A stretch of DNA of 64,000 bases, taken from assembly GCA_964635715.1 (NCBI GenBank), contig CAZWNZ010000002.1:10100-74099 (forward strand), given 5' to 3'. Below are positions 1 to 64,000 of the stretch, in pieces. This DNA comes from an uncultured Gammaproteobacteria bacterium. GTDB lineage: Bacteria > Patescibacteriota > Microgenomatia > UBA8517. Both the position numbers and the translations under genes were made by a program. Every line of letters begins with the position of its first letter. Within the stretch, counting starts at the first letter, position 1. Under the pieces are notes generated by a model. The model saw nothing but the letters and a program-made list of their open reading frames with translations, made no database searches and was not told the origin of the DNA.

Positions 1-1
1 T

Positions 2-193
2 ATAAGAACTGCCATTCGCGAAGGTAAGACTCATCAGATAGAAAGTATTTTAGAGACCTCGCAGGAAACAGGAATGATGACTCTTGAAAAAACCCTTGCT
101 ACTCTTGTCAAAAATGGCGAAGTGACCTTGGAAGAGGCGGAAAGTTGGTCACTGCGCCCTGAAGAATTAATGAGATTGGTTCGTGGCGTATGA
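2..193 (+). CDS. pilT: Type IV pilus retraction ATPase PilT, C-terminal fragment (5' end outside window)
   Basis: Frame 2 translates to ...IRTAIREGKTHQIESILETSQETGMMTLEKTLATLVKNGEVTLEEAE..., which matches the conserved PilT/PilU C-terminus. Stop TGA at 191-193. The gene sits immediately upstream of pilC, as in pilT-pilC operons. Confidence 0.6.
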   Translation: MRTAIREGKTHQIESILETSQETGMMTLEKTLATLVKNGEVTLEEAESWSLRPEELMRLVRGV

Positions 194-258
194 AACGATT
201 TAACTATGAACTCAACCAAAAAGACAGAAGTGTTGAGTTCTAATTGCCGTGTCTGTAT

Positions 259-1464
259 ATGAAAAGGTTCAATTATAAAGCTAAAGATAAAGTAGGAAGA
301 ATAATAAAAGGTGAAGTTGAAGCTGTTGATATTAATGCTGCTGCCAAATTGGTGAGGAGCAAGGGGTTTTTTGTTATTTCTCTTAAATCCAAGATAGACT
401 CTCCCCTGGCTTTTATTAGGAAAAGAAAGGATAAAGTTAACTCTGCCGATATTGCTACTTTTACCAGACAACTTTCGACTATGATAAACGCAGGATTGCC
501 TATTACGGAAGCCCTTTTAATACTTCGTTCTCAATCAAAAAAAACAATGCAGGCGATTGTCGCACAGCTACTGGCCGATGTTGAGGCTGGCGAATCTTTT
601 TCATCGGCTCTTAGCAAACACCCGCAAATTTTTGGAAAAACTTACATTGCCCTTGTTAAATCAGGCGAAGTTGGGGGCGTACTCGACGCCGTTCTCGTCA
701 AACTTGCCGACAATTTGGAAAAACAGGCTGAATTCAGAAGTAAAGTAAAAGGAGCTTTGATTTATCCGGTCATTATCGTTGTAGCAATGATTGTTGTTGC
801 TGTCGTGATGATGATTTTTGTTATTCCTAAATTAATGTCTTTATATACAGATATGGATGCCGAACTTCCCGCACCAACAAGAATACTTATTGGAGTATCC
901 AGTTTTATGGCAAAGTATTGGTTTGTTTTTGCCGCACTGTTGTTTATCGGATATTATGTTTTCCGTCTCTACCGTTCCACACCTGAAGGTAGGCACAAGA
1001 TTGACGAGCTGTTGTTTAAGATTCCGATTTACGGACCATTACAGCAACAGATAATTCTTACGGATTTAACCAGAACCCTGTCCATGATGGTTGGTGCCGG
1101 TGTTTCAATTTTAGAGTCTCTCCATATAACTTCAGAAGTAGTTGGCAATACGGTAATTTCGGATGCAATTATTGATTCATCAAATCAGGTGGAAAAAGGT
1201 TTTCCTGTCGCCTTTGCTTTTTCGAAGCATCCCGAAGCCTTTCCTTTTATATTAAGCCAAATGGTGGCCGTTGGAGAAGAGACAGGTAAGATGGACGATA
1301 TTTTAGGTAAAATCAGCCGCATTTTTGAAGTTGAAAGCGATGAGAAGGTAAAAGGTTTAACTGCGGCTATTGAACCAATAGTTATGGTTGTTTTGGGAAT
1401 AGGTGTTGGTTTTATGGTTATTGCGGTTATTTTGCCAATCTATAGTTTGTCGAGTACTTTCTAA
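259..1464 (+). CDS. pilC: Type IV pilus inner-membrane platform protein PilC (GspF family)
   Basis: About 400 aa with two GspF-like repeats and three TM segments. ATG at 259 (MKRFNYKAKD...) is preferred over the TTG at 244 used by the ORF track. Confidence 0.85.
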   Translation: MKRFNYKAKDKVGRIIKGEVEAVDINAAAKLVRSKGFFVISLKSKIDSPLAFIRKRKDKVNSADIATFTRQLSTMINAGLPITEALLILRSQSKKTMQAIVAQLLADVEAGESFSSALSKHPQIFGKTYIALVKSGEVGGVLDAVLVKLADNLEKQAEFRSKVKGALIYPVIIVVAMIVVAVVMMIFVIPKLMSLYTDMDAELPAPTRILIGVSSFMAKYWFVFAALLFIGYYVFRLYRSTPEGRHKIDELLFKIPIYGPLQQQIILTDLTRTLSMMVGAGVSILESLHITSEVVGNTVISDAIIDSSNQVEKGFPVAFAFSKHPEAFPFILSQMVAVGEETGKMDDILGKISRIFEVESDEKVKGLTAAIEPIVMVVLGIGVGFMVIAVILPIYSLSSTF

Positions 1465-1492
1465 AGGGTCGAAAATAGCCTTAGATTGCCAC

Positions 1493-1521
1493 TTGACAAG
1501 GTTTTTGTGAGGATTGATACT
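1493..1521 (+). promoter_or_regulatory. Sigma70-type promoter upstream of the major pilin gene
   Basis: TTGACA at 1493-1498, a 17-nt spacer, then GATACT at 1516-1521, about 14 nt upstream of the pilin ATG. Confidence 0.45.
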
Positions 1522-1534
1522 GGATATAGAAGTT

Positions 1535-2080
1535 ATGAAAAACAAGACGGCTACCGGTTTTACATTAATTGAGCTTCTTATAGTTATCGCAGTTTTAGGA
1601 ATTTTAGCAGTCGCTGTTCTTTCTGCAATTAACCCCATTGAACAAATTAACAGAAGTAGAGATACGGGCAGCCGTTCGGATGCAGAGCAGCTTTTGAGTG
1701 CAATAGACAGATTTTATGCTTCAGCCGGTTATTATCCTTGGAAAGTTGGATCAACGGGTACAGATGCGTATGCTTGGACGGCAGTACCTAGTGTCACAGA
1801 TGGTACAACGCTAATGCTTACAAAATTGTCTGAAGCAGGTACGGGTGAGGTAAAAGCTTCATTTACGACAAGAATAAGTGAGTCTGATTATAATCCTTTA
1901 TACTTGTACAATCGTGGAACTCAGGGAGATAGCACATATATCTGCTTCTTACCAAAATCTGACTCTTTCCTTACAGAGGCTGCTAATAGGTGTGGGGGAA
2001 CTCTTGCGGCAGATTTTCCCGGTGATGCTTGCCCCACTGATTGCGCCACGTCAAAGACTTGTTTATCCTGTTTACCATAA
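1535..2080 (+). CDS. pilA: Type IV (pre)pilin, candidate major pilin
   Basis: N-terminus MKNKTATG|FTLIELLIVIAVLGILA is a class III signal with a Gly-Phe cleavage site and Glu5. It has its own promoter and is the first pilin after pilC. C-terminal Cys pairs are present. Confidence 0.8.
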   Translation: MKNKTATGFTLIELLIVIAVLGILAVAVLSAINPIEQINRSRDTGSRSDAEQLLSAIDRFYASAGYYPWKVGSTGTDAYAWTAVPSVTDGTTLMLTKLSEAGTGEVKASFTTRISESDYNPLYLYNRGTQGDSTYICFLPKSDSFLTEAANRCGGTLAADFPGDACPTDCATSKTCLSCLP

Positions 2081-2108
2081 AGTTCTCTTCTTCTGCTAAT
2101 ATTAAATT

Positions 2109-2888
2109 ATGATAGTGTTTGTGCTTTTTATTCTCGGGATTTGTTTTGGTTCTTTTGTTTCTGCGATGACTTGGAGAATTCCAAGGAATATTTCATTTGC
2201 AAAAGGTAGAAGTATTTGTCCGAACTGCAAACATAAGATATCTTGGTATGACAACATTCCATTGCTCTCATACTTGATTCTTAAAGGCAAATGCAGATAT
2301 TGCCATGGAAAGATTTCCCTCCGCTACCCTGCTATCGAACTTACTGCCGCAATCGGTTTTGTCACCATTTTTCTCTTCACCTTTAAAGGTCCGACCCTAC
2401 AAGGTGTATATAGTATTTTTACTCTAGTTACATTACTTTGCTATTTGACTGTTTTTGTAATCTTACTGTCTATTTTTGTTATTGATTTGGAAAATCAAAT
2501 AATCCCCGATTCCCTTGTTTTTTTCGGAATATTAATTGTCCTATCTTGTTTATTAATTACCAATCCTCACTCATTAATCATAAATCTGTTTTCCGGTCTT
2601 GTTGCTGCATCATTTTTGATGTTGATTCATTTGGCAACCCGCGGCCGTGGAATGGGTCTTGGAGACGTAAAATTTGCGTTACTTGGAGGCATGATTGTTG
2701 GTTCAAAATTACTGCCAATATGGCTTCTCTTATCTTTCTTGACAGGTGCGATATCAGGCTGCATACTGATTTTAGTTGGCCGGGCAAAATTGAAAACAAA
2801 AATAGCCTTTGGTCCGTTTTTGGTCGTTAGTGTAGCTCTGTCAATTATTTTTGGAGAGAAAATACTTAACCTCTTATTTTTAGTCTAA
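2109..2888 (+). CDS. pilD: Prepilin peptidase / N-methyltransferase (A24 family)
   Basis: Polytopic membrane protein. N-terminal CPNC...CRYC tetracysteine zinc motif and conserved Asp-containing loops typical of PilD. Confidence 0.85.
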   Translation: MIVFVLFILGICFGSFVSAMTWRIPRNISFAKGRSICPNCKHKISWYDNIPLLSYLILKGKCRYCHGKISLRYPAIELTAAIGFVTIFLFTFKGPTLQGVYSIFTLVTLLCYLTVFVILLSIFVIDLENQIIPDSLVFFGILIVLSCLLITNPHSLIINLFSGLVAASFLMLIHLATRGRGMGLGDVKFALLGGMIVGSKLLPIWLLLSFLTGAISGCILILVGRAKLKTKIAFGPFLVVSVALSIIFGEKILNLLFLV

Positions 2889-2892
2889 GCTT

Positions 2893-3477
2893 ATGATTAA
2901 AGCGAAAATATTTTCCAAAAGTGAAAAGATTTGTCTTATATCTGTTTTTCTGGTTTTAGTTGCCATTGCTGTCCCCAATTATATTGTCAGTTTGAGAAGA
3001 GCTCGTGATCAAGTAAGGCGCGATGATCTTGGCGCAGTCCTTCACTCAGTGGGAGAATATTATTCGGATTTTGGGTCCTTTCCATTATCTGCCCCTGACG
3101 GAAACATTATGGCATGTTTAAAAGATGGCGATGTCCCCTACCGGGGTGAAAAAGGACAGTGGATCATCAATCATATTTCCTGTTTTTGGGGAGTAAACGC
3201 TTTTGAAAATCCCGTTACAAAGACTGATTATATGGCCATTCTTCCCCGCGACCCACATTGGCAAGAAGGTGCCTCATATTTGTATATAAGTGATGGTGTG
3301 CGATGTCAGATATTTGCACACATGGAAGGAGATGATGAAGCTGAAGTAGACCCGAATGTTATTTCGAGAAACTTAATGTGCGGTAGCTATATATGCAATG
3401 TAGGTAGATCGTATAATTGTGATGTGAAGAAAAGCATAGAAACATGTGCGGAAGAAGCAGAGGCCGCTAAAAAGTAG
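2893..3477 (+). CDS. Atypical pilin-like protein (hydrophobic N-terminal helix, no canonical G-F-T-L-I-E motif)
   Basis: N-terminal segment LISVFLVLVAIAVPNYIVSLRRARDQVRRDDL resembles a mature pilin alpha1 helix but lacks the prepilin cleavage motif. Several Cys in the C-terminal half. Embedded in the pilin gene array. Confidence 0.4.
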   Translation: MIKAKIFSKSEKICLISVFLVLVAIAVPNYIVSLRRARDQVRRDDLGAVLHSVGEYYSDFGSFPLSAPDGNIMACLKDGDVPYRGEKGQWIINHISCFWGVNAFENPVTKTDYMAILPRDPHWQEGASYLYISDGVRCQIFAHMEGDDEAEVDPNVISRNLMCGSYICNVGRSYNCDVKKSIETCAEEAEAAKK

Positions 3478-3489
3478 TATTATTAAATT

Positions 3490-4008
3490 ATGTTTGCTGC
3501 TGCCAATAAAAAAAACAAACATGGCTTTACTTTGACGAAAGCAAAGCGTACGGAGAGTGGTTTCACTCTCATTGAACTTCTGGTGGTAATTTCAATTATT
3601 GGTGTACTTATTGGTATAGCAACTGTTTCCTTTACCGGCTCACAAAAAAAGGCACGGGACGCCAGAAGGAAATCAGATCTGAAATATTATCAAAGTGCTC
3701 TTGAATTTTATGCGAACAAGAAAAATGGATATTACCCGATGTACTATACGAATGTTCAGGCTTCCGGTATTCAGCTGTGTGAAGGAAGTCTTGATTTAAG
3801 TAACTGTCCGGAGGATCCAAAAAATAATGCGGATGAAACTATTTACTACCACTATCAATCAGACGGAACACAAAATTCAGGGCTAGCTACAGCGACTCGA
3901 TATATTTTATGGTCAATAAATGAAAACACGGGTAGCTATTGGGCAATTTGCTCATCCGGTTCGGTAGTGGAATCGGCCAGCAAGCCCACACTGTCGACTT
4001 GTCAATAA
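3490..4008 (+). CDS. Type IV pilin
   Basis: Contains SG|FTLIELLVVISIIGVL. An earlier GFTLT appears to be a degenerate duplicate of the motif. The start codon may lie downstream of 3490. Confidence 0.7.
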   Translation: MFAAANKKNKHGFTLTKAKRTESGFTLIELLVVISIIGVLIGIATVSFTGSQKKARDARRKSDLKYYQSALEFYANKKNGYYPMYYTNVQASGIQLCEGSLDLSNCPEDPKNNADETIYYHYQSDGTQNSGLATATRYILWSINENTGSYWAICSSGSVVESASKPTLSTCQ

Positions 4009-4009
4009 T

Positions 4010-4486
4010 ATGACTAAATCAAACCAAAATATTAAGACTGTTGGTCGCGAGGGTGCCTTTACTTTGATTGAACTTTTGGTGGTTATTTCAATAATGGGTC
4101 TTTTGCTTGCCTTATCCGTTTACGGTATACAAAGTGCAAGACGTGCTTCACACGATGCCAGAAGGAAGTCTGATTTGGAGCAAATCAGAAGCGGTTTGGA
4201 AATGTATAAGTCGGACTGCAACAGCTACCCTGCCACACTCGGATTAACATTAAAAGGAAATGGTAGCGGTACTAATTGTTCCACAAGTAACATTTATATA
4301 GATGAGGTTCCGACGGATCCTAAAAGTGATGGGGTTTACGATTATGATTACGTTTCTGACAACTCCTACACATTAAGAGCTTGTCTGGAAAGCTCGGATG
4401 ACTCGCAATGTGATACAAGCAGTGGCTCCATTGTGCAGTGTACATCAGGAGGATATACAGGATGTCGTTATACTGTTCACCAATAA
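4010..4486 (+). CDS. Type IV pilin
   Basis: REGA|FTLIELLVVISIMGLL prepilin motif. Cys-rich C-terminus. Confidence 0.75.
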   Translation: MTKSNQNIKTVGREGAFTLIELLVVISIMGLLLALSVYGIQSARRASHDARRKSDLEQIRSGLEMYKSDCNSYPATLGLTLKGNGSGTNCSTSNIYIDEVPTDPKSDGVYDYDYVSDNSYTLRACLESSDDSQCDTSSGSIVQCTSGGYTGCRYTVHQ

Positions 4487-5028
4487 TGAATAATGTACAT
4501 TTCCCTACCCATACCCCTAAAAAAATAGAGAATGCTTATACCCTTATCGAACTTCTGATTGTTATCATGATAATGAGTGTTCTCTTTACAATCGGATACA
4601 TAGGGTATCGTGATTATGCCAGGCGCCAAGTTGTAGCCGGTGTTGTCAAGCAGATACAAGGAGATCTAAGATTAACTCAGCAAATGGCTCTTTCCGGGCA
4701 AAAACCCAATGAAAAAGGTTGTGCAAATTATACGGGTTTGGCTTTAGACGGTGTGTATTTTGGTATTACAAATAACCCAAAGCCCTTATATAGAATAAGA
4801 GCAGTTTGTGGAAATGATCAAACTACCTACCCTATTATTAAGGAGGTTAATTTACCGGATGGTATTGTTTTTGATTTTAGTGATGTTACTTATAATCCAA
4901 TTGTTTTTAAAGTATTGGGTCAGGGCACAAGTATTCCGGCCGGAGAAACAGCTGTGATTACTCTAACCCAAACAGGCACGGAAAATGTTGGAACAATTTC
5001 AGTGAGTTCGGGAGGGGAAATCAAATGA
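4486..5028 (+). CDS. Pilin-like protein (minor pilin)
   Basis: ATG at 4486 overlaps the previous stop by 1 nt. MNNVHFPTHTPKKIENA|YTLIELLIVIMI motif. Confidence 0.65.
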   Translation: MNNVHFPTHTPKKIENAYTLIELLIVIMIMSVLFTIGYIGYRDYARRQVVAGVVKQIQGDLRLTQQMALSGQKPNEKGCANYTGLALDGVYFGITNNPKPLYRIRAVCGNDQTTYPIIKEVNLPDGIVFDFSDVTYNPIVFKVLGQGTSIPAGETAVITLTQTGTENVGTISVSSGGEIK

Positions 5029-5489
5029 AAAATACTCAAAAGAAACCGAATACCGAAAACGGACAATCTCTTTTTGAAGTTGTTGTAGCAATTGCACTAA
5101 GCGCATTAATTGTAACTGGAATTGTTGCAATGGGAGCCAATTCTATCCAAAATTCTTCATATTCAAGGGATAAAACTTTAGCTTCCAATTATGTTCAAGA
5201 GGCTCTCGAGTGGGTTCGGCAGGAAAGAGATCAAAATATGGATGTTTTTTTAGCAAAAGCTGTTCCCGGCACCACTTATTGTTTGAACTCTCTTGAGTGG
5301 CCCAAATCAGCCATTAAATGTTCAAATGGTAGTGTTATCGCTGACACTAAGTTTTCCAGAGAAATTATATTTCCATCTTGCGATGGTGTATGTCCGACAA
5401 GAGTTGTTGAAATAAAAGTTATTGTTTATTGGAATGACTCCAAGGGATATCACGAATCATCAAGTTTTACTGATTTATCTACAAGATGA
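5025..5489 (+). CDS. Minor pilin / pseudopilin-like (PilV-like)
   Basis: NGQS|LFEVVVAIALSALIV class III-like N-terminus. ATGA overlap with the upstream gene. Confidence 0.6.
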   Translation: MKNTQKKPNTENGQSLFEVVVAIALSALIVTGIVAMGANSIQNSSYSRDKTLASNYVQEALEWVRQERDQNMDVFLAKAVPGTTYCLNSLEWPKSAIKCSNGSVIADTKFSREIIFPSCDGVCPTRVVEIKVIVYWNDSKGYHESSSFTDLSTR

Positions 5490-6001
5490 AAATAAATAAG
5501 TTATATAAAAAATTTGAACAGGGATTGAGTCTTATTGAGATATTGGTTGTAGTTCTTATTTTTGCTGTTTTGGGAGTAATGATCTCAGCTTCGTTGATAC
5601 TGACCATCAATGGTACTAAAAAAGGTGAGTCAGTTATTAAAGTCAGAGAAAATGTCAATTATGCATTTTCAGTAATTGAAAGAAACTTAAGAAATGCTAA
5701 AGATATTGTGGATTGTACGGATAGTAATCAGATTGTTTATATCGACCAGTATGGTAATCAGTCCAGTTTTTCCTGTGTTAATGTCGGTCAGGAAAATTCT
5801 TATGTGGCATCCGGTTCGGGTTCATTGAGACTAACCTCAACAATGTTAAAGATAACTAACTGTTCTTTTACCTGTTTGCAACAAGAAGATCTTTCTCAAT
5901 CGCCTATTATTACAATAGATATTTCAGCCAAAGATGCTGAACTTTCGGGTGTACAAAGTTCCAGTGTTAATGCTCAGACAAAAGTATATTTAAGAAATTA
6001 G
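5486..6001 (+). CDS. Minor pilin / pseudopilin-like (PilW-like)
   Basis: EQGLS|LIEILVVVLIFAVLG N-terminus. Translationally coupled within the pilin array. Confidence 0.6.
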   Translation: MKINKLYKKFEQGLSLIEILVVVLIFAVLGVMISASLILTINGTKKGESVIKVRENVNYAFSVIERNLRNAKDIVDCTDSNQIVYIDQYGNQSSFSCVNVGQENSYVASGSGSLRLTSTMLKITNCSFTCLQQEDLSQSPIITIDISAKDAELSGVQSSSVNAQTKVYLRN

Positions 6002-6049
6002 AAACAACAAATTGCATTTAAATTATGTAGTTGCTAAACTAAAAATGCG

Positions 6050-6925
6050 ATGAAGAAATATGAATCTGGTCAGGCTTTGGTATTAATACTTCTTTCTCTT
6101 TCGGTTGTTTTAACGATAATTTTATATGTTTTGTCCCGCTCAGTCACAGATATCTCGATTTCCACTCAACAAAATGATTCTGTTAGGGCTTTTTCAGCTG
6201 CTGAGGCCGGAATAGAAAATGCTTTAATTACCGGGGTTGGTACGGGGGGTGATGTGACAATCGGTGATGCTACTTATTCGGTCGAAGTTTTAAATTCAGG
6301 CTCTACGACGTTTAATTATCCAGACTCTATGCTTTCCGGAGATACGATGACTTTATGGTTTGTTTCTCACAAAAGCGATGGTAGTTTAACTTGTGGCTCA
6401 GGGTATCCTGCATGTTTTACCGGAAATACTGTCAAAGTTTGTTGGGGAAAGTCGGGAACATCATCTTCCGGTACATCAACTCCGGCTCTTGAGGTTAGTG
6501 TTTATTACGAATCTATTCCAGGAGACCTTTCCAGTATAAAAGTTGTTCGATCTACATACGACCCGAATGCTTCCAGAATTTCCTCGAATTCTTTCGGGTC
6601 TGCAGTGACAAGTTTGTGTACAATAGACGGAATCGGTTATGCATTTCAAAATACAATAACTTTGTCGGAATTGGGAGGTGTGAGTTTTAACAATAATGGT
6701 TTATTGTTTGCAAAAATTAAAATGTTATATAACACCGATGTGGCACATCCTATCGGTTTTAGCGCTTCCGAAGCTCTTCCTTCTCAAGGGCTAGAGGTTG
6801 TTTCGACAGGAACTTCCGGTGCCGGAAGTAGTCAAAGCAATCGCAAAATTAGCGTATTTCAGGGTTGGGCGGAGTTTCCTCTCAGCGGTTTTTCACTTCT
6901 GGTTCCAGCTGGAATTACAAAATAG
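6050..6925 (+). CDS. PilX-like minor pilin / pilus tip-associated protein
   Basis: N-terminus MKKYESGQALVLILLSLSVVLTII followed by ...AFSAAEAGIENAL resembles the PilX N-terminal domain. About 290 aa. Confidence 0.45.
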   Translation: MKKYESGQALVLILLSLSVVLTIILYVLSRSVTDISISTQQNDSVRAFSAAEAGIENALITGVGTGGDVTIGDATYSVEVLNSGSTTFNYPDSMLSGDTMTLWFVSHKSDGSLTCGSGYPACFTGNTVKVCWGKSGTSSSGTSTPALEVSVYYESIPGDLSSIKVVRSTYDPNASRISSNSFGSAVTSLCTIDGIGYAFQNTITLSELGGVSFNNNGLLFAKIKMLYNTDVAHPIGFSASEALPSQGLEVVSTGTSGAGSSQSNRKISVFQGWAEFPLSGFSLLVPAGITK

Positions 6926-6985
6926 GATAGTTAGTTATCCTTGACGTTTAGGTGTTTTTTATTGTTAAATGAACTATATACTGCC

Positions 6986-7999
6986 ATGTTAGGAATAGAT
7001 ATCGGAAGTAAAACTATTAAGATTGTAGAACTTGAAAAAAACGGAGCTTCATATACGTTATCTGCTTCGGGAGTTGTTGGATATTCAGGTGTGAGTGTGG
7101 ACAAAATGACCATCGACAAAGAAATGTCGACTTTTGCTCAAGTGATTAAAAAACTGTGTACTGAGGCGCGTGTATCCACCAAAGAAGTTGTTCTTTCTAT
7201 CCCGGAATCACTAACGTTTACCCGTACAATTAAATTTCCTGCATTAACTGATAGTGAGATTGCCTCTGCTATAAAATGGGAAGCTGAACAATATATACCC
7301 ATTCCCGTTAATGAAGCAATTATTCAACATACTGTATTAAAACGGGATAGTTCGGGTGGGGCGAATTCCGGGGTAATAGTCCTTTTGGTTGCTGCCCCTC
7401 GGGTAATTGTTGAAAAATATGTTAAAGTTGCTCAATTGGCGGGTTTGACTCCTGTTGCGGTAGAGACAGAACTTATAGCTCTGACACGCTCACTTGCACC
7501 CATAGATAAGACTGTCCTTTTGGCTGATTTGGGAGGATCTTCGACAAATCTGGCGATTGTGAATCATGGTTTGTTATCATTTTCCCGATCTTTACCTGTA
7601 GCCGGAGACGCTTTCACCAGAGCTGTATCACAGGGTCTTGCAATTACTCCCCAACAAGCAGAGGAATATAAAAAAGCATACGGCATGTCCGCGAATCAAC
7701 TCGAAGGAAAAATTAAAAGTGCCTTAGATTCTGTGGTACGTATAGTGGCCGATGAAATTAAAAAAGCCGTTAATTATTATTTAACAGAAGAAAGAGGTGA
7801 AATGCCGACGTCTCTTATTATGTCTGGTGGTTCAAGTGGTATGCCTGAGATGATCTCAAATTTTACTCAAGTTGTTGGTATGGAAGTTTTAGTTGCCAAT
7901 CCCTTTGCTCGTGTTCATATGGATGCGGGATTGATGCAAAAACTAGCACCATTCGCACCACTTTATGGGGTAGCTGTAGGTTTGGCAATGCGTGAATAG
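6986..7999 (+). CDS. pilM: Type IV pilus assembly protein PilM (actin-like ATPase fold)
   Basis: MLGIDIGSKTIKIVEL... actin/FtsA-like phosphate-1 motif. ATG at 6986 is preferred over 6941. Confidence 0.8.
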   Translation: MLGIDIGSKTIKIVELEKNGASYTLSASGVVGYSGVSVDKMTIDKEMSTFAQVIKKLCTEARVSTKEVVLSIPESLTFTRTIKFPALTDSEIASAIKWEAEQYIPIPVNEAIIQHTVLKRDSSGGANSGVIVLLVAAPRVIVEKYVKVAQLAGLTPVAVETELIALTRSLAPIDKTVLLADLGGSSTNLAIVNHGLLSFSRSLPVAGDAFTRAVSQGLAITPQQAEEYKKAYGMSANQLEGKIKSALDSVVRIVADEIKKAVNYYLTEERGEMPTSLIMSGGSSGMPEMISNFTQVVGMEVLVANPFARVHMDAGLMQKLAPFAPLYGVAVGLAMRE

Positions 8000-8004
8000 T
8001 CAAT

Positions 8005-8544
8005 ATGCCTGTTAATCTCAATCTTTTACCACAGGACTTTCAAATAAGTAAAAGTGCCGGAAGTGCAATTAAAACAATGAAGGCACTAGGTGTTATATTG
8101 ATTGTGGTTTTTATAGTGTTTTGTTTAGGTCTTGGAGCCTTTTTCATTTATAGCAAACTTTCTTTAAATAAGCTTCAGACAACTGTGGATGGATTGAAGG
8201 TTCAGGTTAAAGCACAGGAGAAAAGTGAACAGCAATTGATATTGCTTAAAGATAGACTTAGTAAAATTGGTTCCGTTAGAGCTTCATCTGGGGCATTGTC
8301 AAATGTCAACAATATGGATTCTTTGATATCTAATATGTCATCCGTTTCAAATATCGATGAGGCCAGTATTAACATAAATAAAATGAACCTAATATTGAGT
8401 GTAAACTCTAACGAAGATCTGGTTACTTTTATGGACAACCTAAAAAAATCGACTGCTTTTACTTCGGTTAGTTTGGCGTCTTTTAACTACAATTCAAAAG
8501 GGTATTCGTTAGACGTTAATTTTACAAACTTAGATACTAAATAA
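8005..8544 (+). CDS. pilN: Type IV pilus assembly protein PilN
   Basis: MPVNLNLLPQD... (the INLLP motif), a single TM segment, then a coiled-coil periplasmic domain. Confidence 0.7.
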   Translation: MPVNLNLLPQDFQISKSAGSAIKTMKALGVILIVVFIVFCLGLGAFFIYSKLSLNKLQTTVDGLKVQVKAQEKSEQQLILLKDRLSKIGSVRASSGALSNVNNMDSLISNMSSVSNIDEASININKMNLILSVNSNEDLVTFMDNLKKSTAFTSVSLASFNYNSKGYSLDVNFTNLDTK

Positions 8545-8545
8545 A

Positions 8546-9232
8546 ATGGAAAAATTATCAGGCGGTATGACCGAGAAGGACAAACAAATTTTAAAAGCAG
8601 TAGCTCCGCTTTTTATAGTAATTATATTGTTTTTTGTGGTAGGAAAATTTGGGATATCTCAAATTAAAAATACGAGGCAACAAATTAACACAATTAAGAA
8701 AACGGAATCTGTTTTAACCGGAAAGTTAAAAATACTTCAATCTATTTCTGAAGTGTCTGCGTCAGGTGCGGATATATCACTAGTTGCCTTGCCTGAAAAC
8801 AACCCCGCTCTTTCTGTAATTTCTCAGATTAAATTTTTAGCTTTTACAAATTCAATTGTTATTGAAAGTATAAAATCGTCTACCCCCGGCGAGGTAGTTG
8901 ATTTGTCTTATGTAACAACATCATTCACTGCAATCGGAACAAAGGATTCAATATTGTCTTTTATCCGAGCCATAGACACAATTGCGCCAATTTCGGTTGT
9001 AGAAAAAATGGACATTTCAACAAATGCCGGATCCAGTGAGGCAAGTGTCTCCATGAGGACATATTTTGCGTCACTTCCAAAGACTATACCAACGATTACG
9101 CAAGCGATTACGGATCTAAATGCTTCGGAAAAAGAATTACTTTCCGACATATCCCTACTGACAGCACCGGTATTTGGAGAACCTTCATTCGCTTCAGCAA
9201 GCGCTATAAATCAAAACCCCTTTGGTCAGTAA
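8546..9232 (+). CDS. pilO: Type IV pilus assembly protein PilO-like
   Basis: Single-TM protein with a coiled-coil immediately after pilN. The call rests on position and architecture. Confidence 0.45.
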   Translation: MEKLSGGMTEKDKQILKAVAPLFIVIILFFVVGKFGISQIKNTRQQINTIKKTESVLTGKLKILQSISEVSASGADISLVALPENNPALSVISQIKFLAFTNSIVIESIKSSTPGEVVDLSYVTTSFTAIGTKDSILSFIRAIDTIAPISVVEKMDISTNAGSSEASVSMRTYFASLPKTIPTITQAITDLNASEKELLSDISLLTAPVFGEPSFASASAINQNPFGQ

Positions 9233-9245
9233 AGAAGAAAATTTT

Positions 9246-9473
9246 TTAACCCTCAACGTTTAGAGTAACTGCGGATTTTTCCAACGTGGCTCTAACTTTC
9301 AGTATATTTCGTAAAGATTTAATCATGCGACCTCCCTTTCCTATTATTAATCCTATATTTTCAGGATCAGTTTTAATTGTGTAGGAAATTCTACCGTCAT
9401 CTTGTGACTCAAGGATTTCGTATTTTTTCTCTCCGAGAATGTTATCGAGTAAAAAATTAAGTAAATCTGTCAT
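9246..9473 (-). CDS. KH-domain RNA-binding protein (YlqC/UPF0109-like)
   Basis: 75 aa with an IGKGGRMIKSLR GXXG KH motif. Adjacent to rpsP, as in many bacteria. Confidence 0.65.
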   Translation of the reverse strand: MTDLLNFLLDNILGEKKYEILESQDDGRISYTIKTDPENIGLIIGKGGRMIKSLRNILKVRATLEKSAVTLNVEG

Positions 9474-9476
9474 GTG

Positions 9477-9698
9477 TTATTTTTCGAGTATTTTTTTGAC
9501 GGAAGCACTCATTTGTGCTCCTGTTTTGGTCCACTTGCTGAGTTTTTCCTTGTCGATTTCCTTTATTTTTTTAATAGGATTCCAGGTTCCAATATATTCA
9601 ATAATACCGCCGGTTGTCTTTTTTCTTGAATCGGTAACAACAATCCTGTAAAAAGGAGCCTTTTTTCTACCGAATCTCGAAAGTCGAATTGTAACCAT
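9477..9698 (-). CDS. rpsP: 30S ribosomal protein S16
   Basis: MVTIRLSRFGRKKAPFYRIVVTDSRKKTTGGIIEYIGTWNP is the canonical S16 N-terminus. Confidence 0.9.
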   Translation of the reverse strand: MVTIRLSRFGRKKAPFYRIVVTDSRKKTTGGIIEYIGTWNPIKKIKEIDKEKLSKWTKTGAQMSASVKKILEK

Positions 9699-9705
9699 AT
9701 GGGGA

Positions 9706-10377
9706 CTATTGTACCTTTTTTGTTAGCACCTGGCAAGCAGCTTCCTGCTCGGCCGCACTTTTATTTTTACCCTCTCCCCTGCCCCAGGATTTTCCATTGA
9801 CAAGAACTTCTATAACAAACTTTTTGTTATGATCAGGTCCAGATTCCTCAACTACCTGATATTTAGGAGCACCATAGCCTTTAGCCTGCACTTCCTCCTG
9901 AAGTCTGCTTTTATAATCTTTTAGCGGTTTACTTGCTTTTTCAGAAGCACTTACAAGAATGTTTTCCTGGATAAACTTTTCCGCTTCTATAATCCCCTTA
10001 TCAATAAAAATTGAACCGATAATAGCTTCAATTGTGTCAGCCAACAGAGAAGGATTCGTTCTCCCTCCACCATCTTCCTCACCTTTTGACAAAAATAGGT
10101 AGGGTCCTATTTCCAGTTTGGTTGCAATTTCTGCAAGTGAAATAGTATTTACCAGATTTGCACGAAGCGCAGTGAGATATCCCTCTTCCTTTTCCGGATA
10201 TTGGTCATATATTGATTTTGAAACAACATATTCGAGAATTGCATCTCCCAAAAACTCCATTCTTTCATTGGAATTTCTTACACCTTTGTGCTCATTTACC
10301 CATGAACGATGCGTCAGTGCTTGATCAAACAGGTCAACGTTTTTGTAGGTAATTTTAAGTTTATCTATGTTTTTCAT
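9706..10377 (-). CDS. rnc: Ribonuclease III
   Basis: ERMEFLGDAILEYVVS RNase III signature plus a C-terminal dsRBD. Confidence 0.9.
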   Translation of the reverse strand: MKNIDKLKITYKNVDLFDQALTHRSWVNEHKGVRNSNERMEFLGDAILEYVVSKSIYDQYPEKEEGYLTALRANLVNTISLAEIATKLEIGPYLFLSKGEEDGGGRTNPSLLADTIEAIIGSIFIDKGIIEAEKFIQENILVSASEKASKPLKDYKSRLQEEVQAKGYGAPKYQVVEESGPDHNKKFVIEVLVNGKSWGRGEGKNKSAAEQEAACQVLTKKVQ

Positions 10378-10616
10378 TGTTGTTGGCTAAGTGAATCGAT
10401 AAGTTCGGAAAAAGTTTCTACCTCACTAAAATCTACACTTTCAGTGTCATAATTCTTGCTTGACAGTAATTGCATAAAATCAGTCAGATCAGATGCCTTC
10501 ATATGTAAGTCTTCAGTCAGTGAAAAATCATCTTCTATATCCTCAGGTTCTATTCCGAGAAAACCGGCAAGTATTTTTTTTACAGATTCTTTTAAATCGT
10601 TGTATTCCCTGTTCAT
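10374..10616 (-). CDS. Acyl carrier protein-like (PP-binding) small acidic protein
   Basis: 80 aa, acidic. The segment DLHMKASDLTDFMQLL resembles the ACP helix II phosphopantetheine attachment region. Overlaps nusB and rnc by 4 nt each. Confidence 0.45.
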   Translation of the reverse strand: MNREYNDLKESVKKILAGFLGIEPEDIEDDFSLTEDLHMKASDLTDFMQLLSSKNYDTESVDFSEVETFSELIDSLSQQQ

Positions 10617-10975
10617 GTTTCTTTTGGTTCCTCTTTGTATATTGTACCCAAAACTCCGTTGACAAAAGAAGGAGAAGATTCACTTCCAAATTCTTTTGCC
10701 AGTTCCACTGCCTCATCGATCACCACTTTAGGTGGGGTTTCTTCATTCTCAAGTTCATAAATTGCTAGCCAGAGAATTGCAAGATCTATTTTATTAAGCT
10801 TATCAACCGGCCATTGAGGTGCGGCTTTGGTAATAAGGCCATTTATGTTTTCCTTCTCCTTGAGTATTTTTTGAACCAATTCGGGAAGATTTGGTTGGGC
10901 GGTGTATGTTTCTGCAAACAACAACTTAATCGCCTCACGTCTTTTTAAATGTCGCGGATCGGTTGCGGTTTTCAT
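10613..10975 (-). CDS. nusB: Transcription antitermination factor NusB
   Basis: RRLAREA-like N-terminus (RREAIKLLFA) and a conserved NusB C-terminal helix set (VVIDEAVELAKEFGSESSPSFVNGVLG). Confidence 0.8.
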   Translation of the reverse strand: MKTATDPRHLKRREAIKLLFAETYTAQPNLPELVQKILKEKENINGLITKAAPQWPVDKLNKIDLAILWLAIYELENEETPPKVVIDEAVELAKEFGSESSPSFVNGVLGTIYKEEPKET

Positions 10976-11016
10976 GCACTAAGTATAGCTGTGACGAACT
11001 GTAAGTGGCAAGGGGA

Positions 11017-11175
11017 TTATTTGTATATACCGCAGTAGGGGCATGCACGATGGCTTTCTTTTAGTTTCTTGCAATTTGCACAAATACTCAAATTGCCAAG
11101 TTTTAATTTTGGCTGTCCTCCGCGCCTGATATTACTTCTACTCCTCGTGTGTTTTCTCTTTGGTAACGGTGTCAT
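11017..11175 (-). CDS. rpmF: 50S ribosomal protein L32 (not in the supplied ORF track; below its length cutoff)
   Basis: Hand translation of the minus strand gives MTPLPKRKHTRSRSNIRRGGQPKLKLGNLSICANCKKLKESHRACPYCGIYK*. This has the L32 N-terminus (P-K-R-K-x-S-R-S-R-R) and a C-x-x-C...C-x-x-C zinc ribbon. Confidence 0.8.
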   Translation of the reverse strand: MTPLPKRKHTRSRSNIRRGGQPKLKLGNLSICANCKKLKESHRACPYCGIYK

Positions 11176-11207
11176 AACGGTAATTATAATTTATATATTG
11201 AAAATTC

Positions 11208-13211
11208 TCAATTGGAAATTGTGTGTTCAATCATATGTTTTACCCAAGGGTATTTATTGGGGCTTTTAATGATATCGACAGCAGTGTTTTTTGCAGCCTT
11301 AATCAGTTCATAATTGTCCCAACTGGCGACTTTGAGTTCGGGGAATCCTGACTGTGCGTTTCCGAATATTTCTCCCGGCCCTCTTAGTTTTAAGTCAAGT
11401 TCAGACAGTTCAAAACCGGAGTATGTCTTTTCCATCGCTTTCAGCCTCGTGTACGCATGTCCAGAGTGGAAGTTACTAAAAAGTAGACAGTAAGACTGCA
11501 TATCACTCCTACCCACCCTACCGCGCAGCTGGTGAAGCCCAGCTAAGCCGAAGCGCTCTGCAGCCTCGATTACCATAATTGTTGCGTTTGGGATGTCAAT
11601 TCCCACTTCAACCACAGGTGTGGTGACCAAAATATCTATTTTTCTGCTTTTAAAATCGTCCAATACCTGATCCTTTTCTTGGGCTTTCATACGTCCGTGA
11701 AGAAGACCCAGCTTTTGATTTGCAAATGTAGATTTAAGGCGGTTAAATTCGGAAGTTACAGACTTTACATCCGCCAGTGTTTCGGATTCAGAATCTTCAA
11801 TTAGTGGGCAAACTATAAAAGCTTGAGCTTTTTGACCCACAATTTGTTTATTAATCCATTTATAAGCACCCGATCTTTTCTCTTCGGGAACAACCCAAGT
11901 TTTCACTTTTCTGCGGCCTTTAGGCATATCTTTGAGTATCGAAAGATCCATGTCCCCATATGAGGCAAGAGCAATGGTTCTGGGTATAGGAGTTGCCGTC
12001 ATTGTTAGTACGTGTGGTGTCCCCGATTTTTTAATTAGATGCTTTCTTTGTTCAACTCCAAAGCGATGCTGTTCATCAATTACTACGAAGGCAATGTTGT
12101 CAAAACTTACCTTGTCGTGTATTAATGAGTGCGTTCCTATAAAAATATCGCTTCTGCCGACCTCTATTTTTTTGACACTTCCGGTTATTAGTGAAATTCT
12201 AATGTTAAATTTAGCAAATATTTTTTTGAGAGTTTCATAGTGCTGATTGGCAAGTATTTGAGTCGGAGCCATGATGATACTTTGAAAACCGTTTGCAAAA
12301 GCCGCAAACATGCCGGCGGCCGCAACAACAGTTTTTCCGGAACCGACATCACCTTCAAGAAGTCTATTCATGGGCACATCCTTGACCATATCGGATAATA
12401 TTTCATTGATCGTTATTACCTGAGAATCCGTCAGTTTAAATGGCAAATCGCTTATGAACTTTTCCGTTAGTTTTTTATCAATTTTCAATTTATGGGCAAT
12501 TTTGTTTTTGTGCCAGTTAATTTTGCGGATCATGCTAGTTAACTCCAAATTCAAAAGTTCATTAAAAGCCAATCTTTTTTTACCTGTTTCCATATCGTCT
12601 ATTTTTTCCGGAAAATGAACGTTTTTAATGGAATCTCTGTAACCGGTTAGGGAATATTTAGTCAAAATGTCATTCAGCAAATATTCTTCTATAGTCGCAA
12701 TCGAAAAAGCGTCGCTGATTTTCCTGCGAATCCATTTTGATGAAAGTCCCGAGGTTTCGGGATAAACAGGTACGAGACGTCCTGTATGCATAGTGTTGTC
12801 TGTTTCCTCGACCATTAGTTCGTAATCGGGTGAAGTCAAACAAAGTTTTCTATTAAAAAATCCAACTTTTCCCGACAGAGATATTAAGCGTCCGGGATAT
12901 AATGTTTTAATTAGGAAGGGTTGGTTGAACCAAAGTACTGTGATTTTTCCAGTAGAATCCTCAACAGAACCAATTTGCATTTTTAGACCTCTTTTTGAAT
13001 AGATGTTTTTAAGAGAAACAACCTTGGCATGTATGGTGGATGTATCGCCTGCACGCAGATTTTTTATTGTAGTAATGTTTGAGTAGTCAAGATAGCGGCT
13101 GGGAACGTGATAGAACAGATCTTCAATAGTGGTAACACCAAGTTTCTCAAATTTTTTTGCAAAAACAGGACCAATATTCGGCAAATCGGAAATGCTCGAA
13201 TTTAAATCCAT
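11208..13211 (-). CDS. recG: ATP-dependent DNA helicase RecG
   Basis: Wedge domain followed by an SF2 helicase core (GDVGSGKT Walker A, DEQHRFG motif II). 667 aa. Confidence 0.9.
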   Translation of the reverse strand: MDLNSSISDLPNIGPVFAKKFEKLGVTTIEDLFYHVPSRYLDYSNITTIKNLRAGDTSTIHAKVVSLKNIYSKRGLKMQIGSVEDSTGKITVLWFNQPFLIKTLYPGRLISLSGKVGFFNRKLCLTSPDYELMVEETDNTMHTGRLVPVYPETSGLSSKWIRRKISDAFSIATIEEYLLNDILTKYSLTGYRDSIKNVHFPEKIDDMETGKKRLAFNELLNLELTSMIRKINWHKNKIAHKLKIDKKLTEKFISDLPFKLTDSQVITINEILSDMVKDVPMNRLLEGDVGSGKTVVAAAGMFAAFANGFQSIIMAPTQILANQHYETLKKIFAKFNIRISLITGSVKKIEVGRSDIFIGTHSLIHDKVSFDNIAFVVIDEQHRFGVEQRKHLIKKSGTPHVLTMTATPIPRTIALASYGDMDLSILKDMPKGRRKVKTWVVPEEKRSGAYKWINKQIVGQKAQAFIVCPLIEDSESETLADVKSVTSEFNRLKSTFANQKLGLLHGRMKAQEKDQVLDDFKSRKIDILVTTPVVEVGIDIPNATIMVIEAAERFGLAGLHQLRGRVGRSDMQSYCLLFSNFHSGHAYTRLKAMEKTYSGFELSELDLKLRGPGEIFGNAQSGFPELKVASWDNYELIKAAKNTAVDIIKSPNKYPWVKHMIEHTISN

Positions 13212-13216
13212 TTTAA

Positions 13217-13318
13217 TTAAGAGTAGATTATAAAAGGCAGGATTGCTCCCAGGATTAGTGCTATGCCTGCGATAATAATTACTACAGTAAATATTTTTTT
13301 ACCCTTTTTACTAATCAT
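13217..13318 (-). CDS. Possible 33-aa single-TM micro-protein (MISKKGKKIFTVVIIIAGIALILGAILPFIIYS)
   Basis: Its ATG overlaps the tyrS stop codon (ATGA), and its stop lies 6 nt before the recG ATG. The hydrophobic core is flanked by Lys residues. No homology assessed. Confidence 0.2.
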   Translation of the reverse strand: MISKKGKKIFTVVIIIAGIALILGAILPFIIYS

Positions 13319-14463
13319 TTTGCTTTTAGAAAAGTTCTGGAACCGACTTTTATTTCGTCTCCGGTTTTGACCTGATAGTTTGAATCATCGATCATTTTTC
13401 CATTTACGTCAACAGCTTTTTGTTTAATTAAACGTTTAGCCTCACTTTTGCTACCCTTCGAAGTGAAATCTACGATTGTATCTGTCAATGTTTTTCCGGC
13501 ATCTATTTTTATATTAAATTCAGGCTTTCTCTCCTGAAAAATATGCTCAAATTTACCCTGAGACTTAATTGCTGCGTCTTCTCCCCAAAGCAAACTAACT
13601 ACCTCGAGCGCCAGGTGTTTTTTCTCTGTCATCGGGTTTTTGTTTATCTTTTCCATGATTCCATCCAAAGGAAGTTCTGTGAGCAATTCAAAACCCAGTT
13701 TTATCACCTCATCGGGAAACGACATAATACCTGCGTAAAAATTTTCAGGCGTAGAGTCCAAAAATAGTGCGTTTCCTGTAGTTTTTCCGACTTTGTTTCC
13801 GTCTTTGTCTACTAGGAGCTTGGTTGTTAACACATACTTCTCCTTTTTGGCAACGGCATTCATCAGAGTTCTTCCTGCCATCATATTAAACATTTGATCA
13901 TTCCCCCCCACTTCCAGGTCCACTCCCATTTCGACAGAATCTTGGGCTTGAGCTACCGGATACAAAAATTCATGAAGATAAATTGGGGCATTGCTTTTGA
14001 GCCTATTTTGGAACATATCGCGTTCAATCATTTGTTGAACTGTGAAATTAGAGGTAATTTCGATAAGGTCTTTAAAAGAAATTTTATCTAGCCATTTGGA
14101 GTTAAATAATATTTTAGCGGGATTTTTTCCTTCAAAATCAAGAACCATGGCTGCCTGTTTTTTCCAGGCTTTGGCATTTTTCAAAACTTCCTTTCGAGTG
14201 AGTTTTTTTCTGGTGGCAAGTTTATCAGTCGGATCCCCTATCATTCCGGTAAAATCACCAACCAGGAAGATAACTTCGTGGCCTAACTTTTGGAATTGCC
14301 TAAGTTTCATTAAACCGACAAAATTTCCAAGGTGAAGTGAAGGAGCTGATGGATCAAATCCCTGGTAAAGTTTGATTTTTCTTTTAGACATCAAATTAGC
14401 CAGACCTTTTTTGTCAGGCAATACTTGTTGCACCCCTCTAGTTAAAACTTCATTGGTATCCAT
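13315..14463 (-). CDS. tyrS: Tyrosine--tRNA ligase
   Basis: HIGH-type motif (PSAPSLHLGN), KMSKS-like KVGKT, and a C-terminal S4 domain. Start is placed at MDTNEVL (14463) to avoid a 29-nt overlap with the downstream M20 gene. The ORF track extends to 14502. Confidence 0.85.
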   Translation of the reverse strand: MDTNEVLTRGVQQVLPDKKGLANLMSKRKIKLYQGFDPSAPSLHLGNFVGLMKLRQFQKLGHEVIFLVGDFTGMIGDPTDKLATRKKLTRKEVLKNAKAWKKQAAMVLDFEGKNPAKILFNSKWLDKISFKDLIEITSNFTVQQMIERDMFQNRLKSNAPIYLHEFLYPVAQAQDSVEMGVDLEVGGNDQMFNMMAGRTLMNAVAKKEKYVLTTKLLVDKDGNKVGKTTGNALFLDSTPENFYAGIMSFPDEVIKLGFELLTELPLDGIMEKINKNPMTEKKHLALEVVSLLWGEDAAIKSQGKFEHIFQERKPEFNIKIDAGKTLTDTIVDFTSKGSKSEAKRLIKQKAVDVNGKMIDDSNYQVKTGDEIKVGSRTFLKAK

Positions 14464-14473
14464 ATATTTGATT

Positions 14474-15577
14474 CTAATTGTTTGTTCCCATCTTATCAAC
14501 AAACAGCTTTAATCCATCACAGAACTTCAGACATGAACTAATGCTAATCCACTCATCTTCAGAATGGATTTCGCCACCAATTGGTTTAATCATTAAAATT
14601 GGAACCTTTTGCTTTCCAAAGTGGCTTGCATCAGAAGCTCCATATGTAGGCGTGATTAAAACCCTTGTTTTGTATGTTTTTTCTAAAGACTCAATAAAAT
14701 TTTTAACAATTTTTGAATTAGTATCGGTAAATGTAGGATCTGTCTGGGATAGAACATTGATAATAAGACAAGTGTCTGTTTCCTTTGCAAGTCTTTTAAC
14801 TGTGTTTGTAATGTTTTTTGCACTGTCAGTATCAGGGAATCTAAAATCAAGTTTCATACTTGCTTCATTACATACTTGATTGACAGATATTCCCCCATTG
14901 ATTTGGCCAATATTCATGGTTGTATTCCAATTCTCTTTTTTGCTGTTTTTTCCATAAATTTTGATTAGTTTACTAGCAAGAATTGTTAACGGTTCTATTG
15001 CATTTTTTCCCATCCATGGACGACTGGCGTGAGCTTGGGACCCTACTGATTTAATTTCCAACCAACAAACGCCCTTACTTTTGTTTACAAAATTTAAATT
15101 ATCGCCACCATCGGGAATAATTAGTGTTTTAGGTTTGAATCCAAGTTTTTCAACTAAGTAACCACATCCTTTACTTCCGTCAGTTTCTTCGTCGGTTGTT
15201 ATAACAAAAGCAAATGAAATATCAAATCTATTAGAAGCAACATAATTCACTAACTCAATTCCAATGGGAATTGAGAACTTCATGTCACTTACCCCGCGTC
15301 CATATATTTTGTCTTCTTTAACACATGTATCAAACATTTCGGGTTTTGCTGATACTACATCCATGTGGATCAAGTAACACAAATCTGGCGAAAGAATATC
15401 TTTATTGCCCGCAATAAGTATTTCAGTATCTTTATTTTGAAAACGCTTAATTAATAACTCTTTGGATAATAGTCTTTCAACAAAATCCAAAGCCTTAGAA
15501 TTTTCCTCTACATTTCCAGTAACTGTTTCAAATGCCACTAATTCTCTTAGTTGTTTTATAAAACTTTGTTTATTCAT
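14474..15577 (-). CDS. M20-family metallopeptidase (ArgE/DapE-like deacylase)
   Basis: H-x-D-V-V and GRGxxDxK metal-binding motifs, and an EETDGSKG catalytic region. N-terminus MNKQSFIKQLRELVAFETVT is typical. The ORF-track start at 15703 would translate a hairpin. Confidence 0.7.
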   Translation of the reverse strand: MNKQSFIKQLRELVAFETVTGNVEENSKALDFVERLLSKELLIKRFQNKDTEILIAGNKDILSPDLCYLIHMDVVSAKPEMFDTCVKEDKIYGRGVSDMKFSIPIGIELVNYVASNRFDISFAFVITTDEETDGSKGCGYLVEKLGFKPKTLIIPDGGDNLNFVNKSKGVCWLEIKSVGSQAHASRPWMGKNAIEPLTILASKLIKIYGKNSKKENWNTTMNIGQINGGISVNQVCNEASMKLDFRFPDTDSAKNITNTVKRLAKETDTCLIINVLSQTDPTFTDTNSKIVKNFIESLEKTYKTRVLITPTYGASDASHFGKQKVPILMIKPIGGEIHSEDEWISISSCLKFCDGLKLFVDKMGTNN

Positions 15578-15597
15578 ATTGTTAATGTCAACAAAAA

Positions 15598-15634
15598 ACC
15601 TCCTTGCGGAGGTTGATCTATTTTTCTTTTTTAA
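15598..15634. terminator. GC-rich hairpin (CCTCCTTGCGGAGG) flanked by T/A runs, between divergent genes
   Basis: aaaaaaCCTCCttgcGGAGGttgatctatttttctttttt. It looks like a bidirectional intrinsic terminator, yet lies between a minus-strand and a plus-strand gene start. Confidence 0.3.
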
Positions 15635-15774
15635 GCCACTAAATAGTCGCTCCGCGTTTGAGGAGGTCAAAATAGTGCCTGTACCAATTTTTCTGCATAA
15701 CATTTGTACTATAGCCTTTTGCCAACATATATGTCAAATTTGCCCATGTTTTCACAAGTTGGTACAATGAGGAC

Positions 15775-18369
15775 ATGTGGAAGGACAGAAGGAGAAAAAC
15801 TACTTGGAGAGATAGAAGAGTTTATGGAAAATCAGTGATTCGCAGCAGGAAATTTGCTAAATGGGCAAAAATAGCATTCTTTAGTGCAGTCGGCCTTTTT
15901 ATATTTCTTTTTTTTGTGCTTCCGCTTTTGGCATTTAACCTCCCCTCTCCTGACGAGATTGTAAGAACTGAAGGCTATTCGACTAAGATTTTAGATAGAA
16001 ACGGTAATTTGCTTTACGATATTTATGCTAGTCAAAACAGAACTCCGGTTAAGTTGGACAGTATTCCTCTATATTTGCGTCAAGCCACAATTGCTATTGA
16101 AGACAAGAATTTTTATAAACATCAAGGATTTGATCCAATTGGTATAGTCAGAGGTTTTTTGCGCATTTTTACTAAAGGTAGAATGGCCGGAGGTTCAACC
16201 ATTAGCCAGCAGCTGGTGAAAAATGTTTTATTGTCGAATGAAAGAACCATAATTCGTAAAGTTAAGGAATTTGTTTTAACTCTTCAGATAGAGAGAAAAT
16301 ATTCAAAAGATGAAATTTTACAGATGTACCTTAATGAAGCTCCTTATGGTGGTACTTCTTGGGGAGTTAGTGCGGCAGCGGAAACTTACTTTGATAAAGA
16401 TATTGTAGATTTGACATTGGTCGAATGTGCAATACTTGCCGGAATGCCACAATCCCCGTCAAGATATTCTCCATATTCATCAACACCGACCGCATACGTC
16501 GATCGTTCAACCGCTGTTTTGAGAAGGATGAGGGAGGATGGGTACATTACAGAAGAACAGGAGACAAGTGCAGTTGAGATGCTGCCCAATGTAGAGTTTA
16601 AAGAAAAAGGTGCTAGCCTTAATGCTCCCCATTTTGTTCAATATGTTGAAAATTTACTCATCGAAACCTATGGAGATGCCGTTGTCGAACAGGGAGGCCT
16701 TACTGTCACAACAACATTAGATTTAGATCTTCAGGAAGAATCTCAAAATATTATTGCGGAGGAAATAGCCAAAGTTGAATCGCAGCATATAACTAATGGC
16801 GCTGCTGTAGTTTTGAACCCTGAAACAGGAGAAATCTTGGCAATGGTCGGATCCAAAAATTTCTTTGCGGAAGATTACGATGGACAGGTAAACGTGACTA
16901 CATCTCTCAGACAACCGGGAAGTTCTTTTAAACCTTTTACTTACGTTACAGCTTTTAAGGAAGGTTACACACCGGCAACTTTATTAATGGATGTGCCTAC
17001 AAGTTTTCCGGGTGGAACAGACCAGAAAGACTACAATCCGGTAAATTACGATGGTAAATATGTGGGTCCTATCCAAATTCGCTACGCTTTGGCCAATTCG
17101 CGTAACGTTCCCGCTGTAAAAATGCTGGCAATGGTTGGAATTAAAGATGTTTTAGAAACCGCAACTGATCTAGGTATTACCACTCTTCCACCGACAGACG
17201 AGACTTTAAAAAGGGTTGGTTTATCCCTAACTCTTGGGGGCGGTGAAGTAAGATTGATTGATATGACTGCTGCCTACTCAGCTTTTGTTAACGGTGGTTA
17301 TCGCGTTGAACCTACGGCTATTCTTAAAGTGACTGATATAGACGGTAAAGTTTTGGAAGAAAACGAACCACAAAAAGGGAAAAGTGTGTTATCCGAAGGA
17401 GAGGCATTTCTTATAAGTAGCATTCTTTCTGACAATAATGCCCGTGCGGACACTTTTGGAGTCAATTCGTATTTGAATGTGGCCAATACTATGGCTAAAA
17501 CAGGTACTACAAACGATAAAAAAGATAATTGGACGATTGGAGGAAACGCGAACGCGATGGTTGGTGTTTGGGTTGGTAATAATGACAACAGTTCTATGTA
17601 TTCGGTAGCCTCCGGAATTAGTGGGGCGTCGCCAATTTGGCATAATGTTGTTTTGCAAGCATTAAAGGATAAAACGACCGTTTCTTTTTCTCCCCCAACC
17701 GATGTTGTACAGGCTACGGTTGACAGTGTTTCGGGCTATCCTGCCCATGATAATTTTGTTTCTAGGTCGGAATACTTTATTAAAGGTGCAGAACCTACCG
17801 GCACTGATCCGATCCATGTAATGTTGAAGGTTTGTAAAAGCGATGGAAAGTTGGCAACACCGAGTGATATTTCTTCAGGTAACTACGATAGCAAAGAGTA
17901 CTTTATTTTTAAAGAAGAAGACCCAACTTCCGGATCTTCCGGTCCCAATCGTTGGCAGGAAGCTATACTCAATTGGATGAATACACAGGTTGATTCTAAA
18001 TATCATCCTCCTACTGAATACTGCGGCACAAGCAATCCTTTGAGTGTCGAATTTAACGGTCCACATGATCATGACACTCTCTCTGTCGGAGACAAAACCG
18101 TCAGTTTTACTGCAAATTCTAATTCTGCAATTACTCAAGTGGAGTTAAAACTTAACGGCAGTAAGATTTGCTCGTTTAATAACGGGTCGAATAATTATTC
18201 ATGCAGTGTCAACTTTCCTTCAAACGGTATCTATACTTTGCAGGCTATAGCTATGGATTCGGCAAACCATCAGTCGGATAGAACTATTATAATCGGAGTC
18301 GGTCAAGCTTGGAATGCAACACCCACACCTTTGCTTACCCCAACCCCAACGCCTTCACCTACTCCTTGA
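15775..18369 (+). CDS. Class A penicillin-binding protein (PBP1A-type transglycosylase/transpeptidase) with a C-terminal extension
   Basis: GT51 motifs (EDKNFYKHQGFD, GGSTISQQLVKN) and a transpeptidase region (SSFKP-like SxxK, SRN, KTGT). About 200 extra C-terminal residues end in PTPLLTPTPTPSPTP. Confidence 0.85.
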   Translation: MWKDRRRKTTWRDRRVYGKSVIRSRKFAKWAKIAFFSAVGLFIFLFFVLPLLAFNLPSPDEIVRTEGYSTKILDRNGNLLYDIYASQNRTPVKLDSIPLYLRQATIAIEDKNFYKHQGFDPIGIVRGFLRIFTKGRMAGGSTISQQLVKNVLLSNERTIIRKVKEFVLTLQIERKYSKDEILQMYLNEAPYGGTSWGVSAAAETYFDKDIVDLTLVECAILAGMPQSPSRYSPYSSTPTAYVDRSTAVLRRMREDGYITEEQETSAVEMLPNVEFKEKGASLNAPHFVQYVENLLIETYGDAVVEQGGLTVTTTLDLDLQEESQNIIAEEIAKVESQHITNGAAVVLNPETGEILAMVGSKNFFAEDYDGQVNVTTSLRQPGSSFKPFTYVTAFKEGYTPATLLMDVPTSFPGGTDQKDYNPVNYDGKYVGPIQIRYALANSRNVPAVKMLAMVGIKDVLETATDLGITTLPPTDETLKRVGLSLTLGGGEVRLIDMTAAYSAFVNGGYRVEPTAILKVTDIDGKVLEENEPQKGKSVLSEGEAFLISSILSDNNARADTFGVNSYLNVANTMAKTGTTNDKKDNWTIGGNANAMVGVWVGNNDNSSMYSVASGISGASPIWHNVVLQALKDKTTVSFSPPTDVVQATVDSVSGYPAHDNFVSRSEYFIKGAEPTGTDPIHVMLKVCKSDGKLATPSDISSGNYDSKEYFIFKEEDPTSGSSGPNRWQEAILNWMNTQVDSKYHPPTEYCGTSNPLSVEFNGPHDHDTLSVGDKTVSFTANSNSAITQVELKLNGSKICSFNNGSNNYSCSVNFPSNGIYTLQAIAMDSANHQSDRTIIIGVGQAWNATPTPLLTPTPTPSPTP

Positions 18370-20317
18370 TTGAAGCCCCGAATTTGGATTTGGCGGAAGA
18401 AATTATTTCCTTTCGGATTTTTTCTACCTCAAGGTCAGTTAGAGTTTTTTCTGGATCATGATATTTAATGTGAAATGTGTAATTTCCATTGAATTCTCCA
18501 GTAAAACTAACTCCACTTATTCTGTTATTTAATGAACATATATAGCTAGTAACATCAATGATATGTGTACGATCAGGAATGTGTAGCGTTATATCCTCAT
18601 CTTGTGCCGGGTATTTTGAAATCGGTTTAAATGAAACAACCTTGGGGGAAATCTCCATAAGCTTCGTTATCTCAAACTCGTAGTATATTAGCTTATCCCC
18701 TTCAAGATATCCGATTTTGCCGATATATTTTCCTTTGGAATAAATGAATGCACAGCGGCTTGCGCCAAAACCTTTTGATTCTTCAGATTTAAATGTATAT
18801 TCAATATTAAATCTTTCCAGGAATCCTTCAATAACACCTTTGGCATCTCGATATTCATAACCACTGAAAATTCCCGCCAGCATATTTCTCTCTTCCGGTA
18901 AATCATTTACTTTTGGTAAATAAATATTAGCTATTTCGAACAAATGAAATTTATCTATTATTCCTAGATTTTCTTTTGCCGCCTTTGTCAATGAAGGCAT
19001 AAGAGACGTTCTCATGTATTCGGTCTCCGGTCCTAACGGATTTTTTAGTTTTACACTTTTACTATCAACTTCGTTGCCCGGCACAAGCGCTAATGTGTAA
19101 ACTTCGGTTCCGCCAAAGCCGGATATGATATTTTTAATTTCTTTTTCAAAAGCAAATTTAGGATCTTCCGGACGCTCCGGAATAGAACCTTCCATAATAT
19201 GGCTTGGAAGATTGTGATAGCCGTAAATTCTGGCTATTTCTTCAACAATATCCTCCTCGTTCTTAACATCCTTCGCTCTCCATGAAGGAACAGATGTCGT
19301 AAGAGTATTTCCTGACCAGCTGCATTCAAACCCGAGAGATTTAAGGTATTCCCCGATCTCTTTTTTACCAATCTCGATCCCAATTCTTGTTGCAATATAT
19401 TCAAGCGTAGTTTTAATATTGACTGTTTTATACGACGCACTATGCATATCCAAAACCTCCTTTGACACGCTCCCCCTTGTAAGCTTTTTGAATAGATCTA
19501 TGGCAGACAATATTGCGGGTGCAACCAGTTCTTCATCTATTCCCTTTTCAAAAATTGAAGCAGCCTGAGTTCTTTGGGAAAGAGTCATGGAAGTCTTTCT
19601 GATATTTACCGGGTTATATGTTTGTACGAAAAGAAGAACATTTTTGGTATTTTCATCAACCGCGCTTGATGCTCCGCCCATAATTCCCGCCAAATCAATA
19701 AGTCTACCCTCCTCATCTTCAATTACAATATCCCCTCCGGGCAGTGTAAATTCTTTTCCGTCAAGAGTTGTAATTTTTTCACCCTTCCTGCTTTCCCTCA
19801 AAATCATTTTTGCACCTATTATTTTATCGTAGTCAAAAGTGTGAACAGGCTGCCCCAACTCCAGCATTATGTAGTTGCTGATATCGACAATATTATTGAT
19901 CGGGCGGATGTCTGCTGACAAAAGTTTCCTTTTGACTATTTCAGGAGATTCTCCGATTTTGGCGTTTTTAATTAGTGCAGTGGTAAACCTCGAGCAAAGC
20001 TTTTTATCAACAGTTGCATTTATATAGTTGGTTTGTTTGGAAAAAACATATTCTTTGTTTTGCGACCTTATCGGCTTTAATTTTGCGGGGATATTGAATC
20101 TTGGCAAGATAGCTGCGGCTTCCCTGGCAATCCCGTAAACTGAGGCAGTGTCAATTCTATTTGTTGTTACTTCAATATGGTAAATATAGTCGTCTCCCGC
20201 TTTTTCCACTCTTTCAAAAGACGGACCGCACAAAGAAACGTATTTTGCAATCTCGGAAGGTTTTGCCGAGGTAATCAAAAATTCTCTAAGCCAAGAATCT
20301 AATATTTTGATATCCAT
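18359..20317 (-). CDS. pheT: Phenylalanine--tRNA ligase beta subunit (short form)
   Basis: B3/B4 and B5 domains plus a catalytic-like domain. 652 aa, lacking the N-terminal EMAP/tRNA-binding domain of the canonical bacterial PheT. Confidence 0.8.
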   Translation of the reverse strand: MDIKILDSWLREFLITSAKPSEIAKYVSLCGPSFERVEKAGDDYIYHIEVTTNRIDTASVYGIAREAAAILPRFNIPAKLKPIRSQNKEYVFSKQTNYINATVDKKLCSRFTTALIKNAKIGESPEIVKRKLLSADIRPINNIVDISNYIMLELGQPVHTFDYDKIIGAKMILRESRKGEKITTLDGKEFTLPGGDIVIEDEEGRLIDLAGIMGGASSAVDENTKNVLLFVQTYNPVNIRKTSMTLSQRTQAASIFEKGIDEELVAPAILSAIDLFKKLTRGSVSKEVLDMHSASYKTVNIKTTLEYIATRIGIEIGKKEIGEYLKSLGFECSWSGNTLTTSVPSWRAKDVKNEEDIVEEIARIYGYHNLPSHIMEGSIPERPEDPKFAFEKEIKNIISGFGGTEVYTLALVPGNEVDSKSVKLKNPLGPETEYMRTSLMPSLTKAAKENLGIIDKFHLFEIANIYLPKVNDLPEERNMLAGIFSGYEYRDAKGVIEGFLERFNIEYTFKSEESKGFGASRCAFIYSKGKYIGKIGYLEGDKLIYYEFEITKLMEISPKVVSFKPISKYPAQDEDITLHIPDRTHIIDVTSYICSLNNRISGVSFTGEFNGNYTFHIKYHDPEKTLTDLEVEKIRKEIISSAKSKFGASIKE

Positions 20318-20370
20318 TTTAGTTTATTTTTGTTTCACTACATTACTATATAGTAATGTAGTATTTACGT

Positions 20371-21396
20371 TCAAAATTGTGATAAATATCGCAAATCCGT
20401 ACTGTAAAGCTGCCTCAAATCTGGGATATTAAGCCCGTCTTTCATCATTAAAACTCTTTCTACTCCCCACCCGAAAGCAAATCCTGAATAGACTTTGGGA
20501 TCAATTTTACCGGCTTTCAAAACATTTGGATGGACCATTCCGGCACCTCCCAGCTCAAGCCAACCTTCCTTACAAACTCTGCATCCGCGTCCGCCACACA
20601 CGCCGCAACTGATATCTATTTCAAAAGAAGGCTCAGTGAACTGAAAGTGATAAGGCCTTAGTCTTGTTACTCTATCTTTACCATAGAAAGACTTAGCAAA
20701 ATAATCCAAGGTTCCCTTTAGATTCACAATTGAAATATTTTTATCGACAACCAATCCTTCAAACTGATGAAACATCGGAGTATGAGATATGTCTGATTGT
20801 CTCCGATAGCATTTCCCTATATTAATCATGCGAACCGGAGGTTTGCCGACTTTTAGCATTTCCCTCACCTGGCCGTTGCTTGTATGTGGAGTTAAAACAG
20901 TTTTTCCATATTCGGTATTTTCCGGTGCATCAATAAAAAAAGTTTCCCACTCGTCCCTTGCAGGGTGACTTTTGGGCATATTTAGAGCTTCAAATGCAAA
21001 GTAATCCCATTCAACCTCCGGGTATCTTGACCTCTCAAAACCGATTCTTCCGAAAATTCGGGATATTTCATCGATGGTCTTGGTGATTAAGTGTGTATGT
21101 CCTATTTCCGGCTTCTTCCCGGGGATTGTTGGATCAAACCATTCGCGGGCATTTTCTTTAAAACTATTTCTTTGATTACCCAGTAGTGTTTCAATAGATT
21201 TTTTGGCTTCATTAATAGTTTGGCCTATTTGCTTTCTTTCTTCCGGTTTAAAATTCTTTATATTTTTAACAAGTGTTGTGAATTTACCGTTTCTCCCAAG
21301 ATAGTCAATTCTGATCTGTTCGAGCTCGCTTGCAGTCTCTGCAGACATAATTTGTGCAACTGCCTGGTTTTTAATATTTAAAATATCTTCTTGCAT
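20371..21396 (-). CDS. pheS: Phenylalanine--tRNA ligase alpha subunit
   Basis: Class II aaRS core with HPARD... motif 2 and a Cys-rich segment. Adjacent to pheT. Confidence 0.85.
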   Translation of the reverse strand: MQEDILNIKNQAVAQIMSAETASELEQIRIDYLGRNGKFTTLVKNIKNFKPEERKQIGQTINEAKKSIETLLGNQRNSFKENAREWFDPTIPGKKPEIGHTHLITKTIDEISRIFGRIGFERSRYPEVEWDYFAFEALNMPKSHPARDEWETFFIDAPENTEYGKTVLTPHTSNGQVREMLKVGKPPVRMINIGKCYRRQSDISHTPMFHQFEGLVVDKNISIVNLKGTLDYFAKSFYGKDRVTRLRPYHFQFTEPSFEIDISCGVCGGRGCRVCKEGWLELGGAGMVHPNVLKAGKIDPKVYSGFAFGWGVERVLMMKDGLNIPDLRQLYSTDLRYLSQF

Positions 21397-21490
21397 ACTA
21401 TTGTTTAGCTAATGGCTAATAGTTCACCCATTTTACACTAAAAAAGCCTCCCTTTTGTAGGAGGCCAATTTAAATCAAAGCTTTACCTCC

Positions 21491-21841
21491 TTATTCAGAT
21501 TTGGTAAAGCCTGCTTCTTTCACTATTTTTTTGAAAGTTTCAGGATCTTTTGAGGCAATATCGGATAAGATTTTTCTATCAATCTCAATTTTCTCCTTCT
21601 TAAGGCCTGCTATAAACTTGCTGTAGGAAATGTCAAGAGATTTAACCGCCGCGTTGATTCTGGAAATCCATAAGGTTCTTAAATTTCTCTTCTTGAGTTT
21701 TCTGCCATGATAAGCATAGGCTCCGGCATGAAGGACAGCTTCTTTAGCAGTTTGAATTCTGCGGCCCCTTGCTTGCTTGTACCCTTTGGCTCTGGCCAAA
21801 ATTTTTCTATGTCTTATAGCTGAAACTGATTTAACTCTCAT
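21491..21841 (-). CDS. rplT: 50S ribosomal protein L20
   Basis: MRVKSVSAIRHRKILARAKGYKQARGRRIQTAKEAV... is the canonical L20. Confidence 0.9.
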   Translation of the reverse strand: MRVKSVSAIRHRKILARAKGYKQARGRRIQTAKEAVLHAGAYAYHGRKLKKRNLRTLWISRINAAVKSLDISYSKFIAGLKKEKIEIDRKILSDIASKDPETFKKIVKEAGFTKSE

Positions 21842-21844
21842 TGT

Positions 21845-21900
21845 GTTAGTAACTAGTAGTTAGTAGTTAGTAGTTAGGTTTTTTCCTAACTACTAGATTC
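21845..21900 (-). repeat. TAG-rich stop-codon repeat hairpin in the rpmI-rplT intergenic region
   Basis: gtaactagtagttagtagttagtagttagg-tttttt-cctaactactag forms an ~11-bp stem. It belongs to a motif family also present at 31790-31818 and 32367-32425. Confidence 0.5.
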
Positions 21901-21906
21901 TAATTT

Positions 21907-22131
21907 CTAACTTCTAGTTTGTGCTCCTTTCCTGGTTTTCTTTCCAACAGCCTTTTTTACCTTTTTGGCGTAAAAACCCTTTAATTCGATAGTCTTTTTA
22001 AGGTTTCTAAGCTGCTTGCTGCTTTTACTGCTTTTCAAATGTCTCCTAAAACCTTGACGACGCATAACCTTACCGGTTTTGGTAATCTTAAATCTGTTTG
22101 TTATTGATTTTCTGACTTTACGTTTATTCAT
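21907..22131 (-). CDS. rpmI: 50S ribosomal protein L35
   Basis: MNKRKVRKSITNRFKITKTGKVMRRQ... is the canonical L35. Confidence 0.85.
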   Translation of the reverse strand: MNKRKVRKSITNRFKITKTGKVMRRQGFRRHLKSSKSSKQLRNLKKTIELKGFYAKKVKKAVGKKTRKGAQTRS

Positions 22132-22163
22132 TACTTTTTTCTCCTTCGATTCACTTTGCTCGC

Positions 22164-22739
22164 TTAGGACTTCACTTCGTTCAACTTCTCTTTCTTTACT
22201 TCCTGTCTTTTGGCATTTACCTTATTTGTTGGCGAAATCACTGTAACCAAATGTTTGCCAAGAAACTTTGGTTCCATATCGGTGATAATTGTATCACCAA
22301 ATACTCCCTTAATTTTATTAATTACGTCGTACCCTGTGTGTTTGACCCTCATTTGAGGTCCCTTAAAAACAACAACAACTCTTACTTTATTTTTGTCTTC
22401 AAAAAATTCCCTGATCCTCTCGACCCTTGTATTAAAATCGTTCTCGGCTATAAAAGGACTAAAACGAATCTCCTTAACTTCCCCACCCTTTACTTTTTTA
22501 GCTTGTGTACGTGCTTTTTTCTCTTCTGCGTATCTAAATTTTCCAAAATCTACAATTTTTGCAACAGGTGGTGTGGCTCCTGGTGCAATTTCGACAAGTG
22601 TTAATCCTGCCTCTTTTGCTTTCGCAATTGCCTCATCCCGCTTCAATTCCCCAATCATTTTTCCTTCCGAATCGACAACCCTAAGAGAGGGAGCTCTGAT
22701 CTGAAAGTCTGTCCGCCAAAAAAGATTTTGTTTTCCCAA
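22164..22739 (-). CDS. infC: Translation initiation factor IF-3 (apparent TTG start)
   Basis: IF3 N- and C-domains (RAPSLRVVDSEGKMIGEL...; KEIRF...VKHTG). The first in-frame start after an upstream stop is TTG at 22739. IF3 genes characteristically use non-AUG starts. Confidence 0.85.
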   Translation of the reverse strand: MGKQNLFWRTDFQIRAPSLRVVDSEGKMIGELKRDEAIAKAKEAGLTLVEIAPGATPPVAKIVDFGKFRYAEEKKARTQAKKVKGGEVKEIRFSPFIAENDFNTRVERIREFFEDKNKVRVVVVFKGPQMRVKHTGYDVINKIKGVFGDTIITDMEPKFLGKHLVTVISPTNKVNAKRQEVKKEKLNEVKS

Positions 22740-22757
22740 TGTTTAACTTGTATGTGA

Positions 22758-22786
22758 ATTGTACCTAAAAAAGTAAATTTATTCAA
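22758..22786 (-). promoter_or_regulatory. Sigma70-type promoter for infC
   Basis: Minus strand TTGAAT, a 17-nt spacer, then TACAAT, about 18 nt upstream of the TTG start. Confidence 0.45.
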
Positions 22787-23032
22787 GAAGGTCGTTGATG
22801 CAATAAAAAACTAGGAAATTTGGCTATATCTTCCTGGTTTTAAAGGTTATATTTCAGGTCTGGGAATGATTTTACTGGTAATAACGAAAGCAGGGGAAAC
22901 GCATGCAACATTTTCTATCTGCGATGCAATTATTCTCGCGTTTTTGTTGTTTTTCAACGAAACAACGATGTTTGCAGTGTATTCTACACCAGTGGAAAGG
23001 TCTGAAACCATTATTTCTGAAATCTCAGATTT

Positions 23033-23116
23033 TCAGGGAACAGCCCATATAAGCTCTGCTACCCATTCCGGGTTGAACGAATATTTAACCCGGACGTAAA
23101 CAAATGTTTTTATCAT
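23033..23116 (-). CDS. Possible 27-aa micro-ORF with a strong Shine-Dalgarno site, in the thrS-infC gap
   Basis: Minus strand AAGGAGGcaaaATG encodes MIKTFVYVRVKYSFNPEWVAELIWAVP*. It is one of very few perfect SD sites in the window. Its function, if any, is unknown. Confidence 0.2.
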   Translation of the reverse strand: MIKTFVYVRVKYSFNPEWVAELIWAVP

Positions 23117-23245
23117 TTTGCCTCCTTGAGCAAATTGAGTTTGTTTTTAAACAGCAAGCTGACAATTTTTATTCCATTAACAAAAAACGCTTTGTTTTTT
23201 GACTGAGGCGATTTTATCCGAAAGTATGAGGGAAAGCAAGAAAAG

Positions 23246-24997
23246 TTAACTAATTATTTTTTCCTCAATCTCTTTTTTCAAAGCTTTAATGAAGTCATCT
23301 AAATCTTTACTTCCCAAGTCTTCCCCGTTTCTTTTTCTTACGGCAACTTTATTGGCTTCTGCCTCACGGTCGCCAACTACAAACATGTAAGCAACTTTTT
23401 CGTTTTGGGCGTTTCTGATTTTATTCCCAAGGGTCTCGTTTTTGTCATCAAGTTCGGCTCTAACTCCAGCCTTTTTTAGTTCAGCTAATACCTTTTTGGC
23501 GTAATCCAAATGGCGTTCAGCAATTGGCAATACTTTTACCTGAACCGGTGTTAGCCATGTTGGGAAATTGCCCCCAAAGTGTTCAATAAGAATCATTAAG
23601 AATCTTTCAGGAGATCCAACTATGGCTCTATGGATCATCACCGGCCTTTTCTCTTTTCCGTCAGAATCAATATAAGTCAGTTTAAATCTTTCAGGTAGGA
23701 AATAATCAATTTGAACAGTTGAAAGCTGCCACTCTCGTCCCAATGAATCCTTGGCAATTAAGTCCATCTTTGGTGCATAGAAAGCTGCTTCTCCAGGACC
23801 TTCAAAATATTCAATATTATTCCTCTTCATTATCTCCTCTGCCCACTTCTCTGTCTTGTCCCAGACTTTCGGGTCGCCTATATATTTATCCGGATTTTTA
23901 GGATCTCTTGTAGAAAGTCTGTATTTATAAGTAAGACCAAAGGTTTTCATTATTTCCTTGGTCATAGTGAGGGCGCGGTCCACTTCTTCATCCACCTGGT
24001 CTTCGCGGCAGAAAACATGGCAATCATCTTGAGAAAAGGCACGTACTCGGGCAAGTCCTGAAAGTTCGCCCGGTTTTTCATCTCGATAAAGCATCGCAAA
24101 ATCAGTTAAGCGAATTGGCAAATCCCGATAGCTTCTTGCCTGCGAGGCATAAATTTGGGTATGCTGAGGGCAATTCATGGGTTTTAGGTAAAATTCCTCA
24201 TCGGAATAACTGGACATCACTTTAAACATTGAATCTTTGTAATGGTCATAATGTCCGGAAGTTTTGAAAAGATCCGCTTTTGCAATCTGGGGAGTCCAAA
24301 CCTGGGTATAGTCTTCTTTTGATTGAACGGACTCAACGTAGTCATTCACAAGCCTTCTTAAAAGTGCTCCTTTTGGCGTATAAAGAGGAAGTCCTGCTCC
24401 TACAAGTTCGGAAAAGGTAAATAGATCTAATTCTTTCCCGAGTTTTCTATGATCGCGCTTTTTAGCTTCTTCCTTCATTGCAAGAAAATCGTTAAGTTCT
24501 TTATCTGTCGGAAAAATTGTGCCGTAAATTCTGGTTAACATCTTATTCTTCTCGTCTCCCCGCCAATAAGCACCTGCCACTGAAAGAAGTTTAAAATGTT
24601 TAAGTTCGGCAGAAGGATTTTCAATGTGTCCCCCGCGGCAAAGATCGCGGAAGTTTCCGGATTGGTAAACAGTCAGTTCATCGCTATCTTTTGAATGCTC
24701 GTTGATAAGTTCTTCTTTGTATTCATTTCCTTTAAACTCTTTCAAGGCTTCTTCTTTTGTCAAAACATTTTTCTCAAATGATTTCCATGATTTAACAATC
24801 TCGTGCATTTTTTCCTCAATCTTTGGAAACTCAGCTTCGGAAATTTTTGTCTCACCAAGGTCGATATCATAATAAAATCCGCTTTCGATTGCCGGACCAA
24901 GAGTTAATTTGGCTTTTGGCCACAAGTCCATTACGGCTGCGGCCATAAGGTGTGAACACGAATGCCTAAGAAATTCAAGATTCTTCAAATCTTTCAT
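23246..24997 (-). CDS. thrS: Threonine--tRNA ligase (lacks the N-terminal TGS domain)
   Basis: Starts in the second additional domain (HSCSHLMAAAV zinc/editing motif), then a class II core and anticodon-binding domain. 583 aa. Confidence 0.85.
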   Translation of the reverse strand: MKDLKNLEFLRHSCSHLMAAAVMDLWPKAKLTLGPAIESGFYYDIDLGETKISEAEFPKIEEKMHEIVKSWKSFEKNVLTKEEALKEFKGNEYKEELINEHSKDSDELTVYQSGNFRDLCRGGHIENPSAELKHFKLLSVAGAYWRGDEKNKMLTRIYGTIFPTDKELNDFLAMKEEAKKRDHRKLGKELDLFTFSELVGAGLPLYTPKGALLRRLVNDYVESVQSKEDYTQVWTPQIAKADLFKTSGHYDHYKDSMFKVMSSYSDEEFYLKPMNCPQHTQIYASQARSYRDLPIRLTDFAMLYRDEKPGELSGLARVRAFSQDDCHVFCREDQVDEEVDRALTMTKEIMKTFGLTYKYRLSTRDPKNPDKYIGDPKVWDKTEKWAEEIMKRNNIEYFEGPGEAAFYAPKMDLIAKDSLGREWQLSTVQIDYFLPERFKLTYIDSDGKEKRPVMIHRAIVGSPERFLMILIEHFGGNFPTWLTPVQVKVLPIAERHLDYAKKVLAELKKAGVRAELDDKNETLGNKIRNAQNEKVAYMFVVGDREAEANKVAVRKRNGEDLGSKDLDDFIKALKKEIEEKIIS

Positions 24998-25197
24998 AAA
25001 ATTACAAATTCTAAATGCTAAAATCTAAATTTAGTTTACATGAAGACGGGTCAAATTAGAAGATCCGTGGTTCCACTTCAATTTCCCTCGATTTCTCTCA
25101 GGACTCTTTGAGACTTCTTTCTACTCCGTAGTTGGTGAGTCTATTTCAACGTAGAAATGGTTTAACACTCATAATTTAAACTTTTACTAAATCAAAG

Positions 25198-27009
25198 TCA
25201 ATGTTTGGCTAGTTTAGCGGCTTTTCTTGCTTCAACTTCGTCCAGAATTACTTTTCTGATACGAACTGATTTTGGAGTTATCTCGACTAGCTCCGTATCA
25301 TCAATGTACTCCAATGCTTCCTCAAGTCCCATTCTGTGAGGAGCATTAAAATGCTCCATACAACCGTCTCCCTTACTTCTCATGTTACTTAGTTTCTTTT
25401 CCTTACAGGCATTGACTCTCAAGTCTCCTGCCCTACAACCTTGTCCAATAACTTGGCCTTTGTATATTTTTTCTGCGGGTCCAACAAAAAATTCTCCCTG
25501 ATCCTGAACCTGTGTCATCCCATAAAGTCTCGTTTCACCTGTTTCGTAGGCAACTAAACTTCCACGATCACGCTCGCGGGTAAACCCATCATCTGGTAAA
25601 AATTCATAGAAAGCTGCGTTCATTATTCCCAAGCCTTTGGTGTCGGTTATAAATTCACTTCTAAAACCAATAAGTTCTTTTGTGGCGACAGTAAACTCGA
25701 CATATGTAATCCCTTCTGTTGTTTCCAGATTGTCCATTTTGGCATGTCTTTGACCCATTTTTTGAATAACAATTCCGGAATATTCTTCGGGAACTTCAAC
25801 ATATACTTTTTCAAAAGGCGTCATTGTTTTTCCGTCTTCAATGTGAGTAATAACATGGGGGCGACTAACTGCAAATTCATAGCCCTCGCGCCTAATGCGC
25901 TCGATAAGTATGGCCAAATGAAGTTCTCCTCTGCCGGAAACAGTCCAAGTTCCGTCCGAATTATCCTCAACTTTTAAAGCAACATCGGTATCAAGCTCTT
26001 TATAAAGACGGGCTCTAATCTGACTACTGGTTTTGAATTCTCCCTCTTTTCCTCCAAAAGGAGAAGAGTTAACCATAAAAATCATTTTAACTGTGGGCTG
26101 CTCAATCTCGAGAAGAGGTAAAGCAATTGGCGTAATAGGATCGGCTATCGTTTCCCCAATATTGATATCGAGTATTCCGGTAACAGCCACAAGATCTCCC
26201 GCCATGGCCTCTGATTCTTCAATTTTCCCCAAACCCTTAAAAGTTGAAAGCGAAGTAATTTTGCACTTTTTAATTTGCCCATCGCGGTTTATATGAGCGA
26301 TATCTTGACCGTTTACTATTTTTCCGGAATGGATTTTGCCGATAGAAATTCTACCTTTATAGTTGTCGTAGCCAATGTTGCTGACAAGCATTTGCAATGG
26401 CTTTTGGTCATTAATTATTGGTTTAGGAATATATTCTAAAATGGCATCAAAAATTGGGCAAATGTCGGTCATTTTTTCTAATTCAGGTTCAAGCCCTGCT
26501 TTGCCGTCGCGTCCTGAGGCGTAAACTGTCGGGAAAAGGGCGGTTTCTTCGTTTGCACCAAGTTCACAGAAAAGATCAAAAGTTTTGCCTTGCACCCATT
26601 CAGGTCTGGCCCCTTTTTTATCAATCTTATTTACAATGACAATAATCTTAAGTCCCAATTTAAGAGCTTCTCTTAATACAAATCGAGTTTGAGGCATTGG
26701 GCCTTCCTTTGCATCAACTAATAAAAGAGCTCCATCAGCCATAGAAAGAACACGTTCTACTTCCCCGCCAAAATCAGCATGGCCTGGAGTATCAATAATA
26801 TTTATCTTTACGCCTTTCCATTCAACTGAAGCATTTTTGGAAAAAATAGTAATTCCACGCTCACGCTCCAGTTCGTTACTGTCAAGAATAGTATCTTGCT
26901 CGGCAACTTCCTTTTTCATTTCGGTGTGGCTTTGACGCAAAAGAGCGTCGACCAGAGTTGTTTTACCGTGGTCAACGTGAGCAATAATAGCAACATTTCG
27001 TATTTCCAT
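25198..27009 (-). CDS. typA: Translational GTPase TypA/BipA
   Basis: [18 protein letters not shown]1 motif, EF-G-like domains, and a BipA C-terminal domain. Confidence 0.9.
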
Positions 27010-27145
27010 AATCTAATAATTTATTCCTTAGGGAAACAAGCTTGGCTTATTTCCATATATTTAATAAGAAATCCCACTTCGCTGAAGCTTTACGGGATTA
27101 AACCTATAGCATTATTATACTCCCAATATTCAACAAATGCGAGAG

Positions 27146-27216
27146 TGGACTCGGCGGGAATTGGACCCGCTACTCTTCCATGCCATGGAAGCGTGTTACC
27201 GGTATACCACGAGCCC
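27146..27216 (-). tRNA. tRNA-Ala (anticodon GGC)
   Basis: Hand-folded cloverleaf GGGCTCG-TG-GTAT...CTTCC-ATGGCAT-GGAAG...GCGGG-TCCAATT-CCCGC-CGAGTCC-A. G3:U70 Ala identity pair is present. No encoded CCA. The T-loop is unusual (TCC instead of TTC). Confidence 0.6.
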
Positions 27217-27276
27217 TCATGGGCGTGATAATTATATCATCTTTAATCCTAATTCGGAATTCGATATACTGACCTC

Positions 27277-28062
27277 ATGAATCTTTTACATGTTTTTATT
27301 CTTTCTGTGGTTGAGGGTCTGACTGAATTTCTTCCTATCTCTTCAACCGGACATCTAATATTGGTATCTAAAATCTTGAATCTGGAATCTAGTGACTTTT
27401 TAAAAACTTTTGAGATTGTAATTCAACTTGGAGCGATTATGGCTGTAGTTGTTCTTTACACAAAAAAACTATTGAGTATCAAGTTTATTAAAAAACTTTT
27501 TGTGGCCTTTATCCCCACGGCAATTGTAGGCTTTACACTATATCCCATTATCAAAAATGTTTTGCTTGGAAGTTCCAGTATTACTCTGAATGCTTTGTTT
27601 TGGGGAGGTGTGGTTTTAATATTAATCGAATTAATACTAAAGAACTCAAAACTCAAAAATCAAAACTCAAAATTTACTGCAAGCATAGGTACAATAAGCT
27701 ATAAACAGGCATTTTTAATTGGATGCTTCCAGTGCCTTTCAGTAATTCCGGGAATGTCGAGGGCTGCATCAACAATTATTGGCGGTTTGGCGGTGAAACT
27801 CGACAGGTCTACCGCCACTGAGTTTTCATTTCTTTTGGCAGTTCCGACAATGGTGGCTGCAACCGGCTATGATTTGTTCAAATCGCGCGATCTTATTTCT
27901 CAAGGAGGATTTCTTACTCTAACCGTCGGAACTGTTCTTTCGTTTATCTTTGCAATGATTGCGATTAAATTTCTTATCGGCTACGTTAAAAAGCACGATT
28001 TTACCTGGTTCGGGGTGTATAGGATAATACTTGCCATCTTGTTTTGGATTTTTGTTGTATAA
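27277..28062 (+). CDS. uppP: Undecaprenyl-diphosphate phosphatase
   Basis: VVEGLTEFLPISSTGHLIL motif and an 8-TM BacA family fold. Contains a low-complexity insertion KNSKLKNQNSKF. Confidence 0.85.
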   Translation: MNLLHVFILSVVEGLTEFLPISSTGHLILVSKILNLESSDFLKTFEIVIQLGAIMAVVVLYTKKLLSIKFIKKLFVAFIPTAIVGFTLYPIIKNVLLGSSSITLNALFWGGVVLILIELILKNSKLKNQNSKFTASIGTISYKQAFLIGCFQCLSVIPGMSRAASTIIGGLAVKLDRSTATEFSFLLAVPTMVAATGYDLFKSRDLISQGGFLTLTVGTVLSFIFAMIAIKFLIGYVKKHDFTWFGVYRIILAILFWIFVV

Positions 28063-28096
28063 AAACAACCCCCGCTTTTTGGCGGGAGTTGTTTTG
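28063..28096 (+). terminator. Intrinsic terminator after uppP
   Basis: aacaacccccgc-tttttg-gcgggagttgtt hairpin followed by tt. Confidence 0.5.
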
Positions 28097-28208
28097 CCTA
28101 CATATTTTGCTCTCCTTTCTAATAATAATTACTATAAAGGTTAAATCTTAGAAGTTGCTTAATTTGGTATAATAAAGTGTGAATATTAAATACAAGAAAA
28201 AAATTGTC

Positions 28209-28349
28209 ATGCTTGCTTTGATAGTTGCCTGTATCGGCATTGCTTTGTTTTTACTTAGGCGCAATGAAGATGTGTGGATCTGTCAGGATGAAGTCTGGAT
28301 AAAGCACGGAAACCCCACGGCAACGATGCCTCCCACTCCCTGCAAATAG
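28209..28349 (+). CDS. Possible 46-aa membrane-anchored micro-protein
   Basis: MLALIVACIGIALFLLRRNEDVWICQDEVWIKHGNPTATMPPTPCK, preceded by an extended -10 element (TGgTATAAT) near 28155-28163. Confidence 0.2.
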   Translation: MLALIVACIGIALFLLRRNEDVWICQDEVWIKHGNPTATMPPTPCK

Positions 28350-28361
28350 TATAATTACCAC

Positions 28362-29321
28362 ATGTCGGATAATTTTTGGATAAATATTTCAAAACCATTT
28401 ACTGCTCTGGCCCCAATGGATGACGTTACGGATAATGTTTTTAGACAGGTTCTACTTTCTACGTATAGGCCGGATGTGTTTTTCACTGAATTTTCTAACG
28501 TGGACGGATTGATACATGGAGCCAATGGAATTCCTCTAAGAAAGCTTGATTACACTCAGGATCAGCATCCTATCGTTGCCCAAATTTGGGGCAATATTCC
28601 TGATAATTTTGAAAAAGCGGCAAAAATAGTGGAAAAATTGGGTTTTGACGGAATAGATATCAATATGGGTTGCCCTGTTCGCGATGTTGTTAAAAAAGGC
28701 TGTGGATCCGGGCTAATCGGTAACTATGAATTAGTTAAGGATATTATCAAATCAACCAAAAAAGGATCAGGTGGACTTCCTGTCAGTGTAAAAACCAGGC
28801 TTGGTATTAATAAAAATATTGCTGATGAATGGATAAAATTTTTACTTGATCAAAATCTTGCCTGTTTAACAATCCACGGCCGTTTAGCAAAGCAGATGTC
28901 TCATGGAGATGCCGATTGGGCTGAAATTGGTAAAATTTGTTTACTGCGCAGAGAAATTGCTCCTAAAACATTAATTATCGGCAATGGTGATGTTAAAAAC
29001 TATCAGGAAGTGCTGAAAAAGTACAACGAATATGGAGTAGATGGGGTTATGATTGGCAGAGGTGTTTTTAATAATCCTTGGGTGTTTGACAAAAACGATG
29101 GTAAAAATCACACAAAACAAGAATATTTTAAACTATTGCTTTATCACATTGATTTGTTTGAAAAAACCTGGGGCAAAACTAAAAATTTTGCTGTATTAAA
29201 GAAGTTTTTTAAGATATATGTAAAGGATTTTAAGGGTGCTAATTCTATAAGAATAAAATTGATGCAGACAGAAAATGCTGACCAGGCAATAAAAATAATC
29301 AATAGTCAATCAATAATTTGA
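28362..29321 (+). CDS. dus: tRNA-dihydrouridine synthase
   Basis: LAPMDDVTDNVFRQV motif, an FMN-binding TIM barrel (GIDINMGCP), and a catalytic Cys region. Confidence 0.75.
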   Translation: MSDNFWINISKPFTALAPMDDVTDNVFRQVLLSTYRPDVFFTEFSNVDGLIHGANGIPLRKLDYTQDQHPIVAQIWGNIPDNFEKAAKIVEKLGFDGIDINMGCPVRDVVKKGCGSGLIGNYELVKDIIKSTKKGSGGLPVSVKTRLGINKNIADEWIKFLLDQNLACLTIHGRLAKQMSHGDADWAEIGKICLLRREIAPKTLIIGNGDVKNYQEVLKKYNEYGVDGVMIGRGVFNNPWVFDKNDGKNHTKQEYFKLLLYHIDLFEKTWGKTKNFAVLKKFFKIYVKDFKGANSIRIKLMQTENADQAIKIINSQSII

Positions 29322-29911
29322 CACAATCTTTTTCTCGTGCATATAATGTCCTAGTGAAAAATAAGAAAATTGTTTTGATTGGAGTATTAATGGTGGTTGC
29401 GGTGGTTTTGGTGGTGCTATTTTTATTGAAAAAGAATAACTCAACATCTTCCACATCCTCAAACATCACTTCAGATGAGGAGTCCACATTTGCCGGTTCA
29501 ATGAAGGATCTTATAGCTAGTGGAAAGTCACAAAAATGCTCTTACACTAATGAGAGTGGAAGTGGCATGTTTTACATTTCTTCTGTGGGAGATTTCAGAG
29601 GAGACTTAACATCTGCAATTGAGGGAGTAAGCACAAATAGCCACATAATAGTAACCGACAACACTTCATACTATTGGTCGGATGGTCAATCTACAGGCAT
29701 GAAAATAGTTAGTGAAGATAATCAGATTGTAGAAACTGAAGATATCGACACAAATAGTTATTCTGTTACAGATATGGATAGTAGCTATACATATAAATGT
29801 AATGTTTGGATATTGGACTCTTCCAAATTTAACTTACCCGATGACGTTGATTTTCAATCGATTGATGAAATGATGGGTTCCTACGGCATAGAAATTCCTT
29901 CTTCAGAATAG
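29318..29911 (+). CDS. Hypothetical membrane-anchored Ser/Thr-rich protein
   Basis: N-terminal TM helix (IVLIGVLMVVAVVLVVLFLL), then an STSSTSSNITS linker and an acidic C-terminal domain. ATGA coupling with dus. Confidence 0.4.
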   Translation: MTQSFSRAYNVLVKNKKIVLIGVLMVVAVVLVVLFLLKKNNSTSSTSSNITSDEESTFAGSMKDLIASGKSQKCSYTNESGSGMFYISSVGDFRGDLTSAIEGVSTNSHIIVTDNTSYYWSDGQSTGMKIVSEDNQIVETEDIDTNSYSVTDMDSSYTYKCNVWILDSSKFNLPDDVDFQSIDEMMGSYGIEIPSSE

Positions 29912-29995
29912 GTTTTGAATTACCCGCACACTTCAGATATAATTGCAATGTAGTTTACGGACACTTACATCGCTTTGGATGAAGCGGTAGTATAC

Positions 29996-30069
29996 GGACG
30001 CTTAGCTCAGTTGGTTAGAGCGCATTCTTGACGTGAATGAGGTCAGGGGTTCGAGTCCCTTAGCGTCCA
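29996..30069 (+). tRNA. tRNA-Val (anticodon GAC)
   Basis: GGACGCT-TA-GCTC-AGTTGGTTA-GAGC-G-CATTC-TTGACGT-GAATG-AGGTC-AGGGG-TTCGAGT-CCCTT-AGCGTCC-A. Perfect acceptor stem. Confidence 0.85.
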
Positions 30070-30134
30070 CTCGCTTCGCTCGTTTCCGCTTCGGTTCTCG
30101 ATAGTGCTAGATAGGGAATTGGTGTTGTGCACAC

Positions 30135-30152
30135 GAGTTCCTTAGCGTCCAC
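30135..30152 (+). repeat. Partial copy of the tRNA-Val(GAC) 3' end
   Basis: GAGTTCCTTAGCGTCCAC versus the tRNA 3' end GAGTCCCTTAGCGTCCAC (17/18), 83 bp downstream. A 5'-end-like copy (TACGGACACTTA) lies at ~29958-29969. Confidence 0.6.
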
Positions 30153-30220
30153 ACATTCGACTCGTTTCTCTCGCTCAGTGCAAGCTTACAATAAGCCAAT
30201 TATTTAGTTATGATGAAAGT

Positions 30221-30850
30221 TTACCCAGCAGATCTTTGTGAATAACTTTCGGGATTAAGAAGAAAACTTGTACCCTTTTTGTGATATTGAGCCCAATAAT
30301 TTTTCTTTTCGGCCCTTTTGTTAGTGCTTTGAAGCCATGTGGCTGCCAAGTCAATCCTCTGTCTGAATGACTGTAAAAACTCCAAAAGATTGGTAAAAAA
30401 GTTTATATGGTAAATTCCGGGTTCAACCGGAGCGGAAACTGCTGCAGCTTTTGCCGCCTCGGCCAGTCCTTGTGTACCCTCAGCAACTTTTTGAATTTCC
30501 TGCATTATAGCCTGCAACTGTACTTTAAGCTCAGAGCTTTTTTCCTGAAAGACACGCTTTTCTTCATTAACCAAGTGCTTTTCCATAGAAATTTGCTTTT
30601 TCTCAGCTTGAACTTTTTCTTCTCTACCACTTAAAACATCGCTCATTTGCAATGTTTGTCCCTGATTCAACTCACCCGATCTTCTAGTGTTGGGCAAACC
30701 CAATCCTAAAAGTTCACGGAAAAAATCGTCAGAAGTATTTTTAAGAAGATCTCTTGTTTGAACTGAAGCACTTGTTCCTAAATCTTTAAGAGATTCAAGA
30801 ACATTTTGGCGGGTGATGTTGTTTTGATTTTTCTTTTTATTATCTGCCAT
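30221..30850 (-). CDS. Hypothetical coiled-coil protein
   Basis: 209 aa with a Lys-rich N-terminus and a central heptad-rich region (EKKQISMEKHLVNEEKRVFQEKSSELKVQLQAIMQEIQK). No recognisable catalytic motif. Confidence 0.4.
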   Translation of the reverse strand: MADNKKKNQNNITRQNVLESLKDLGTSASVQTRDLLKNTSDDFFRELLGLGLPNTRRSGELNQGQTLQMSDVLSGREEKVQAEKKQISMEKHLVNEEKRVFQEKSSELKVQLQAIMQEIQKVAEGTQGLAEAAKAAAVSAPVEPGIYHINFFTNLLEFLQSFRQRIDLAATWLQSTNKRAEKKNYWAQYHKKGTSFLLNPESYSQRSAG

Positions 30851-30861
30851 TTGGCCAGAGT

Positions 30862-31764
30862 CTAAATCAAATTAATAAGAAAATCCAGTGCAGCCCTGCG
30901 CCTCAAAATTGATTCTGTTAATCTTTTTCTGCTTTCAATCTCATCACCATCGACACTTTTGCCATTTTTGTTTATTTGTGACATAGCCAAAGCAGCTTCG
31001 ACTTCTTTTTCATCTATTTTTATGTTTTCCGTTTTGGCAACTTCGCTAAGTATTAAATCGAGAGAAATGGCATCTTTTGCCTGTTTTGCATAATCTGCAC
31101 GAAGATCTTCTGCTTTTTTACCAATTGAAGCTAAATATCCTTCTAAGGCCAAACCCAGTTTTTCAAGGCGTTCCAAAAGAGCTGAAAGGCGACTATCCGC
31201 CTCTTCCTCAATCAGTATTTGAGGTATATTTATTTTAACGTTATCGAGAATTGTTTTTAAAACCACTTGTTCCTTTTCTTCATGAGTCGGTTCTTTCTTT
31301 TCATCCGGTTTGCCCTTGTCGGGAGTCCAAAGATTGGATGCATTAGAAGCTCCAACTATTTCCTTTTTGTAGTCACCAAGATCAACTTTAGGTAACTCAC
31401 AAGTTATAGCTCTTATTTGCCAGGCTTCACCCTCTTTGGCATTAACCAATTCAAATTTTGGGTATATTGCAATTTGAAGTTTGTTTTCAGTTATGGCGGT
31501 AGCTAAAGCCTCTGGCAGCAAGTGACTTAGGGAATGTTCGATAAGTGTGTTTTGAGGAATTTTAGCCTCAACTTTATCCAAAGGAGCCATTCCCTTTCTG
31601 AATCCCGGAATCTCCACATCTTTAGCAAATTCCTTTATTACACTAGCTTGAGCATTTTTGATTTCGGCAAATGGAATAGTAAAAGTAATCTGAATATTGC
31701 CATTATCTTCGCGCGCAACCACCGATGTTATTTTGTCCCCTGAAAGGTTTTTTTGATCAGCCAT
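30862..31764 (-). CDS. tig: Trigger factor-like chaperone (short form)
   Basis: N-terminal ribosome-binding domain with EIPGFRKGMAPL (GFRxGxxP signature). About 300 aa, apparently lacking a full PPIase domain. Start is at MADQKN (31764); the ORF track gives 31785. Confidence 0.65.
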   Translation of the reverse strand: MADQKNLSGDKITSVVAREDNGNIQITFTIPFAEIKNAQASVIKEFAKDVEIPGFRKGMAPLDKVEAKIPQNTLIEHSLSHLLPEALATAITENKLQIAIYPKFELVNAKEGEAWQIRAITCELPKVDLGDYKKEIVGASNASNLWTPDKGKPDEKKEPTHEEKEQVVLKTILDNVKINIPQILIEEEADSRLSALLERLEKLGLALEGYLASIGKKAEDLRADYAKQAKDAISLDLILSEVAKTENIKIDEKEVEAALAMSQINKNGKSVDGDEIESRKRLTESILRRRAALDFLINLI

Positions 31765-31789
31765 GAAGGTATTATACTTCAGCAAGTAA

Positions 31790-31818
31790 ATTCTAGCTAC
31801 TAGTAACTAGCTACTTGC
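31790..31818. repeat. TAG-rich stop-codon repeat motif (tagctac-tagtaac-tagctac)
   Basis: Intergenic between tig and a small ORF. It shares AGTAACTAG/CTAGCTAC words with 21845-21900 and 32367-32425. Confidence 0.45.
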
Positions 31819-32029
31819 CCCCAGAAGGCCCGCCTTTGTGTTGGGTGTGGAAAGTAGCCTGATTAAATTTTGCTCCAGGTGAGCCTTTGGGTACAAATCC
31901 CTTATTTCCTGAAAACATAGATTGTTTTTTGAAGCCAAAACCCATTGACGGCAATTTATTTTTTTGTGTTTTATCGTTGTTATTTGTCATTTGTACATAA
32001 ATATTATATACTATACACAGAGTTTTCAA
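31811..32029 (-). CDS. Hypothetical small Gly/Lys-rich protein
   Basis: 72-aa ORF (...MGFGFKKQSMFSGNKGFVPKGSPGAKFNQATFHTQHKGGPSGGK), low complexity. May be spurious. Confidence 0.2.
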   Translation of the reverse strand: MKTLCIVYNIYVQMTNNNDKTQKNKLPSMGFGFKKQSMFSGNKGFVPKGSPGAKFNQATFHTQHKGGPSGGK

Positions 32030-32105
32030 GGGAGAGATGCTTCGATTTTTAAGCCTCAGCCTTTGTTCAGACTTCGATTAAAAGGAGGTGAAAATTTAAA
32101 TAAAA

Positions 32106-32366
32106 ATGCAATCCAAGCTATTTGTTGGTAATTTAGCGTGGGAAGTAACCGCAGAAGATCTTAAAGCCCTTTTTGCAGAAGCAGGAACTGTTGCTGATGC
32201 CGCTGTCATTTCTGATAGAATGACTGGCAGAAGCAGAGGTTTTGGTTTTGTAACTATGGGTAGTGATGCTGAAGCGCAGGCAGCTGTTGAGAAATTTAAT
32301 CAATACGAGCTTAAAGGCCGCAAGATTAATGTCAATATTGCCAGACCCATGGAACCAAGACAGTAA
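32106..32366 (+). CDS. RRM-type RNA-binding protein
   Basis: RNP2 KLFVGNL and RNP1 RGFGFVTM motifs. 86 aa. Confidence 0.8.
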   Translation: MQSKLFVGNLAWEVTAEDLKALFAEAGTVADAAVISDRMTGRSRGFGFVTMGSDAEAQAAVEKFNQYELKGRKINVNIARPMEPRQ

Positions 32367-32425
32367 CTAGTAGCTTGTAGCTAGTAGTTAGTAGATAGGT
32401 TCGGAAGATAGTTAGTAGTAGGTTC
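32367..32425. repeat. TAG-rich stop-codon repeat motif downstream of the RRM gene
   Basis: ctagtagcttgtagctagtagttagtagataggttcggaagatagttagtagtagg. A GCCGCAAGGCGG hairpin follows at ~32453-32464. Confidence 0.45.
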
Positions 32426-32494
32426 GATAAAGGGACTTAGTACGTACGAATAAGCCGCAAGGCGGATTTTGAAAGAGTTAGCTATCTTTTTAAC

Positions 32495-33550
32495 TCAATG
32501 GATATTCTTTCTGAAGAACTCCAAATTGTTTTCTACGACCATATCCCAATTTGGTCTCATGTTGTGATCCGTCCCTGAATATTTCATATAGACTGCTGAG
32601 ACCGTCGCCTCTTCAAGTTTTTTATTTAAATTATCGCTGTGCCAGTATGGTACTGCAGTATCGATAGTTCCCTGGTTTAGTTGGATTGGTGCTTTAATAA
32701 AACTTAAATAGTTCGTGAGCGAAAATTTTTCAGCATCATATGTATTTTCAAAATCTGCCGTTTCTTCTATCAGAAATTTTCCCCCATCTTCAGCCTCGTC
32801 AATATAATAAAGAATAGATGCGGGGAATCTCATTGAAACAGGTGCCCAAAGAACTGTCGGGTAGTTTACACCTGTAATTTCAAGTGTAGTTAAGGCAACC
32901 TGTCCTCCATTACTATGTCCCCAAATAAATATATTTTTACTATCCCACTTTTCTAATGAATTAACTGATTTCAGTGTGACTGCAGCAGTTACCCATGTTT
33001 GGAATCGTGACTCGAATATGTCAGTAGCTTCTTTATCGCTTTCTCCATATCCCATAAAGTCAGGCGCCACTGTTATGTAGCCATTTTGGGCAAACACTTT
33101 CGCCGATGGTTGAGTGCCCGCACCCATCACGTAAGTCTCCTGACTGACAAAACCTCTAAACATCACGACAACCGGAAACGTCCCGTTGCTTTTTGGAATA
33201 TTGATTACTCCGGAAACGGTTTTTAGGTTTCCCGAAAGGTCGGGGCTAAACTGCATGGAGTATTTGTATGTCGAATAGTCGTCAGTTTCCGAGATCAAAT
33301 CCCCTATTTCAATTTTATTTTCAGGAAAATTTACTTTAGAGAGATTCTCTATGGAGTATTTGTAAAGCGGGGTAGGTTTAATTTGCGAGACCACCTCAGT
33401 AACTTTATTTGTTTCCTTGGGAAGAGTGTAAAGAATCCTTCCAAACCAGCCGATGGAGATAAAAACAGTAGTTAGTATCAAGTAGTAAGTAGCTTGTTTA
33501 AATTTGTGCATGTTTAATTTTAACATGTGTTGTCCCATACAATTTATCAT
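32495..33550 (-). CDS. Secreted alpha/beta-hydrolase (S9/dienelactone-hydrolase-like)
   Basis: N-terminal TM/signal anchor and a GHSNGG nucleophile elbow (G-x-S-x-G). Confidence 0.5.
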   Translation of the reverse strand: MINCMGQHMLKLNMHKFKQATYYLILTTVFISIGWFGRILYTLPKETNKVTEVVSQIKPTPLYKYSIENLSKVNFPENKIEIGDLISETDDYSTYKYSMQFSPDLSGNLKTVSGVINIPKSNGTFPVVVMFRGFVSQETYVMGAGTQPSAKVFAQNGYITVAPDFMGYGESDKEATDIFESRFQTWVTAAVTLKSVNSLEKWDSKNIFIWGHSNGGQVALTTLEITGVNYPTVLWAPVSMRFPASILYYIDEAEDGGKFLIEETADFENTYDAEKFSLTNYLSFIKAPIQLNQGTIDTAVPYWHSDNLNKKLEEATVSAVYMKYSGTDHNMRPNWDMVVENNLEFFRKNIH

Positions 33551-33660
33551 TCGCCTTTTACAGAACTATCCGTTCACGGCTCGTGCTACATTTTGTACGG
33601 GACTGCGCATTATTGATATAGTTTTTGGTGCTTGATTCGTATTTTCTTCGGGTTGATAAT

Positions 33661-33673
33661 AGTACAAAGTACT
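33661..33673 (+). promoter_or_regulatory. Candidate SOS operator (AGTAC-N3-GTACT palindrome)
   Basis: tAGTACaaaGTACTtggtac lies 17 nt upstream of the small ORF preceding the Y-family polymerase gene. It matches the cyanobacterial-type LexA box RGTAC-N3-DGTWCB. Confidence 0.3.
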
Positions 33674-33689
33674 TGGTACATAGAAAAAG

Positions 33690-33917
33690 ATGAAAATTGA
33701 TGAAAAAGTTGAGGTTGGGTTTAATGGTTATCCCAGATGGGTAAAATGGAAAAATAAGGTATACAAAGTTGAAAAACTAGGGCTCCACCACACTTATCAT
33801 GAGGGAAAAATCCTTTATCACGTCTTTTCAGTAGCCACAAAAACTCTTTTTATGAGATTGATTTTAGATACTGATATTTTAAGTTGGAAATTAACTGATA
33901 TTGAAAATGGAATTTAA
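33690..33917 (+). CDS. Hypothetical 75-aa protein translationally coupled to the Y-family polymerase gene
   Basis: MKIDEKVEVGFNGYPRWVKWKNKVYKVEKLGLHHTYHEGKILYHVFSV... overlaps the polymerase gene start by ~10-17 nt. Confidence 0.4.
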   Translation: MKIDEKVEVGFNGYPRWVKWKNKVYKVEKLGLHHTYHEGKILYHVFSVATKTLFMRLILDTDILSWKLTDIENGI

Positions 33918-35151
33918 TTCTGCCCCGAGCAATTGCCTGCATTTAGACCTAAATTCCTGCTTTGCTTCCATCGAACAGCAGGCCAATCCCTTTCTGCGTG
34001 GCAAACCTTTGGTTGTTGCGGCTTTTAATTCATATAAAGGTTGTATTTTGGCTTCATCAATCGAGGCAAAGCGCTTGGGTATAAAAACCGGTATGTGGGT
34101 TGGTGAAGCTCAAAAAATCTATCCCAAGCTCAAAGTTCTCACCCCTGATCCTTGGAAATACAGAAATGTCCATTTAAAGTTAAGGAAACTTATTTCAGAA
34201 TACACAAACGATTTTTCTCCCAAATCAATTGATGAATTTGTACTCAATCTGGAAAACTACAATGCACTGTCAGCAGGTAGCATGCAGCAAGTAGCAAGGG
34301 AAATAAAAGATAGGATAAAAAGTGAAATTGGGGAATGGCTCACTGTTTCTATCGGCATTGCCCCTAACAGATATTTGGCGAAAATCGGTGCGGGGTTACA
34401 TAAGCCTGATGGTCTAGATGAAATAAATAAAGATAATTTCAAAGAAATCTATTCAAAACTAAAGTTGACAGATTTAACAGGTATAAAAGAGCGAAACGCT
34501 GCACGACTGGCTTCTTTGGGCATTTATTCAGTCTTAGACTTTTATGAAGCTCCGATTTGGAGGCTAAAAGCTGCATTTCATTCAATTGCAGGACTTTATT
34601 GGCATATGAGACTTTCCGGTTATGAAATCGACAATTTTGAAAGCCGGAGGAGCAGTTTTGGCAATTCGGTAGCAATAGGCAAAAATATAGCAAATATTGA
34701 AGAACTTTCCCCCATCCTTGCTAGGCTTACGGAGAAGACCTGTAGCAGGTTGAGAAGCGCCGGTTTTACAGCCGGTGGAATTCACTTAACGTTGGTTTAT
34801 AAAGATGGCTCATTTTGGCATAAGGGAAGGCGACTTTCTGAAAACAGATTTGACACACGTGATATTTATAAAGCTGCTTATAGACTGTTAATCGAAGCCA
34901 AACCTCAAACTCCGGTACTTAATATTGCGATTTCTTGTTTTGATTTGAGTACTGGTAGCAAGCTTCAGTTGGGACTTTTTGAGAATGAAGCCAAAAAAGA
35001 AAAATTGGTCAAGTCTGAAGATTTAATTAATCGCCGTTATGGAGATTTTACTGTGGCTTCAGCCAAAAGTTTTGGTGGAGCAAAGATTGTTCTTGATAGA
35101 ATTGCTTTTGGTGGAGTGAGAGAGTTGGAAGAATTCAGTTTAAATTCCTGA
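33907..35151 (+). CDS. dinB: Y-family DNA polymerase (DinB/Pol IV-like)
   Basis: LHLDLNSCFASIEQ (D-x-D/N-CFFA-like catalytic motif), then SIEAKRLGIKTGM and little-finger domains. About 415 aa. Confidence 0.8.
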   Translation: MEFNSAPSNCLHLDLNSCFASIEQQANPFLRGKPLVVAAFNSYKGCILASSIEAKRLGIKTGMWVGEAQKIYPKLKVLTPDPWKYRNVHLKLRKLISEYTNDFSPKSIDEFVLNLENYNALSAGSMQQVAREIKDRIKSEIGEWLTVSIGIAPNRYLAKIGAGLHKPDGLDEINKDNFKEIYSKLKLTDLTGIKERNAARLASLGIYSVLDFYEAPIWRLKAAFHSIAGLYWHMRLSGYEIDNFESRRSSFGNSVAIGKNIANIEELSPILARLTEKTCSRLRSAGFTAGGIHLTLVYKDGSFWHKGRRLSENRFDTRDIYKAAYRLLIEAKPQTPVLNIAISCFDLSTGSKLQLGLFENEAKKEKLVKSEDLINRRYGDFTVASAKSFGGAKIVLDRIAFGGVRELEEFSLNS

Positions 35152-35637
35152 AACAGTAACAGAATCCCCAACTTTTATAGAATTAGAATCAGAAAAACCT
35201 GCATTAACTTCCAAAACAAAATCAACTGGTTTACCGGCAGAGTATGTCTTTAAATTTTTATCGGATGCGTTTTCAGCCGGAACTGCGACGTTTTTATCGA
35301 TTCTTACAATTTTATTATTGTCAATCCAAATAATATCGATAGGAATTAGCATTCCTTTCATCCAAAACACGGGGGTGTCGGTTTCGTCGTAAAAAACAAA
35401 AAGCATTCCGTTATTCTCACCAAGAGAAGATCTTTCCGAAAGGCCTCCGGCTCTTTCTTCTTTAGTTTTTGCAAGTTCTACATTGATATTCTTATCGTTA
35501 ATGGTTACAACTGTTCCTGCTGCTGTGGGTTCTTCAGTTGGGATTGGTTTAAAAGTAGAACCTTTTTTAATAAACATCCCTACGGCTGCAATAAAAACTG
35601 CTGTTGCAACAAGAGAAATAATTATCTTTTTTGTCAT
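35140..35637 (-). CDS. DUF192-domain secreted protein
   Basis: GMLFVF...PVFWMKGMLIPIDIIWID...VDFVLEVNAG matches the DUF192 (COG1430) signature. N-terminal TM anchor. Confidence 0.6.
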   Translation of the reverse strand: MTKKIIISLVATAVFIAAVGMFIKKGSTFKPIPTEEPTAAGTVVTINDKNINVELAKTKEERAGGLSERSSLGENNGMLFVFYDETDTPVFWMKGMLIPIDIIWIDNNKIVRIDKNVAVPAENASDKNLKTYSAGKPVDFVLEVNAGFSDSNSIKVGDSVTVSGI

Positions 35638-35782
35638 TGTTGAAGTTTAACAATAATAATAAAAGTAAGCAAAAATATAAAAATTGGAATTGTCATGAAT
35701 ATAATATTTTTAACAGAAGTTTTGTGGTTTTTATGTATATGAAGCTTTTCTAGGTCCATAAGCTTATATTAGCACAAATAGG

Positions 35783-35864
35783 TGCCCTCGAGAGGATTTG
35801 AACCTCTAATCCGTAAGGAATACGCTCCTAAAGCGTACGCGTATGCCAATTCCGCCACGAGGGC
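35783..35864 (-). tRNA. tRNA-Leu (anticodon TAG)
   Basis: GCCCTCG-TG-GCG-GAATTGGCATA-CGC-G-TACGC-TTTAGGA-GCGTA, a long variable arm, then AGAGG-TTCAAAT-CCTCT-CGAGGGC-A. Confidence 0.8.
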
Positions 35865-35878
35865 TAGTGGAAGTTAGA

Positions 35879-36400
35879 TTATATATCAAAATCCAAAGGT
35901 AGTGTGTCGATTTTATTGACAAAGAAAGACACGTTTTTTCCCCAGGTTTTTGATGGAGGAGCATAAACACGGGCTATTTCAGAAATAGAATCTACTCCCC
36001 TGTCAAAATACTTTGTTTTAAGCACGCTTGAGACATGAGAAATAGAGTTTTCCCAGGATGTAAAAGTATATTCTCCATTTGACCATCCATAGGCATTATA
36101 TGAATCATTAGGAATGTGTTTTCCGAATGTTGATTCCACACCTGCAATAGCAGGAATAAGTCTGTAATCGAGGTTGTTGTCATCCGCATAGGTAACAAAC
36201 TCTTCAGCATACTCGGCCAAAGGCGAGTTGTATTTTAATAAAAATTTTCTCAAATTTTCCACACGATAGTCAAAGCTTTCATTGTCATTTAAAGTATTTA
36301 ATACTGCTGATTGCTCGGCAATGGTTTGTGCACGCAAATCTTTCGCGCATGAAAAAACAAGCACGATAACAAATAGTAATGTAAGAATAATTTTTCTCAT
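35879..36400 (-). CDS. Secreted lysozyme-like / lytic-transglycosylase-like protein (paralog 1)
   Basis: Signal/TM N-terminus (MRKIILTLLFVIVLVF) and an RLIPAIAGVESTFGK...NAYGW motif (catalytic Glu-Ser as in SLT/GH23-like folds). Paralogous to 36569-37204. Confidence 0.45.
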   Translation of the reverse strand: MRKIILTLLFVIVLVFSCAKDLRAQTIAEQSAVLNTLNDNESFDYRVENLRKFLLKYNSPLAEYAEEFVTYADDNNLDYRLIPAIAGVESTFGKHIPNDSYNAYGWSNGEYTFTSWENSISHVSSVLKTKYFDRGVDSISEIARVYAPPSKTWGKNVSFFVNKIDTLPLDFDI

Positions 36401-36414
36401 AGTTATTTTATTTA

Positions 36415-36449
36415 GTAAAAAAGAAGGGGGATACCTTTCGGTACCCCCC
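36415..36449 (-). terminator. Hairpin plus U-run between the two lysozyme-like paralogs
   Basis: Minus strand GGGGGGTACCGAAAGGTATCCCCC followed by TTCTTTTTT. A TTGACA-N17-TATAGT promoter-like element lies upstream on the minus strand at ~36500-36530. Confidence 0.4.
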
Positions 36450-36568
36450 AAATATAATCCCAACGCCGAGATCATGTTTCCATGCCTAAGCCTCGGAATG
36501 TGTAAGTACTATAGCATAGTACTACAGGATTGTCAAGCTTATAGATAGATAATCTATAGTTAATGAAG

Positions 36569-37204
36569 TTATTGCATATCTTGCATAAAAGCACTTACGC
36601 CGTTGGCCCAGGAACCATTGCTCAAAGGAGTGTATTTGGACATAATTTCTTCAATAGTTGAATAACCTTTATTTAAATATTCTTCTCTTAGACCGTAACT
36701 AACGGTTTCTATGCCTTCACTAAATGACTCAAAACCAAGGGTTCCTTTGCTGTGTATTCCCCACCCCCAACAATTATACGAATCTACAGGAATAATCTTA
36801 CACAAGTTACTTTCTTGCTGAGCAATAGCTGTTACAAGACGAAAATCAATTGAATACTTGTCAGCAGTTTCGACAATAAATTCAGCATAAGGTACAAGTG
36901 GTGAGTTGTATCTTTCCAGATACTGCTTGACTATTTGAGGTCTGGCATCCGCCGATTCGATTGAAGAAGACACACTTGGAATATTAGAAGGAAGTGAGGC
37001 GTAAACACTGATTCCTGATTTGGGTGAAACTACAAGATTTGTTGTATTAAATTTCTTCTCCAAGACATCGTTTTTCTCCAAAGAAAAAAGCGAAAAAAGA
37101 CTAACACCTATGGTTAACGGAGTAATTGCAAAAAAAACTGCTATAAGAACAATGTTTTTCCAAAAACCAAAATCTTCTTGCCCAATTTGTGAGTACCCTT
37201 TCAT
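36569..37204 (-). CDS. Secreted lysozyme-like / lytic-transglycosylase-like protein (paralog 2)
   Basis: N-terminal TM, then NSPLVPYAEFIVETADKYSIDFRLVTAIAQQESNLCK...NCWGWGI, which parallels paralog 1 (AIAQQES motif). Confidence 0.45.
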   Translation of the reverse strand: MKGYSQIGQEDFGFWKNIVLIAVFFAITPLTIGVSLFSLFSLEKNDVLEKKFNTTNLVVSPKSGISVYASLPSNIPSVSSSIESADARPQIVKQYLERYNSPLVPYAEFIVETADKYSIDFRLVTAIAQQESNLCKIIPVDSYNCWGWGIHSKGTLGFESFSEGIETVSYGLREEYLNKGYSTIEEIMSKYTPLSNGSWANGVSAFMQDMQ

Positions 37205-37284
37205 CTAATCAGGATGACACGAAATAGGAGACGAAGTCAAGTTTGTGAGCCATTGTCAAACCCGATCCGGTGCAAACGCAAGTG

Positions 37285-37356
37285 AGCGGCGGAGCGGATT
37301 TGAACCGCCGACCTTCTCCTTGGCAAGGAGACATTCTACCACTGAACTACCGCCGC
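37285..37356 (-). tRNA. tRNA-Gly (anticodon GCC)
   Basis: GCGGCGG-TA-GTTC-AGTGGTA-GAAT-G-TCTCC-TTGCCAA-GGAGA-AGGTC-GGCGG-TTCAAAT-CCGCT-CCGCCGC-T. Perfect acceptor stem and U73. Confidence 0.85.
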
Positions 37357-37398
37357 AAGCATTTATGCGAGCAAAGTCTTTCGGTGGCCAAGCTTTGC

Positions 37399-37420
37399 TT
37401 ACCACTGAACTACCGCCGCA
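37399..37420 (-). repeat. Partial copy of the tRNA-Gly(GCC) 5' end (22 nt)
   Basis: Minus strand TGCGGCGGTAGTTCAGTGGTAA sits 43 nt upstream of the intact tRNA, followed by an unrelated GCAAAG...CTTTGC hairpin. No T-arm follows. Confidence 0.6.
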
Positions 37421-37513
37421 AACAACCAATTGACAGACTCAATTTTACACTAGCTTTAAAAAAAACTCTACTCCACTGTTTGATATTTTTATTTGTAATG
37501 AAATTTAACTATA

Positions 37514-38857
37514 ATGAAATTAAATATGAAGAAAATTACAGAAATCGCAACACCACCTCCGAAGGATTTAGATCTGGAAGAAGCACTCCTTCAGGAGAAC
37601 TTACTTTTGAAAAATTCTGCGGTTCCAATTTTAACCGTTTCAGCAACCTTCAGAAAAGAACTGGCAGATAAATATCATAGTGAGATACACAGCTCGTCTC
37701 CAGATGTTGTTTTCAGCAGGGCACATTATTCCATGGCTGAAGCCGTACGTTATATGGCTGAGGAAATGAAGTTGAAGGCCCAAATGTCAGACCCAACAAA
37801 CTATGTAAGTGTAAAAAACTGGAAAAATGTAGAGTTTGTTGAGACAAGTGGGCAAATGGTTGCTAGGATCAAACTACTGAAATGGCTAAAAGATAAAGTT
37901 GATACATTTGTGAGAGGAAAACTCCCTGTTGCCGAAGCCATTCAGGAGCCTTTAGATTATTTGACTAGTGAGATTGTAAAACCAGTAGTATCCTTACATT
38001 ATGAGGTTGGAAACATATTGGCAAAGAATGGAAAAAAAGTTGTTCAAGTCGTAACCGATCCCCATGTCCGCCCTCAGTATTTAGATTGTTTACCCTCCGA
38101 CAATATTACATATGCTTTATTTGATGAAGAAACAAAAATGGATTTTGTGGCTGAGTCCAAACGTCAAAATAAAACGCTCGGAGAAAATCAGTTGATAGTT
38201 ACCGGCCCTCCGGTGGATCCTAGAATATGTAGGGTTGGAATGAACAAAAAGGTCATGAAAAAAGAAGAACCTGTCAATTTGGCAATCTGCACGGGTGGCC
38301 TTGGAACGAATTTATCTGAAATAAGAAAAGCATTGGATATACTTTCCCCTCTTCTTAAACCGCCCGAGAAAATAAGACTTTTTCTTTATGCGGGTACCCA
38401 TAAAGATTTTCGTTACTTTTTTGAAGAATTTGCCGAAAAACAAAATATTCGAGTTGGTAATTTGGATGATGAAACTGCGAGGATAAGAATTCTTTGTGAA
38501 GACTCAATTATTGATGCAAACAACAACCTTATTAAATATATGTTCCCCTGGGCTCATGGCGTTATGACTAAACCTTCAGGAGATATGGCATATGATGCGG
38601 CTGCAGCCGGGTGTTTTATGTTTTTCCTTCAGCCGTGGGGTGAATGGGAAGAAAATATCCAGAAAAGGTTTGCTAAAATGGAGATAGGTTTTGATATCGA
38701 TTTAGATAACGATGTAAAGTTTTTATTGTCAGATTGGTCTAGTAATCCGAAATTAATTCAGGCATTGGAAAATGCTCACAATTTGCCAAAACTATTCAGA
38801 GAAGGAACGAAAAATATTGTTAATCTTCAACAAAAAATTTTGAAGGAAGAATACTAA
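37514..38857 (+). CDS. GT-B glycosyltransferase, MGDG-synthase/UgtP-like (GT28 family)
   Basis: C-terminal VMTKPSGDMAYDAAAAGCFMFFLQPWGEWEENIQ parallels the UgtP/MGDG synthase ITKPGG...G.QE..NA motif. A Gly-rich ICTGGLGTN segment is in the N-terminal half. Confidence 0.45.
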   Translation: MKLNMKKITEIATPPPKDLDLEEALLQENLLLKNSAVPILTVSATFRKELADKYHSEIHSSSPDVVFSRAHYSMAEAVRYMAEEMKLKAQMSDPTNYVSVKNWKNVEFVETSGQMVARIKLLKWLKDKVDTFVRGKLPVAEAIQEPLDYLTSEIVKPVVSLHYEVGNILAKNGKKVVQVVTDPHVRPQYLDCLPSDNITYALFDEETKMDFVAESKRQNKTLGENQLIVTGPPVDPRICRVGMNKKVMKKEEPVNLAICTGGLGTNLSEIRKALDILSPLLKPPEKIRLFLYAGTHKDFRYFFEEFAEKQNIRVGNLDDETARIRILCEDSIIDANNNLIKYMFPWAHGVMTKPSGDMAYDAAAAGCFMFFLQPWGEWEENIQKRFAKMEIGFDIDLDNDVKFLLSDWSSNPKLIQALENAHNLPKLFREGTKNIVNLQQKILKEEY

Positions 38858-38881
38858 AGTGCCACGTAGCTTTAACGTAGT

Positions 38882-38957
38882 GGTGCTGAGAGTGTGAGTC
38901 GAACACACATTTGACGCTCTTCAGGCGCCCGCCGTGACCACCTTGGCTATCTCAGCG
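38882..38957 (-). tRNA. tRNA-Phe (anticodon GAA), CCA encoded
   Basis: GCTGAGA-TA-GCC...GGC-G-GGCGC-CTGAAGA-GCGTC-AAAT-GTGTG-TTCGACT-CACAC-TCTCAGC-A-CCA. The D-arm is atypical (3-bp stem, long loop). Confidence 0.65.
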
Positions 38958-39114
38958 CGAATAATCGTGAGCGATGAGAAAAGCTTTGCTTATCTCATCG
39001 CGTCGAAATGGATTTCGCTTTTAAGTTTATCGCATTAGCTTAAACTTTTCCGCTCCATCATTTCTCCTCTCAAAATTACAAAAGTAATTTTGTAATAAAC
39101 ACAATAAAAACTTG

Positions 39115-39188
39115 TGGATCCAGTAGGGTTCGAACCTACGACCTTACGGATGTAAACCGTACGCTCTAACCAACTGAGCTATGGATCC
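39115..39188 (-). tRNA. tRNA-Val (anticodon TAC)
   Basis: GGATCCA-TA-GCTC-AGTTGGTTA-GAGC-G-TACGG-TTTACAT-CCGTA-AGGTC-GTAGG-TTCGAAC-CCTAC-TGGATCC-A. Confidence 0.85.
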
Positions 39189-39195
39189 ATGTGTG

Positions 39196-39276
39196 TGCGC
39201 GGGACAGGAGTTGAACCTGCATGAGAAACCTCACACGCTCCTTAGGCGTGCGCGTATACCATTCCGCCACCCGCGC
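39196..39276 (-). tRNA. tRNA-Leu (hand-folded anticodon AAG, unusual A34)
   Basis: GCGCGGG-TG-GCG-GAATGGTATA-CGC-G-CACGC-CTAAGGA-GCGTG, a long variable arm TGAGGTTTCTCAT, then GCAGG-TTCAACT-CCTGT-CCCGCGC-A. Positions 34-36 read AAG. Confidence 0.65.
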
Positions 39277-39286
39277 CTGTAACTTG

Positions 39287-39370
39287 TGCCGGGGGCGGGA
39301 GTTGAACCCGCACGCTCTTGCGAGCACACGCTCCTGAAGCGTGCCTGTCTGCCAATTCCAGCACTCCGGC
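39287..39370 (-). tRNA. tRNA-Leu (anticodon CAG)
   Basis: GCCGGAG-TG-CTG-GAATTGGCAGA-CAG-G-CACGC-TTCAGGA-GCGTG, long variable arm, then GCGGG-TTCAACT-CCCGC-CCCCGGC-A. One A6:C67 acceptor mismatch. Confidence 0.7.
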
Positions 39371-39429
39371 AATTATATCAAATTTATGACCTTAGACTGC
39401 AACGATTCGACCAAGGATATGATTTCTTG

Positions 39430-39501
39430 TGACCTTGGGAAGAATCGAACTTCCATCTCATCCTTAGAAGGGATTTGCTCTATCCGTTGAGCTACAAGGC
39501 C
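39430..39501 (-). tRNA. tRNA-Arg (anticodon TCT)
   Basis: GGCCTTG-TA-GCTC-AACGGATA-GAGC-A-AATCC-CTTCTAA-GGATG-AGAT-GGAAG-TTCGATT-CTTCC-CAAGGTC-A. Confidence 0.75.
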
Positions 39502-39542
39502 AAGTGTAATAAGGCATTGGAGCCAACCGACAAGGTATTACC

Positions 39543-39564
39543 TTATCCGTTGAGCTACAAGGCC
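39543..39564 (-). repeat. Partial copy of the tRNA-Arg(TCT) 5' end (~22-24 nt), no T-arm
   Basis: Minus strand GGCCTTGTAGCTCAACGGATAA lies 42 nt upstream of the intact tRNA. A weaker 3'-end-like fragment (tgaccttagactgcaacgattcgaccaagg) is at ~39386-39420. Confidence 0.55.
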
Positions 39565-39647
39565 AGTTTATAGGTGACTTATTTTATCACGAGGCACGCT
39601 CTTTTGCTAAACGGATTACACTTAGATAAAAAAATGAAGTCAAAAAA

Positions 39648-39965
39648 TTAAATAAATTTGTTTAATTTAATCTCGCTAAGGATTTTGCATGGCTCAACGA
39701 TTTTAGGATCAGCTAGTTTATAAAAAATATTCTTTCCATCTCTTCTGGCTTCAACGATGCCTACATATCTAAGATAAGCAAGGTGTTGGGATGTGTTTGA
39801 TTTCCTAGTTCCGAGTTCTTTTGAAATATCATTAACTGTAACTTCCTTATCTTTGATAATATTCAGGATTTCAAGTCTTTTAGGATTAGACATCACTTTG
39901 AATAGTTCGGAGCATTTTCTGTAGAAATCTTTACTGTGTGATTTTTTGGTTATATTTTTTGCCAT
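39648..39965 (-). CDS. ArsR/SmtB-family HTH transcriptional regulator
   Basis: LFKVMSNPKRLEILNIIKDKEVTVNDISKELGTRKSNTSQHLAYLRYVGIV is a winged HTH of the ArsR type. Start chosen at MAKNITKK (39965); the ORF track gives 40013. Confidence 0.7.
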   Translation of the reverse strand: MAKNITKKSHSKDFYRKCSELFKVMSNPKRLEILNIIKDKEVTVNDISKELGTRKSNTSQHLAYLRYVGIVEARRDGKNIFYKLADPKIVEPCKILSEIKLNKFI

Positions 39966-40036
39966 ATTTAAGTCTGTAAAAATACATTCTAATACTCTTT
40001 CAAATTTTGTCAAATGCCTGATAGAATGAATTACTC

Positions 40037-41437
40037 ATGAAAAAAATTTTTGGATTTATTTTATACATATTTATAATTTTACTTTCACCAGACTGTGTTT
40101 TTGCTGAGAACAAACCTCTTGAGGTTCAGAATAACATTTTTGGTATACATATAACTAACGAAAATGATCTAAAGGAGGCGGCTATTCTAGTTAACTCATC
40201 CGGTGGTGATTGGGGTTATGTGACATTTGTGATAACAGAGTCGGAACGCGATTATAATCGCTGGCAAAATGCATTTGATGAGGCCAGGCGTCTTCATTTA
40301 ATTCCAATCGTTAGAATTGCATCTAAATTAGACGGCGGAAACTGGGCTATTCCCCAATATGAGGAAATAAACAATTGGGTAGCCTTTTTAAATTCTCTAA
40401 ACTGGGTGATTGAAAACAGATATGTAATAATTGGAAATGAACCAAATCATGCGAAAGAATGGGGCGGAAATGTCGATCCTGAAGCTTATGCCACATATTT
40501 ATCATCCTTTTCCCAAAAACTAAATGAAGCTTCTCCTGAGTTTTTTGTTCTACCTGCCGGAATGGATGCTTCCTGCGGAAATACAAAATTAACAATGGAA
40601 GAAGGTGTTTTTATCAGAAAAATGATTCTTGCGGAACCCAATCTTTTTGAAAATCTGGACGGTTGGACATCTCATTCCTACCCTAACCCGGATTTTGCCG
40701 GCGAGGCTACTGATACAGGAAAAGGTTCAATATCCACATTTATATGGGAACTCGATCTCTTGCATTCGCTAGGAATCTATAAAGAGCTACCTGTTTTTAT
40801 TACGGAAACGGGGTGGTCAGTTAAGAATGTTGATCCTGAGAAAATTGCAGATATGTATGAATATGCATTCCAAAATGTATGGAATGATAAACGTATAGTT
40901 GCCGTAACACCATTTATTTTAAATTACAAAGATGACCTTTTTTCTGAATTTTCCTGGAAAAAAGACGACAATTCGTACCATTCATTTTATGAAAAATATA
41001 AAAACATTTCTAAAACTGCAGGCAAACCGATTCAAAAAGAGAGCGGACAAATTATTGGTGCTTTGGCACAACCTGTCGTTTTTACAAAATCAGACTTTAT
41101 CGGTGCTGTTTGGGCTAGAAATACAGGACAAACTATTTGGAGCACAAATAATATAAGGTTGACGAGCGATAACTTGGACTTAAATTTTAAAAATAATCTG
41201 CTTTTTGATATCGAACCGATTAAAACAGGCTTAATCGTCTTTAAGGCCACTTCAGAACAAGACAAAGGCGTTTTACTGAAATCAATATACATAGCAAATA
41301 GTGACGGTGAAAGAATTACCAATAGTTTTCCTATTGAGTTTTTAATAGTTAAAGGAGACAAGACTCAAATGCAGAGCGCTGTTGTTAAGTTTGGAGAATA
41401 CTTGCAAAATTCATTTAATCTAAACTTTAGTGAGTGA
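40037..41437 (+). CDS. Secreted glycoside hydrolase, clan GH-A (GH5-like TIM barrel) with a C-terminal beta-rich domain
   Basis: Signal peptide, IIGNEPN (acid/base Glu) and FITETGW (nucleophile Glu) motifs. About 466 aa. Confidence 0.5.
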   Translation: MKKIFGFILYIFIILLSPDCVFAENKPLEVQNNIFGIHITNENDLKEAAILVNSSGGDWGYVTFVITESERDYNRWQNAFDEARRLHLIPIVRIASKLDGGNWAIPQYEEINNWVAFLNSLNWVIENRYVIIGNEPNHAKEWGGNVDPEAYATYLSSFSQKLNEASPEFFVLPAGMDASCGNTKLTMEEGVFIRKMILAEPNLFENLDGWTSHSYPNPDFAGEATDTGKGSISTFIWELDLLHSLGIYKELPVFITETGWSVKNVDPEKIADMYEYAFQNVWNDKRIVAVTPFILNYKDDLFSEFSWKKDDNSYHSFYEKYKNISKTAGKPIQKESGQIIGALAQPVVFTKSDFIGAVWARNTGQTIWSTNNIRLTSDNLDLNFKNNLLFDIEPIKTGLIVFKATSEQDKGVLLKSIYIANSDGERITNSFPIEFLIVKGDKTQMQSAVVKFGEYLQNSFNLNFSE

Positions 41438-41506
41438 GCCCAGATGGATTCGAACCATCGACCTTTTCCTTAAGAGGGAATTGCTCTACCGCTGAGCTAT
41501 GGGCCC
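41435..41506 (-). tRNA. tRNA-Lys (anticodon CTT)
   Basis: GGGCCCA-TA-GCTC-AGCGGTA-GAGC-A-ATTCC-CTCTTAA-GGAAA-AGGTC-GATGG-TTCGAAT-CCATC-TGGGCTC-A. The 3' end abuts the GH gene stop codon. Confidence 0.8.
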
Positions 41507-41535
41507 TAGAATAGGCATATTCTAACACTTTTGGA

Positions 41536-42378
41536 TTACTTACTCCACCTCGCCCAGATGCCGGTGGAAAGAAGACGGCCGCCTGAGGTTTCTTTTAGAG
41601 TTAATTCTCCATTTTCAATATTGCCTCCAAACGATCCGAAATAATCATTTAAAGTATTTGCAAGAGTGATTGAGGAGCTTGAAATTGCATAGGCATTGGC
41701 CAAGACAAAAAGAGGGCTATCCGACATTAGCTTTTGGCAATTGGTAAGAAGTTTGGGGAAATCGCGGTTAAAATCCCAAACTTCACCTGTTGGTCCGTGT
41801 CCATATGCAGGCGGATCCATGATAATAGCATCATATTTGATTCCTCTTTTGATCTCTCTTTGAGTAAATTTCAAAGCATCGTCTATTATCCATCTGATTG
41901 GCCAATTTTCATCGTTTAGTGCACGATTTTCATTTGCCCAAGTAATTGCCGGTTTACTGGAGTCAACGTGAGTTACTTTTGCGCCAGCCTTTGCCGCAAA
42001 AAGACTTGCAATTCCTGTGTAACCAAAAAGATTAAGAACAGTTATTGGTCTTTGGTTATTGGTTATTTGGATATTGATATAATCCCATTGAGTTGCCTGT
42101 TCGGGGAAAATCCCCGTATGTTTAAAGGGAGTCAGCTTGGCATAAAATTTAGTTCCTTCATGGTTTAAAACCCATTTTTCCGGAATCTTGCTTTTTACAT
42201 TCCATGTTCCTTTATCTTCCGTAATCCTTTTAAAATACGCGTCAGCTTTTTGCCAATCGGCTTCCGGCAAAATCTTTTTCCAAATGATTTGGGGGTCCGG
42301 TCTATCTAAAACATAACTACCCCAACGTTCCAAACGCCTTCCTCCGCCACTATCCATTAATTCATAGAAATTATTCAT
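41536..42378 (-). CDS. Class I SAM-dependent RNA methyltransferase (RlmI/RlmK-like)
   Basis: Rossmann fold with FGYTGIASLFAAKAGAKVTHVD (motif I) and IIMDPPAY (motif IV, DPPY-type). Confidence 0.55.
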   Translation of the reverse strand: MNNFYELMDSGGGRRLERWGSYVLDRPDPQIIWKKILPEADWQKADAYFKRITEDKGTWNVKSKIPEKWVLNHEGTKFYAKLTPFKHTGIFPEQATQWDYINIQITNNQRPITVLNLFGYTGIASLFAAKAGAKVTHVDSSKPAITWANENRALNDENWPIRWIIDDALKFTQREIKRGIKYDAIIMDPPAYGHGPTGEVWDFNRDFPKLLTNCQKLMSDSPLFVLANAYAISSSSITLANTLNDYFGSFGGNIENGELTLKETSGGRLLSTGIWARWSK

Positions 42379-42385
42379 ATAGTAT

Positions 42386-43462
42386 TTATAAGAACCTTAT
42401 TTGCATCCCTTCCTGAATTTTTGTATCAAACGACATTTCCTGGCCGGGAAACTTAGCACCCGTTCCCCAAATTTTAACAACCTTTTTGCTAGCAGCAAAA
42501 TCCGGACCGATTTTTTCTGCGACATTTTTTAATGTATCCCCTTCTTTCATTATAATCGGACTTCCTTTTCCGATTTCCTCCTCCGGTTTAACTAAGTAAA
42601 CTGTAACAAACCTCAGAGCTTTCCACATCTCCTTAATTAATTCATCGATTCCGACGCCTTTGTCTGCACTAATTGCTACATATTCTCCGTCGATCTGATC
42701 TTTATAGTTTGGTTCCTCATCAACTTTATTTACTACCCAAATTGTCGGAATATACGCACGATTTTGACTAAATGCATCAAAAAGCCTTTCCATTGTAATA
42801 TTTTCCTGTAGAGTAATGGTTCCATTATTAATGCCGTATTCACGGGCAATATCTTTTATCGTTTCCTTATCTATATCCTGTTTGATATTTGAAAATACAT
42901 CAAGTCCCCCGCTTATTTTTTTCTCAATGATAACTTTAGGAGGTTCTTCATTAATCCTAATTCCTGCTCCAATAAGTTCATTCACCATACCGGCAAAGGC
43001 AGGCACTCTTTTAACATCGGTCATAACAATTAGAAGATCAGCACCTCTGGCAACTGACAAAACTTCCTTTCCTCTTCCTTTTCCTTCTTTGGCACCGGTA
43101 ATAAGACCCGGGATGTCCAAAATCTGAATATATGCTTCGTTGTATTTAAGCATGCCCGGAATAACTGTAACGGTAGTAAATGCGTAAGGTGCAACCTTGC
43201 TTTCAGCATTAGTTAACTTATTTATTAAAGTAGATTTTCCCGCTGAAGGTGGACCTATCAGAACAACTGTGGCGTCTCCCTGTTTCTTAACTTGATAACC
43301 ACCTCCCCCACCACCTTTTTTCCCAGCCTGTTCGATTTCGCGATCCTTCAGCCTTGAAATTTTGGCACGCATGGCTCCAATAAAACCGTTTGTGGCCTTA
43401 TGGTGAGGAGTTTTTCTTAATGTCTCTTCAATTTGTTCAATTTGTTCGTCAATCGTCATCAT
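42386..43462 (-). CDS. DRG-family (Obg-like, archaeo-eukaryotic type) GTPase with a C-terminal TGS domain
   Basis: ...KKGGGGGGYQVKKQGDATVVLIGPPSAGKSTLINKLT... matches the DRG/Rbg1 glycine-rich G1 region. A TGS-like C-terminus follows (GDTLKNVAEKIGPDFAASKKVVKIWG). Confidence 0.65.
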   Translation of the reverse strand: MMTIDEQIEQIEETLRKTPHHKATNGFIGAMRAKISRLKDREIEQAGKKGGGGGGYQVKKQGDATVVLIGPPSAGKSTLINKLTNAESKVAPYAFTTVTVIPGMLKYNEAYIQILDIPGLITGAKEGKGRGKEVLSVARGADLLIVMTDVKRVPAFAGMVNELIGAGIRINEEPPKVIIEKKISGGLDVFSNIKQDIDKETIKDIAREYGINNGTITLQENITMERLFDAFSQNRAYIPTIWVVNKVDEEPNYKDQIDGEYVAISADKGVGIDELIKEMWKALRFVTVYLVKPEEEIGKGSPIIMKEGDTLKNVAEKIGPDFAASKKVVKIWGTGAKFPGQEMSFDTKIQEGMQIRFL

Positions 43463-43497
43463 TTCGAGTATAATTATACCTGAATTCGAAACAATTC

Positions 43498-43571
43498 GCG
43501 CCTGTGGCCTAACGGATAGGGCACCAGTCTTCGGAACTGGGTTTGTAGAGGTTCGATTCCTCTCAGGCGCA
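43498..43571 (+). tRNA. tRNA-Arg (anticodon TCG)
   Basis: GCGCCTG-TG-GCCT-AACGGATA-GGGC-A-CCAGT-CTTCGGA-ACTGG-GTTTGT-AGAGG-TTCGATT-CCTCT-CAGGCGC-A. Confidence 0.75.
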
Positions 43572-43626
43572 CAACAATTTAACCATTGACACCCCTTCCC
43601 TTAAGTGTGATATAAAGAGTTCCAAG

Positions 43627-45231
43627 GTGAAGTATATTATTGTTTCCGGCGGTGTTCTTTCCGGCCTTGGCAAAGGCATCACTGCTGCCTCTCTCGGACT
43701 TCTTCTTCAGTCTCGCGGCTACAAAGTAACAATTATGAAATGTGATATGTACCTCAATATTGATGCCGGTACTATGAACCCTCTAGAACATGGTGAAGTT
43801 TTTGTTACAGGAGATGGATTGGAAACTGATCAGGACCTGGGACATTATGAAAGATTTTTGAATATTGACTTGACCCGTGCCAATTACATGACCAATGGGC
43901 AAATTTATCAATATGTTTTAGATAAAGAAAGGGCTTTGGAATACGGTGGAAAATGTGTTGAACCATATCATCATATTCCTCCTGAGATTATTAATCGTTG
44001 GGAGGAGGCAGGTCATGCACACAATGCTGACATTACGATTGTTGAATTTGGCGGGACTGTGGGAGAATATGAAGGTCTTTTGTTTTTTGAGGCTTTCAGG
44101 CGTTTAAAACTTACTAAACCAAAGGATGTTATTTTAATTCATGTTGGATATCTCCCTGCACCGGGAAACATCGGAGAACTTAAAAGTAAACCAATTCAGC
44201 AATCAATCTCTACTCTTAATTCCTTGGGTATTATGCCCGACTTTGTTGTAGGACGTGCCGAAAAACCAGTTGATGACAAAAGAAAAGAAAAAATAGCACT
44301 AGCTTCCGGTTTACCAATAGAAAATATAATTAGTAATCCTGATTTGGATTCGGTTTATAAGGTTCCGCTATTTCTTGCAAAAGAAAGACTTGATATCAAA
44401 GTTCTCAAAAAACTTGGATTAAAAACAAACAAACTCAATATCGATAAATGGAAAGACATGGTTGCCAAAGTTAATAAAAATAAAGACAGAACTATAAAAA
44501 TCGCGATTGTCGGCAAATATCAGAAAAGCGGTGACTATATACTCCAAGATTCATATGTAAGCGTTGTAGAGGCATTAAGACATGCCTCAGCACATTCAGG
44601 AATTGGTGTCGAGATAAGCTGGATTGATTCTGAGGATCCAAAAATGGACCTTTCTGAAATGGATGGGATTCTTGTTCCCCAAGGCTGGGGAAAGCGTGGA
44701 ATAAATGGAAAAGTACGTGCCATTAAATACGCACGTGAGCACAATATTCCCTATCTTGGACTATGTTTTGGTATGCAAATGGCTGTGATTGAATTTGCAA
44801 GAGATGTTTTGGGCTTCAAAGATGCTAATACTGAAGAAGCAGAAGACGGTACAAAACACCCCGTGATTCACACAATGGACTATCAAAAAGAACTTATTAA
44901 AAATAAACAATTTGGTGGAACTATACGTTTAGGCGCCTGGCCTTTAAAGATTAAAAAAGGTTCAAAACTTGAAAAGATTTATGGCAAAGATTTAGTTTTG
45001 ACCGAACGTCACAGGCATAGATATGAATTCAATAATAAATATAGGGAGATTTTTGAAAAACACGGACTCAAAGTTGCAGGTACTTCACCCGATGGAAAAT
45101 TGGTCGAAGCAATTGAAATTCCAACTCTTAAATTCTTTATTGGAACACAATATCATCCTGAGTATATTAGCCGTGCTCTCAAGCCTCATCCTATTTTTGT
45201 AGAATTTCTTAAGGCTGCTACAAATAAATAA
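43627..45231 (+). CDS. pyrG: CTP synthase
   Basis: MKYIIVSGGVLSGLGKGITAASLG synthetase domain and a GATase domain with GLCFGMQ. Confidence 0.9.
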   Translation: MKYIIVSGGVLSGLGKGITAASLGLLLQSRGYKVTIMKCDMYLNIDAGTMNPLEHGEVFVTGDGLETDQDLGHYERFLNIDLTRANYMTNGQIYQYVLDKERALEYGGKCVEPYHHIPPEIINRWEEAGHAHNADITIVEFGGTVGEYEGLLFFEAFRRLKLTKPKDVILIHVGYLPAPGNIGELKSKPIQQSISTLNSLGIMPDFVVGRAEKPVDDKRKEKIALASGLPIENIISNPDLDSVYKVPLFLAKERLDIKVLKKLGLKTNKLNIDKWKDMVAKVNKNKDRTIKIAIVGKYQKSGDYILQDSYVSVVEALRHASAHSGIGVEISWIDSEDPKMDLSEMDGILVPQGWGKRGINGKVRAIKYAREHNIPYLGLCFGMQMAVIEFARDVLGFKDANTEEAEDGTKHPVIHTMDYQKELIKNKQFGGTIRLGAWPLKIKKGSKLEKIYGKDLVLTERHRHRYEFNNKYREIFEKHGLKVAGTSPDGKLVEAIEIPTLKFFIGTQYHPEYISRALKPHPIFVEFLKAATNK

Positions 45232-45232
45232 G

Positions 45233-45305
45233 TCGGAGTGCCCGGATTCGAACCGGGGACCTCCACGTCCCAAACGTGGCGCTCTACCATCTGAGCCACA
45301 CTCCG
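45233..45305 (-). tRNA. tRNA-Pro (anticodon TGG)
   Basis: CGGAGTG-TG-GCTC-AGATGGTA-GAGC-G-CCACG-TTTGGGA-CGTGG-AGGTC-CCCGG-TTCGAAT-CCGGG-CACTCCG-A. C1:G72 fits Pro. Confidence 0.85.
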
Positions 45306-45392
45306 TGGTGCCGAGGGCGGGACTCGGACCCGCATGAGTTATGCACTCGAGGGCTCTTAAGGCCCTTGCGTATACCATTTCGCCACCTCGGC
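45306..45392 (-). tRNA. tRNA-Leu (anticodon TAA), CCA encoded
   Basis: GCCGAGG-TG-GCG-AAATGGTATA-CGC-A-AGGGC-CTTAAGA-GCCCT, long variable arm, then GCGGG-TCCGAGT-CCCGC-CCTCGGC-A-CCA. Its 3' CCA abuts the tRNA-Pro 5' end with no spacer. Confidence 0.7.
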
Positions 45393-45435
45393 TTAACATG
45401 TGTATTTTAACATTTTTTTGATATAATTTACTTTG

Positions 45436-45506
45436 TATTTGAAAAGCGGGATTAGTTAATCGGCTTAACGACAGCTTTCCAAGCTGTGAAGAGGGGTTCG
45501 ACTCCC
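45436..45506 (+). tRNA. tRNA-Gly (anticodon TCC)
   Basis: GCGGGAT-TA-GTTA-ATCGGCT-TAAC-G-ACAGC-TTTCCAA-GCTGT-GAAG-AGGGG-TTCGACT-CCCCT-ATCCCGC-T. Confidence 0.8.
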
Positions 45507-45524
45507 CTATCCCGCTCTGAACGA

Positions 45525-45603
45525 AGTGAAGAGTGGGAATGAACGCAGCGATTATCCCGCTCCAAGTCATCGAGGAGCAAGGGAATGAGCGCAGCGATTA
45601 TCC
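45525..45603. repeat. Two ~33-nt direct repeats (46-bp period) downstream of tRNA-Gly(TCC)
   Basis: GGGAATGAACGCAGCGATTATCCCGCTCCAAGT and GGGAATGAGCGCAGCGATTATCCTACTCCAAGT. Both contain the word TTATCCCGCT/TTATCCTACT, which resembles the tRNA-Gly 3' end (CTATCCCGCT). Confidence 0.5.
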
Positions 45604-45620
45604 TACTCCAAGTTTATATG

Positions 45621-46331
45621 TTACTCTGCTTTTGAAGAACCAACTACGATTTGTATATCTGTAGTTGAAGAAGAAGAGAGAGTTTGACTATCCCCCACCA
45701 CATAATTTTCTGAAAGGGCATCTTTTAACTTTTCTATTACGGCACTGTCTATACTGGCTTTGGCTTTAATTATGGTCTTTGTGTAATCATAAGTAGCCGC
45801 ATTGCCTGTTGATACTACATTGAACCCCGCATCCTCAAGTAATTTCTTAACAACACCAGCCTCTCCTGCAGTTCCTGATCCGTTATATACAGCTACATCG
45901 AATTCAGAGACATCAACTTCCGATTTGGGAGTAGGTGTTGGTGTCGATACTGGATTCAATGAGGACACAGGGGTTGGTGTAGGCTCAACATCTATAGTAT
46001 TAACACCTTTCTGATAAAAGACGATGCCTCCCAAAATTGCACCTAAAATAAAAATTCCGGGTATTAGGATCCAAGCAACCGGAGAACCAGGTTTTTTAAT
46101 TTCAGTCGGTCTTTCAATAAACGAGGACGTTTTTTCTGGCTCTTTAATAGTTTCTTGAGTGTCTTCACCTCCAGAAGTTTTAATGCCTTCATTTAGGATT
46201 TCAGGTTGGGGTGTTTCCTCCATCATTTTTTCTTTGGCAATCGAAGATTCAGACGCGGAAACCGTATTTGGGATTTCTATCTCTTCAACAACCATTCTAT
46301 GTCTTGAGGCAGAGTCTTCTTTGTTCGGCAT
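45621..46331 (-). CDS. LytR_C-domain membrane protein
   Basis: Acidic N-terminal region, one TM helix, a PTPTPVSSLNPVSTPTPTP linker, and a C-terminal VAVYNGSGTAGEAGVVKKLLEDAGFNVVSTGNAATYDYTKTII LytR_C signature. Confidence 0.55.
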   Translation of the reverse strand: MPNKEDSASRHRMVVEEIEIPNTVSASESSIAKEKMMEETPQPEILNEGIKTSGGEDTQETIKEPEKTSSFIERPTEIKKPGSPVAWILIPGIFILGAILGGIVFYQKGVNTIDVEPTPTPVSSLNPVSTPTPTPKSEVDVSEFDVAVYNGSGTAGEAGVVKKLLEDAGFNVVSTGNAATYDYTKTIIKAKASIDSAVIEKLKDALSENYVVGDSQTLSSSSTTDIQIVVGSSKAE

Positions 46332-46374
46332 TGAATAAGTATTAGATATTTTTGTAAAAATATCAAGAATGAAA

Positions 46375-46420
46375 GATAAAAAAAGCGCCGTCTTTATCTT
46401 TTTTATAGATTGTTGACGGC
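46375..46420 (-). terminator. Intrinsic terminator downstream of the small ORF at 46476-46703
   Basis: Minus strand GCGCCGTC ... GACGGCGC (8-bp stem, long loop) followed by TTTTTTT. Confidence 0.4.
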
Positions 46421-46475
46421 GCGTATGATCGATTTAATTGTGATTTATGTTCTTAGAGCAAATTTCTAAGTTATA

Positions 46476-46703
46476 TTATTTGGTACTGGAATATTGTTTA
46501 AAAGAACCTTGTTCTATTGCCAATCTCCGCATACGGCGATTGTTTCGAAAATTCCCAAATTCCTCTGGTGCAATCAAAAGCATCACATCAACTGATACTT
46601 CCAATCCACTCAATTCAGGATCTCGAACTGTAATAAAACTTGGGTTGTTATCAAACTCCCATTGGGCACGATCAGACATCTCACTTTCGGACAGTGTTGG
46701 CAT
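46476..46703 (-). CDS. Hypothetical 75-aa acidic protein with a strong SD site
   Basis: Minus strand AAAAGGAGGcttgATG gives MPTLSESEMSDRAQWEFDNNPSFITVRDPELSGLEVSVDVMLLIAPEEFGNFRNNRRMRRLAIEQG... A terminator lies downstream. This is one of the few genes here with a canonical SD. Confidence 0.45.
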   Translation of the reverse strand: MPTLSESEMSDRAQWEFDNNPSFITVRDPELSGLEVSVDVMLLIAPEEFGNFRNNRRMRRLAIEQGSFKQYSSTK

Positions 46704-46811
46704 CAAGCCTCCTTTTCTGTTTATAACCTACAAAAAGTAAGTTGTTTGCATATTATCATAAGTGATTTTAGTAATCAATGTTATAGGTCTTCAAATAGTA
46801 AGAGTTTTTTA

Positions 46812-49190
46812 TTAGAAGCATATTTTCCAAATACAAAAATGTTTTTTTGTGGTATTGGAATTAATAATTGGAGTAGGACTAGTTGGTGGCTGTGTGTCTA
46901 CATCTTGTATTTGAACCTTGGGCATATCCAAATTCACGGAGGAAGATCCTAAAACAACGTGCGGCATCTTTGTATTTTTATACACGATTGAATTTCCTTT
47001 TGCTCTAACCGATACAACATTACTCCATTTACCGGTCGCACATCCGTTACCTGAACGAACCTTAAAATAGTATGTAATTTCAGGATTAAGACAATCTATT
47101 TCAAAACTAAGCACACCCGGTGAGTAACCTTGTTCAAAAGACACTCCATAACCTTCAGAACTCGACGATTGCCCATAAGCAATATAATAATAGGTTGTTT
47201 TATCCATTACCGGACTGAAAAACAATTTAACTTTACCCAAAGAAGTGTTTATTTGAAAAAGATCGGGAGTGCCTGTGGGATAAGTATCACCGCAACTATT
47301 TGGCCCGGCATTACTAATACCTGTATTTTGATTGGAATCATTATTATTTCCAGGTTCCGCATTGTCTGTACCACTACCGAATGTGGTAATTTCGCTATAC
47401 GAATAGTACTGAATTCTATGATTTTTAGAATCTGCAATATAAACGGTGTCGTGACCATCGACAGTAAGACCTCTAGGTAAATTAAAGTGGCTGTTATCCA
47501 TACCCCAACTTCCAAATTCAGCCTGTAAATTACCACTGGTATCAAACATCTTTACTTTTTTGATATTGGAGTCAAGAATGTAGATGTTATCACTGGAATC
47601 TATAGCGATATCTGCATTTGATCCGTATGTACTGTTATCAAAAGTTACACCAGACCAGTTATTGCTAGTATCAATGATGTAGGAAAAAACACCTGTTTTT
47701 GTATATTTAGAAATAGCATCATTATCATCACTTACATATAAATTATCGCTACTGTCAAAAGCTAACCCCATGGGTGTATAAGAATAACTTATGGTTCCCT
47801 TAAATTCCCCTGTAGAGTCAAACATTTGGACACCATAACTATCGCTAACAAAAAAATTGTCAGATGAATCGACAGCGACACGGTTTGGGCTATAAAGTGA
47901 CCCACTTAAATCTGAAAACTGAGAAATAGTTTGTAGCAATGTCCCATTTGTGCTGTATTTATAAACAGAATCATCGTACTGTACAACGATATAGATATTG
48001 TCATTACTATCAATGGCAATACCCTGATTGTAATAATAATAGCCAGATGAGAGACTTGATAACGTCCATTGGTTTACATATTCATTATTCTCATTAAATA
48101 CTTGTACCCTGTTATTAAAATGATCCAAAACATAGCGATTGCCATTTGAGTCTACCGCAATATCTTCGGGATAATAAAATTGACCATTTCCTGTTCCTGC
48201 GCTTCTCCACACATCAATTACAGTTGTCCCATCTAAGGAAAATTTTCTAATTTGTAATTCAAGGCAATCGTAACTACAACTGTCCGGTTTAGATAGACCA
48301 TCTAAAACATAAATATATCCATCTGATGAAATATTAATATCCTGACCAGATGAGAATTGACCGGAGGCCCACAAACCAATATATGCCCAGGAAGAATCGT
48401 ATTTTCTTACTTCAGTTCCCCCTTTAAACACATAGAAATTACCACTGGAATCTTCAACAACATTTCTAACCGTACCAACACCAGTAATGGTACTTATCAA
48501 AACACCTTCTTGTGTATATCTTCTAATATTTCCACTATCCATCAAGTCTATCGTACCGGTAGACTCCACACTGATTCCATAAATGGAGGATGTGTATGTT
48601 GGGACATCAAAAGCTGTTTGAAGGTTTCCCAGATAGTCAAACTTTTCAACTTTTGGTTTACTGGTTGTAGTGTTGTAACCAACGCTAAAAACATAGTCAC
48701 CCTGAGTTGCTAAATGATAATAATATCTACCGTCTCCAACCGTATTCCAACGAGCCAAAAAAGTCCCGTCCTGACTAAAACTTTGGATCTGAGAAGTTAT
48801 TGTAGCACCTCTAACTTTATCAACATCTCGATCTAAAACAAACACATAATTATCACTCACAGACACGGCAGTGGCATATTGAAACTCACCATCACCTGTC
48901 CCTTTTTCGCCCCATTGTTCAACAAAATCTCCATTGCTACCAAATTTGTAAACTTTGGGGCCTAATTCCTCAACAACATACATGTTTCCATCTGGGTCCA
49001 GACCGAATCTACCAGTGTCATTAAATGAAGCATAGTGTTCGTCTCCTGAGACACGAATGGTACCTCGATAAGTTGGTGCATCTACAGCCAAAACTTTGGA
49101 AGAAAATATAGAAAGAAATGAAATCAGAACAATAATCAATATCAACAGGTTTTTACCTCTTAAAATTTGGATTTTTATCTCATTCATCAA
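46812..49190 (-). CDS. Secreted NHL-repeat beta-propeller protein with a C-terminal FN3-like domain
   Basis: Signal/TM N-terminus and multiple NHL-type repeats (e.g. NLPRGLTVDGHDTVYIADSKNHRIQYY; YYPEDIAVDSNGNRYVLDHFNNRVQVF). C-terminal ...ITYYFKVRSGNGCATGKWSNVVSVRAKG. 792 aa. Confidence 0.65.
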   Translation of the reverse strand: MMNEIKIQILRGKNLLILIIVLISFLSIFSSKVLAVDAPTYRGTIRVSGDEHYASFNDTGRFGLDPDGNMYVVEELGPKVYKFGSNGDFVEQWGEKGTGDGEFQYATAVSVSDNYVFVLDRDVDKVRGATITSQIQSFSQDGTFLARWNTVGDGRYYYHLATQGDYVFSVGYNTTTSKPKVEKFDYLGNLQTAFDVPTYTSSIYGISVESTGTIDLMDSGNIRRYTQEGVLISTITGVGTVRNVVEDSSGNFYVFKGGTEVRKYDSSWAYIGLWASGQFSSGQDINISSDGYIYVLDGLSKPDSCSYDCLELQIRKFSLDGTTVIDVWRSAGTGNGQFYYPEDIAVDSNGNRYVLDHFNNRVQVFNENNEYVNQWTLSSLSSGYYYYNQGIAIDSNDNIYIVVQYDDSVYKYSTNGTLLQTISQFSDLSGSLYSPNRVAVDSSDNFFVSDSYGVQMFDSTGEFKGTISYSYTPMGLAFDSSDNLYVSDDNDAISKYTKTGVFSYIIDTSNNWSGVTFDNSTYGSNADIAIDSSDNIYILDSNIKKVKMFDTSGNLQAEFGSWGMDNSHFNLPRGLTVDGHDTVYIADSKNHRIQYYSYSEITTFGSGTDNAEPGNNNDSNQNTGISNAGPNSCGDTYPTGTPDLFQINTSLGKVKLFFSPVMDKTTYYYIAYGQSSSSEGYGVSFEQGYSPGVLSFEIDCLNPEITYYFKVRSGNGCATGKWSNVVSVRAKGNSIVYKNTKMPHVVLGSSSVNLDMPKVQIQDVDTQPPTSPTPIINSNTTKKHFCIWKICF

Positions 49191-49363
49191 CCCAATAAGT
49201 ATCAGCTATAGGAGTAAAGATGTCAATTACCTCAAGTGTACGAAACAAAGCATGAGTCGGTTGGTAGACTTATTTAGAACCAGACAAGTTAAGAGTATTC
49301 AACCCTCGTCTATTTTTTAAAAAGACTGTTTACTTTCTAACGTCTGAGATATAATCTTTTCTG

Positions 49364-50107
49364 ATGACATACAAATCCGATGAAATAAAAAAAGTTGTAG
49401 AAGAAGGTTATGCAAATATCGCTTCTTCTTCCGGTTGCTGCGGTGGCTGTGCCTGTGGCTCAAACAGATATGCACAAAAACAATCTGGACAATTTGGTTA
49501 TTCAGATAAAGAGATGGATGAAGTTCCTGCCGGTTCAAACTTGGGTCTTGGTTGTGGCAATCCTACAGCCATAGCTTCCCTGAAACTTGGTCAAACTGTT
49601 CTAGATTTAGGTTCCGGCGCCGGTTTTGATGCCTTTTTAGCTGCTAATCAGGTAGGTAAAACTGGAAAAGTCATTGGTGTAGACATGACAGATGAGATGC
49701 TTAAACTAGCTAGTGAAAACGCAATCAAAAATAATTATAAAAATGTAGAATTCAGAAAAGGTGACATAGAAAAACTACCTGTTGATGACAATTCGATAGA
49801 CGTAATAATTTCTAACTGTGTAATTAACCTGGCCCCTAACAAACTCAAAGTTTTTAAAGAAGCTTACCGTGTTTTAAAAAACGGTGGTAAATTAATGGTT
49901 TCTGATGTTGTTTTGGCCAAAAACTTACCGGAAAATATAAAGAACGATAAGGAATTACTTGTTGGGTGTATCAGTGGAGCGATCCTTAAACAGGATTATT
50001 TGAATTTATTAAACAAAGTTGGATTTAATGACATTACAATTCTTAAGGAAGTTCCTGCGTTTTTAAAAGATTATGGTCTCAGCATAACTTATTCTGCGAC
50101 TAAATAG
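49364..50107 (+). CDS. arsM: SAM-dependent methyltransferase, arsenite methyltransferase (ArsM)-like
   Basis: N-terminal Cys-rich [13 protein letters not shown], then class I MTase motifs [11 protein letters not shown] and [10 protein letters not shown]. 247 aa. Confidence 0.65.
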
Positions 50108-50212
50108 CATTAATTACTTCCACCCGACTTTTACCCGCAGGGCTTAGGTTTCTTTTTGCTCTCTTTTTAATCCAACCGGCCGGCATATATTTATGTTATT
50201 TATTATTTATTA

Positions 50213-50270
50213 CTTGCAGGGTCGGACCCTGCAAGGTGTATATAGTATATATAGTGTATTAGTATTTTTG
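50213..50270 (+). repeat. Palindrome plus AT-rich/T-run element that shares ~29 nt with the pilD coding sequence
   Basis: CTTGCAGGGTCGGACCCTGCAAG palindrome (50213-50235), then gtgtatatagtat...tagtattttt. 50220-50248 matches pilD 2388-2416 (ggtcCgaccctAcaaggtgtatatagtat) at 27/29 positions. Confidence 0.5.
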
Positions 50271-50279
50271 GGGTATTGG

Positions 50280-50333
50280 GGTGGTCGACGCGAGTCGAAC
50301 GCGCAAACCCCCCGCCCTGGCGGGGTGCTCTAA
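50280..50333 (-). other. 3' half of a split tRNA-like element (variable, T-arm, acceptor 3' strand, C73), preceded by a palindromic direct repeat
   Basis: Minus strand TTAGAGCACCCCGCCAGGGCGGGG-GGTTT-GCGCG-TTCGACT-CGCGT-CGACCAC-C. The acceptor 3' strand is perfectly complementary to the 5' half at 50684-50725. Confidence 0.55.
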
Positions 50334-50575
50334 CTTAGACCTAATAATTTTTTGAAAGCGTTTCCTCCTTTATATGATTTAATCAGATATTCTCTTTTAG
50401 AGGCTAATTGTCTAGATTCAAACTCTTCCGAATAAATCAGTTTATATGGTCCTTTGTTTCTTGTAGAGATATTCTTACCATGGTTATGTTCAATTAATCT
50501 ACGTTGTATGTCTGAAGTTGACCCAATATAATATCTACCATTTTTAATACTCTGAAGAATATATACATAAAACAT
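50330..50575 (-). CDS. Small GIY-YIG nuclease-superfamily protein (YhbQ/UPF0213-like)
   Basis: MFYVYILQSIKNGRYYIGSTSDIQRRLIEHNHGK...KGPYKLIYSEEFESRQLASKREYLIKSYKGGN shows GIY...YIG, R, E and N core residues. The ORF-track N-terminal extension is a translation of tRNA-His. Confidence 0.7.
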   Translation of the reverse strand: MFYVYILQSIKNGRYYIGSTSDIQRRLIEHNHGKNISTRNKGPYKLIYSEEFESRQLASKREYLIKSYKGGNAFKKLLGLS

Positions 50576-50585
50576 ATTTGGTGTG

Positions 50586-50659
50586 GGTGGGTGAGCGGAT
50601 TCGAACCGCCAACCTCCTGCTCCACAGGCAGGCGCTCTAACCATTGAGCTACACCCACC
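50586..50659 (-). tRNA. tRNA-His (anticodon GTG) with encoded G-1
   Basis: G-GTGGGTG-TA-GCTC-AATGGTTA-GAGC-G-CCTGC-CTGTGGA-GCAGG-AGGTT-GGCGG-TTCGAAT-CCGCT-CACCCAC-C. G-1:C73 is His-specific. Confidence 0.85.
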
Positions 50660-50683
50660 AAATAAGTATTACGAAGCAACCAC

Positions 50684-50725
50684 CCCGCCATGGCGGGGTG
50701 CTCTAACCATTGAGCTACGACCACC
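50684..50725 (-). other. 5' half of a split tRNA-like element (G-1, acceptor 5' strand, D-arm) ending in the palindromic direct repeat
   Basis: Minus strand G-GTGGTCG-TA-GCTC-AATGGTTA-GAGC-A-CCCCGCCATGGCGGGG. The D-arm is nearly identical to that of tRNA-His. No T-arm follows. Confidence 0.55.
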
Positions 50726-50796
50726 AAGTCAACATGAGTATTTTATCATTTTTGCTTCAAAATGGCTAAGCTTGATTATTACACGCCGAATTCCAA

Positions 50797-52122
50797 TTAT
50801 CTTCTGGAAACTGAATAAGTAATTGGGTAATAGAGGAAGGCTGCAGGCGAATCTTCAACCAAAAATCTCTGAAAATCCATATATATTTTCTTGCGTGAAG
50901 TGAGGTCAATCTCACTTCTTCCATCCTCAAGAAGTTTATCAATTCTTACATCTTCATAGTGAGTTATATTTGTTGAGGTCTGAGTGGAATGCCACAACGA
51001 ATATTGATCGGGGTCGTCAGGAATATTAAGTATTGCGAGGAAAGCCTGATATTCGGTAGGAGTAATTGTTACAACCTGCAAATTAACATTTATACCCACT
51101 ACACGCCAGTTTTCGGCTATTATTTCAGCTTTATCCAAAAGAAGCGAAGGTGTAGCAAGGTTTATAGTAATATCTGTTTGTTTGCTTGTTTCTTTATAAT
51201 CTTTAATCATTTCCTTCGCTTTCTCGGGATCGTAATTGTATTGTTTAACCTGGGAATTATAAGCCCATGAATTAATGGCTATGGGGCTTATGGCTCGTGA
51301 GCCGCCTAGTTTTTCTTTGTCTATTGCATAAGTTAAAGCTTGGCGCATTTCCTTTTCGGCCAATATGCCGTCTTGCGTATTAAAGAAAACTGCAACAAAC
51401 TCATCAAAATTGGAGGAACTGCTGATTTTTATCTTTTTCCACTCATCAAATGGACTTATGCCAAAAAGATCCTCCATCCGGTCGACCTCACCAAGCTCAA
51501 AAGCAATCTTTAAGCTTTCTTCTGTCGGGTAGAACTTATATGTTAAATTACCATTTTCTTCAGAGCTTAAATTTATTTCTTCGACGAAAGAACCATTTAA
51601 CGAAATATCTTCCACTTTCCATTCACCTGTTCCCAAAAGACCGGATTTAAATGTAGGTTTCGAAACTACGGAAGGGAAAGCAGAATATGTATTATCAAGT
51701 TTAAAAATAATTGTTTTTTCATCGGGTTTTTCTACCAATACATCAGAAAATTGATAATTAATACTCTCACTGGTAACTTTGTCTCCATCCTGCCAAACCA
51801 CATCATTTTTGAGAGTGAAAATCCATGTCTTTCCTTTATCAGTAGTTTCCCAAGAAGAAGCAAGATCAGGAATAACACTACCTTCAGAGTCAACCTGAGT
51901 TAATCCGTTACTAACTAATCTTAAAATTGAGTTGGGTAGATCACTAACAGTATATCTGCCCGTCTGACCGATTTTTAGATTATTTTTAAAATTAAGAGTG
52001 GGTATTAAAAATCTGAGCAGAAAGAAGATAAACACACCCAAACCTATTCCAAGAAAAATGAGAATTCTGAATCTTGAAAAAAAAGCTCCAACCAGCCTAA
52101 AAATGTATCGGAGATTTAGCAT
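50797..52122 (-). CDS. ABC-transporter substrate-binding protein (family 5, peptide/nickel type), membrane-anchored
   Basis: N-terminal TM anchor and a ~400-aa bilobal extracytoplasmic domain. Its size and layout fit the SBP_bac_5 family. Confidence 0.45.
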   Translation of the reverse strand: MLNLRYIFRLVGAFFSRFRILIFLGIGLGVFIFFLLRFLIPTLNFKNNLKIGQTGRYTVSDLPNSILRLVSNGLTQVDSEGSVIPDLASSWETTDKGKTWIFTLKNDVVWQDGDKVTSESINYQFSDVLVEKPDEKTIIFKLDNTYSAFPSVVSKPTFKSGLLGTGEWKVEDISLNGSFVEEINLSSEENGNLTYKFYPTEESLKIAFELGEVDRMEDLFGISPFDEWKKIKISSSSNFDEFVAVFFNTQDGILAEKEMRQALTYAIDKEKLGGSRAISPIAINSWAYNSQVKQYNYDPEKAKEMIKDYKETSKQTDITINLATPSLLLDKAEIIAENWRVVGINVNLQVVTITPTEYQAFLAILNIPDDPDQYSLWHSTQTSTNITHYEDVRIDKLLEDGRSEIDLTSRKKIYMDFQRFLVEDSPAAFLYYPITYSVSRR

Positions 52123-52128
52123 TGATTG

Positions 52129-52341
52129 TTAAAAAACCAGGCGTAGGGTGGATATCGCAACAAACAAAAAAGCTGTCACAAAAGTCAGCTTAAAAACCAA
52201 TTTCTCCAAACCTCTTCGGGTAAACGAAGATCCGCCATAAGCACCCGATCTTCCAAATCCGGTTCCTCTTGCCTGTATTAATATCAATACAATAAGTGCT
52301 ACGGATATTACTATTTGGGCTACTGTCAAAAATTGATACAT
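52129..52341 (-). CDS. secG: Preprotein translocase subunit SecG
   Basis: 70 aa, two TM helices with a Gly-rich loop (ARGTGFGRSGAYGGSS). Confidence 0.7.
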   Translation of the reverse strand: MYQFLTVAQIVISVALIVLILIQARGTGFGRSGAYGGSSFTRRGLEKLVFKLTFVTAFLFVAISTLRLVF

Positions 52342-52367
52342 TTTACGTTGTAATTATATCACTTCGC

Positions 52368-52769
52368 CTATTTTAATAACCAATCAAGAATTGATGAAGT
52401 AATGGAAATAACAAACGAAAATACTATTAAGGCAACAATTCCATGTAAAGAAATCGCAGGTATACTTATCCAGTAAGAATTGAATCCGGCAAAAACGAAA
52501 TCCAGAACTTTGAACCCGGGAACAATTAGTGTGACAATATAAAGCGCAACAGCATAACCAACCCATCTGAATAGTCCAAAAGTTATTAGGTTCAAGGGTA
52601 AAATCAAGAGGTTAATGACAGGCTTAATAATTAAGGATGTTAACCCTAGAACAATACCTGTTAAAACGATCGTCTCAGCTCCTTTTTCAAAAAATAAGCC
52701 TGTAACAATCAGCGAAACCAAATATAAGGTTACCGAATTGACTACAAAATATTTTATAGCCTTTCTCAT
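52368..52769 (-). CDS. DUF360 / phage-holin-family-4-like 4-TM membrane protein
   Basis: ...IIKPVINLLILPLNLITFGLFRWVGYAVALYIVTLIVPGFKV... matches the PF04020-type pattern. Confidence 0.5.
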   Translation of the reverse strand: MRKAIKYFVVNSVTLYLVSLIVTGLFFEKGAETIVLTGIVLGLTSLIIKPVINLLILPLNLITFGLFRWVGYAVALYIVTLIVPGFKVLDFVFAGFNSYWISIPAISLHGIVALIVFSFVISITSSILDWLLK

Positions 52770-52793
52770 TCTTTAAGTATAGATTGCCGCAGC

Positions 52794-54140
52794 TTAGTTT
52801 TCAAATAATGAACGTTTGAACAGTTTGTGGTGATAAACCCTTGCAAATCTATGAGCTTCATCCCTCAATCTTCCGACGAGATTTAGGGAAGGCCCACTCT
52901 TTAAGATCCATTCTTTGAAAGATAAAGTCTTTCCAATAAATGATGGAATAACTAATGTTTCCAATCTTTTCGAAAGACCGATAATTGGAATATGTTCGCC
53001 GTCAAATTCTCTTAAGAAAACTGAAAGCTGTCCTTTTCCGCCGTCAACAATTATTAAATCAGGGACGCCCCAATCTTTCAAATGTTTCTTTCTTCGTCTG
53101 GCAACCTCTTTCATGGAAGCATAGTCATCCCCACCATTTTTCTGATATATTTTAAAATGCCTGTAATAATTTTTATCGGGCGTTCCATCGACAAACGTAA
53201 CCATAGATGCTGTAGCATTTTGGCCGTGTAGATGGGCAATATCATAGCACTCCATACGATTCAAGTTTTTAATTTTCAATTTGCAATTTACAAGTATTTT
53301 TTTAAGCTCGTCCATTTCTTTTTTCCTGATATCTTCAAACAAATTAGGATTTTCGAGATATGAATCAATTGAAATCTTGGAACTGGTAATGTATTCCAAC
53401 CCCCGAATTTTGTTTCGCAAACCTGCAGCGGTCTCAAAATATTCATTATTTGAAGCGACTTTCATTTCTTTTTCCAAGTTACTCTTAACACTTTCGATTT
53501 TTCCATCAAGCACTGCCTTAATGTGTTTTATATTTTGTTTGTACCTTTTTGTTTGCATAATTCTTAATTCATGGTTCTTAATTCCATTTATCTCATTCGG
53601 GCAAGGATTACATAAACCAATTTGGGAATAAAGACAGGCTTTTTTGCCGATTTTATGATCAGAGTAAGGAAAAATTTTTCTAAGCATACCAAGAACAGAT
53701 TTGACATTAGTAGATGAAGGAAATGGCCCATATTTAGCTAATAGCCTTTGGTTATCAGCAATTAGTTTTCGGGCAGATAAAATTCTGGGGAAATCTTCTT
53801 TTGTTATCACTATATAGAGAGGGTGTTTATCATCTTTAGAAACAATGTTGTATTTGGGCATGTAATACCTTATGAGTTTTGCCTCCAGAAGCAAAGCCTC
53901 AAGCTCACTGGTCACGCGGATATAAGAAATTTCATCAGCCTCACCTATCATCTTTTTTATCTTGTTTTCTAGTTCCAAGCGAAAGTATGAAGCAACCCTT
54001 TTTCTTAAATTAATAGCCTTACCTACATATATCGGATTTCCCTTTTTAAAATAAATATAAACTCCTGGGCTTTCGGGAAATACAGAATAAACCTTAGGAG
54101 ATATTTGTATTCGGCGGAGTTTGGGTATTGGATTTATCAT
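52794..54140 (-). CDS. uvrC: Excinuclease ABC subunit C (short form lacking the C-terminal HhH2)
   Basis: N-terminal GIY-YIG domain (PGVYIYFKKGNPIYVGKAINLRKRVASYF), a UvrBC-interaction region, and an RNase H-like endonuclease domain. 448 aa. Confidence 0.8.
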   Translation of the reverse strand: MINPIPKLRRIQISPKVYSVFPESPGVYIYFKKGNPIYVGKAINLRKRVASYFRLELENKIKKMIGEADEISYIRVTSELEALLLEAKLIRYYMPKYNIVSKDDKHPLYIVITKEDFPRILSARKLIADNQRLLAKYGPFPSSTNVKSVLGMLRKIFPYSDHKIGKKACLYSQIGLCNPCPNEINGIKNHELRIMQTKRYKQNIKHIKAVLDGKIESVKSNLEKEMKVASNNEYFETAAGLRNKIRGLEYITSSKISIDSYLENPNLFEDIRKKEMDELKKILVNCKLKIKNLNRMECYDIAHLHGQNATASMVTFVDGTPDKNYYRHFKIYQKNGGDDYASMKEVARRRKKHLKDWGVPDLIIVDGGKGQLSVFLREFDGEHIPIIGLSKRLETLVIPSFIGKTLSFKEWILKSGPSLNLVGRLRDEAHRFARVYHHKLFKRSLFEN

Positions 54141-56001
54141 TAGATTTATTTTTGTGAAAGCCTATTTTATCAAAAAAAGCAAATACTTTTATTTTACGGG
54201 CTTTAATGTAAATGAATGACATTATTATCAATAGAAAAACGGAAATAATAACCAAACTATTAATGACAATTTGTTTTTTATTCGTAAGTATTTGGGATTC
54301 ACTGGAACCCACAATCACCTTAATAACACCAGGCATATCTTTACCTAAAAAACTGTGTGTCAAGGTTACCTGAATTTGCTTATTTGCGTATGGTGGCAAT
54401 ACATTAATAACGTCACGCGTCTTTTCAACAGAATCATAATAAATTGAAGGATAAACAGAATATAAAGCTGCGGGTCCCGGATTTGAAACAGTGACTTTAT
54501 AAATACTACTGAAGAATGGTAAAACTCTGTATGGTTCAATTGCAACAGAAGGAGTGCTTATTTTATTTTCCGGCAGTTGACCAAATGAAACATAAACATC
54601 CTTTTGAGGATTTGGACCAAGTTTGTATGAACCAGGCGGGTAAGGTTCCCGTGCGTTTGCGCCATGGATAACAAATGCAAAATGTCTAAGATCTAATTTG
54701 TTGAAATAATCAACACCGCTGGTAGAACCCCATGTAGGATCGATGGGAATCCATACACCTTTATCTTTGTCATAGTATTCAGGCCATGCATGTAAAACGT
54801 CAGCCACTAGACCAAGCGGCTGTATGTCTGAATTTTCCGTATAGGCATACCCGTTTATTTCTCTGGCAGGAATACCAGCAGCCCTGGCAATTGCAATAAA
54901 AAGATCAGTAAATTCCATACATATCGCAGTATTTGGAGACTCGAGTGCAGCTGAAGCGCCCATTCTTTGCACATTTTGCTGTACCCTTTCAGTGTCATAA
55001 TTTAAAGTCCTGGCTACATACGAATAAATAGCCTGAGGCGTCTTAAGTTCTTCCGCCAATTTTTGAATTTGTGGATTGCTTGTTTGCCAGTATTCAGTTT
55101 CTATTAAATTATTACTAAGCGTTTCAGTTGACGGCTTAGGGAAAGATCGATAACTGGCAAATATTTGAACCGCTCCAAACACAGACACATCAATTCTTTC
55201 TCTGGGAGACAGGTCAAAAGTTGCAATCCAATTACCATCGGAGTCGACTGAAACATTTGTCGGTACGGGTTCAATTTTTTGTATGTAAACTTTCTGGAAA
55301 GCTGTATCCGGAGGAAGAGCAATATCAGTTGTAGTATTTCTGGAAAGCGGGTTTTCAAGGTGATAAGAAAGATTAAAAGAGAAAACCTGAAATTGTCCAA
55401 AGCCGGCACTAATACCTGTCTGGAGAAGATCGGTTTTATTGAATCTATAAATATATCTATCATCGGCGATTTCCTGTGACGTAGCCTGCGGTGAAATATA
55501 AGCTTCATATCCGAACGATGTTGGGACCCTAAGTATTAATTGATAATCTCTGAAATTATTATCTTGCCCGAGTCTTGGAATAGAGATTTCCCAAACCTCC
55601 CCCGTTCTTACGGCAAAACCGGAATTTTCATAGGATACAATAAAATGCCGTTGGACACCTTTTCCAACGCTCGCATCTGTAAAACTTACTTTAATATTTG
55701 TAATATCTCCCGTTTTTGTTACATCGACGGGGAAAGCTGTGCCCAAATCGCTGTGGGCGGCTACATTTGTTACATCAATATTTTCAAGGCTAAGAGTGTA
55801 GGTTGTTGCGTAAATATCGGAAAAATTGTTTTCCAGTGTAATTTCATGAGTTATCAACGACTTACCACTTTGCTGAATATCATATGTTACGATAGCGTCT
55901 ACTGAAAATTCATTCGCAGCACATATATGTTGAGGTAAAAGGTAAAGGGTAAGGGGTAAAAGAAATATAAAGATAAATACTAGCTTCTTCCAAAATCTCA
56001 T
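54094..56001 (-). CDS. Secreted transglutaminase-like protein
   Basis: Signal peptide. Transglutaminase core NTAICMEFTDLFIAIARAAGIPAR with a catalytic Cys. C-terminal TM helix and a Ser/Thr/Asn-rich tail. Confidence 0.65.
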   Translation of the reverse strand: MRFWKKLVFIFIFLLPLTLYLLPQHICAANEFSVDAIVTYDIQQSGKSLITHEITLENNFSDIYATTYTLSLENIDVTNVAAHSDLGTAFPVDVTKTGDITNIKVSFTDASVGKGVQRHFIVSYENSGFAVRTGEVWEISIPRLGQDNNFRDYQLILRVPTSFGYEAYISPQATSQEIADDRYIYRFNKTDLLQTGISAGFGQFQVFSFNLSYHLENPLSRNTTTDIALPPDTAFQKVYIQKIEPVPTNVSVDSDGNWIATFDLSPRERIDVSVFGAVQIFASYRSFPKPSTETLSNNLIETEYWQTSNPQIQKLAEELKTPQAIYSYVARTLNYDTERVQQNVQRMGASAALESPNTAICMEFTDLFIAIARAAGIPAREINGYAYTENSDIQPLGLVADVLHAWPEYYDKDKGVWIPIDPTWGSTSGVDYFNKLDLRHFAFVIHGANAREPYPPGSYKLGPNPQKDVYVSFGQLPENKISTPSVAIEPYRVLPFFSSIYKVTVSNPGPAALYSVYPSIYYDSVEKTRDVINVLPPYANKQIQVTLTHSFLGKDMPGVIKVIVGSSESQILTNKKQIVINSLVIISVFLLIIMSFIYIKARKIKVFAFFDKIGFHKNKSNDKSNTQTPPNTNIS

Positions 56002-56052
56002 GTAATTAGTATAGCGTAAAAAACTGTACTACCGTAACATTACAGCAGTCAC

Positions 56053-58968
56053 CTACTTTAAATATTCTCCCGTATATGAAGATTTGTTTTTAACTATATC
56101 CGAGGGGCGTCCAGTTGCTACAATTTCTCCCCCTCCATCTCCCCCCTCAGGTCCCAAATCAATTATCCAATCAGAATTTTTAATAACATCAATATTGTGT
56201 TCAATTACAAAAACTGAGTTACCTTTTTGCACGAGTAGTTTTAGTACTCTAAGAAGCCTCTCAACATCAGCAAAATGAAGCCCTGTTGTGGGTTCATCTA
56301 AAATATAAACAGTTCTACCTGTGGCTTTACGGGAAAGTTCTGTGGCCAATTTTACTCTTTGGGCTTCTCCTCCGGAAAGAGTGGTGGCCGGCTGACCTAA
56401 TTCCATGTATCCTAAGCCGACCAGGGAAAGTGTTTCAAGTTTTTGTTCAATTTGAGGATGGGCGTGAAAAAATTCCAAAGCCTCATCAACCGTCATACCC
56501 AGTACTTCAGCAATATTTTTGCCCCGATAGGCAACTTCTAAAGTTTGAGCGTTATAACGTTTTCCGTGACAAACATCGCAAGTCACCCAAATATCACTCA
56601 TAAACTGCATTTCTATCTTTATTTGCCCTTGTCCCTCACATGCTTCACAGCGTCCACCGCGTACGTTAAAAGAAAACCTTCCCTTTTTAAATCCGAGGGT
56701 CTTTGCTTCGCGTGTGGCTGTAAAAACGTCCCTGATTGGATCAAACAATCCCGTATATGTTGCTGGATTACTTCTCGGAGTTCTTCCGATCGGGCTCTGG
56801 TCTATTAAAATTGCCTTATCTACAAAATCCAAACCCTCAATTCTTTTATATCCGCCTGTTTCACCTCGGTAGAGAGGATTTAACTCCTTTTGCAGTGCCG
56901 GGTAAAGTGTATCAACAAGCAAAGTGGATTTACCTGATCCCGAAACGCCGGTAATTGAAACCAATTTTCCAAGGGGAAATTCAACCTCTATATCTTTAAG
57001 ATTAAATCTATTTGCCCCGATTATTCTTAATGTTTCTTTTTTGTCATCAATTTTTAATTGTAAATGTCCCAACTCAATTTTCTTCTTGCCTGATAAATAT
57101 TTGCCGGTTAGTGATTTGGGATTCTTATTAATCTCTTCAGGAGTACCCTCAGCCATGACTTCGCCTCCATGTTTACCTGCTCCCGGCCCAAAATCGATAA
57201 TCCAATCGCTTTCTTTCATCATTGTGGCATCGTGTTCAACAACTACTACACTGTTGCCCAGATCCCTAAGTTTTTTTAATGTATCTATAAGTTTCTGATC
57301 ATCTCTCGGGTGAAGCCCGATTGTTGGTTCATCGAGTACATATAAAACACCCGTTAAGCCGGAACCTATCTGTGAAGCAAGTCTTATTCTTTGAGCTTCA
57401 CCTCCCGATAAAGAACCTGCAACTCTATTAAGAGTTAGATATTCCAATCCCACGTCCAATAAAAATTTTAATCTTCCCTCCAATTCCTTAATTATCAATT
57501 TTCCAATTTCCTTTTCCCTTTCGTTTGTTCTATCGTTACATAACAGTGATACAGTCCAATCAATTGCATGGTCTATAGAAAATGTCGTAACATCAGCAAT
57601 AGACAATCCGCCGATTGTGATTCCCAAAGATTCTTTTTTGAGTCTTGCTCCATTACAATCCGGGCAAACTTTTTCCCTCATGTACTTTTTAATCTCATCT
57701 CTCACCCAGTCGCTTTCGGATTCCTGATATTTTCTTTCAAGTTCCGAAACAATACCTTTGAATTCCTGATAAATGTAGGTTTCTTTTCCGAACCTATTCG
57801 TCCCGTAAACTTTATAAAGTCTGTCAGCTGTTCCGTTTAACAAAATATCAATTTTTTCCTGTGACAAATCTTTAATTGGCGTTCTCATATCAATTCCGTT
57901 TTCTTCGCACATTTGCTTAATTATTCGCCCGTACCATGTTTCATGCTCAAAAGTGTTGACATAAGGAAGAATTCCGCCCTCATTGATCGTCAGCTCAGGA
58001 GAAAAAATGAGATCGGGTTCAACTTTTAGAATTTTTCCTAAACCCGTACAGGTAGGACACGCACCTTCAGGGGAATTAAAAGAAAATGTTCTGGGTTCAA
58101 TTTCTGGTAAAGATATATTATCAACGGGACAGGCAAAACGCTCGGAAAAGATGTGGTCCTCAATCTTTTTGGGATAAACCGGCATTGTAAATTCCTTGTC
58201 CTGCACTTCGCCAAGAACCATCAAGCCTTCAGCCAGATTCAAAGCTTGCTGAATTGAGTCTGTAAGCCTATTTTTAAGCTCGGATTTTGTCGCCTGGTCT
58301 TTGAAAGTAGTATTTGTAACGGCAATTCTGTCAATCACGGCATGGATTGAATGTTTATTGGTTTTAATAAGCACTAAATCTTCGGACAAATCATGAATAT
58401 ATCCGTCAATTCTGGCTTGTCTGTAACCCTTGCTTTTTAAATTTTCAAAGAGCTGGGAAAACTCACCTTTTCTGTCATGAACCATCGGGGAAAGCACCAA
58501 AAACCAGGCTTTTTTGTTCATTTTTGCTTTGCTCTCAATCAGTTCCATCGCAGCTTCGACTATCTGATCGAGCGTCTGATGGGAAATTTCCCGGCCGCAT
58601 ATCGGACAGTGAGGATGCCCGATTCTGGCAAAAAGAAGCCTTAGGTAGTCGTAAATTTCAGTTACAGTTCCGACTGTACTTCGAGGGTTATGCGAAGTCG
58701 TTTTTTGGTCTATAGATATTGCCGGAGAAAGGCCTTCTATGGAATCAGCATCAGGTTTCTCCATGATGCCCAAGAATTGACGAGCATAGGAAGAAAGACT
58801 TTCAACATATCTTCTTTGTCCTTCGGCATAGAGCGTATCGAATGCCAAAGAGCTTTTTCCTGACCCAGAAACACCCGTAAGAACTACAAGTTTATTTTTG
58901 GGAATATCCAAATCAACATTCTTTAAATTATGCTGCCTGGCACCTTTAATTTTAATGTTATTTTCCAT
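56053..58968 (-). CDS. uvrA: Excinuclease ABC subunit A
   Basis: Two ABC ATPase modules (GVSGSGKSSLAFDTLYAEGQRRY; ITGVSGSGKSTL) and zinc-finger Cys clusters. 971 aa. Confidence 0.95.
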   Translation of the reverse strand: MENNIKIKGARQHNLKNVDLDIPKNKLVVLTGVSGSGKSSLAFDTLYAEGQRRYVESLSSYARQFLGIMEKPDADSIEGLSPAISIDQKTTSHNPRSTVGTVTEIYDYLRLLFARIGHPHCPICGREISHQTLDQIVEAAMELIESKAKMNKKAWFLVLSPMVHDRKGEFSQLFENLKSKGYRQARIDGYIHDLSEDLVLIKTNKHSIHAVIDRIAVTNTTFKDQATKSELKNRLTDSIQQALNLAEGLMVLGEVQDKEFTMPVYPKKIEDHIFSERFACPVDNISLPEIEPRTFSFNSPEGACPTCTGLGKILKVEPDLIFSPELTINEGGILPYVNTFEHETWYGRIIKQMCEENGIDMRTPIKDLSQEKIDILLNGTADRLYKVYGTNRFGKETYIYQEFKGIVSELERKYQESESDWVRDEIKKYMREKVCPDCNGARLKKESLGITIGGLSIADVTTFSIDHAIDWTVSLLCNDRTNEREKEIGKLIIKELEGRLKFLLDVGLEYLTLNRVAGSLSGGEAQRIRLASQIGSGLTGVLYVLDEPTIGLHPRDDQKLIDTLKKLRDLGNSVVVVEHDATMMKESDWIIDFGPGAGKHGGEVMAEGTPEEINKNPKSLTGKYLSGKKKIELGHLQLKIDDKKETLRIIGANRFNLKDIEVEFPLGKLVSITGVSGSGKSTLLVDTLYPALQKELNPLYRGETGGYKRIEGLDFVDKAILIDQSPIGRTPRSNPATYTGLFDPIRDVFTATREAKTLGFKKGRFSFNVRGGRCEACEGQGQIKIEMQFMSDIWVTCDVCHGKRYNAQTLEVAYRGKNIAEVLGMTVDEALEFFHAHPQIEQKLETLSLVGLGYMELGQPATTLSGGEAQRVKLATELSRKATGRTVYILDEPTTGLHFADVERLLRVLKLLVQKGNSVFVIEHNIDVIKNSDWIIDLGPEGGDGGGEIVATGRPSDIVKNKSSYTGEYLK

Positions 58969-59062
58969 AGCAAATGCCCGCCGGTTCCATCCGGTGGTGG
59001 CAAAATTATATCACAAATGGTATGATTCGCGACGGGTTGACATTTTAGTGTATTATAAATAT

Positions 59063-59371
59063 ATGAAGAAACTTCCCCAGAAAATACAAGTCAAAGTAAT
59101 TAAAAATCGTAAAACAGGCGTATATCTTGCCGAACTCCCGGATTTTGATATTTTTACAGAATCGGATAGTTTTAGTGGTTTAGTTTTTCAGGTAAACGAT
59201 TTGATTTACACATATTTTGATATTCCTGAGAAGAATCACGGAGAAATTTGGTATATGCCTCCGCAGGTACCCTCATTAACTGAACAACAAAATCCTCCAG
59301 TTGATCCAATTTTATTCCACATACTAACTTCGGATGGCAATTTCTCTTCATGCCTAAATGGGAAAGTATAA
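59063..59371 (+). CDS. hicB: HicB-like antitoxin (UPF0150 fold, no appended DNA-binding domain)
   Basis: MKKLPQKIQVKVIKNRKTGVYLAELPDFDIFTESDSFSGLVFQVNDLIYTYF matches the HicB N-domain pattern (..Y.A.VP.LPG....G.T.EEAL). Overlaps hicA by 14 nt. Confidence 0.55.
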   Translation: MKKLPQKIQVKVIKNRKTGVYLAELPDFDIFTESDSFSGLVFQVNDLIYTYFDIPEKNHGEIWYMPPQVPSLTEQQNPPVDPILFHILTSDGNFSSCLNGKV

Positions 59372-59612
59372 TTTTGGTTCAAGGGATCTTTGTAAATTTT
59401 TGACCAGTCGAAAATTTGTTTCTAACAAAGTAAATGGTTCTAGTCATCAAAAATATAATTTACCTAAAAATGTGCAGTGTCCTTCAGGGTTTAGACCTTT
59501 TATAATTGTGACATTAGGTAGGAAACAATATGATCCACACACTTCATCTAGTTACATTAGACAATTAAAAAACCTTGGTATTACAGATGAAGAACTGAAA
59601 GATTTGGTTTAA
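59358..59612 (+). CDS. hicA: HicA-like mRNA interferase toxin (YcfA family)
   Basis: ...VNGSSHQKYNLPKN...FIIVTLGRKQYDPHTSSSYIRQLKNLGITDEELKDLV shows the GSHH and helix motifs of HicA. Confidence 0.55.
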   Translation: MGKYNFGSRDLCKFLTSRKFVSNKVNGSSHQKYNLPKNVQCPSGFRPFIIVTLGRKQYDPHTSSSYIRQLKNLGITDEELKDLV

Positions 59613-61627
59613 CCAATCTCTTTAATTTTGTCCCTAATATCCGCTGCAAGTTCAAAATTTAGGTCTTGGGCGGCGAGGCGCATTTCGGTGGTCAGGTTTT
59701 TCACCAAGCGCTTTTTCTCCATAGGCGTCATGGCGTCTAAGTCCAAATGAGGCAGGCTTTCAAACATCGGTTCTTTACTGCCAAAAACCCAGGGGGCTTT
59801 TTCACCCTCGGTTCTATCTATTAGCTTCTCACGAATGGGCTTACTTATACTCTTTGGAGTGATTTTGTGCTTTTTGTTGTAGGCCAACTGGTATTCACGC
59901 CTGCGCTTGACCTCGCTCAGGGCTCTTTCCATGGAGCCGGTGATTCTATCGGCATACATAATTACGCGTCCCTCAACGTGTCTGGCGGCCCTACCCATCG
60001 TCTGAATGAGCGTTACGTCGGATCTTAAGAATCCTTCTTTATCCGCATCAAGTATGGCTACCAGGCTCACCTCGGGAAGGTCTAAACCCTCACGAAGCAG
60101 GTTAATTCCGACCAAAACATCATATTTTCCGGCTCTAAGATCATCCAGAATATCTCCTCTATCAAGCGTGGCCACATCCGAGTGTAAATACTGTACTTTC
60201 AAGCCCTGTTCATTTAAGTAAGCAGTCAAATCCTCAGCCGTGCGCTTTGTCATGGTTGTCACAAGTGTTCTTTGTTTTTTGGCTACAACCTTTTTAATTT
60301 CGGTAATTACATCCGCCACCTGATTTTTAATCGGTTTAATTTCAACTAGAGGGTCAGGAATACCTGTCGGACGTACCAATATTTCGGTGGTTTTGCCTCC
60401 ACTCATGCTTATTTCCCAATCGTTTGGAGTGGCTGAGCTAGCTATAAAATTCGGGACTCTCCTCATAAATTCATCAAATTTTAGAGGTCGATTATCCAAG
60501 GCCGAGGGAAGCCGAAATCCATAATCAATAAGTGTCTGTTTTCTGGCCAAATCCCCATTAAACATGCCTCGGATTTGAGGAAAAGTCATGTGGGACTCGT
60601 CTACCATAAGCATCCAATCGTTGCCGTAAGGCTCGTTAAAGTAGTCGAGTAAGGAAAAAGGAGCGTCCCCGGGAGATCTTCCGTCAAAATATCTGGAATA
60701 ATTTTCAATTCCTTTTACATAACCAACCTCCTTAATCATTTCAATATCGTAAGTAACTTTTTGGGCCAAACGGTGTGCCTCAAGCATTTTTCCTTCTTTT
60801 TTTAACTCTTTTACGCGAATATCAAGGTCATTCATCATTGCGGCAAAAGCGTCGTCATAGCTTTCAGGATCTGTCATAAAATGCTTGGCAGGGTATAAAA
60901 CAAAGTTTCCATTTGCCAGTTGCCAGTTATCAGTTAATTCACCAGTTAATGAATTAATTGCAGTCACCGATTTTATTGAATCCTCGTTAAACTCAATTCT
61001 GACGGCATCATCCATGTAGGCCGGATAAATATCAATTGAGTCTCCGCGAACTCTGAATGTTCCCCTATCGAATCCAAATTCGCTTCTCTCGTACTGTAAA
61101 TCCACAATTCTGTCGATAATTTGCTGGCGCTTTATCTTCATTCCGGAAGTAATTTCCAGAACAAACTTACCGTATTTTTTGGGAGAGCCAATGTTGTAAA
61201 TACATGAAACTGAGGCTACAACTATTGAGTCACGGCGCGTTAAAAGATTAGCGGTTGCCGCGAGCCTAAGCTTATCAATTGTCTCGTTGATGTCTGCGTC
61301 TTTTTCGATATATGTATCTGTGGAAGGAATATATGCTTCAGGCTGGTAGTAATCATAGTATGAAACAAAGTAGCTGACTGCGTTTTCAGGGAAAAGATCC
61401 CTCATTTCCTGGTAGAGTTGAGCTGCTAAGGTTTTGTTGTGGGAGATAATAAGAGTTGGTCGTTGAACTTTTTCAATCATATTAGCCATAGTAAAAGTCT
61501 TTCCAGAGCCGGTTACACCAAGAAGTGTCTGATATTTATTACCACGCTCAAGTTCCCCGGAAAGCGAGGCAACAGCACGCTCCTGATCAGGAATCATTTT
61601 GTAATTTGTCTGAAGTTTAAATTTCAC
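59609..61627 (-). CDS. uvrB: Excinuclease ABC subunit B
   Basis: MKFKLQTNY...QTLLGVTGSGKTFTMANMI Walker A, a beta-hairpin region, helicase motifs, and a C-terminal UVR domain. Confidence 0.95.
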   Translation of the reverse strand: MKFKLQTNYKMIPDQERAVASLSGELERGNKYQTLLGVTGSGKTFTMANMIEKVQRPTLIISHNKTLAAQLYQEMRDLFPENAVSYFVSYYDYYQPEAYIPSTDTYIEKDADINETIDKLRLAATANLLTRRDSIVVASVSCIYNIGSPKKYGKFVLEITSGMKIKRQQIIDRIVDLQYERSEFGFDRGTFRVRGDSIDIYPAYMDDAVRIEFNEDSIKSVTAINSLTGELTDNWQLANGNFVLYPAKHFMTDPESYDDAFAAMMNDLDIRVKELKKEGKMLEAHRLAQKVTYDIEMIKEVGYVKGIENYSRYFDGRSPGDAPFSLLDYFNEPYGNDWMLMVDESHMTFPQIRGMFNGDLARKQTLIDYGFRLPSALDNRPLKFDEFMRRVPNFIASSATPNDWEISMSGGKTTEILVRPTGIPDPLVEIKPIKNQVADVITEIKKVVAKKQRTLVTTMTKRTAEDLTAYLNEQGLKVQYLHSDVATLDRGDILDDLRAGKYDVLVGINLLREGLDLPEVSLVAILDADKEGFLRSDVTLIQTMGRAARHVEGRVIMYADRITGSMERALSEVKRRREYQLAYNKKHKITPKSISKPIREKLIDRTEGEKAPWVFGSKEPMFESLPHLDLDAMTPMEKKRLVKNLTTEMRLAAQDLNFELAADIRDKIKEIG

Positions 61628-61763
61628 CCATATATTTTATCACGAATTTTTACTTGTGTATTTGGGATATGTTCGGGTTTGTATGACTAAGATGTAGTTG
61701 ACGTCTTCGGGTAATGTTTGTAAATTGACTATAACATCTCATAACTACAATAACTTGTGGTGA

Positions 61764-62408
61764 GTGAGTGAAACGAATCGAATCATGGCACTAATAGTCT
61801 ATAGCAAGCAAAGACAAATTTTGGGATTTATCAAACAATATATTGAACTTAATGGCTCTGCGCCTACACTAAAGAAAATTGCGGAAGCCATTGGTGTTTC
61901 TTCTTTAGCAACTGTTCACGAACATCTCCAAGCTCTGGAGGCAAAAGGGCTTATTAAAAGAAAACAAGGAAAGGCACGTTCGATAGAACTTATTGAAGGA
62001 GATACGGATTTAATAAAAGCCGAGAATTTCAATGCTCCAATCCTTGGATTTATTGCTGCAGGTATGCCAATCGAACCCTATACAGATCCGAATGCTTCGA
62101 TGAATATTCCGGCAGCTTTTGTGACGGGCGTCAAAAGAACATACGTTTTACAGGTTAGAGGTGAAAGTATGATAGAAGACGGCATTATGGATGGAGATAA
62201 TGTTATTGTTGAGCAGACCGACAGTGCCCATGATGGTGATGTTGTGGTTGCACTTCTCGATAATGGAATGGCTACACTTAAAAGATTTTATAAAGAAGCC
62301 ACACGTATTCGTTTGCAGCCGGCAAATTCCACAATGCAGCCTATTTTTGTTAAAAATGTCAGGATTCAAGGCAAAGTGGTCGGACTTGTAAGAAAGTACA
62401 AAAACTGA
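61764..62408 (+). CDS. lexA: LexA repressor (S24 peptidase)
   Basis: N-terminal winged HTH (TLKKIAEAIGVSSLATVHEHLQALEAKGLIKR), an A-G cleavage-region analog, GESM Ser nucleophile, and Lys in ...TLKRFYKE. Confidence 0.85.
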   Translation: MSETNRIMALIVYSKQRQILGFIKQYIELNGSAPTLKKIAEAIGVSSLATVHEHLQALEAKGLIKRKQGKARSIELIEGDTDLIKAENFNAPILGFIAAGMPIEPYTDPNASMNIPAAFVTGVKRTYVLQVRGESMIEDGIMDGDNVIVEQTDSAHDGDVVVALLDNGMATLKRFYKEATRIRLQPANSTMQPIFVKNVRIQGKVVGLVRKYKN

Positions 62409-62417
62409 TTTCTTCGA

Positions 62418-63026
62418 TTAATTTTCCTTACCCTTTTTCAAATGCTTCCAAATGTAAACTACTGCAAGAATAATAAATATCCCGACAATAACATATTGGA
62501 ATTTTCTAAAAAACGGTTCTATCACGTGCCAGTTTTGGCCGAGTTTAAGGCCTGCAAAGGCTAAAATCCCCGACCAGATCAGAGATCCGACAAAAGTAAA
62601 CAAACTAAATAGTTTAAGATTCATTTTGGCAATACCTGCAGGAAGACTGATAAAAGTCCTCACAATAGGCAAAAGACGGCTACCAAAGGCAATTCCCTGC
62701 CCATATTTATCAAACCAAAAAAGAGCCTTATCAAAATCTTTTTCATGGACAAGAATCCATTTTCCCCATTTTCTAATAGCTTTTCTAATCCAGTCTTCAC
62801 CCATTTTGACTCCTAGCCAATAAGCCAGAAGTGATCCGATTAAATTTCCAAAAGCTCCCACCAATGAAGCAACCCAAACATTCATTGTACCGAGTCCTGA
62901 CATAAATCCTGCAAAAACCATTGTTACTTCAGAAGGGATCGGAATCAGACAGCTTTCCAAGGTCATGAATAGAAAAACAGCAAAATAACCGTAGGATGAA
63001 ATAAAATCTGTTAGTAATTCAGCCAT
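62418..63026 (-). CDS. DedA/TVP38-family membrane protein
   Basis: Polytopic protein with a DedA signature region (FGNLIGSLLAYWLG...RLLPIVRTFISLPAG). Confidence 0.6.
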   Translation of the reverse strand: MAELLTDFISSYGYFAVFLFMTLESCLIPIPSEVTMVFAGFMSGLGTMNVWVASLVGAFGNLIGSLLAYWLGVKMGEDWIRKAIRKWGKWILVHEKDFDKALFWFDKYGQGIAFGSRLLPIVRTFISLPAGIAKMNLKLFSLFTFVGSLIWSGILAFAGLKLGQNWHVIEPFFRKFQYVIVGIFIILAVVYIWKHLKKGKEN

Positions 63027-63067
63027 AGATAAAAAGTATACAGGCCATAAACTAAGTTGTGAACCAC

Positions 63068-64000
63068 CTAAATTTCCAGTCCACCAAGAAGATTCCTTCC
63101 GGTCATATTCGTGGGGACATTCAAACCAAGCAATTTCAAAACAGTCGGCGCCACATCTGCTAATATTCCGGCAGAAAGTGTCATAGATTTACTCATTAAT
63201 TTTTGAGAAGCTACTATAAACGGAACAGGATTTTTACTATGCTCTGTATCAATAGCTCCAGTAGACAAATTAATCATTTCCTCAATGTTTCCATGATCGG
63301 CAGTAACCACTAAATACCCGCCATAAGCCAGAATAAAATTCAGAAGTTTACCGACACACTCATCAACAACTTCAGCAGCTTTAACTGCAGGCCCAATACT
63401 ACCGGTATGTCCAACCATGTCAGGACTGGCATAATTTATTAAAACAAACTGGTACTTTCCAAGTGTTTTTATATTTGAAAGAACATTTTCAGTAATTTCC
63501 CTAGAACTCATTTCCGGTTTTAGATCATAGGTCGCAACTTTGGGAGACGGTATAATTATCCGGTCTTCACGATCAAAAGCGGCCTCCTGCTGACCATTAA
63601 AGTAAAAGGTTACAAAACGTTCTTTTTCAGTTTCGGCCACACGAAGCTGATTGTAGCCTGCGTCTGCAATGACAGAACCAATAGGTATTTTTACATTCTC
63701 CGGGCTAAAGGCTACTTTTGCCCCACTTTCAACAATGGCTTTTTCAAATTGAGTCATAGTGGCAAAATATAGGTTTTTAAGTTTAGAACCTCTTTTAAAA
63801 GGCTCCGTTAGAACAGAGGTTGTCGGAACTTGATATCCTTTTTTGTATTTTTCAAGGTAAGGATCGAATCCCACAGGCAAATTTGCTTTAGAAAAATCAG
63901 TAAAAGTGAATGCACGTGTTAATTGCCTTGGCCTGTCTATTCTAAAATTGAAAAATATTACTGCATCATTATCTTTGACTGTGGCAACGGGATTGCCTGC
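63068..64000 (-). CDS. gpmI: 2,3-bisphosphoglycerate-independent phosphoglycerate mutase, C-terminal ~310 codons (5' end beyond window)
   Basis: The frame is open to 64000: ...DNDAVIFFNFRIDRPRQLTRAFTFTDF...PVGFDPY... then SPDMVGHTG and VTADHGN metal-binding motifs. Confidence 0.85.
   Translation of the reverse strand, partial: AGNPVATVKDNDAVIFFNFRIDRPRQLTRAFTFTDFSKANLPVGFDPYLEKYKKGYQVPTTSVLTEPFKRGSKLKNLYFATMTQFEKAIVESGAKVAFSPENVKIPIGSVIADAGYNQLRVAETEKERFVTFYFNGQQEAAFDREDRIIIPSPKVATYDLKPEMSSREITENVLSNIKTLGKYQFVLINYASPDMVGHTGSIGPAVKAAEVVDECVGKLLNFILAYGGYLVVTADHGNIEEMINLSTGAIDTEHSKNPVPFIVASQKLMSKSMTLSAGILADVAPTVLKLLGLNVPTNMTGRNLLGGLEI

What the first reader, a model, noticed from the sequence alone, without database searches (positions are those of the whole stretch)
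33551..35151. Putative SOS-type mutagenesis cassette: LexA-box-like palindrome, a small coupled ORF, and a Y-family polymerase
tAGTAC-aaa-GTACT (33661-33673) matches the cyanobacterial-type LexA operator RGTAC-N3-DGTWCB. It lies 17 nt upstream of a 75-aa ORF that overlaps the start of a DinB-like polymerase. This resembles umuD-umuC / yolD-uvrX arrangements, in which a small accessory protein is co-transcribed with the polymerase. The same window encodes lexA, uvrA, uvrB, uvrC and recG, but their upstream regions share only an extended -10 (GTGATAWAAT). This may be the clearest operator in the regulon.
Basis: inference. Interest (0 to 1): 0.5.

Follow-up and report, generated by a model that had tools for sequence, protein, structure and literature searches.

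The report
SOS-controlled translesion polymerase operon, operator misassigned

Summary
The sequence features are real: AGTACAAAGTACT at 33661-33673, a 75-aa ORF (33690-33917), and an overlapping Y-family polymerase gene (33907-35151).

The palindrome is not the operator:
- It does not fit the cyanobacterial consensus, because the half-site spacing is off by one base.
- It is absent upstream of the same operon in 63 related genomes and upstream of lexA in 71 relatives.
- In the closest relatives it is part of a period-7 tandem repeat (NNAGTAC)n with 0 to 4.6 copies.

The conserved element is a direct repeat, TTCGG-N6-TTCGG. The window copy is TTCGTATTTTCTTCGGG at 33636-33652. It fills the spacer of a TTGATT-17-GATAAT promoter.

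A matrix built only from polymerase-operon promoters finds the same motif upstream of lexA in 57 of 71 relatives, about 760-fold enriched over the rest of those loci. It also finds two sites in the window's lexA-uvrB intergenic region.

The small protein is neither UmuD-like nor YolD-like. It is a confidently modelled all-beta protein with weak, recurrent similarity to Pfam DUF6504. I showed that DUF6504 covers the ImuB C-terminal domain (ImuB-C).

Standalone ImuB-C plus polymerase operons, often with lexA, are already described, and a direct-repeat LexA motif has been reported for Patescibacteria. Verdict: the cassette idea is supported, the operator is wrong, and this is a new member of a known kind.

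The parts
33632..33660 (+). Sigma-70-type promoter of the operon: -35 TTGATT (33632-33637), 17-nt spacer, -10 GATAAT (33655-33660)
   Evidence: Consensus scan. The same -35/spacer/-10 layout (cTTGAC - 17 nt - TATAAA) is conserved in homologous loci.
33636..33652 (+). Probable LexA operator: direct repeat TTCGT-ATTTTC-TTCGG(G), period 11, filling the promoter spacer
   Evidence: Best matrix hit in the window, 22.1 bits. Found de novo in 61 of 63 homologous upstream regions. TTCGT.TTTT.TTCGGG is invariant in the 10 closest relatives. The same motif lies upstream of lexA in relatives.
33661..33681 (+). Three copies of a heptamer tandem repeat (AGTACAA AGTACTT GGTACAT). It lies around the predicted transcription start and in the 5' leader.
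   Evidence: Copy number varies from 0 to 4.6 among the closest relatives. It is absent from all 63 more distant operon upstreams and 71 lexA upstreams. The RNA hairpin in the window is weak: -2.4 kcal/mol, z -0.55.
33690..33917 (+). 75-aa small protein, a divergent standalone ImuB-C (DUF6504)-like all-beta protein and the probable polymerase accessory subunit
   Evidence: 39 close homologues and 453 cluster representatives. Followed by the polymerase gene in 61 of 63 genome loci. AlphaFold2 pLDDT 92.9 with 7 strands. DUF6504 hits in 34 of 147 representatives, one above the Pfam cut-off. DUF6504 maps to the ImuB C-terminus.
33907..35151 (+). 414-aa Y-family DNA polymerase, catalytically competent, with a RecA-NT-like motif and a conserved C-terminal tail. 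Its start overlaps the small ORF by 11 nt.
   Evidence: Pfam IMS and IMS_C. It falls below every NCBIfam Pol IV and UmuC cut-off. The HxDLNSCFA and SIDEF motifs, the LVxxxDxINxRWG motif and the tail DRIAFGGVKELEEF are conserved in 57 homologues.
61661..61677 (+). Second copy of the direct repeat (TTTGGGATATGTTCGGG) in the lexA-uvrB intergenic region, 34-50 nt from the uvrB start codon
   Evidence: 17.8 bits. A site at the equivalent position (-71 to -79 from the lexA ATG) occurs in most relatives. uvrB is divergent from lexA in 65 of 80 loci.
61698..61726 (+). lexA promoter (TTGACG-17-TAAATT), with the direct repeat TTCGGGTAATGTTTGTA (61706-61722) inside its spacer
   Evidence: 12.8 bits. De novo motif search on lexA upstreams of relatives gives TTGACATATTCGGGTAATATTCGTATA.
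61785..62408 (+). lexA, a canonical repressor with a LexA DNA-binding domain and an S24 peptidase domain. The likely ATG is at 61785; the ORF as listed starts at GTG 61764.
   Evidence: NCBIfam TIGR00498 scores 192.9 bits against a cut-off of 110.95. Pfam LexA_DNA_bind and Peptidase_S24.

Best explanation
The region is a LexA-repressed translesion-synthesis operon of a Microgenomates (Woesebacteria-like, Patescibacteria/CPR) bacterium.

Regulation: a sigma-70-type promoter (TTGATT-17-GATAAT, 33632-33660) carries in its spacer a direct repeat, TTCGT-N6-TTCGG (33636-33652). This repeat is the lineage's LexA box. LexA bound there would block RNA polymerase. After DNA damage, RecA-stimulated LexA self-cleavage would free the promoter.

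Products: the transcript encodes a 75-aa all-beta protein distantly related to the ImuB C-terminal domain (ImuB-C / DUF6504). Overlapping it by 11 nt, and so probably translationally coupled, is an active Y-family polymerase. The polymerase carries a RecA-NT-like motif and a conserved C-terminal tail. By analogy with UmuD'2C-RecA, YolD-UvrX-RecA and ImuB-C-PolY modules, the small protein is most likely a non-catalytic partner that docks on the polymerase.

It is not the operator.

Shown here: the anatomy, conservation, synteny, motif sharing with lexA, and family similarities. Inferred: LexA binding, damage induction, complex formation, and the role of the small protein.
For: Synteny: the small ORF is immediately followed by the polymerase gene in 61 of 63 loci from Woesebacteria, Collierbacteria, Gottesmanbacteria and Shapirobacteria genomes.

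Operator:
- De novo Gibbs sampling on the upstream regions finds TTGAC-TTCGGGTTTTATTCGGG-TATA in 61 of 63.
- A 17-nt matrix built from those sites (20.6 bits) gives the window's top hits at 33636 (22.1 bits) and 61661 (17.8 bits) in the lexA-uvrB spacer, plus 61706 (12.8 bits) in the lexA promoter. Three hits reach 16 bits, against 0.2 expected.
- In 71 independently fetched lexA loci, 57 have a hit of at least 14 bits within 200 nt upstream. All but one are in the lexA orientation, most at about -26 to -28 and -71 to -79 from the ATG.
- Hit density is 4.57 per kb upstream against 0.006 per kb elsewhere in those loci.
- Gibbs sampling on the lexA upstreams alone recovers TTCGGGTAATATTCGTATA.
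- Both window promoters hold the repeat inside a 17-nt spacer.
- Across about 1.1 Mb of related loci, nearly all sites of at least 16 bits precede lexA or the small ORF.

Small protein:
- DUF6504 is the only recurrent Pfam match: 7 of 40 and 34 of 147 members, best E-value 1.2e-5. P0189 scores 25.4 bits against a cut-off of 24.2.
- DUF6504 maps to residues 427-481 of a bona fide ImuB from an imuA-imuB-dnaE2 cassette. Homologues of that C-terminus are labelled PF20114 or 'protein ImuB'.
- Reciprocal HMM searches score above shuffled controls: 25 of 266 against 8 of 1330, and 16 of 115 against 0 of 575, at 5 bits or more.
- The protein is about 75-86 aa, all-beta, and has an invariant C-terminal Trp (W66). 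These features match the published description of ImuB-C (PMC3765255).

Polymerase: the catalytic Asp and Asp-Glu are conserved, as is a RecA-NT-like motif followed by the tail DRIAFGGVKELEEF.

Literature: standalone ImuB-C plus DinB-type operons, often with lexA, are described in PMC3765255, PMC6511836 and PMC12926913. Patescibacterial LexA is cited as recognising a direct repeat (PMC7739468, citing Sanchez-Osuna et al. 2017).
Against: - No experiment supports this. LexA binding and damage induction are inferred from autoregulation logic only.
- The window's own small protein gives no Pfam hit.
- Profile-profile alignment to alphaproteobacterial ImuB-C is weak and covers only the N-terminal half (hhalign P 0.0011, probability 20%, 33 columns). 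Homology to ImuB-C is therefore probable, not proven.
- The published Patescibacteria LexA consensus could not be read, because the paper is not held. Identity with TTCGG-N6-TTCGG is unverified.
- uvrA and recG in the window have no site, so the regulon is small.
- The RecA-NT-like motif was recognised by eye, not by a model.
Confidence: 0.78

Rival explanations
1. One reading: AGTAC-AAA-GTACT (33661-33673) is a cyanobacterial-type palindromic LexA operator controlling the cassette.
For: A perfect 5+5 palindrome lies between the -10 and the start codon. It is partly kept in four of the ten closest relatives.
Against: - It does not match RGTAC-N3-DGTWCB.
- It is absent from the lexA, uvrA, uvrB and recG upstreams in the window, from 63 homologous operon upstreams and from 71 lexA upstreams.
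- It is missing, or differs in copy number, in close relatives that keep the promoter and direct repeat unchanged.
Confidence: 0.03
2. The direct repeat is not a LexA site. It is either the operator of another regulator or a promoter-class element, for example for an alternative sigma factor, that happens to be shared by lexA and the polymerase operon.
For: In both window promoters the repeat sits exactly in the -35/-10 spacer, so it could be read as promoter architecture. No binding data exist.
Against: - Many loci carry additional copies outside a promoter spacer. Examples are between the -10 and the start codon in L008, L016, L029, L040 and L048, and at -71 to -79 upstream of lexA.
- Presence on the repressor's own gene plus a translesion polymerase is the classic core of the SOS regulon (PMC8565304).
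- A direct-repeat LexA motif is reported for this superphylum (PMC7739468).
Confidence: 0.1
3. The GTAC heptamer array is a functional 5'-leader element that acts alongside LexA control, either as an RNA hairpin affecting mRNA stability or translation, or as the site of a second DNA-binding protein.
For: In four-copy relatives the array folds as a nested hairpin: L148 -10.5 kcal/mol, z -4.5; L159 -8.9 kcal/mol, z -2.9. L148 has a compensatory AGCAC/GTGCT inner stem.
Against: - In the window the hairpin is only -2.4 kcal/mol with z -0.55.
- The predicted start, about 7 nt after the -10, would leave the first arm untranscribed.
- The element is absent in L157, L158, L145 and L160 and in all more distant relatives, many of which look leaderless.
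- Only one compensatory event was seen.
Confidence: 0.12
4. The 75-aa ORF is a conserved but functionally unrelated upstream gene, or a regulatory leader peptide, rather than a polymerase subunit.
For: No interaction data exist. In some relatives the two genes are 100-1400 nt apart (L017, L023, L025, L033). L033 has a separate site in front of the polymerase gene.
Against: - It is a well-folded domain: pLDDT 92.9, with 12 invariant and 11 further near-invariant (>=90%) residues.
- Linkage to the polymerase holds in 61 of 63 loci across several candidate phyla.
- It shows similarity to ImuB-C, a domain fused to or encoded next to Y-family polymerases.
- The polymerase has a strongly conserved C-terminal tail of the kind that binds small subunits in Pol V-type complexes (PMC6511836).
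Confidence: 0.1

Closest known systems
Standalone ImuB-C plus Y-family polymerase operons, such as Geobacter sulfurreducens lexA-GSU0042(imuB-C)-dinB and the 'PolY-[ImuB-C]-RecA' module (Aravind 2013, PMC3765255; Timinskas & Venclovas 2019, PMC6511836; PMC12926913)
   Same: - A small (about 80 aa) all-beta protein is encoded immediately upstream of an active Y-family polymerase that carries a RecA-NT-like motif.
- The operon is linked to LexA control.
- DnaE2 and ImuA are not encoded in the ±6 kb fetched around these loci, as far as looked.
- DUF6504 similarity.
   Different: - The CPR proteins are very divergent. The window protein itself has no Pfam hit, and similarity is mostly to the N-terminal half of DUF6504.
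- lexA is not in the operon; it lies 27 kb away, divergent from uvrB.
- The lineage (Microgenomates) is not in the complete-genome surveys cited; 'Patescibacteria' and 'CPR' have 0 occurrences in PMC12926913.
Patescibacteria SOS regulon with a direct-repeat LexA-binding motif (Sanchez-Osuna, Barbe & Erill 2017, Environ Microbiol 19:3465; cited in PMC7739468 and PMC8565304)
   Same: - Same superphylum.
- The LexA motif is described as a direct repeat rather than a palindrome.
- Translesion polymerases are core SOS targets.
   Different: I could not read that paper. Whether its consensus equals TTCGG-N6-TTCGG, and whether it lists this small ORF, is unverified.
Alphaproteobacterial LexA box GTTC-N7-GTTC
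   Same: A direct repeat of a TTC-containing core with an 11-bp period. The window site can be read as aTTC-N7-cTTC.
   Different: The core here is TTCGG, with an invariant G at position 4 in 61 of 61 sites. No evidence of common descent was sought.
umuDC (Pol V) and yolD-uvrX / yqjX-yqjW operons
   Same: - A small gene sits upstream of, and is coupled to, a LexA-controlled Y-family polymerase gene.
- The polymerase has a RecA-NT-like motif and a conserved C-terminal tail.
   Different: - The small protein has no S24 peptidase domain and no YolD (PF08863) similarity.
- There is no sign of a self-cleavage site.
- The polymerase scores far below the UmuC model (75 against 431 bits).
Cyanobacterial LexA box RGTAC-N3-DGTWCB
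   Same: It contains GTAC cores.
   Different: The spacing differs by one base and there is no strict match. The element is not conserved and is not found at lexA.

Membership tests
LexA (SOS) regulon member | The operator motif is shared with the promoter of lexA itself (autoregulation). | tested here: met
The direct repeat TTCGG-N6-TTYGK occurs at 33636-33652 and at 61661 and 61706 upstream of lexA. It is found in 57 of 71 lexA upstreams of relatives, about 760-fold enriched.
LexA (SOS) regulon member | The operator is placed so that a bound repressor blocks the promoter. | tested here: met
   The repeat fills the 17-nt spacer of TTGATT-17-GATAAT and of the lexA promoter TTGACG-17-TAAATT.
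LexA (SOS) regulon member | LexA binds the site and transcription is induced by DNA damage. | not testable with these tools
   This needs EMSA or a reporter assay, and the organisms are uncultivated.
Cyanobacterial-type LexA box | A match to RGTAC-N3-DGTWCB. | tested here: not met
   There are 0 matches in the window, including at 33661-33673. There are 0 of 63 and 0 of 71 in the upstreams of relatives.
UmuD | An S24 peptidase (LexA-like self-cleaving) domain. | tested here: not met
   No Pfam or NCBIfam hit for the 75-aa protein. No Peptidase_S24 hit in 40 or 147 family members. At 75 aa it is too short.
YolD-like (PF08863) | Sequence similarity to the YolD family profile. | tested here: not met
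ImuB-C / DUF6504 (PF20114) | A match to the family profile. | tested here: inconclusive
   - The window protein has no hit.
- 34 of 147 family representatives hit DUF6504, best E-value 1.2e-5. One (P0189) scores 25.4 bits, above the 24.2 cut-off.
- hhalign against alphaproteobacterial ImuB-C gives P 0.0011 and probability 20%.
- Reciprocal HMM scores are above shuffled controls.
ImuB-C / DUF6504 (PF20114) | An all-beta domain of about 80 residues with a conserved C-terminal Trp and conserved basic residues (PMC3765255). | tested here: met
   75-86 aa. Seven strands at pLDDT 92.9. W66 is invariant, and there are conserved basic positions (R/K16 after the invariant P15, K/R21). No close PDB fold was found, in line with the 'novel fold' statement in PMC12926913.
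ImuB-C / DUF6504 (PF20114) | Fused to, or encoded next to, a Y-family polymerase in SOS-linked operons. | tested here: met
   61 of 63 loci have the polymerase gene directly downstream, and the LexA-type operator lies upstream.
Y-family DNA polymerase | IMS and IMS_C domains with an intact catalytic Asp and Asp-Glu. | tested here: met
   Pfam 6.9e-36 and 7.2e-15. HxDLN and SIDEF are invariant or near-invariant in 57 homologues.
DinB (Pol IV) or UmuC equivalog | A score above the curated NCBIfam cut-off. | tested here: not met
   The best Pol IV model scores 206.8 bits against a cut-off of 381. UmuC scores 75.1 against 431. This is a distinct Y-family subgroup.
RecA-dependent mutasome (PolY with RecA-NT motif and subunit-binding tail) | A RecA-NT-like motif followed by a conserved C-terminal tail. 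| tested here: inconclusive
   The conserved LVxxxDxINxRWGxF motif and the tail DRIAFGGVKELEEF are seen in the alignment. Assignment as RecA-NT-like is by eye, against the description in PMC6511836.

The most novel reading that the evidence does not exclude
In Microgenomates, with small genomes and no UmuD or YolD homologue next to this polymerase, this divergent and so far unannotated ImuB-C-like protein family (453 cluster representatives, all labelled 'hypothetical') is the obligate small subunit of a minimal Pol V-like mutasome. It would dock on the invariant polymerase tail DRIAFGGVKELEEF and act with RecA. The whole SOS regulon would be reduced to little more than lexA, uvrB and this operon.
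Probability: 0.4. Interest if true: 0.45.

Novelty: new member of a known kind. Interest (0 to 1): 0.3.

Why it matters
It corrects an operator assignment. In this lineage, SOS-regulon predictions should use a TTCGG-N6-TTCGG direct repeat, not a GTAC palindrome.

It gives a name to a widespread 'hypothetical' small protein of candidate-phyla-radiation bacteria, as an ImuB-C-like polymerase partner.

It extends the known ImuB-C plus Y-family polymerase module to organisms with very reduced genomes. There the damage-inducible network seems to shrink to the repressor, uvrB and one error-prone polymerase. That is consistent with the published view that translesion synthesis is the core function of the SOS response, but it is not a new principle.

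Tried and rejected
- The strict cyanobacterial consensus search found no match.
- Searches for any GTAC-type dyad upstream of lexA/uvrB, uvrA or recG, and in 134 upstream regions of relatives, found none.
- A profile search of the family against PDB sequences found nothing.
- A profile search of the 5.8-billion protein set with 147 family members reached no annotated relatives.
- The ImuB-C alignment in the supplement of PMC3765255 was cut off in the stored file.
- I guessed locations for imuB on the Ralstonia GMI1000 megaplasmid and on Deinococcus deserti plasmid 1, and missed. I then found ImuB through an E. coli DnaE search against plasmid DnaE2.
- The matrix hit at 36447-36463 was considered as a third regulon member. 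It was put aside because it overlaps a terminator-like hairpin.
- TRF did not call the three-copy array in the window, but it did call the 4.6-copy array in L159.
- Sanchez-Osuna et al. 2017 could not be read.
- 'DUF6504' and 'PF20114' occur in no held paper.
Full report
**What is there.**
- The window has 38% G+C. Homologues of its genes come from Woesebacteria and other Microgenomates of the Patescibacteria/CPR group.
- At 33661-33673 the sequence reads AGTACAAAGTACT, as reported.
- The ATG of a 75-aa ORF (33690-33917) follows after 16 nt.
- The ATG at 33907 of a 414-aa protein overlaps the end of that ORF by 11 nt.
- The larger protein has the Pfam IMS and IMS_C domains of Y-family polymerases (6.9e-36 and 7.2e-15).
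- It scores well below every curated Pol IV or UmuC model (best 206.8 bits against a cut-off of 381; UmuC 75 against 431).

**The palindrome is not the operator.**
- The cyanobacterial consensus RGTAC-N3-DGTWCB has no match anywhere in the window. The site has three bases between its GTAC cores, and the consensus needs four.
- The sequence is really three GTAC cores at a 7-nt period: AGTACAA AGTACTT GGTACAT (33661-33681).
- No GTAC dyad of any of four tested forms occurs upstream of lexA/uvrB, uvrA or recG in the window. None occurs in 63 homologous operon upstreams or in 71 lexA upstreams of relatives.
- The ten closest relatives have small proteins 73-84% identical, and in all of them the promoter is unchanged. 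The GTAC element, however, varies from 4.6 tandem heptamer copies (L159, TRF period 7) through 3 and 1 to none (L157, L158). L145 and L160 have a different leader.
- The 'palindrome' therefore arises because two adjacent copies of a repeat with the self-complementary core GTAC read the same on both strands.
- As RNA, the window copy folds weakly (-2.4 kcal/mol, z -0.55).
- Four-copy relatives fold better (down to -10.5 kcal/mol, z -4.5), and one shows a compensatory change. A leader-hairpin role in those relatives is not excluded.

**The conserved element.**
- The small ORF was used to fetch 63 loci from species-representative genomes.
- De novo Gibbs sampling on their upstream regions converged on TTGAC-TTCGGGTTTTATTCGGG-TATA in 61 of 63. 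The two misses are loci cut at a contig end.
- The element is a direct repeat of TTCGG with an 11-bp period. It occupies the 17-nt spacer between a -35 and a -10 hexamer.
- The window copy is TTCGTATTTTCTTCGGG (33636-33652), inside TTGATT-17-GATAAT (33632-33660).
- Many relatives have the start codon 7-12 nt after the -10 and so look leaderless. Several carry a second copy just downstream.

**Link to LexA.**
- A 17-position matrix was built only from the polymerase-operon sites. After the operon's own site, its best hits in the window are 61661-61677 (17.8 bits) and 61706-61722 (12.8 bits). Both lie in the 136-nt lexA-uvrB intergenic region.
- The second of these sits inside the spacer of the lexA promoter TTGACG-17-TAAATT.
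- Three hits reach 16 bits, against 0.2 expected from Markov-simulated sequence.
- As an independent test, 80 lexA loci (60-92% identical LexA) were fetched from metagenomes.
- Of the 71 with at least 100 nt upstream, 57 have a hit of 14 bits or more. All but one are in the lexA orientation, most at about -26 to -28 and -71 to -79 from the ATG.
- Hit density is 4.57 per kb in the 200 nt upstream, against 0.006 per kb in the remaining 333 kb.
- Gibbs sampling on the lexA upstreams alone returns TTGACATATTCGGGTAATATTCGTATA.
- uvrB is divergent from lexA in 65 of 80 loci. The distal site lies 20-35 nt from the uvrB start, so uvrB is probably co-regulated.
- Across all fetched loci, nearly every site of 16 bits or more precedes lexA or the small ORF.
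- A motif on the repressor's own gene and on a translesion polymerase operon is the signature of a LexA box.
- One paper (PMC7739468) cites the 2017 Patescibacteria study as a case of LexA recognising a direct repeat. I could not read that study.

**The small protein.**
- It is a real, conserved gene. It has 39 close homologues with 12 invariant residues, 453 cluster representatives at E<=0.001, and a confident AlphaFold2 model (pLDDT 92.9) of seven beta strands.
- It has no S24 peptidase or YolD similarity.
- The only recurrent Pfam match is DUF6504: 7 of 40 close members and 34 of 147 representatives (best 1.2e-5). One member scores above the gathering cut-off (25.4 against 24.2 bits).
- To find out what DUF6504 is, I located imuA-imuB-dnaE2 cassettes on plasmids. 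DUF6504 maps to residues 427-481 of an Agrobacterium ImuB. Homologues of that C-terminus are labelled PF20114 or 'protein ImuB'. DUF6504 is therefore the ImuB-C domain of Aravind et al. (PMC3765255).
- Direct comparison of the CPR family with alphaproteobacterial ImuB-C is weak. hhalign gives P 0.0011 over 33 columns. Scores are still above shuffled controls in both directions.
- Length, all-beta composition and the invariant C-terminal Trp fit the published description.
- I rate membership of the ImuB-C superfamily as probable, at about 0.65.

**The polymerase.**
- In 57 homologues the catalytic motifs HxDLNSCFA and SIDEF are conserved.
- The C-terminus carries LVxxxDxINxRWGxF, which resembles the RecA N-terminal motif described in PMC6511836.
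- An almost invariant tail, DRIAFGGVKELEEF, follows.
- In Pol V and YqjW/UvrX such a tail binds the small subunit. The same is inferred here, but it is not shown.

**Comparison and verdict.**
- Standalone ImuB-C genes next to DinB-type polymerase genes, often with lexA, are known. The Geobacter lexA-imuB-C-polY operon is damage-induced (PMC3765255, PMC6511836). A PolY-[ImuB-C]-RecA module is listed among putative mutasomes (PMC12926913).
- The present case is a divergent CPR member of that kind, under a direct-repeat LexA box.
The operator and the UmuD/YolD analogy at the family level are not.
- Interest is modest.

Noticed in passing
window 33661-33681; L159 365-396; L147, L144, L148 leaders: A heptamer tandem repeat (NNAGTAC)n at the transcription start and leader varies from 0 to 4.6 copies among close relatives. 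In four-copy relatives it folds as a nested hairpin (z down to -4.5), and L148 has one compensatory change.
   Followed up: partly
L007 ~5903, L013 ~5999, L017 ~5963, L035 ~5978 (minus strand): In several relatives the first codons of the small ORF (M-x-Q-K/R-I-S-E-P) read on the opposite strand as a high-scoring direct-repeat site (20-22 bits). This would be an inverted second site over the start codon.
   Followed up: no
L043, L044, L050, L054, L058 (between the operator and the small ORF): In Collierbacteria-type loci an insert of roughly 100-150 nt with terminal inverted repeats (GTCATTCCCGACC...GGGAATCC) separates the promoter and operator from the small ORF. It looks like a miniature transposable element.
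   Followed up: no
L023 ~1156-2604 and L025 ~6192-7680: About 1.4 kb is inserted between the small ORF and the polymerase gene. The insert has its own direct-repeat site on the opposite strand (TTCGTATATTATTCGGT, 20.3 bits).
   Followed up: no
window 36428-36463 (minus strand): A terminator-like hairpin, GGGGGGTACCgaaaGGTATCCCCC plus a T-run, follows ORF 36569-37204. A 16.5-bit matrix hit (36447-36463) overlaps it and recurs identically in L003 upstream of the homologous secreted protein. It is probably not an operator.
   Followed up: partly
window 61627-61785: The divergent lexA-uvrB arrangement, with two direct-repeat sites in a short spacer, is conserved in 65 of 80 relatives. The uvrB promoter is an extended -10 (TGATAAAAT) only a few nt from the GTG start, which suggests a leaderless mRNA.
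   Followed up: partly
window ~59064-59610 (+ strand): Two small ORFs lie between uvrA and uvrB. They were not examined.
   Followed up: no
whole window: GTAC is about two-fold under-represented: 110 occurrences against 223 expected from base composition. This makes three copies within 21 nt stand out.
   Followed up: no

What the first reader, a model, noticed from the sequence alone, without database searches (positions are those of the whole stretch)
37357..37425. 22-nt duplicate of the tRNA-Gly(GCC) 5' end upstream of the gene, fused to a non-tRNA hairpin
Minus strand GCGGCGGTAGTTCAGTGGTA is repeated exactly 43 nt upstream of the intact tRNA-Gly and continues into a GCAAAG-N16-CTTTGC hairpin rather than a tRNA body. 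Here the 5' end is duplicated, whereas att sites usually duplicate 3' ends. This is the second of four tRNA genes in the window with adjacent self-fragments, which points to a genome-wide process (tRNA-targeted recombination or decayed duplications).
Basis: seen in the sequence. Interest (0 to 1): 0.5.

Follow-up and report, generated by a model that had tools for sequence, protein, structure and literature searches.

The report
Self-copy hairpin in tRNA-Gly leader
The repeat is real: the first 20 bases of a glycine tRNA gene are copied just upstream, where they probably pair with a degenerate inverted copy to form a hairpin in the tRNA's leader; this module is conserved in related uncultured (Patescibacteria) bacteria and recurs at other tRNA genes, I found no description of it, and its benefit is unknown.

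Summary
tRNA-Gly(GCC) positions 1-20 are repeated exactly 43 nt upstream, with none expected by chance. It is not an att remnant or a decaying duplicate. It is the 5' arm of a roughly 53-nt imperfect hairpin: copy, TAAGC-AAA-GCTT apex, degenerate inverted copy. A 10-nt linker and the intact tRNA follow, all downstream of a conserved -10 box.

The module is near-identical in three other lineages, once in front of tRNA-Gly(CCC), although neutral sites between the closest pair are near saturation. One 82% relative lacks it at the syntenic site.

The same design, with the same 63-nt period, precedes tRNA-Arg(TCT). A short version with the same apex precedes tRNA-Phe. The apex recurs before tRNA-Asp and tRNA-His in relatives.

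In silico, removing the copy lets the inverted copy pair with the real tRNA 5' strand.

tRNA-His shows another mechanism: a tRNA plus GIY-YIG nuclease cassette sits inside an older, split tRNA-His.

The best reading is a heritable direct-inverted-direct duplication of the tRNA 5' end, transcribed as a leader hairpin and removed by RNase P. Origin and function are inferred. For Gly the inverted repeat is statistically weak and shows no covariation.

The parts
37442..37447 (-). TAAAAT, a -10-like box preceded by TG, 22 nt upstream of the 5' copy. It is the presumed promoter of the tRNA-Gly transcript.
   Evidence: The surrounding sequence GTAGAGTTTTT...GTGTAAAATTG.GT.TGT is conserved in the window, L036 and L032. 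L041 and L042 also have a -10 box 16-23 nt upstream of their copy. The consensus scan found no full -35/-10 pair, so this is a reading of the sequence and not a tool call.
37400..37419 (-). Exact direct copy of tRNA-Gly(GCC) positions 1-20, forming the 5' arm of the leader hairpin.
37390..37401 (-). Apex motif TAAGC-AAA-GCTT: the last two bases of the copy, AGC, a 3-nt loop, and the first four bases of the inverted copy.
   Evidence: The motif TAAGC-NNN-GCTT lies 25-38 nt upstream of tRNA-Gly and tRNA-Phe in the window, and of Gly-CCC, Thr-CGT and Asp in L041/L043. A TAAGCATAGCT apex (no final T, so outside the pattern) precedes tRNA-His in L102.
37367..37393 (-). Degenerate inverted copy ('anti-copy') GCTTGGCCACCGAAAGACTTTGCTCGC, forming the 3' arm of the hairpin.
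   Evidence: RNAalifold pairs it with copy positions 1-23: 20 pairs including 2 G-U. 98.8% of cells are paired in 4 lineages, but 18 of 20 pairs are invariant. Sequence-level inverted-repeat test P=0.09. Fold z-score -2.1.
37357..37366 (-). AU-rich linker ATAAATGCTT between the hairpin and tRNA +1.
   Evidence: It is the most variable part among the 4 lineages: ATAAATGCTT, ATAAATGCTC, ATTAAATACTC.
37284..37356 (-). Intact tRNA-Gly(GCC).
   Evidence: ARAGORN; Rfam tRNA 71.2 bits.
39502..39564 (-). The same architecture upstream of tRNA-Arg(TCT) (39429-39501): copy 1-21(24) at 39541-39564, loop TAATA at 39536-39540, inverted copy at 39513-39535, linker TTATTACACTT at 39502-39512. The period is 63 nt.
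   Evidence: (I1). Hairpin -26.3 kcal/mol, z -5.4. Inverted repeat P<2e-4.
38957..39001 (-). Short version upstream of tRNA-Phe (38881-38956): hairpin GCGATGAGA-TAAGCAAAGCTT-TTCTCATCGC at 38971-39001, with arms that are a drifted acceptor-stem mimic, then a 14-nt linker.
   Evidence: z -5.95. Inverted repeat P<2e-4. L032 has an orthologous module with a different apex.
50280..50725 (-). A different class, given for contrast: a split older tRNA-His. The old 5' part is at 50676-50725 and the old 3' part at 50280-50334, sharing a 32-nt direct repeat. They flank a 17-nt linker, an intact new tRNA-His (50585-50658) and a GIY-YIG ORF (50330-50575).
   Evidence: Orthologous loci L107 and L102.

Best explanation
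The 22-nt repeat is one arm of a heritable hairpin module in the transcribed 5' leader of tRNA-Gly(GCC). The layout, 5' to 3', is: promoter; about 15 nt of leader; a direct copy of tRNA positions 1-20(23); a TAAGC-AAA-GCTT apex; a degenerate inverted copy of those positions; a 10-nt AU-rich linker; the intact tRNA. This is a direct-inverted-direct arrangement of the tRNA's 5' end.

Inferred origin: a fold-back or template-switch rearrangement, or break repair, at the 5' end of the tRNA gene. It is old enough to be shared by several lineages.

Inferred working: the copy and the inverted copy are transcribed first and pair with each other. This keeps the inverted copy from pairing with the identical 5' strand of the real tRNA. 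The tRNA then folds, and RNase P removes the whole leader at +1. The direct copy is kept by selection because it masks the inverted copy. Why the inverted copy is itself conserved is open. It may be a processing or stability element, or a competing-helix switch.

Shown: the anatomy, the conservation, the recurrence at other tRNAs, and the computed folding effect. Inferred: transcription, the mechanism of origin, and the function.
For: Anatomy and chance.

Hairpin: in the RNAalifold consensus the copy pairs with the spacer over 20 pairs. 98.8% of cells are paired in 4 lineages, against 29-44% when partners are slid.

Conservation: the window and L036 are 46% identical at roughly four-fold degenerate sites, yet the copy is 19/20 and the spacer 36/37 identical. 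The module is also in L041/L043, in front of tRNA-Gly(CCC) with another promoter and context. It is in L042 too, a relative at 64-75% amino-acid identity. Flanks outside the module are not alignable.

A -10 box lies upstream of the copy in every lineage.

Same design: Arg-TCT has the same 63-nt period. Phe has a short version. The shared apex lies before Asp in L043; a near-identical apex, TAAGCATAGCT, lies before His in L102.

Folding: deleting the copy drops the acceptor-stem probability from 0.97 to 0.19 (Arg) and from 0.95 to 0.03 (Phe).

No integrase, no 3' remnant within +-4 kb, and the spacer is unique.
Against: For Gly itself the inverted repeat is weak. The alignment test gives P=0.09 and the fold z-score is -2.1. 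18 of 20 pairs never vary, so there is no covariation support.

At equilibrium the full Gly precursor is predicted to adopt the swapped fold, in which the copy pairs with the tRNA 3' strand. Correct folding therefore depends on an assumed co-transcriptional order.

The masking argument explains conservation of the copy but not of the inverted copy.

Polarity is ambiguous. L032 (82% relative) lacks the module at the syntenic site. This could be loss by recombination between the 20-nt repeats, or the ancestral state with later spread.

A constant apex at four different tRNAs is not expected from independent fold-back events. It hints at a common element or enzyme.

There are only four distinct Gly sequences and no expression data.
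Confidence: 0.5

Rival explanations
1. It is the remnant of an older resident tRNA-Gly gene. A new tRNA copy, perhaps with a homing-endonuclease gene that was later lost, was installed next to or inside the old gene. The old gene then shrank to its 5' part plus a hairpin.
For: Exactly this is seen at tRNA-His. Old 5' and 3' parts with their own compensatory acceptor stem (GTGGTCG/CGACCAC) flank a new tRNA-His plus a GIY-YIG ORF. The arrangement is conserved in L107. In L102 the old 5' part is replaced by a mini-hairpin with the TAAGCATAGCT apex. tRNA-Asp in L043 has both a leader mini-hairpin and a GIY-YIG gene downstream. Breakpoints recur in the D-loop at about positions 18-21. L029 has nested halves of tRNA-Thr.
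Against: There is no GIY-YIG gene or 3' remnant near Gly or Arg. The downstream flank of Gly is homologous to that of L032. The copy is identical to the present tRNA rather than to a diverged allele. In Arg the 3' arm is complementary to the D-arm region, which no tRNA 3' part would be.
Confidence: 0.2
2. It is a REP-like or miniature mobile hairpin element with a conserved TAAGC-NNN-GCTT core. A Y1 (RAYT / IS200-like) transposase or another nuclease spreads it to sites after a 'TA' in the 5' part of tRNA genes, with arms templated by the target.
For: The same apex follows a copy ending in TA at Gly and Phe in the window and at Asp in L043. Near-identical apexes follow a TA-ending copy at Gly-CCC in L041 and at His in L102. 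A Y1_Tnp gene flanked by palindromes lies next to the tRNA-His/GIY-YIG unit in L102, and directly after tRNA-Thr in L015 and L016. The long form of the Gly module carries an extra roughly 37-nt hairpin flanked by TAAGC/CAAGC. Its core motif recurs in the spacer of the Arg-TCT duplication of L042.
Against: There is no Y1_Tnp in the window. The spacers of Gly, Arg and His share nothing beyond the apex and occur once each. Known HUH transposition makes no target duplication. Apart from the tRNA-linked copies, the apex pattern occurs at chance level. In viral contigs the apex extended by GGCCAC also occurs at chance level.
Confidence: 0.15
3. It is a selected cis-regulatory RNA switch. The inverted copy can pair either with the upstream copy (tRNA folds and is processed) or with the real tRNA 5' strand (tRNA is trapped). 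This gates maturation in response to some factor.
For: Both arms are invariant across lineages that are saturated at neutral sites. The specific bulges of the 3' arm are conserved. The two folds are computed to be close in energy, and the copy controls the outcome. Engineered leader-sequestering RNase P riboswitches show that the principle works (PMC7897497, found).
Against: No ligand or factor is known. There is no covariation. One close relative does without the module. The Phe arms drift with compensation, which fits a plain hairpin better than a switch tied to the tRNA sequence. There is no Rfam match.
Confidence: 0.2
4. It is an attL/attR-type scar of an integrase-borne element in the tRNA gene, or a decaying tandem tRNA duplicate.
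For: Partial tRNA copies next to intact genes are the usual signature of such events. Classical-looking 3'-half copies exist in relatives, for example L013 Thr positions 35-74 lying 119 nt downstream.
Against: Only 43 nt lie between the repeats. The 5' end is the part duplicated. Neighbouring ORFs have no integrase domain. Identity ends sharply at position 20 rather than decaying. The spacer is inverted, not direct. The module is conserved across species.
Confidence: 0.03

Closest known systems
Partial tRNA gene copies left by integrative elements (att sites in tRNA genes)
   Same: A fragment of a tRNA gene lies in direct repeat next to the intact gene.
   Different: Those duplicate the 3' part (anticodon-loop or T-loop crossover) and bracket kilobases that include an integrase. 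Here the 5' 20 nt are duplicated, 43 nt away, with no integrase, with an inverted copy in between, and conserved across species. This comparison rests on my own knowledge of the family, plus PMC9897764 for fragments in archaea.
Tandem inversion duplications / quasi-palindrome template-switch rearrangements (direct-inverted-direct structures described in Salmonella and E. coli genetics)
   Same: The order is copy, inverted copy, copy, with short junction palindromes. The linker contains GCAT-AA-ATGC.
   Different: Those are large, unstable and selected in the laboratory. This one is about 23 nt, fixed, and conserved. The mechanism is inferred, not shown. The comparison is from my own knowledge.
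REP/REPIN palindromes and their RAYT (Y1) transposases
   Same: Both are short imperfect intergenic hairpins with a conserved core. A Y1_Tnp gene with flanking palindromes sits beside a tRNA unit in relatives.
   Different: REPs are near-identical multi-copy sequences. Here only the roughly 12-nt apex is shared and the arms match each adjacent tRNA. There is no RAYT in the window.
Free-standing GIY-YIG homing endonuclease SegB in the phage T4 tRNA gene cluster (PMC2330249)
   Same: A GIY-YIG gene lies next to tRNA genes, and tRNA genes serve as targets and cargo. This is relevant to the tRNA-His locus of the window.
   Different: That system is in a phage. No split resident tRNA or leader hairpin is described there. 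There is no nuclease at the Gly locus.
E. coli tyrT distal repeats, each carrying the last 19 nt of tRNA-Tyr, and plastid trnF pseudogene arrays
   Same: Short pieces of a tRNA end are repeated beside the parent gene.
   Different: Those are 3'-side or tandem direct repeats without an inverted partner and without known cross-species constraint. The comparison is from my own knowledge.
Engineered RNase P riboswitches that sequester the pre-tRNA leader (PMC7897497)
   Same: A leader helix decides whether the acceptor stem and cleavage site are available.
   Different: Those are synthetic and ligand-controlled. Here no ligand is known and the effect is only computed.

Membership tests
Integrase att-site remnant in a tRNA gene | An integrase or mobile-element genes lie between or beside the repeats. 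| tested here: not met
   43 nt lie between the repeats. The neighbouring ORFs 36569-37204, 35879-36475 and 37514-38857 have no Pfam family.
Integrase att-site remnant in a tRNA gene | The duplicated segment is the 3' part of the tRNA, from the anticodon loop or T-loop to the end. | tested here: not met
   Positions 1-20 are duplicated. No 3' fragment lies within +-4 kb.
Decaying tandem tRNA duplicate (pseudogene) | Residual direct similarity runs along the whole upstream unit. | tested here: not met
   Identity is 20/20 and then stops. The rest aligns, weakly, in inverted orientation.
Structured cis-acting leader RNA | Sequence conservation exceeds the neutral expectation. | tested here: met
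   The spacer is 36/37 and the copy 19/20 identical, against 46% at roughly four-fold degenerate sites. The arms are invariant in 4 lineages. Recent transfer is not excluded.
Structured cis-acting leader RNA | Compensatory base-pair changes support the helix. | tested here: inconclusive
   In Gly there are 0 pairs with a change on both sides and one G-U to G-C change. The Phe arms differ between the window and L032 by a compensated 2-bp insertion.
Structured cis-acting leader RNA | It is transcribed with the tRNA. | not testable with these tools
   The only evidence is a conserved -10-like box upstream of the copy.
Any Rfam family | A match to a covariance model. | tested here: not met
   There is no hit over 37340-37470 at E<=10, and no hit there in the whole-window scan.
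REP/RAYT-type palindromic element | Many near-identical copies exist in the genome. | tested here: not met
   The spacer is unique in the window and in about 0.5 Mb of related loci. Only the 12-nt apex recurs, and it recurs upstream of tRNAs.
REP/RAYT-type palindromic element | A cognate Y1 transposase is present in the genome. | tested here: inconclusive
   None is found in the 64-kb window. One is present beside tRNA genes in relatives L102, L015 and L016. The rest of this genome was not available.
Homing-endonuclease-driven tRNA cassette (as at tRNA-His) | A nuclease gene adjoins the tRNA, and halves of an older tRNA flank the unit. | tested here: not met
   This is met at His. At Gly it is not met: tblastn with the GIY-YIG protein finds only the His copy in the window, and there is no 3' half.

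The most novel reading that the evidence does not exclude
Patescibacteria (Microgenomates) carry a previously undescribed class of tRNA-gene leader elements. Each is a hairpin whose 5' arm copies the 5' end of the tRNA and whose 3' arm is its complement, often around a conserved TAAGC-NNN-GCTT apex. Either these act as a conserved competing-helix 'pro-sequence' that gates acceptor-stem formation and RNase P processing, or they are target-templated selfish hairpins spread by the GIY-YIG or Y1 nucleases that sit beside tRNA genes in these genomes.
Probability: 0.25. Interest if true: 0.75.

Novelty: new variant of a known kind. Interest (0 to 1): 0.55.

Why it matters
tRNA genes are usually treated as simple promoter-gene units. 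Here several tRNA genes of a reduced-genome bacterium carry a leader that duplicates, and also complements, the tRNA's own 5' end. At least one such leader has been held almost unchanged while neutral sites saturated. If this reflects function, it would be a natural example of leader-controlled tRNA folding or processing in organisms whose RNA processing is poorly known. If it reflects selfish DNA, it points to nuclease-driven turnover of tRNA genes (GIY-YIG cassettes, Y1 transposases) as a force shaping small genomes. It also matters for annotation, because such fragments and split older tRNAs can be miscalled as tRNA genes or as att sites.

Tried and rejected
- A search for a 3' remnant of an older tRNA-Gly or tRNA-Arg within +-4 kb found none.
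- BLAST of the Gly, Arg and His spacers against the window and all fetched loci found no other copies beyond orthologues.
- Rfam at permissive thresholds gave no match, over the whole window and over 37340-37470.
- The consensus promoter/terminator scan of 37250-37530 found nothing. The -10 box is therefore read by eye.
- I tested for a general excess of upstream sequence complementary to tRNA positions 1-23, using RNAduplex on own against non-cognate pairs. The means were -15.1 and -14.6 kcal/mol, which is uninformative. The inverted-copy design is a minority feature, or this measure is too crude.
- A viral-contig scan for the apex plus GGCCAC gave 47 hits. I estimate that is about what chance would give, and none lies near a tRNA.
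- I tried to find more Gly-CCC loci through the neighbouring small HTH protein. It is conserved across the whole phylum, and the contigs fetched had no tRNA-Gly.
- A second contig of the L041 genome added nothing new.
- An exact-protein look-up of the 447-aa neighbour failed until the shorter start was used.
- An archaeal origin, suggested by DRG-type GTPase and TrmB hits, was dropped once relatives were named as Patescibacteria.
- An ectopic Cas1-type integration (repeat duplication plus a roughly 41-nt 'spacer') was considered. I dropped it because the spacer derives from the target itself and no protospacer or CRISPR context was seen.
- Literature searches found no description of such leaders.

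Full report
**Source and setting.** The window has 38% G+C and 15 tRNA genes. Homologues of the 447-aa protein next to tRNA-Gly come from Patescibacteria of the Microgenomates group. The best named relative is Candidatus Beckwithbacteria at 62% identity. An early hint of archaeal origin from Pfam hits was dropped.

**Observation.** On the minus strand the tRNA-Gly(GCC) gene runs 37356..37284. Its first 20 nt, GCGGCGGTAGTTCAGTGGTA, recur exactly at 37419..37400. That is 43 nt upstream, with a start-to-start period of 63 nt. No other match with up to 3 mismatches exists in the window, and none arose in 100 shuffles.

**Anatomy.** The 43 nt are not random filler. After the copy come AGC, a 3-nt loop, and then GCTTGGCCACCGAAAGACTTTGCTCGC. 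RNAalifold pairs this stretch with copy positions 1-23, giving 20 pairs with bulges and two G-U pairs. The leader alone folds this way at -21.2 kcal/mol. A 10-nt AU-rich linker, ATAAATGCTT, then leads into the tRNA. The locus therefore holds the tRNA's 5' end three times: direct, inverted, direct.

For Gly this reading is only moderately supported on its own:
- The fold z-score is -2.1.
- The inverted-repeat alignment test gives P=0.09.
- 18 of 20 pairs never vary among four lineages, so there is no covariation.

**The same design elsewhere in the window.** tRNA-Arg(TCT) has a copy of positions 1-21(24), a TAATA loop, a 23-nt inverted copy and an 11-nt linker, again with a 63-nt period. Here the hairpin is strong: -26.3 kcal/mol, z -5.4, inverted repeat P<2e-4. 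tRNA-Phe has a short version, GCGATGAGA-TAAGCAAAGCTT-TTCTCATCGC, followed by a 14-nt linker (z -5.95). The equal period at Gly and Arg follows from this common build.

**The apex motif.** TAAGC-NNN-GCTT follows a tRNA 5' copy ending in TA at several sites:
- Gly and Phe in the window.
- Gly(CCC) and Asp in L041/L043.
- His in L102, as TAAGCATAGCT without the final T.

The pattern also lies upstream of Thr(CGT) in L041/L043, but there no copy of that tRNA's own 5' end precedes it.

Of 17 occurrences of the pattern in 574 kb, 10 lie 25-38 nt upstream of a tRNA on the same strand (5 or 6 of these are non-redundant). The other 7 are at about my estimate of the chance level.

**Comparative evidence for Gly.**
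- L035 is the same genome from another assembly and carries the identical module.
- L036 has a neighbouring protein 88% identical. It carries the copy (19/20) and the last 37 nt of the spacer (36/37), plus an extra hairpin of about 36 nt inserted at the apex between GTAAGC repeats. Roughly four-fold degenerate sites of the adjacent gene are only 46% identical between these two genomes. The module is therefore far better conserved than neutral DNA.
- One metagenome scan with a spacer pattern found two more lineages. In L041/L043 the short form sits in front of tRNA-Gly(CCC), in a different context with a different promoter.
- L042 carries the long form in front of tRNA-Gly(GCC). L042 is 64-75% identical in amino acids and syntenic around tRNA-Arg.
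- In all of these, sequence outside the module is unalignable, and a -10 box lies 16-23 nt upstream of the copy.
- L032/L033, an 82% relative with conserved synteny, has the same promoter followed directly by tRNA-Gly, with no module.

Presence in the more distant L042 favours an old module that L032 lost. Recombination between the 20-nt repeats would restore exactly the L032 arrangement. Gain or lateral spread is not excluded. L032 does have the Phe module, with another apex and arms that differ from the window's by a compensated 2-bp insertion. It also shares a 9-nt 5' copy at Val-GAC with the window.

**Folding computation.** With the copy present, the acceptor stem of the real tRNA forms with probability 0.97 (Arg) and 0.95 (Phe). 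With the copy deleted and the inverted copy kept, these fall to 0.19 and 0.03, because the inverted copy pairs with the real 5' strand. For Gly, and for L032 Phe, the equilibrium minimum is a swapped fold in which the upstream copy pairs with the tRNA 3' strand. Correct folding would then rely on the order of transcription. This explains why the direct copy must stay identical to the tRNA. It does not explain why the inverted copy is conserved.

**Other classes of tRNA self-fragments.** tRNA-His is different.
- An older tRNA-His is split. Its 5' part (50676-50725) and 3' part (50280-50334) share a 32-nt repeat. They have their own compensatory acceptor stem, GTGGTCG/CGACCAC, against GTGGGTG/CACCCAC in the live gene.
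- Between the two parts lie a 17-nt linker, the intact tRNA-His and an 81-aa GIY-YIG ORF (Pfam E=3e-17).
- L107 has the same layout.
- In L102 the old 5' part is replaced by a mini-hairpin with the TAAGCATAGCT apex, and a Y1_Tnp gene flanked by palindromes lies alongside.

Relatives show further cases: a GIY-YIG gene after tRNA-Asp; nested tRNA-Thr halves in L029; an exact 54-nt copy of Arg-TCT positions 20-73 in L042; and 3'-half copies. Breakpoints cluster at +1, the D-loop (about 18-21), the anticodon loop and the 3' end.

**Enrichment.** Self-fragments are enriched overall. A self-match scoring 30 or more occurs in 5.0% of own flanks against 0.12% of non-cognate flanks. A tRNA's own first 7 nt recur upstream in 10 of 103 cases against 1.1% in controls.

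**Interpretation.** The finding is a real, heritable leader module. It is neither an att scar nor a decaying duplicate. I commit to a direct-inverted-direct duplication of the tRNA 5' end. It is transcribed from the upstream promoter, folds as a leader hairpin that masks the inverted copy, and is removed by RNase P. The origin (fold-back or template switching, or break repair at tRNA genes) and the function are inferred.

Three rivals remain open:
- A shrunken older tRNA left by a cassette replacement, as seen at His.
- A REP-like hairpin spread by a nuclease, which the shared apex suggests.
- A true competing-helix switch.

**Prior description.** No Rfam family matches. Searches of the paper library found no description of such leaders. 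The closest papers concern group I introns in Patescibacteria tRNA genes, tRNA gene fragments in archaea, and SegB in the T4 tRNA cluster.

Noticed in passing
window 50280-50725 (-): An older tRNA-His is split by a unit made of a 17-nt linker, an intact tRNA-His and an 81-aa GIY-YIG nuclease ORF. A 32-nt direct repeat covers the old D-stem 3' strand and a palindromic anticodon arm, CCCCGCCATGGCGGGG. The old halves keep their own compensatory acceptor stem. This looks like a homing tRNA+nuclease cassette.
   Followed up: yes
L102 2940-4110; L015 3031-3669; L016 6294-6965: A 227-aa Y1_Tnp (IS200/RAYT-like) gene lies next to the tRNA-His/GIY-YIG unit in L102, flanked by palindromes of the form CTTGTAAGGAGAGACCCTTCAAG. 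The same gene lies directly downstream of tRNA-Thr(TGT) in L015 and L016.
   Followed up: partly
window 50213-50236 (-); L013 about 3360-3385: A perfect palindrome, CCTTGCAGGGTCCGACCCTGCAAG, lies just after the old tRNA-His 3' part. A near-identical CTTTAAGGGTCCGACCCTTAAAG follows a tRNA-Thr 3'-half copy in L013. This may be a REP-like family.
   Followed up: no
L029 1950-2400: Nested tRNA-Thr(TGT): 5' half A, 5' half B, an intact tRNA C, 3' half B, 3' half A. The halves pair with each other through their own compensatory stems. The leader and trailer of each inner unit are complementary. Breaks fall in the anticodon loop.
   Followed up: partly
L042 1952-2122: tRNA-Arg(TCT) is followed by a 42-nt spacer and an exact 54-nt copy of positions 20-73. 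The first copy is followed by CCA and the second is not. The spacer shares the motif TTCTCG[CT]A[GA]ACT[CT]GAAG with the extra hairpin of the long-form Gly module in L036 and L042.
   Followed up: partly
L012 16965-17085; L017 14570-14694; L020 17550-17670: Upstream of tRNA-Thr(GGT) lies a partial copy of the tRNA (positions 1-11 and 13-25) interrupted by about 60 nt. Those 60 nt form two hairpins with compensatory changes among the three species. In L017 and L020 the promoter or leader is duplicated as well.
   Followed up: partly
window 45518-45610 (+): The trailer of tRNA-Gly(TCC) carries two units of about 46 nt, each ending in the tRNA's last 10 nt (TATCCCGCTC, TATCCTACTC). The first is preceded by its complement, GAGTGGGAAT. 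This mirrors the leader design on the 3' side.
   Followed up: partly
window 29959-29967 and 30134-30152 (+): tRNA-Val(GAC) has a 9-nt 5' copy, GGACACTTA, 29 nt upstream, also present in L032. It also has a 19-nt copy of its 3' end (18/19) 63 nt downstream, with similar trailing sequence after both copies.
   Followed up: partly
L043 1150-1620: tRNA-Asp has a leader hairpin, GGGGTCGTAAGCAAAGCTT...AAGCAAAGCTTGCGTCCCC, with two apex motifs. An 80-aa GIY-YIG ORF starts 82 nt downstream of the tRNA.
   Followed up: partly
window 25039-25257 (-): A weak T-box leader match: 27.3 bits against a gathering score of 93, E=0.04.
   Followed up: no
window 39371-39382 (-): A TATAAT box ends only 1 nt before position +1 of tRNA-Leu(CAG), inside the Arg-Leu-Leu-Val tRNA cluster. 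This is too close for a normal leader.
   Followed up: no
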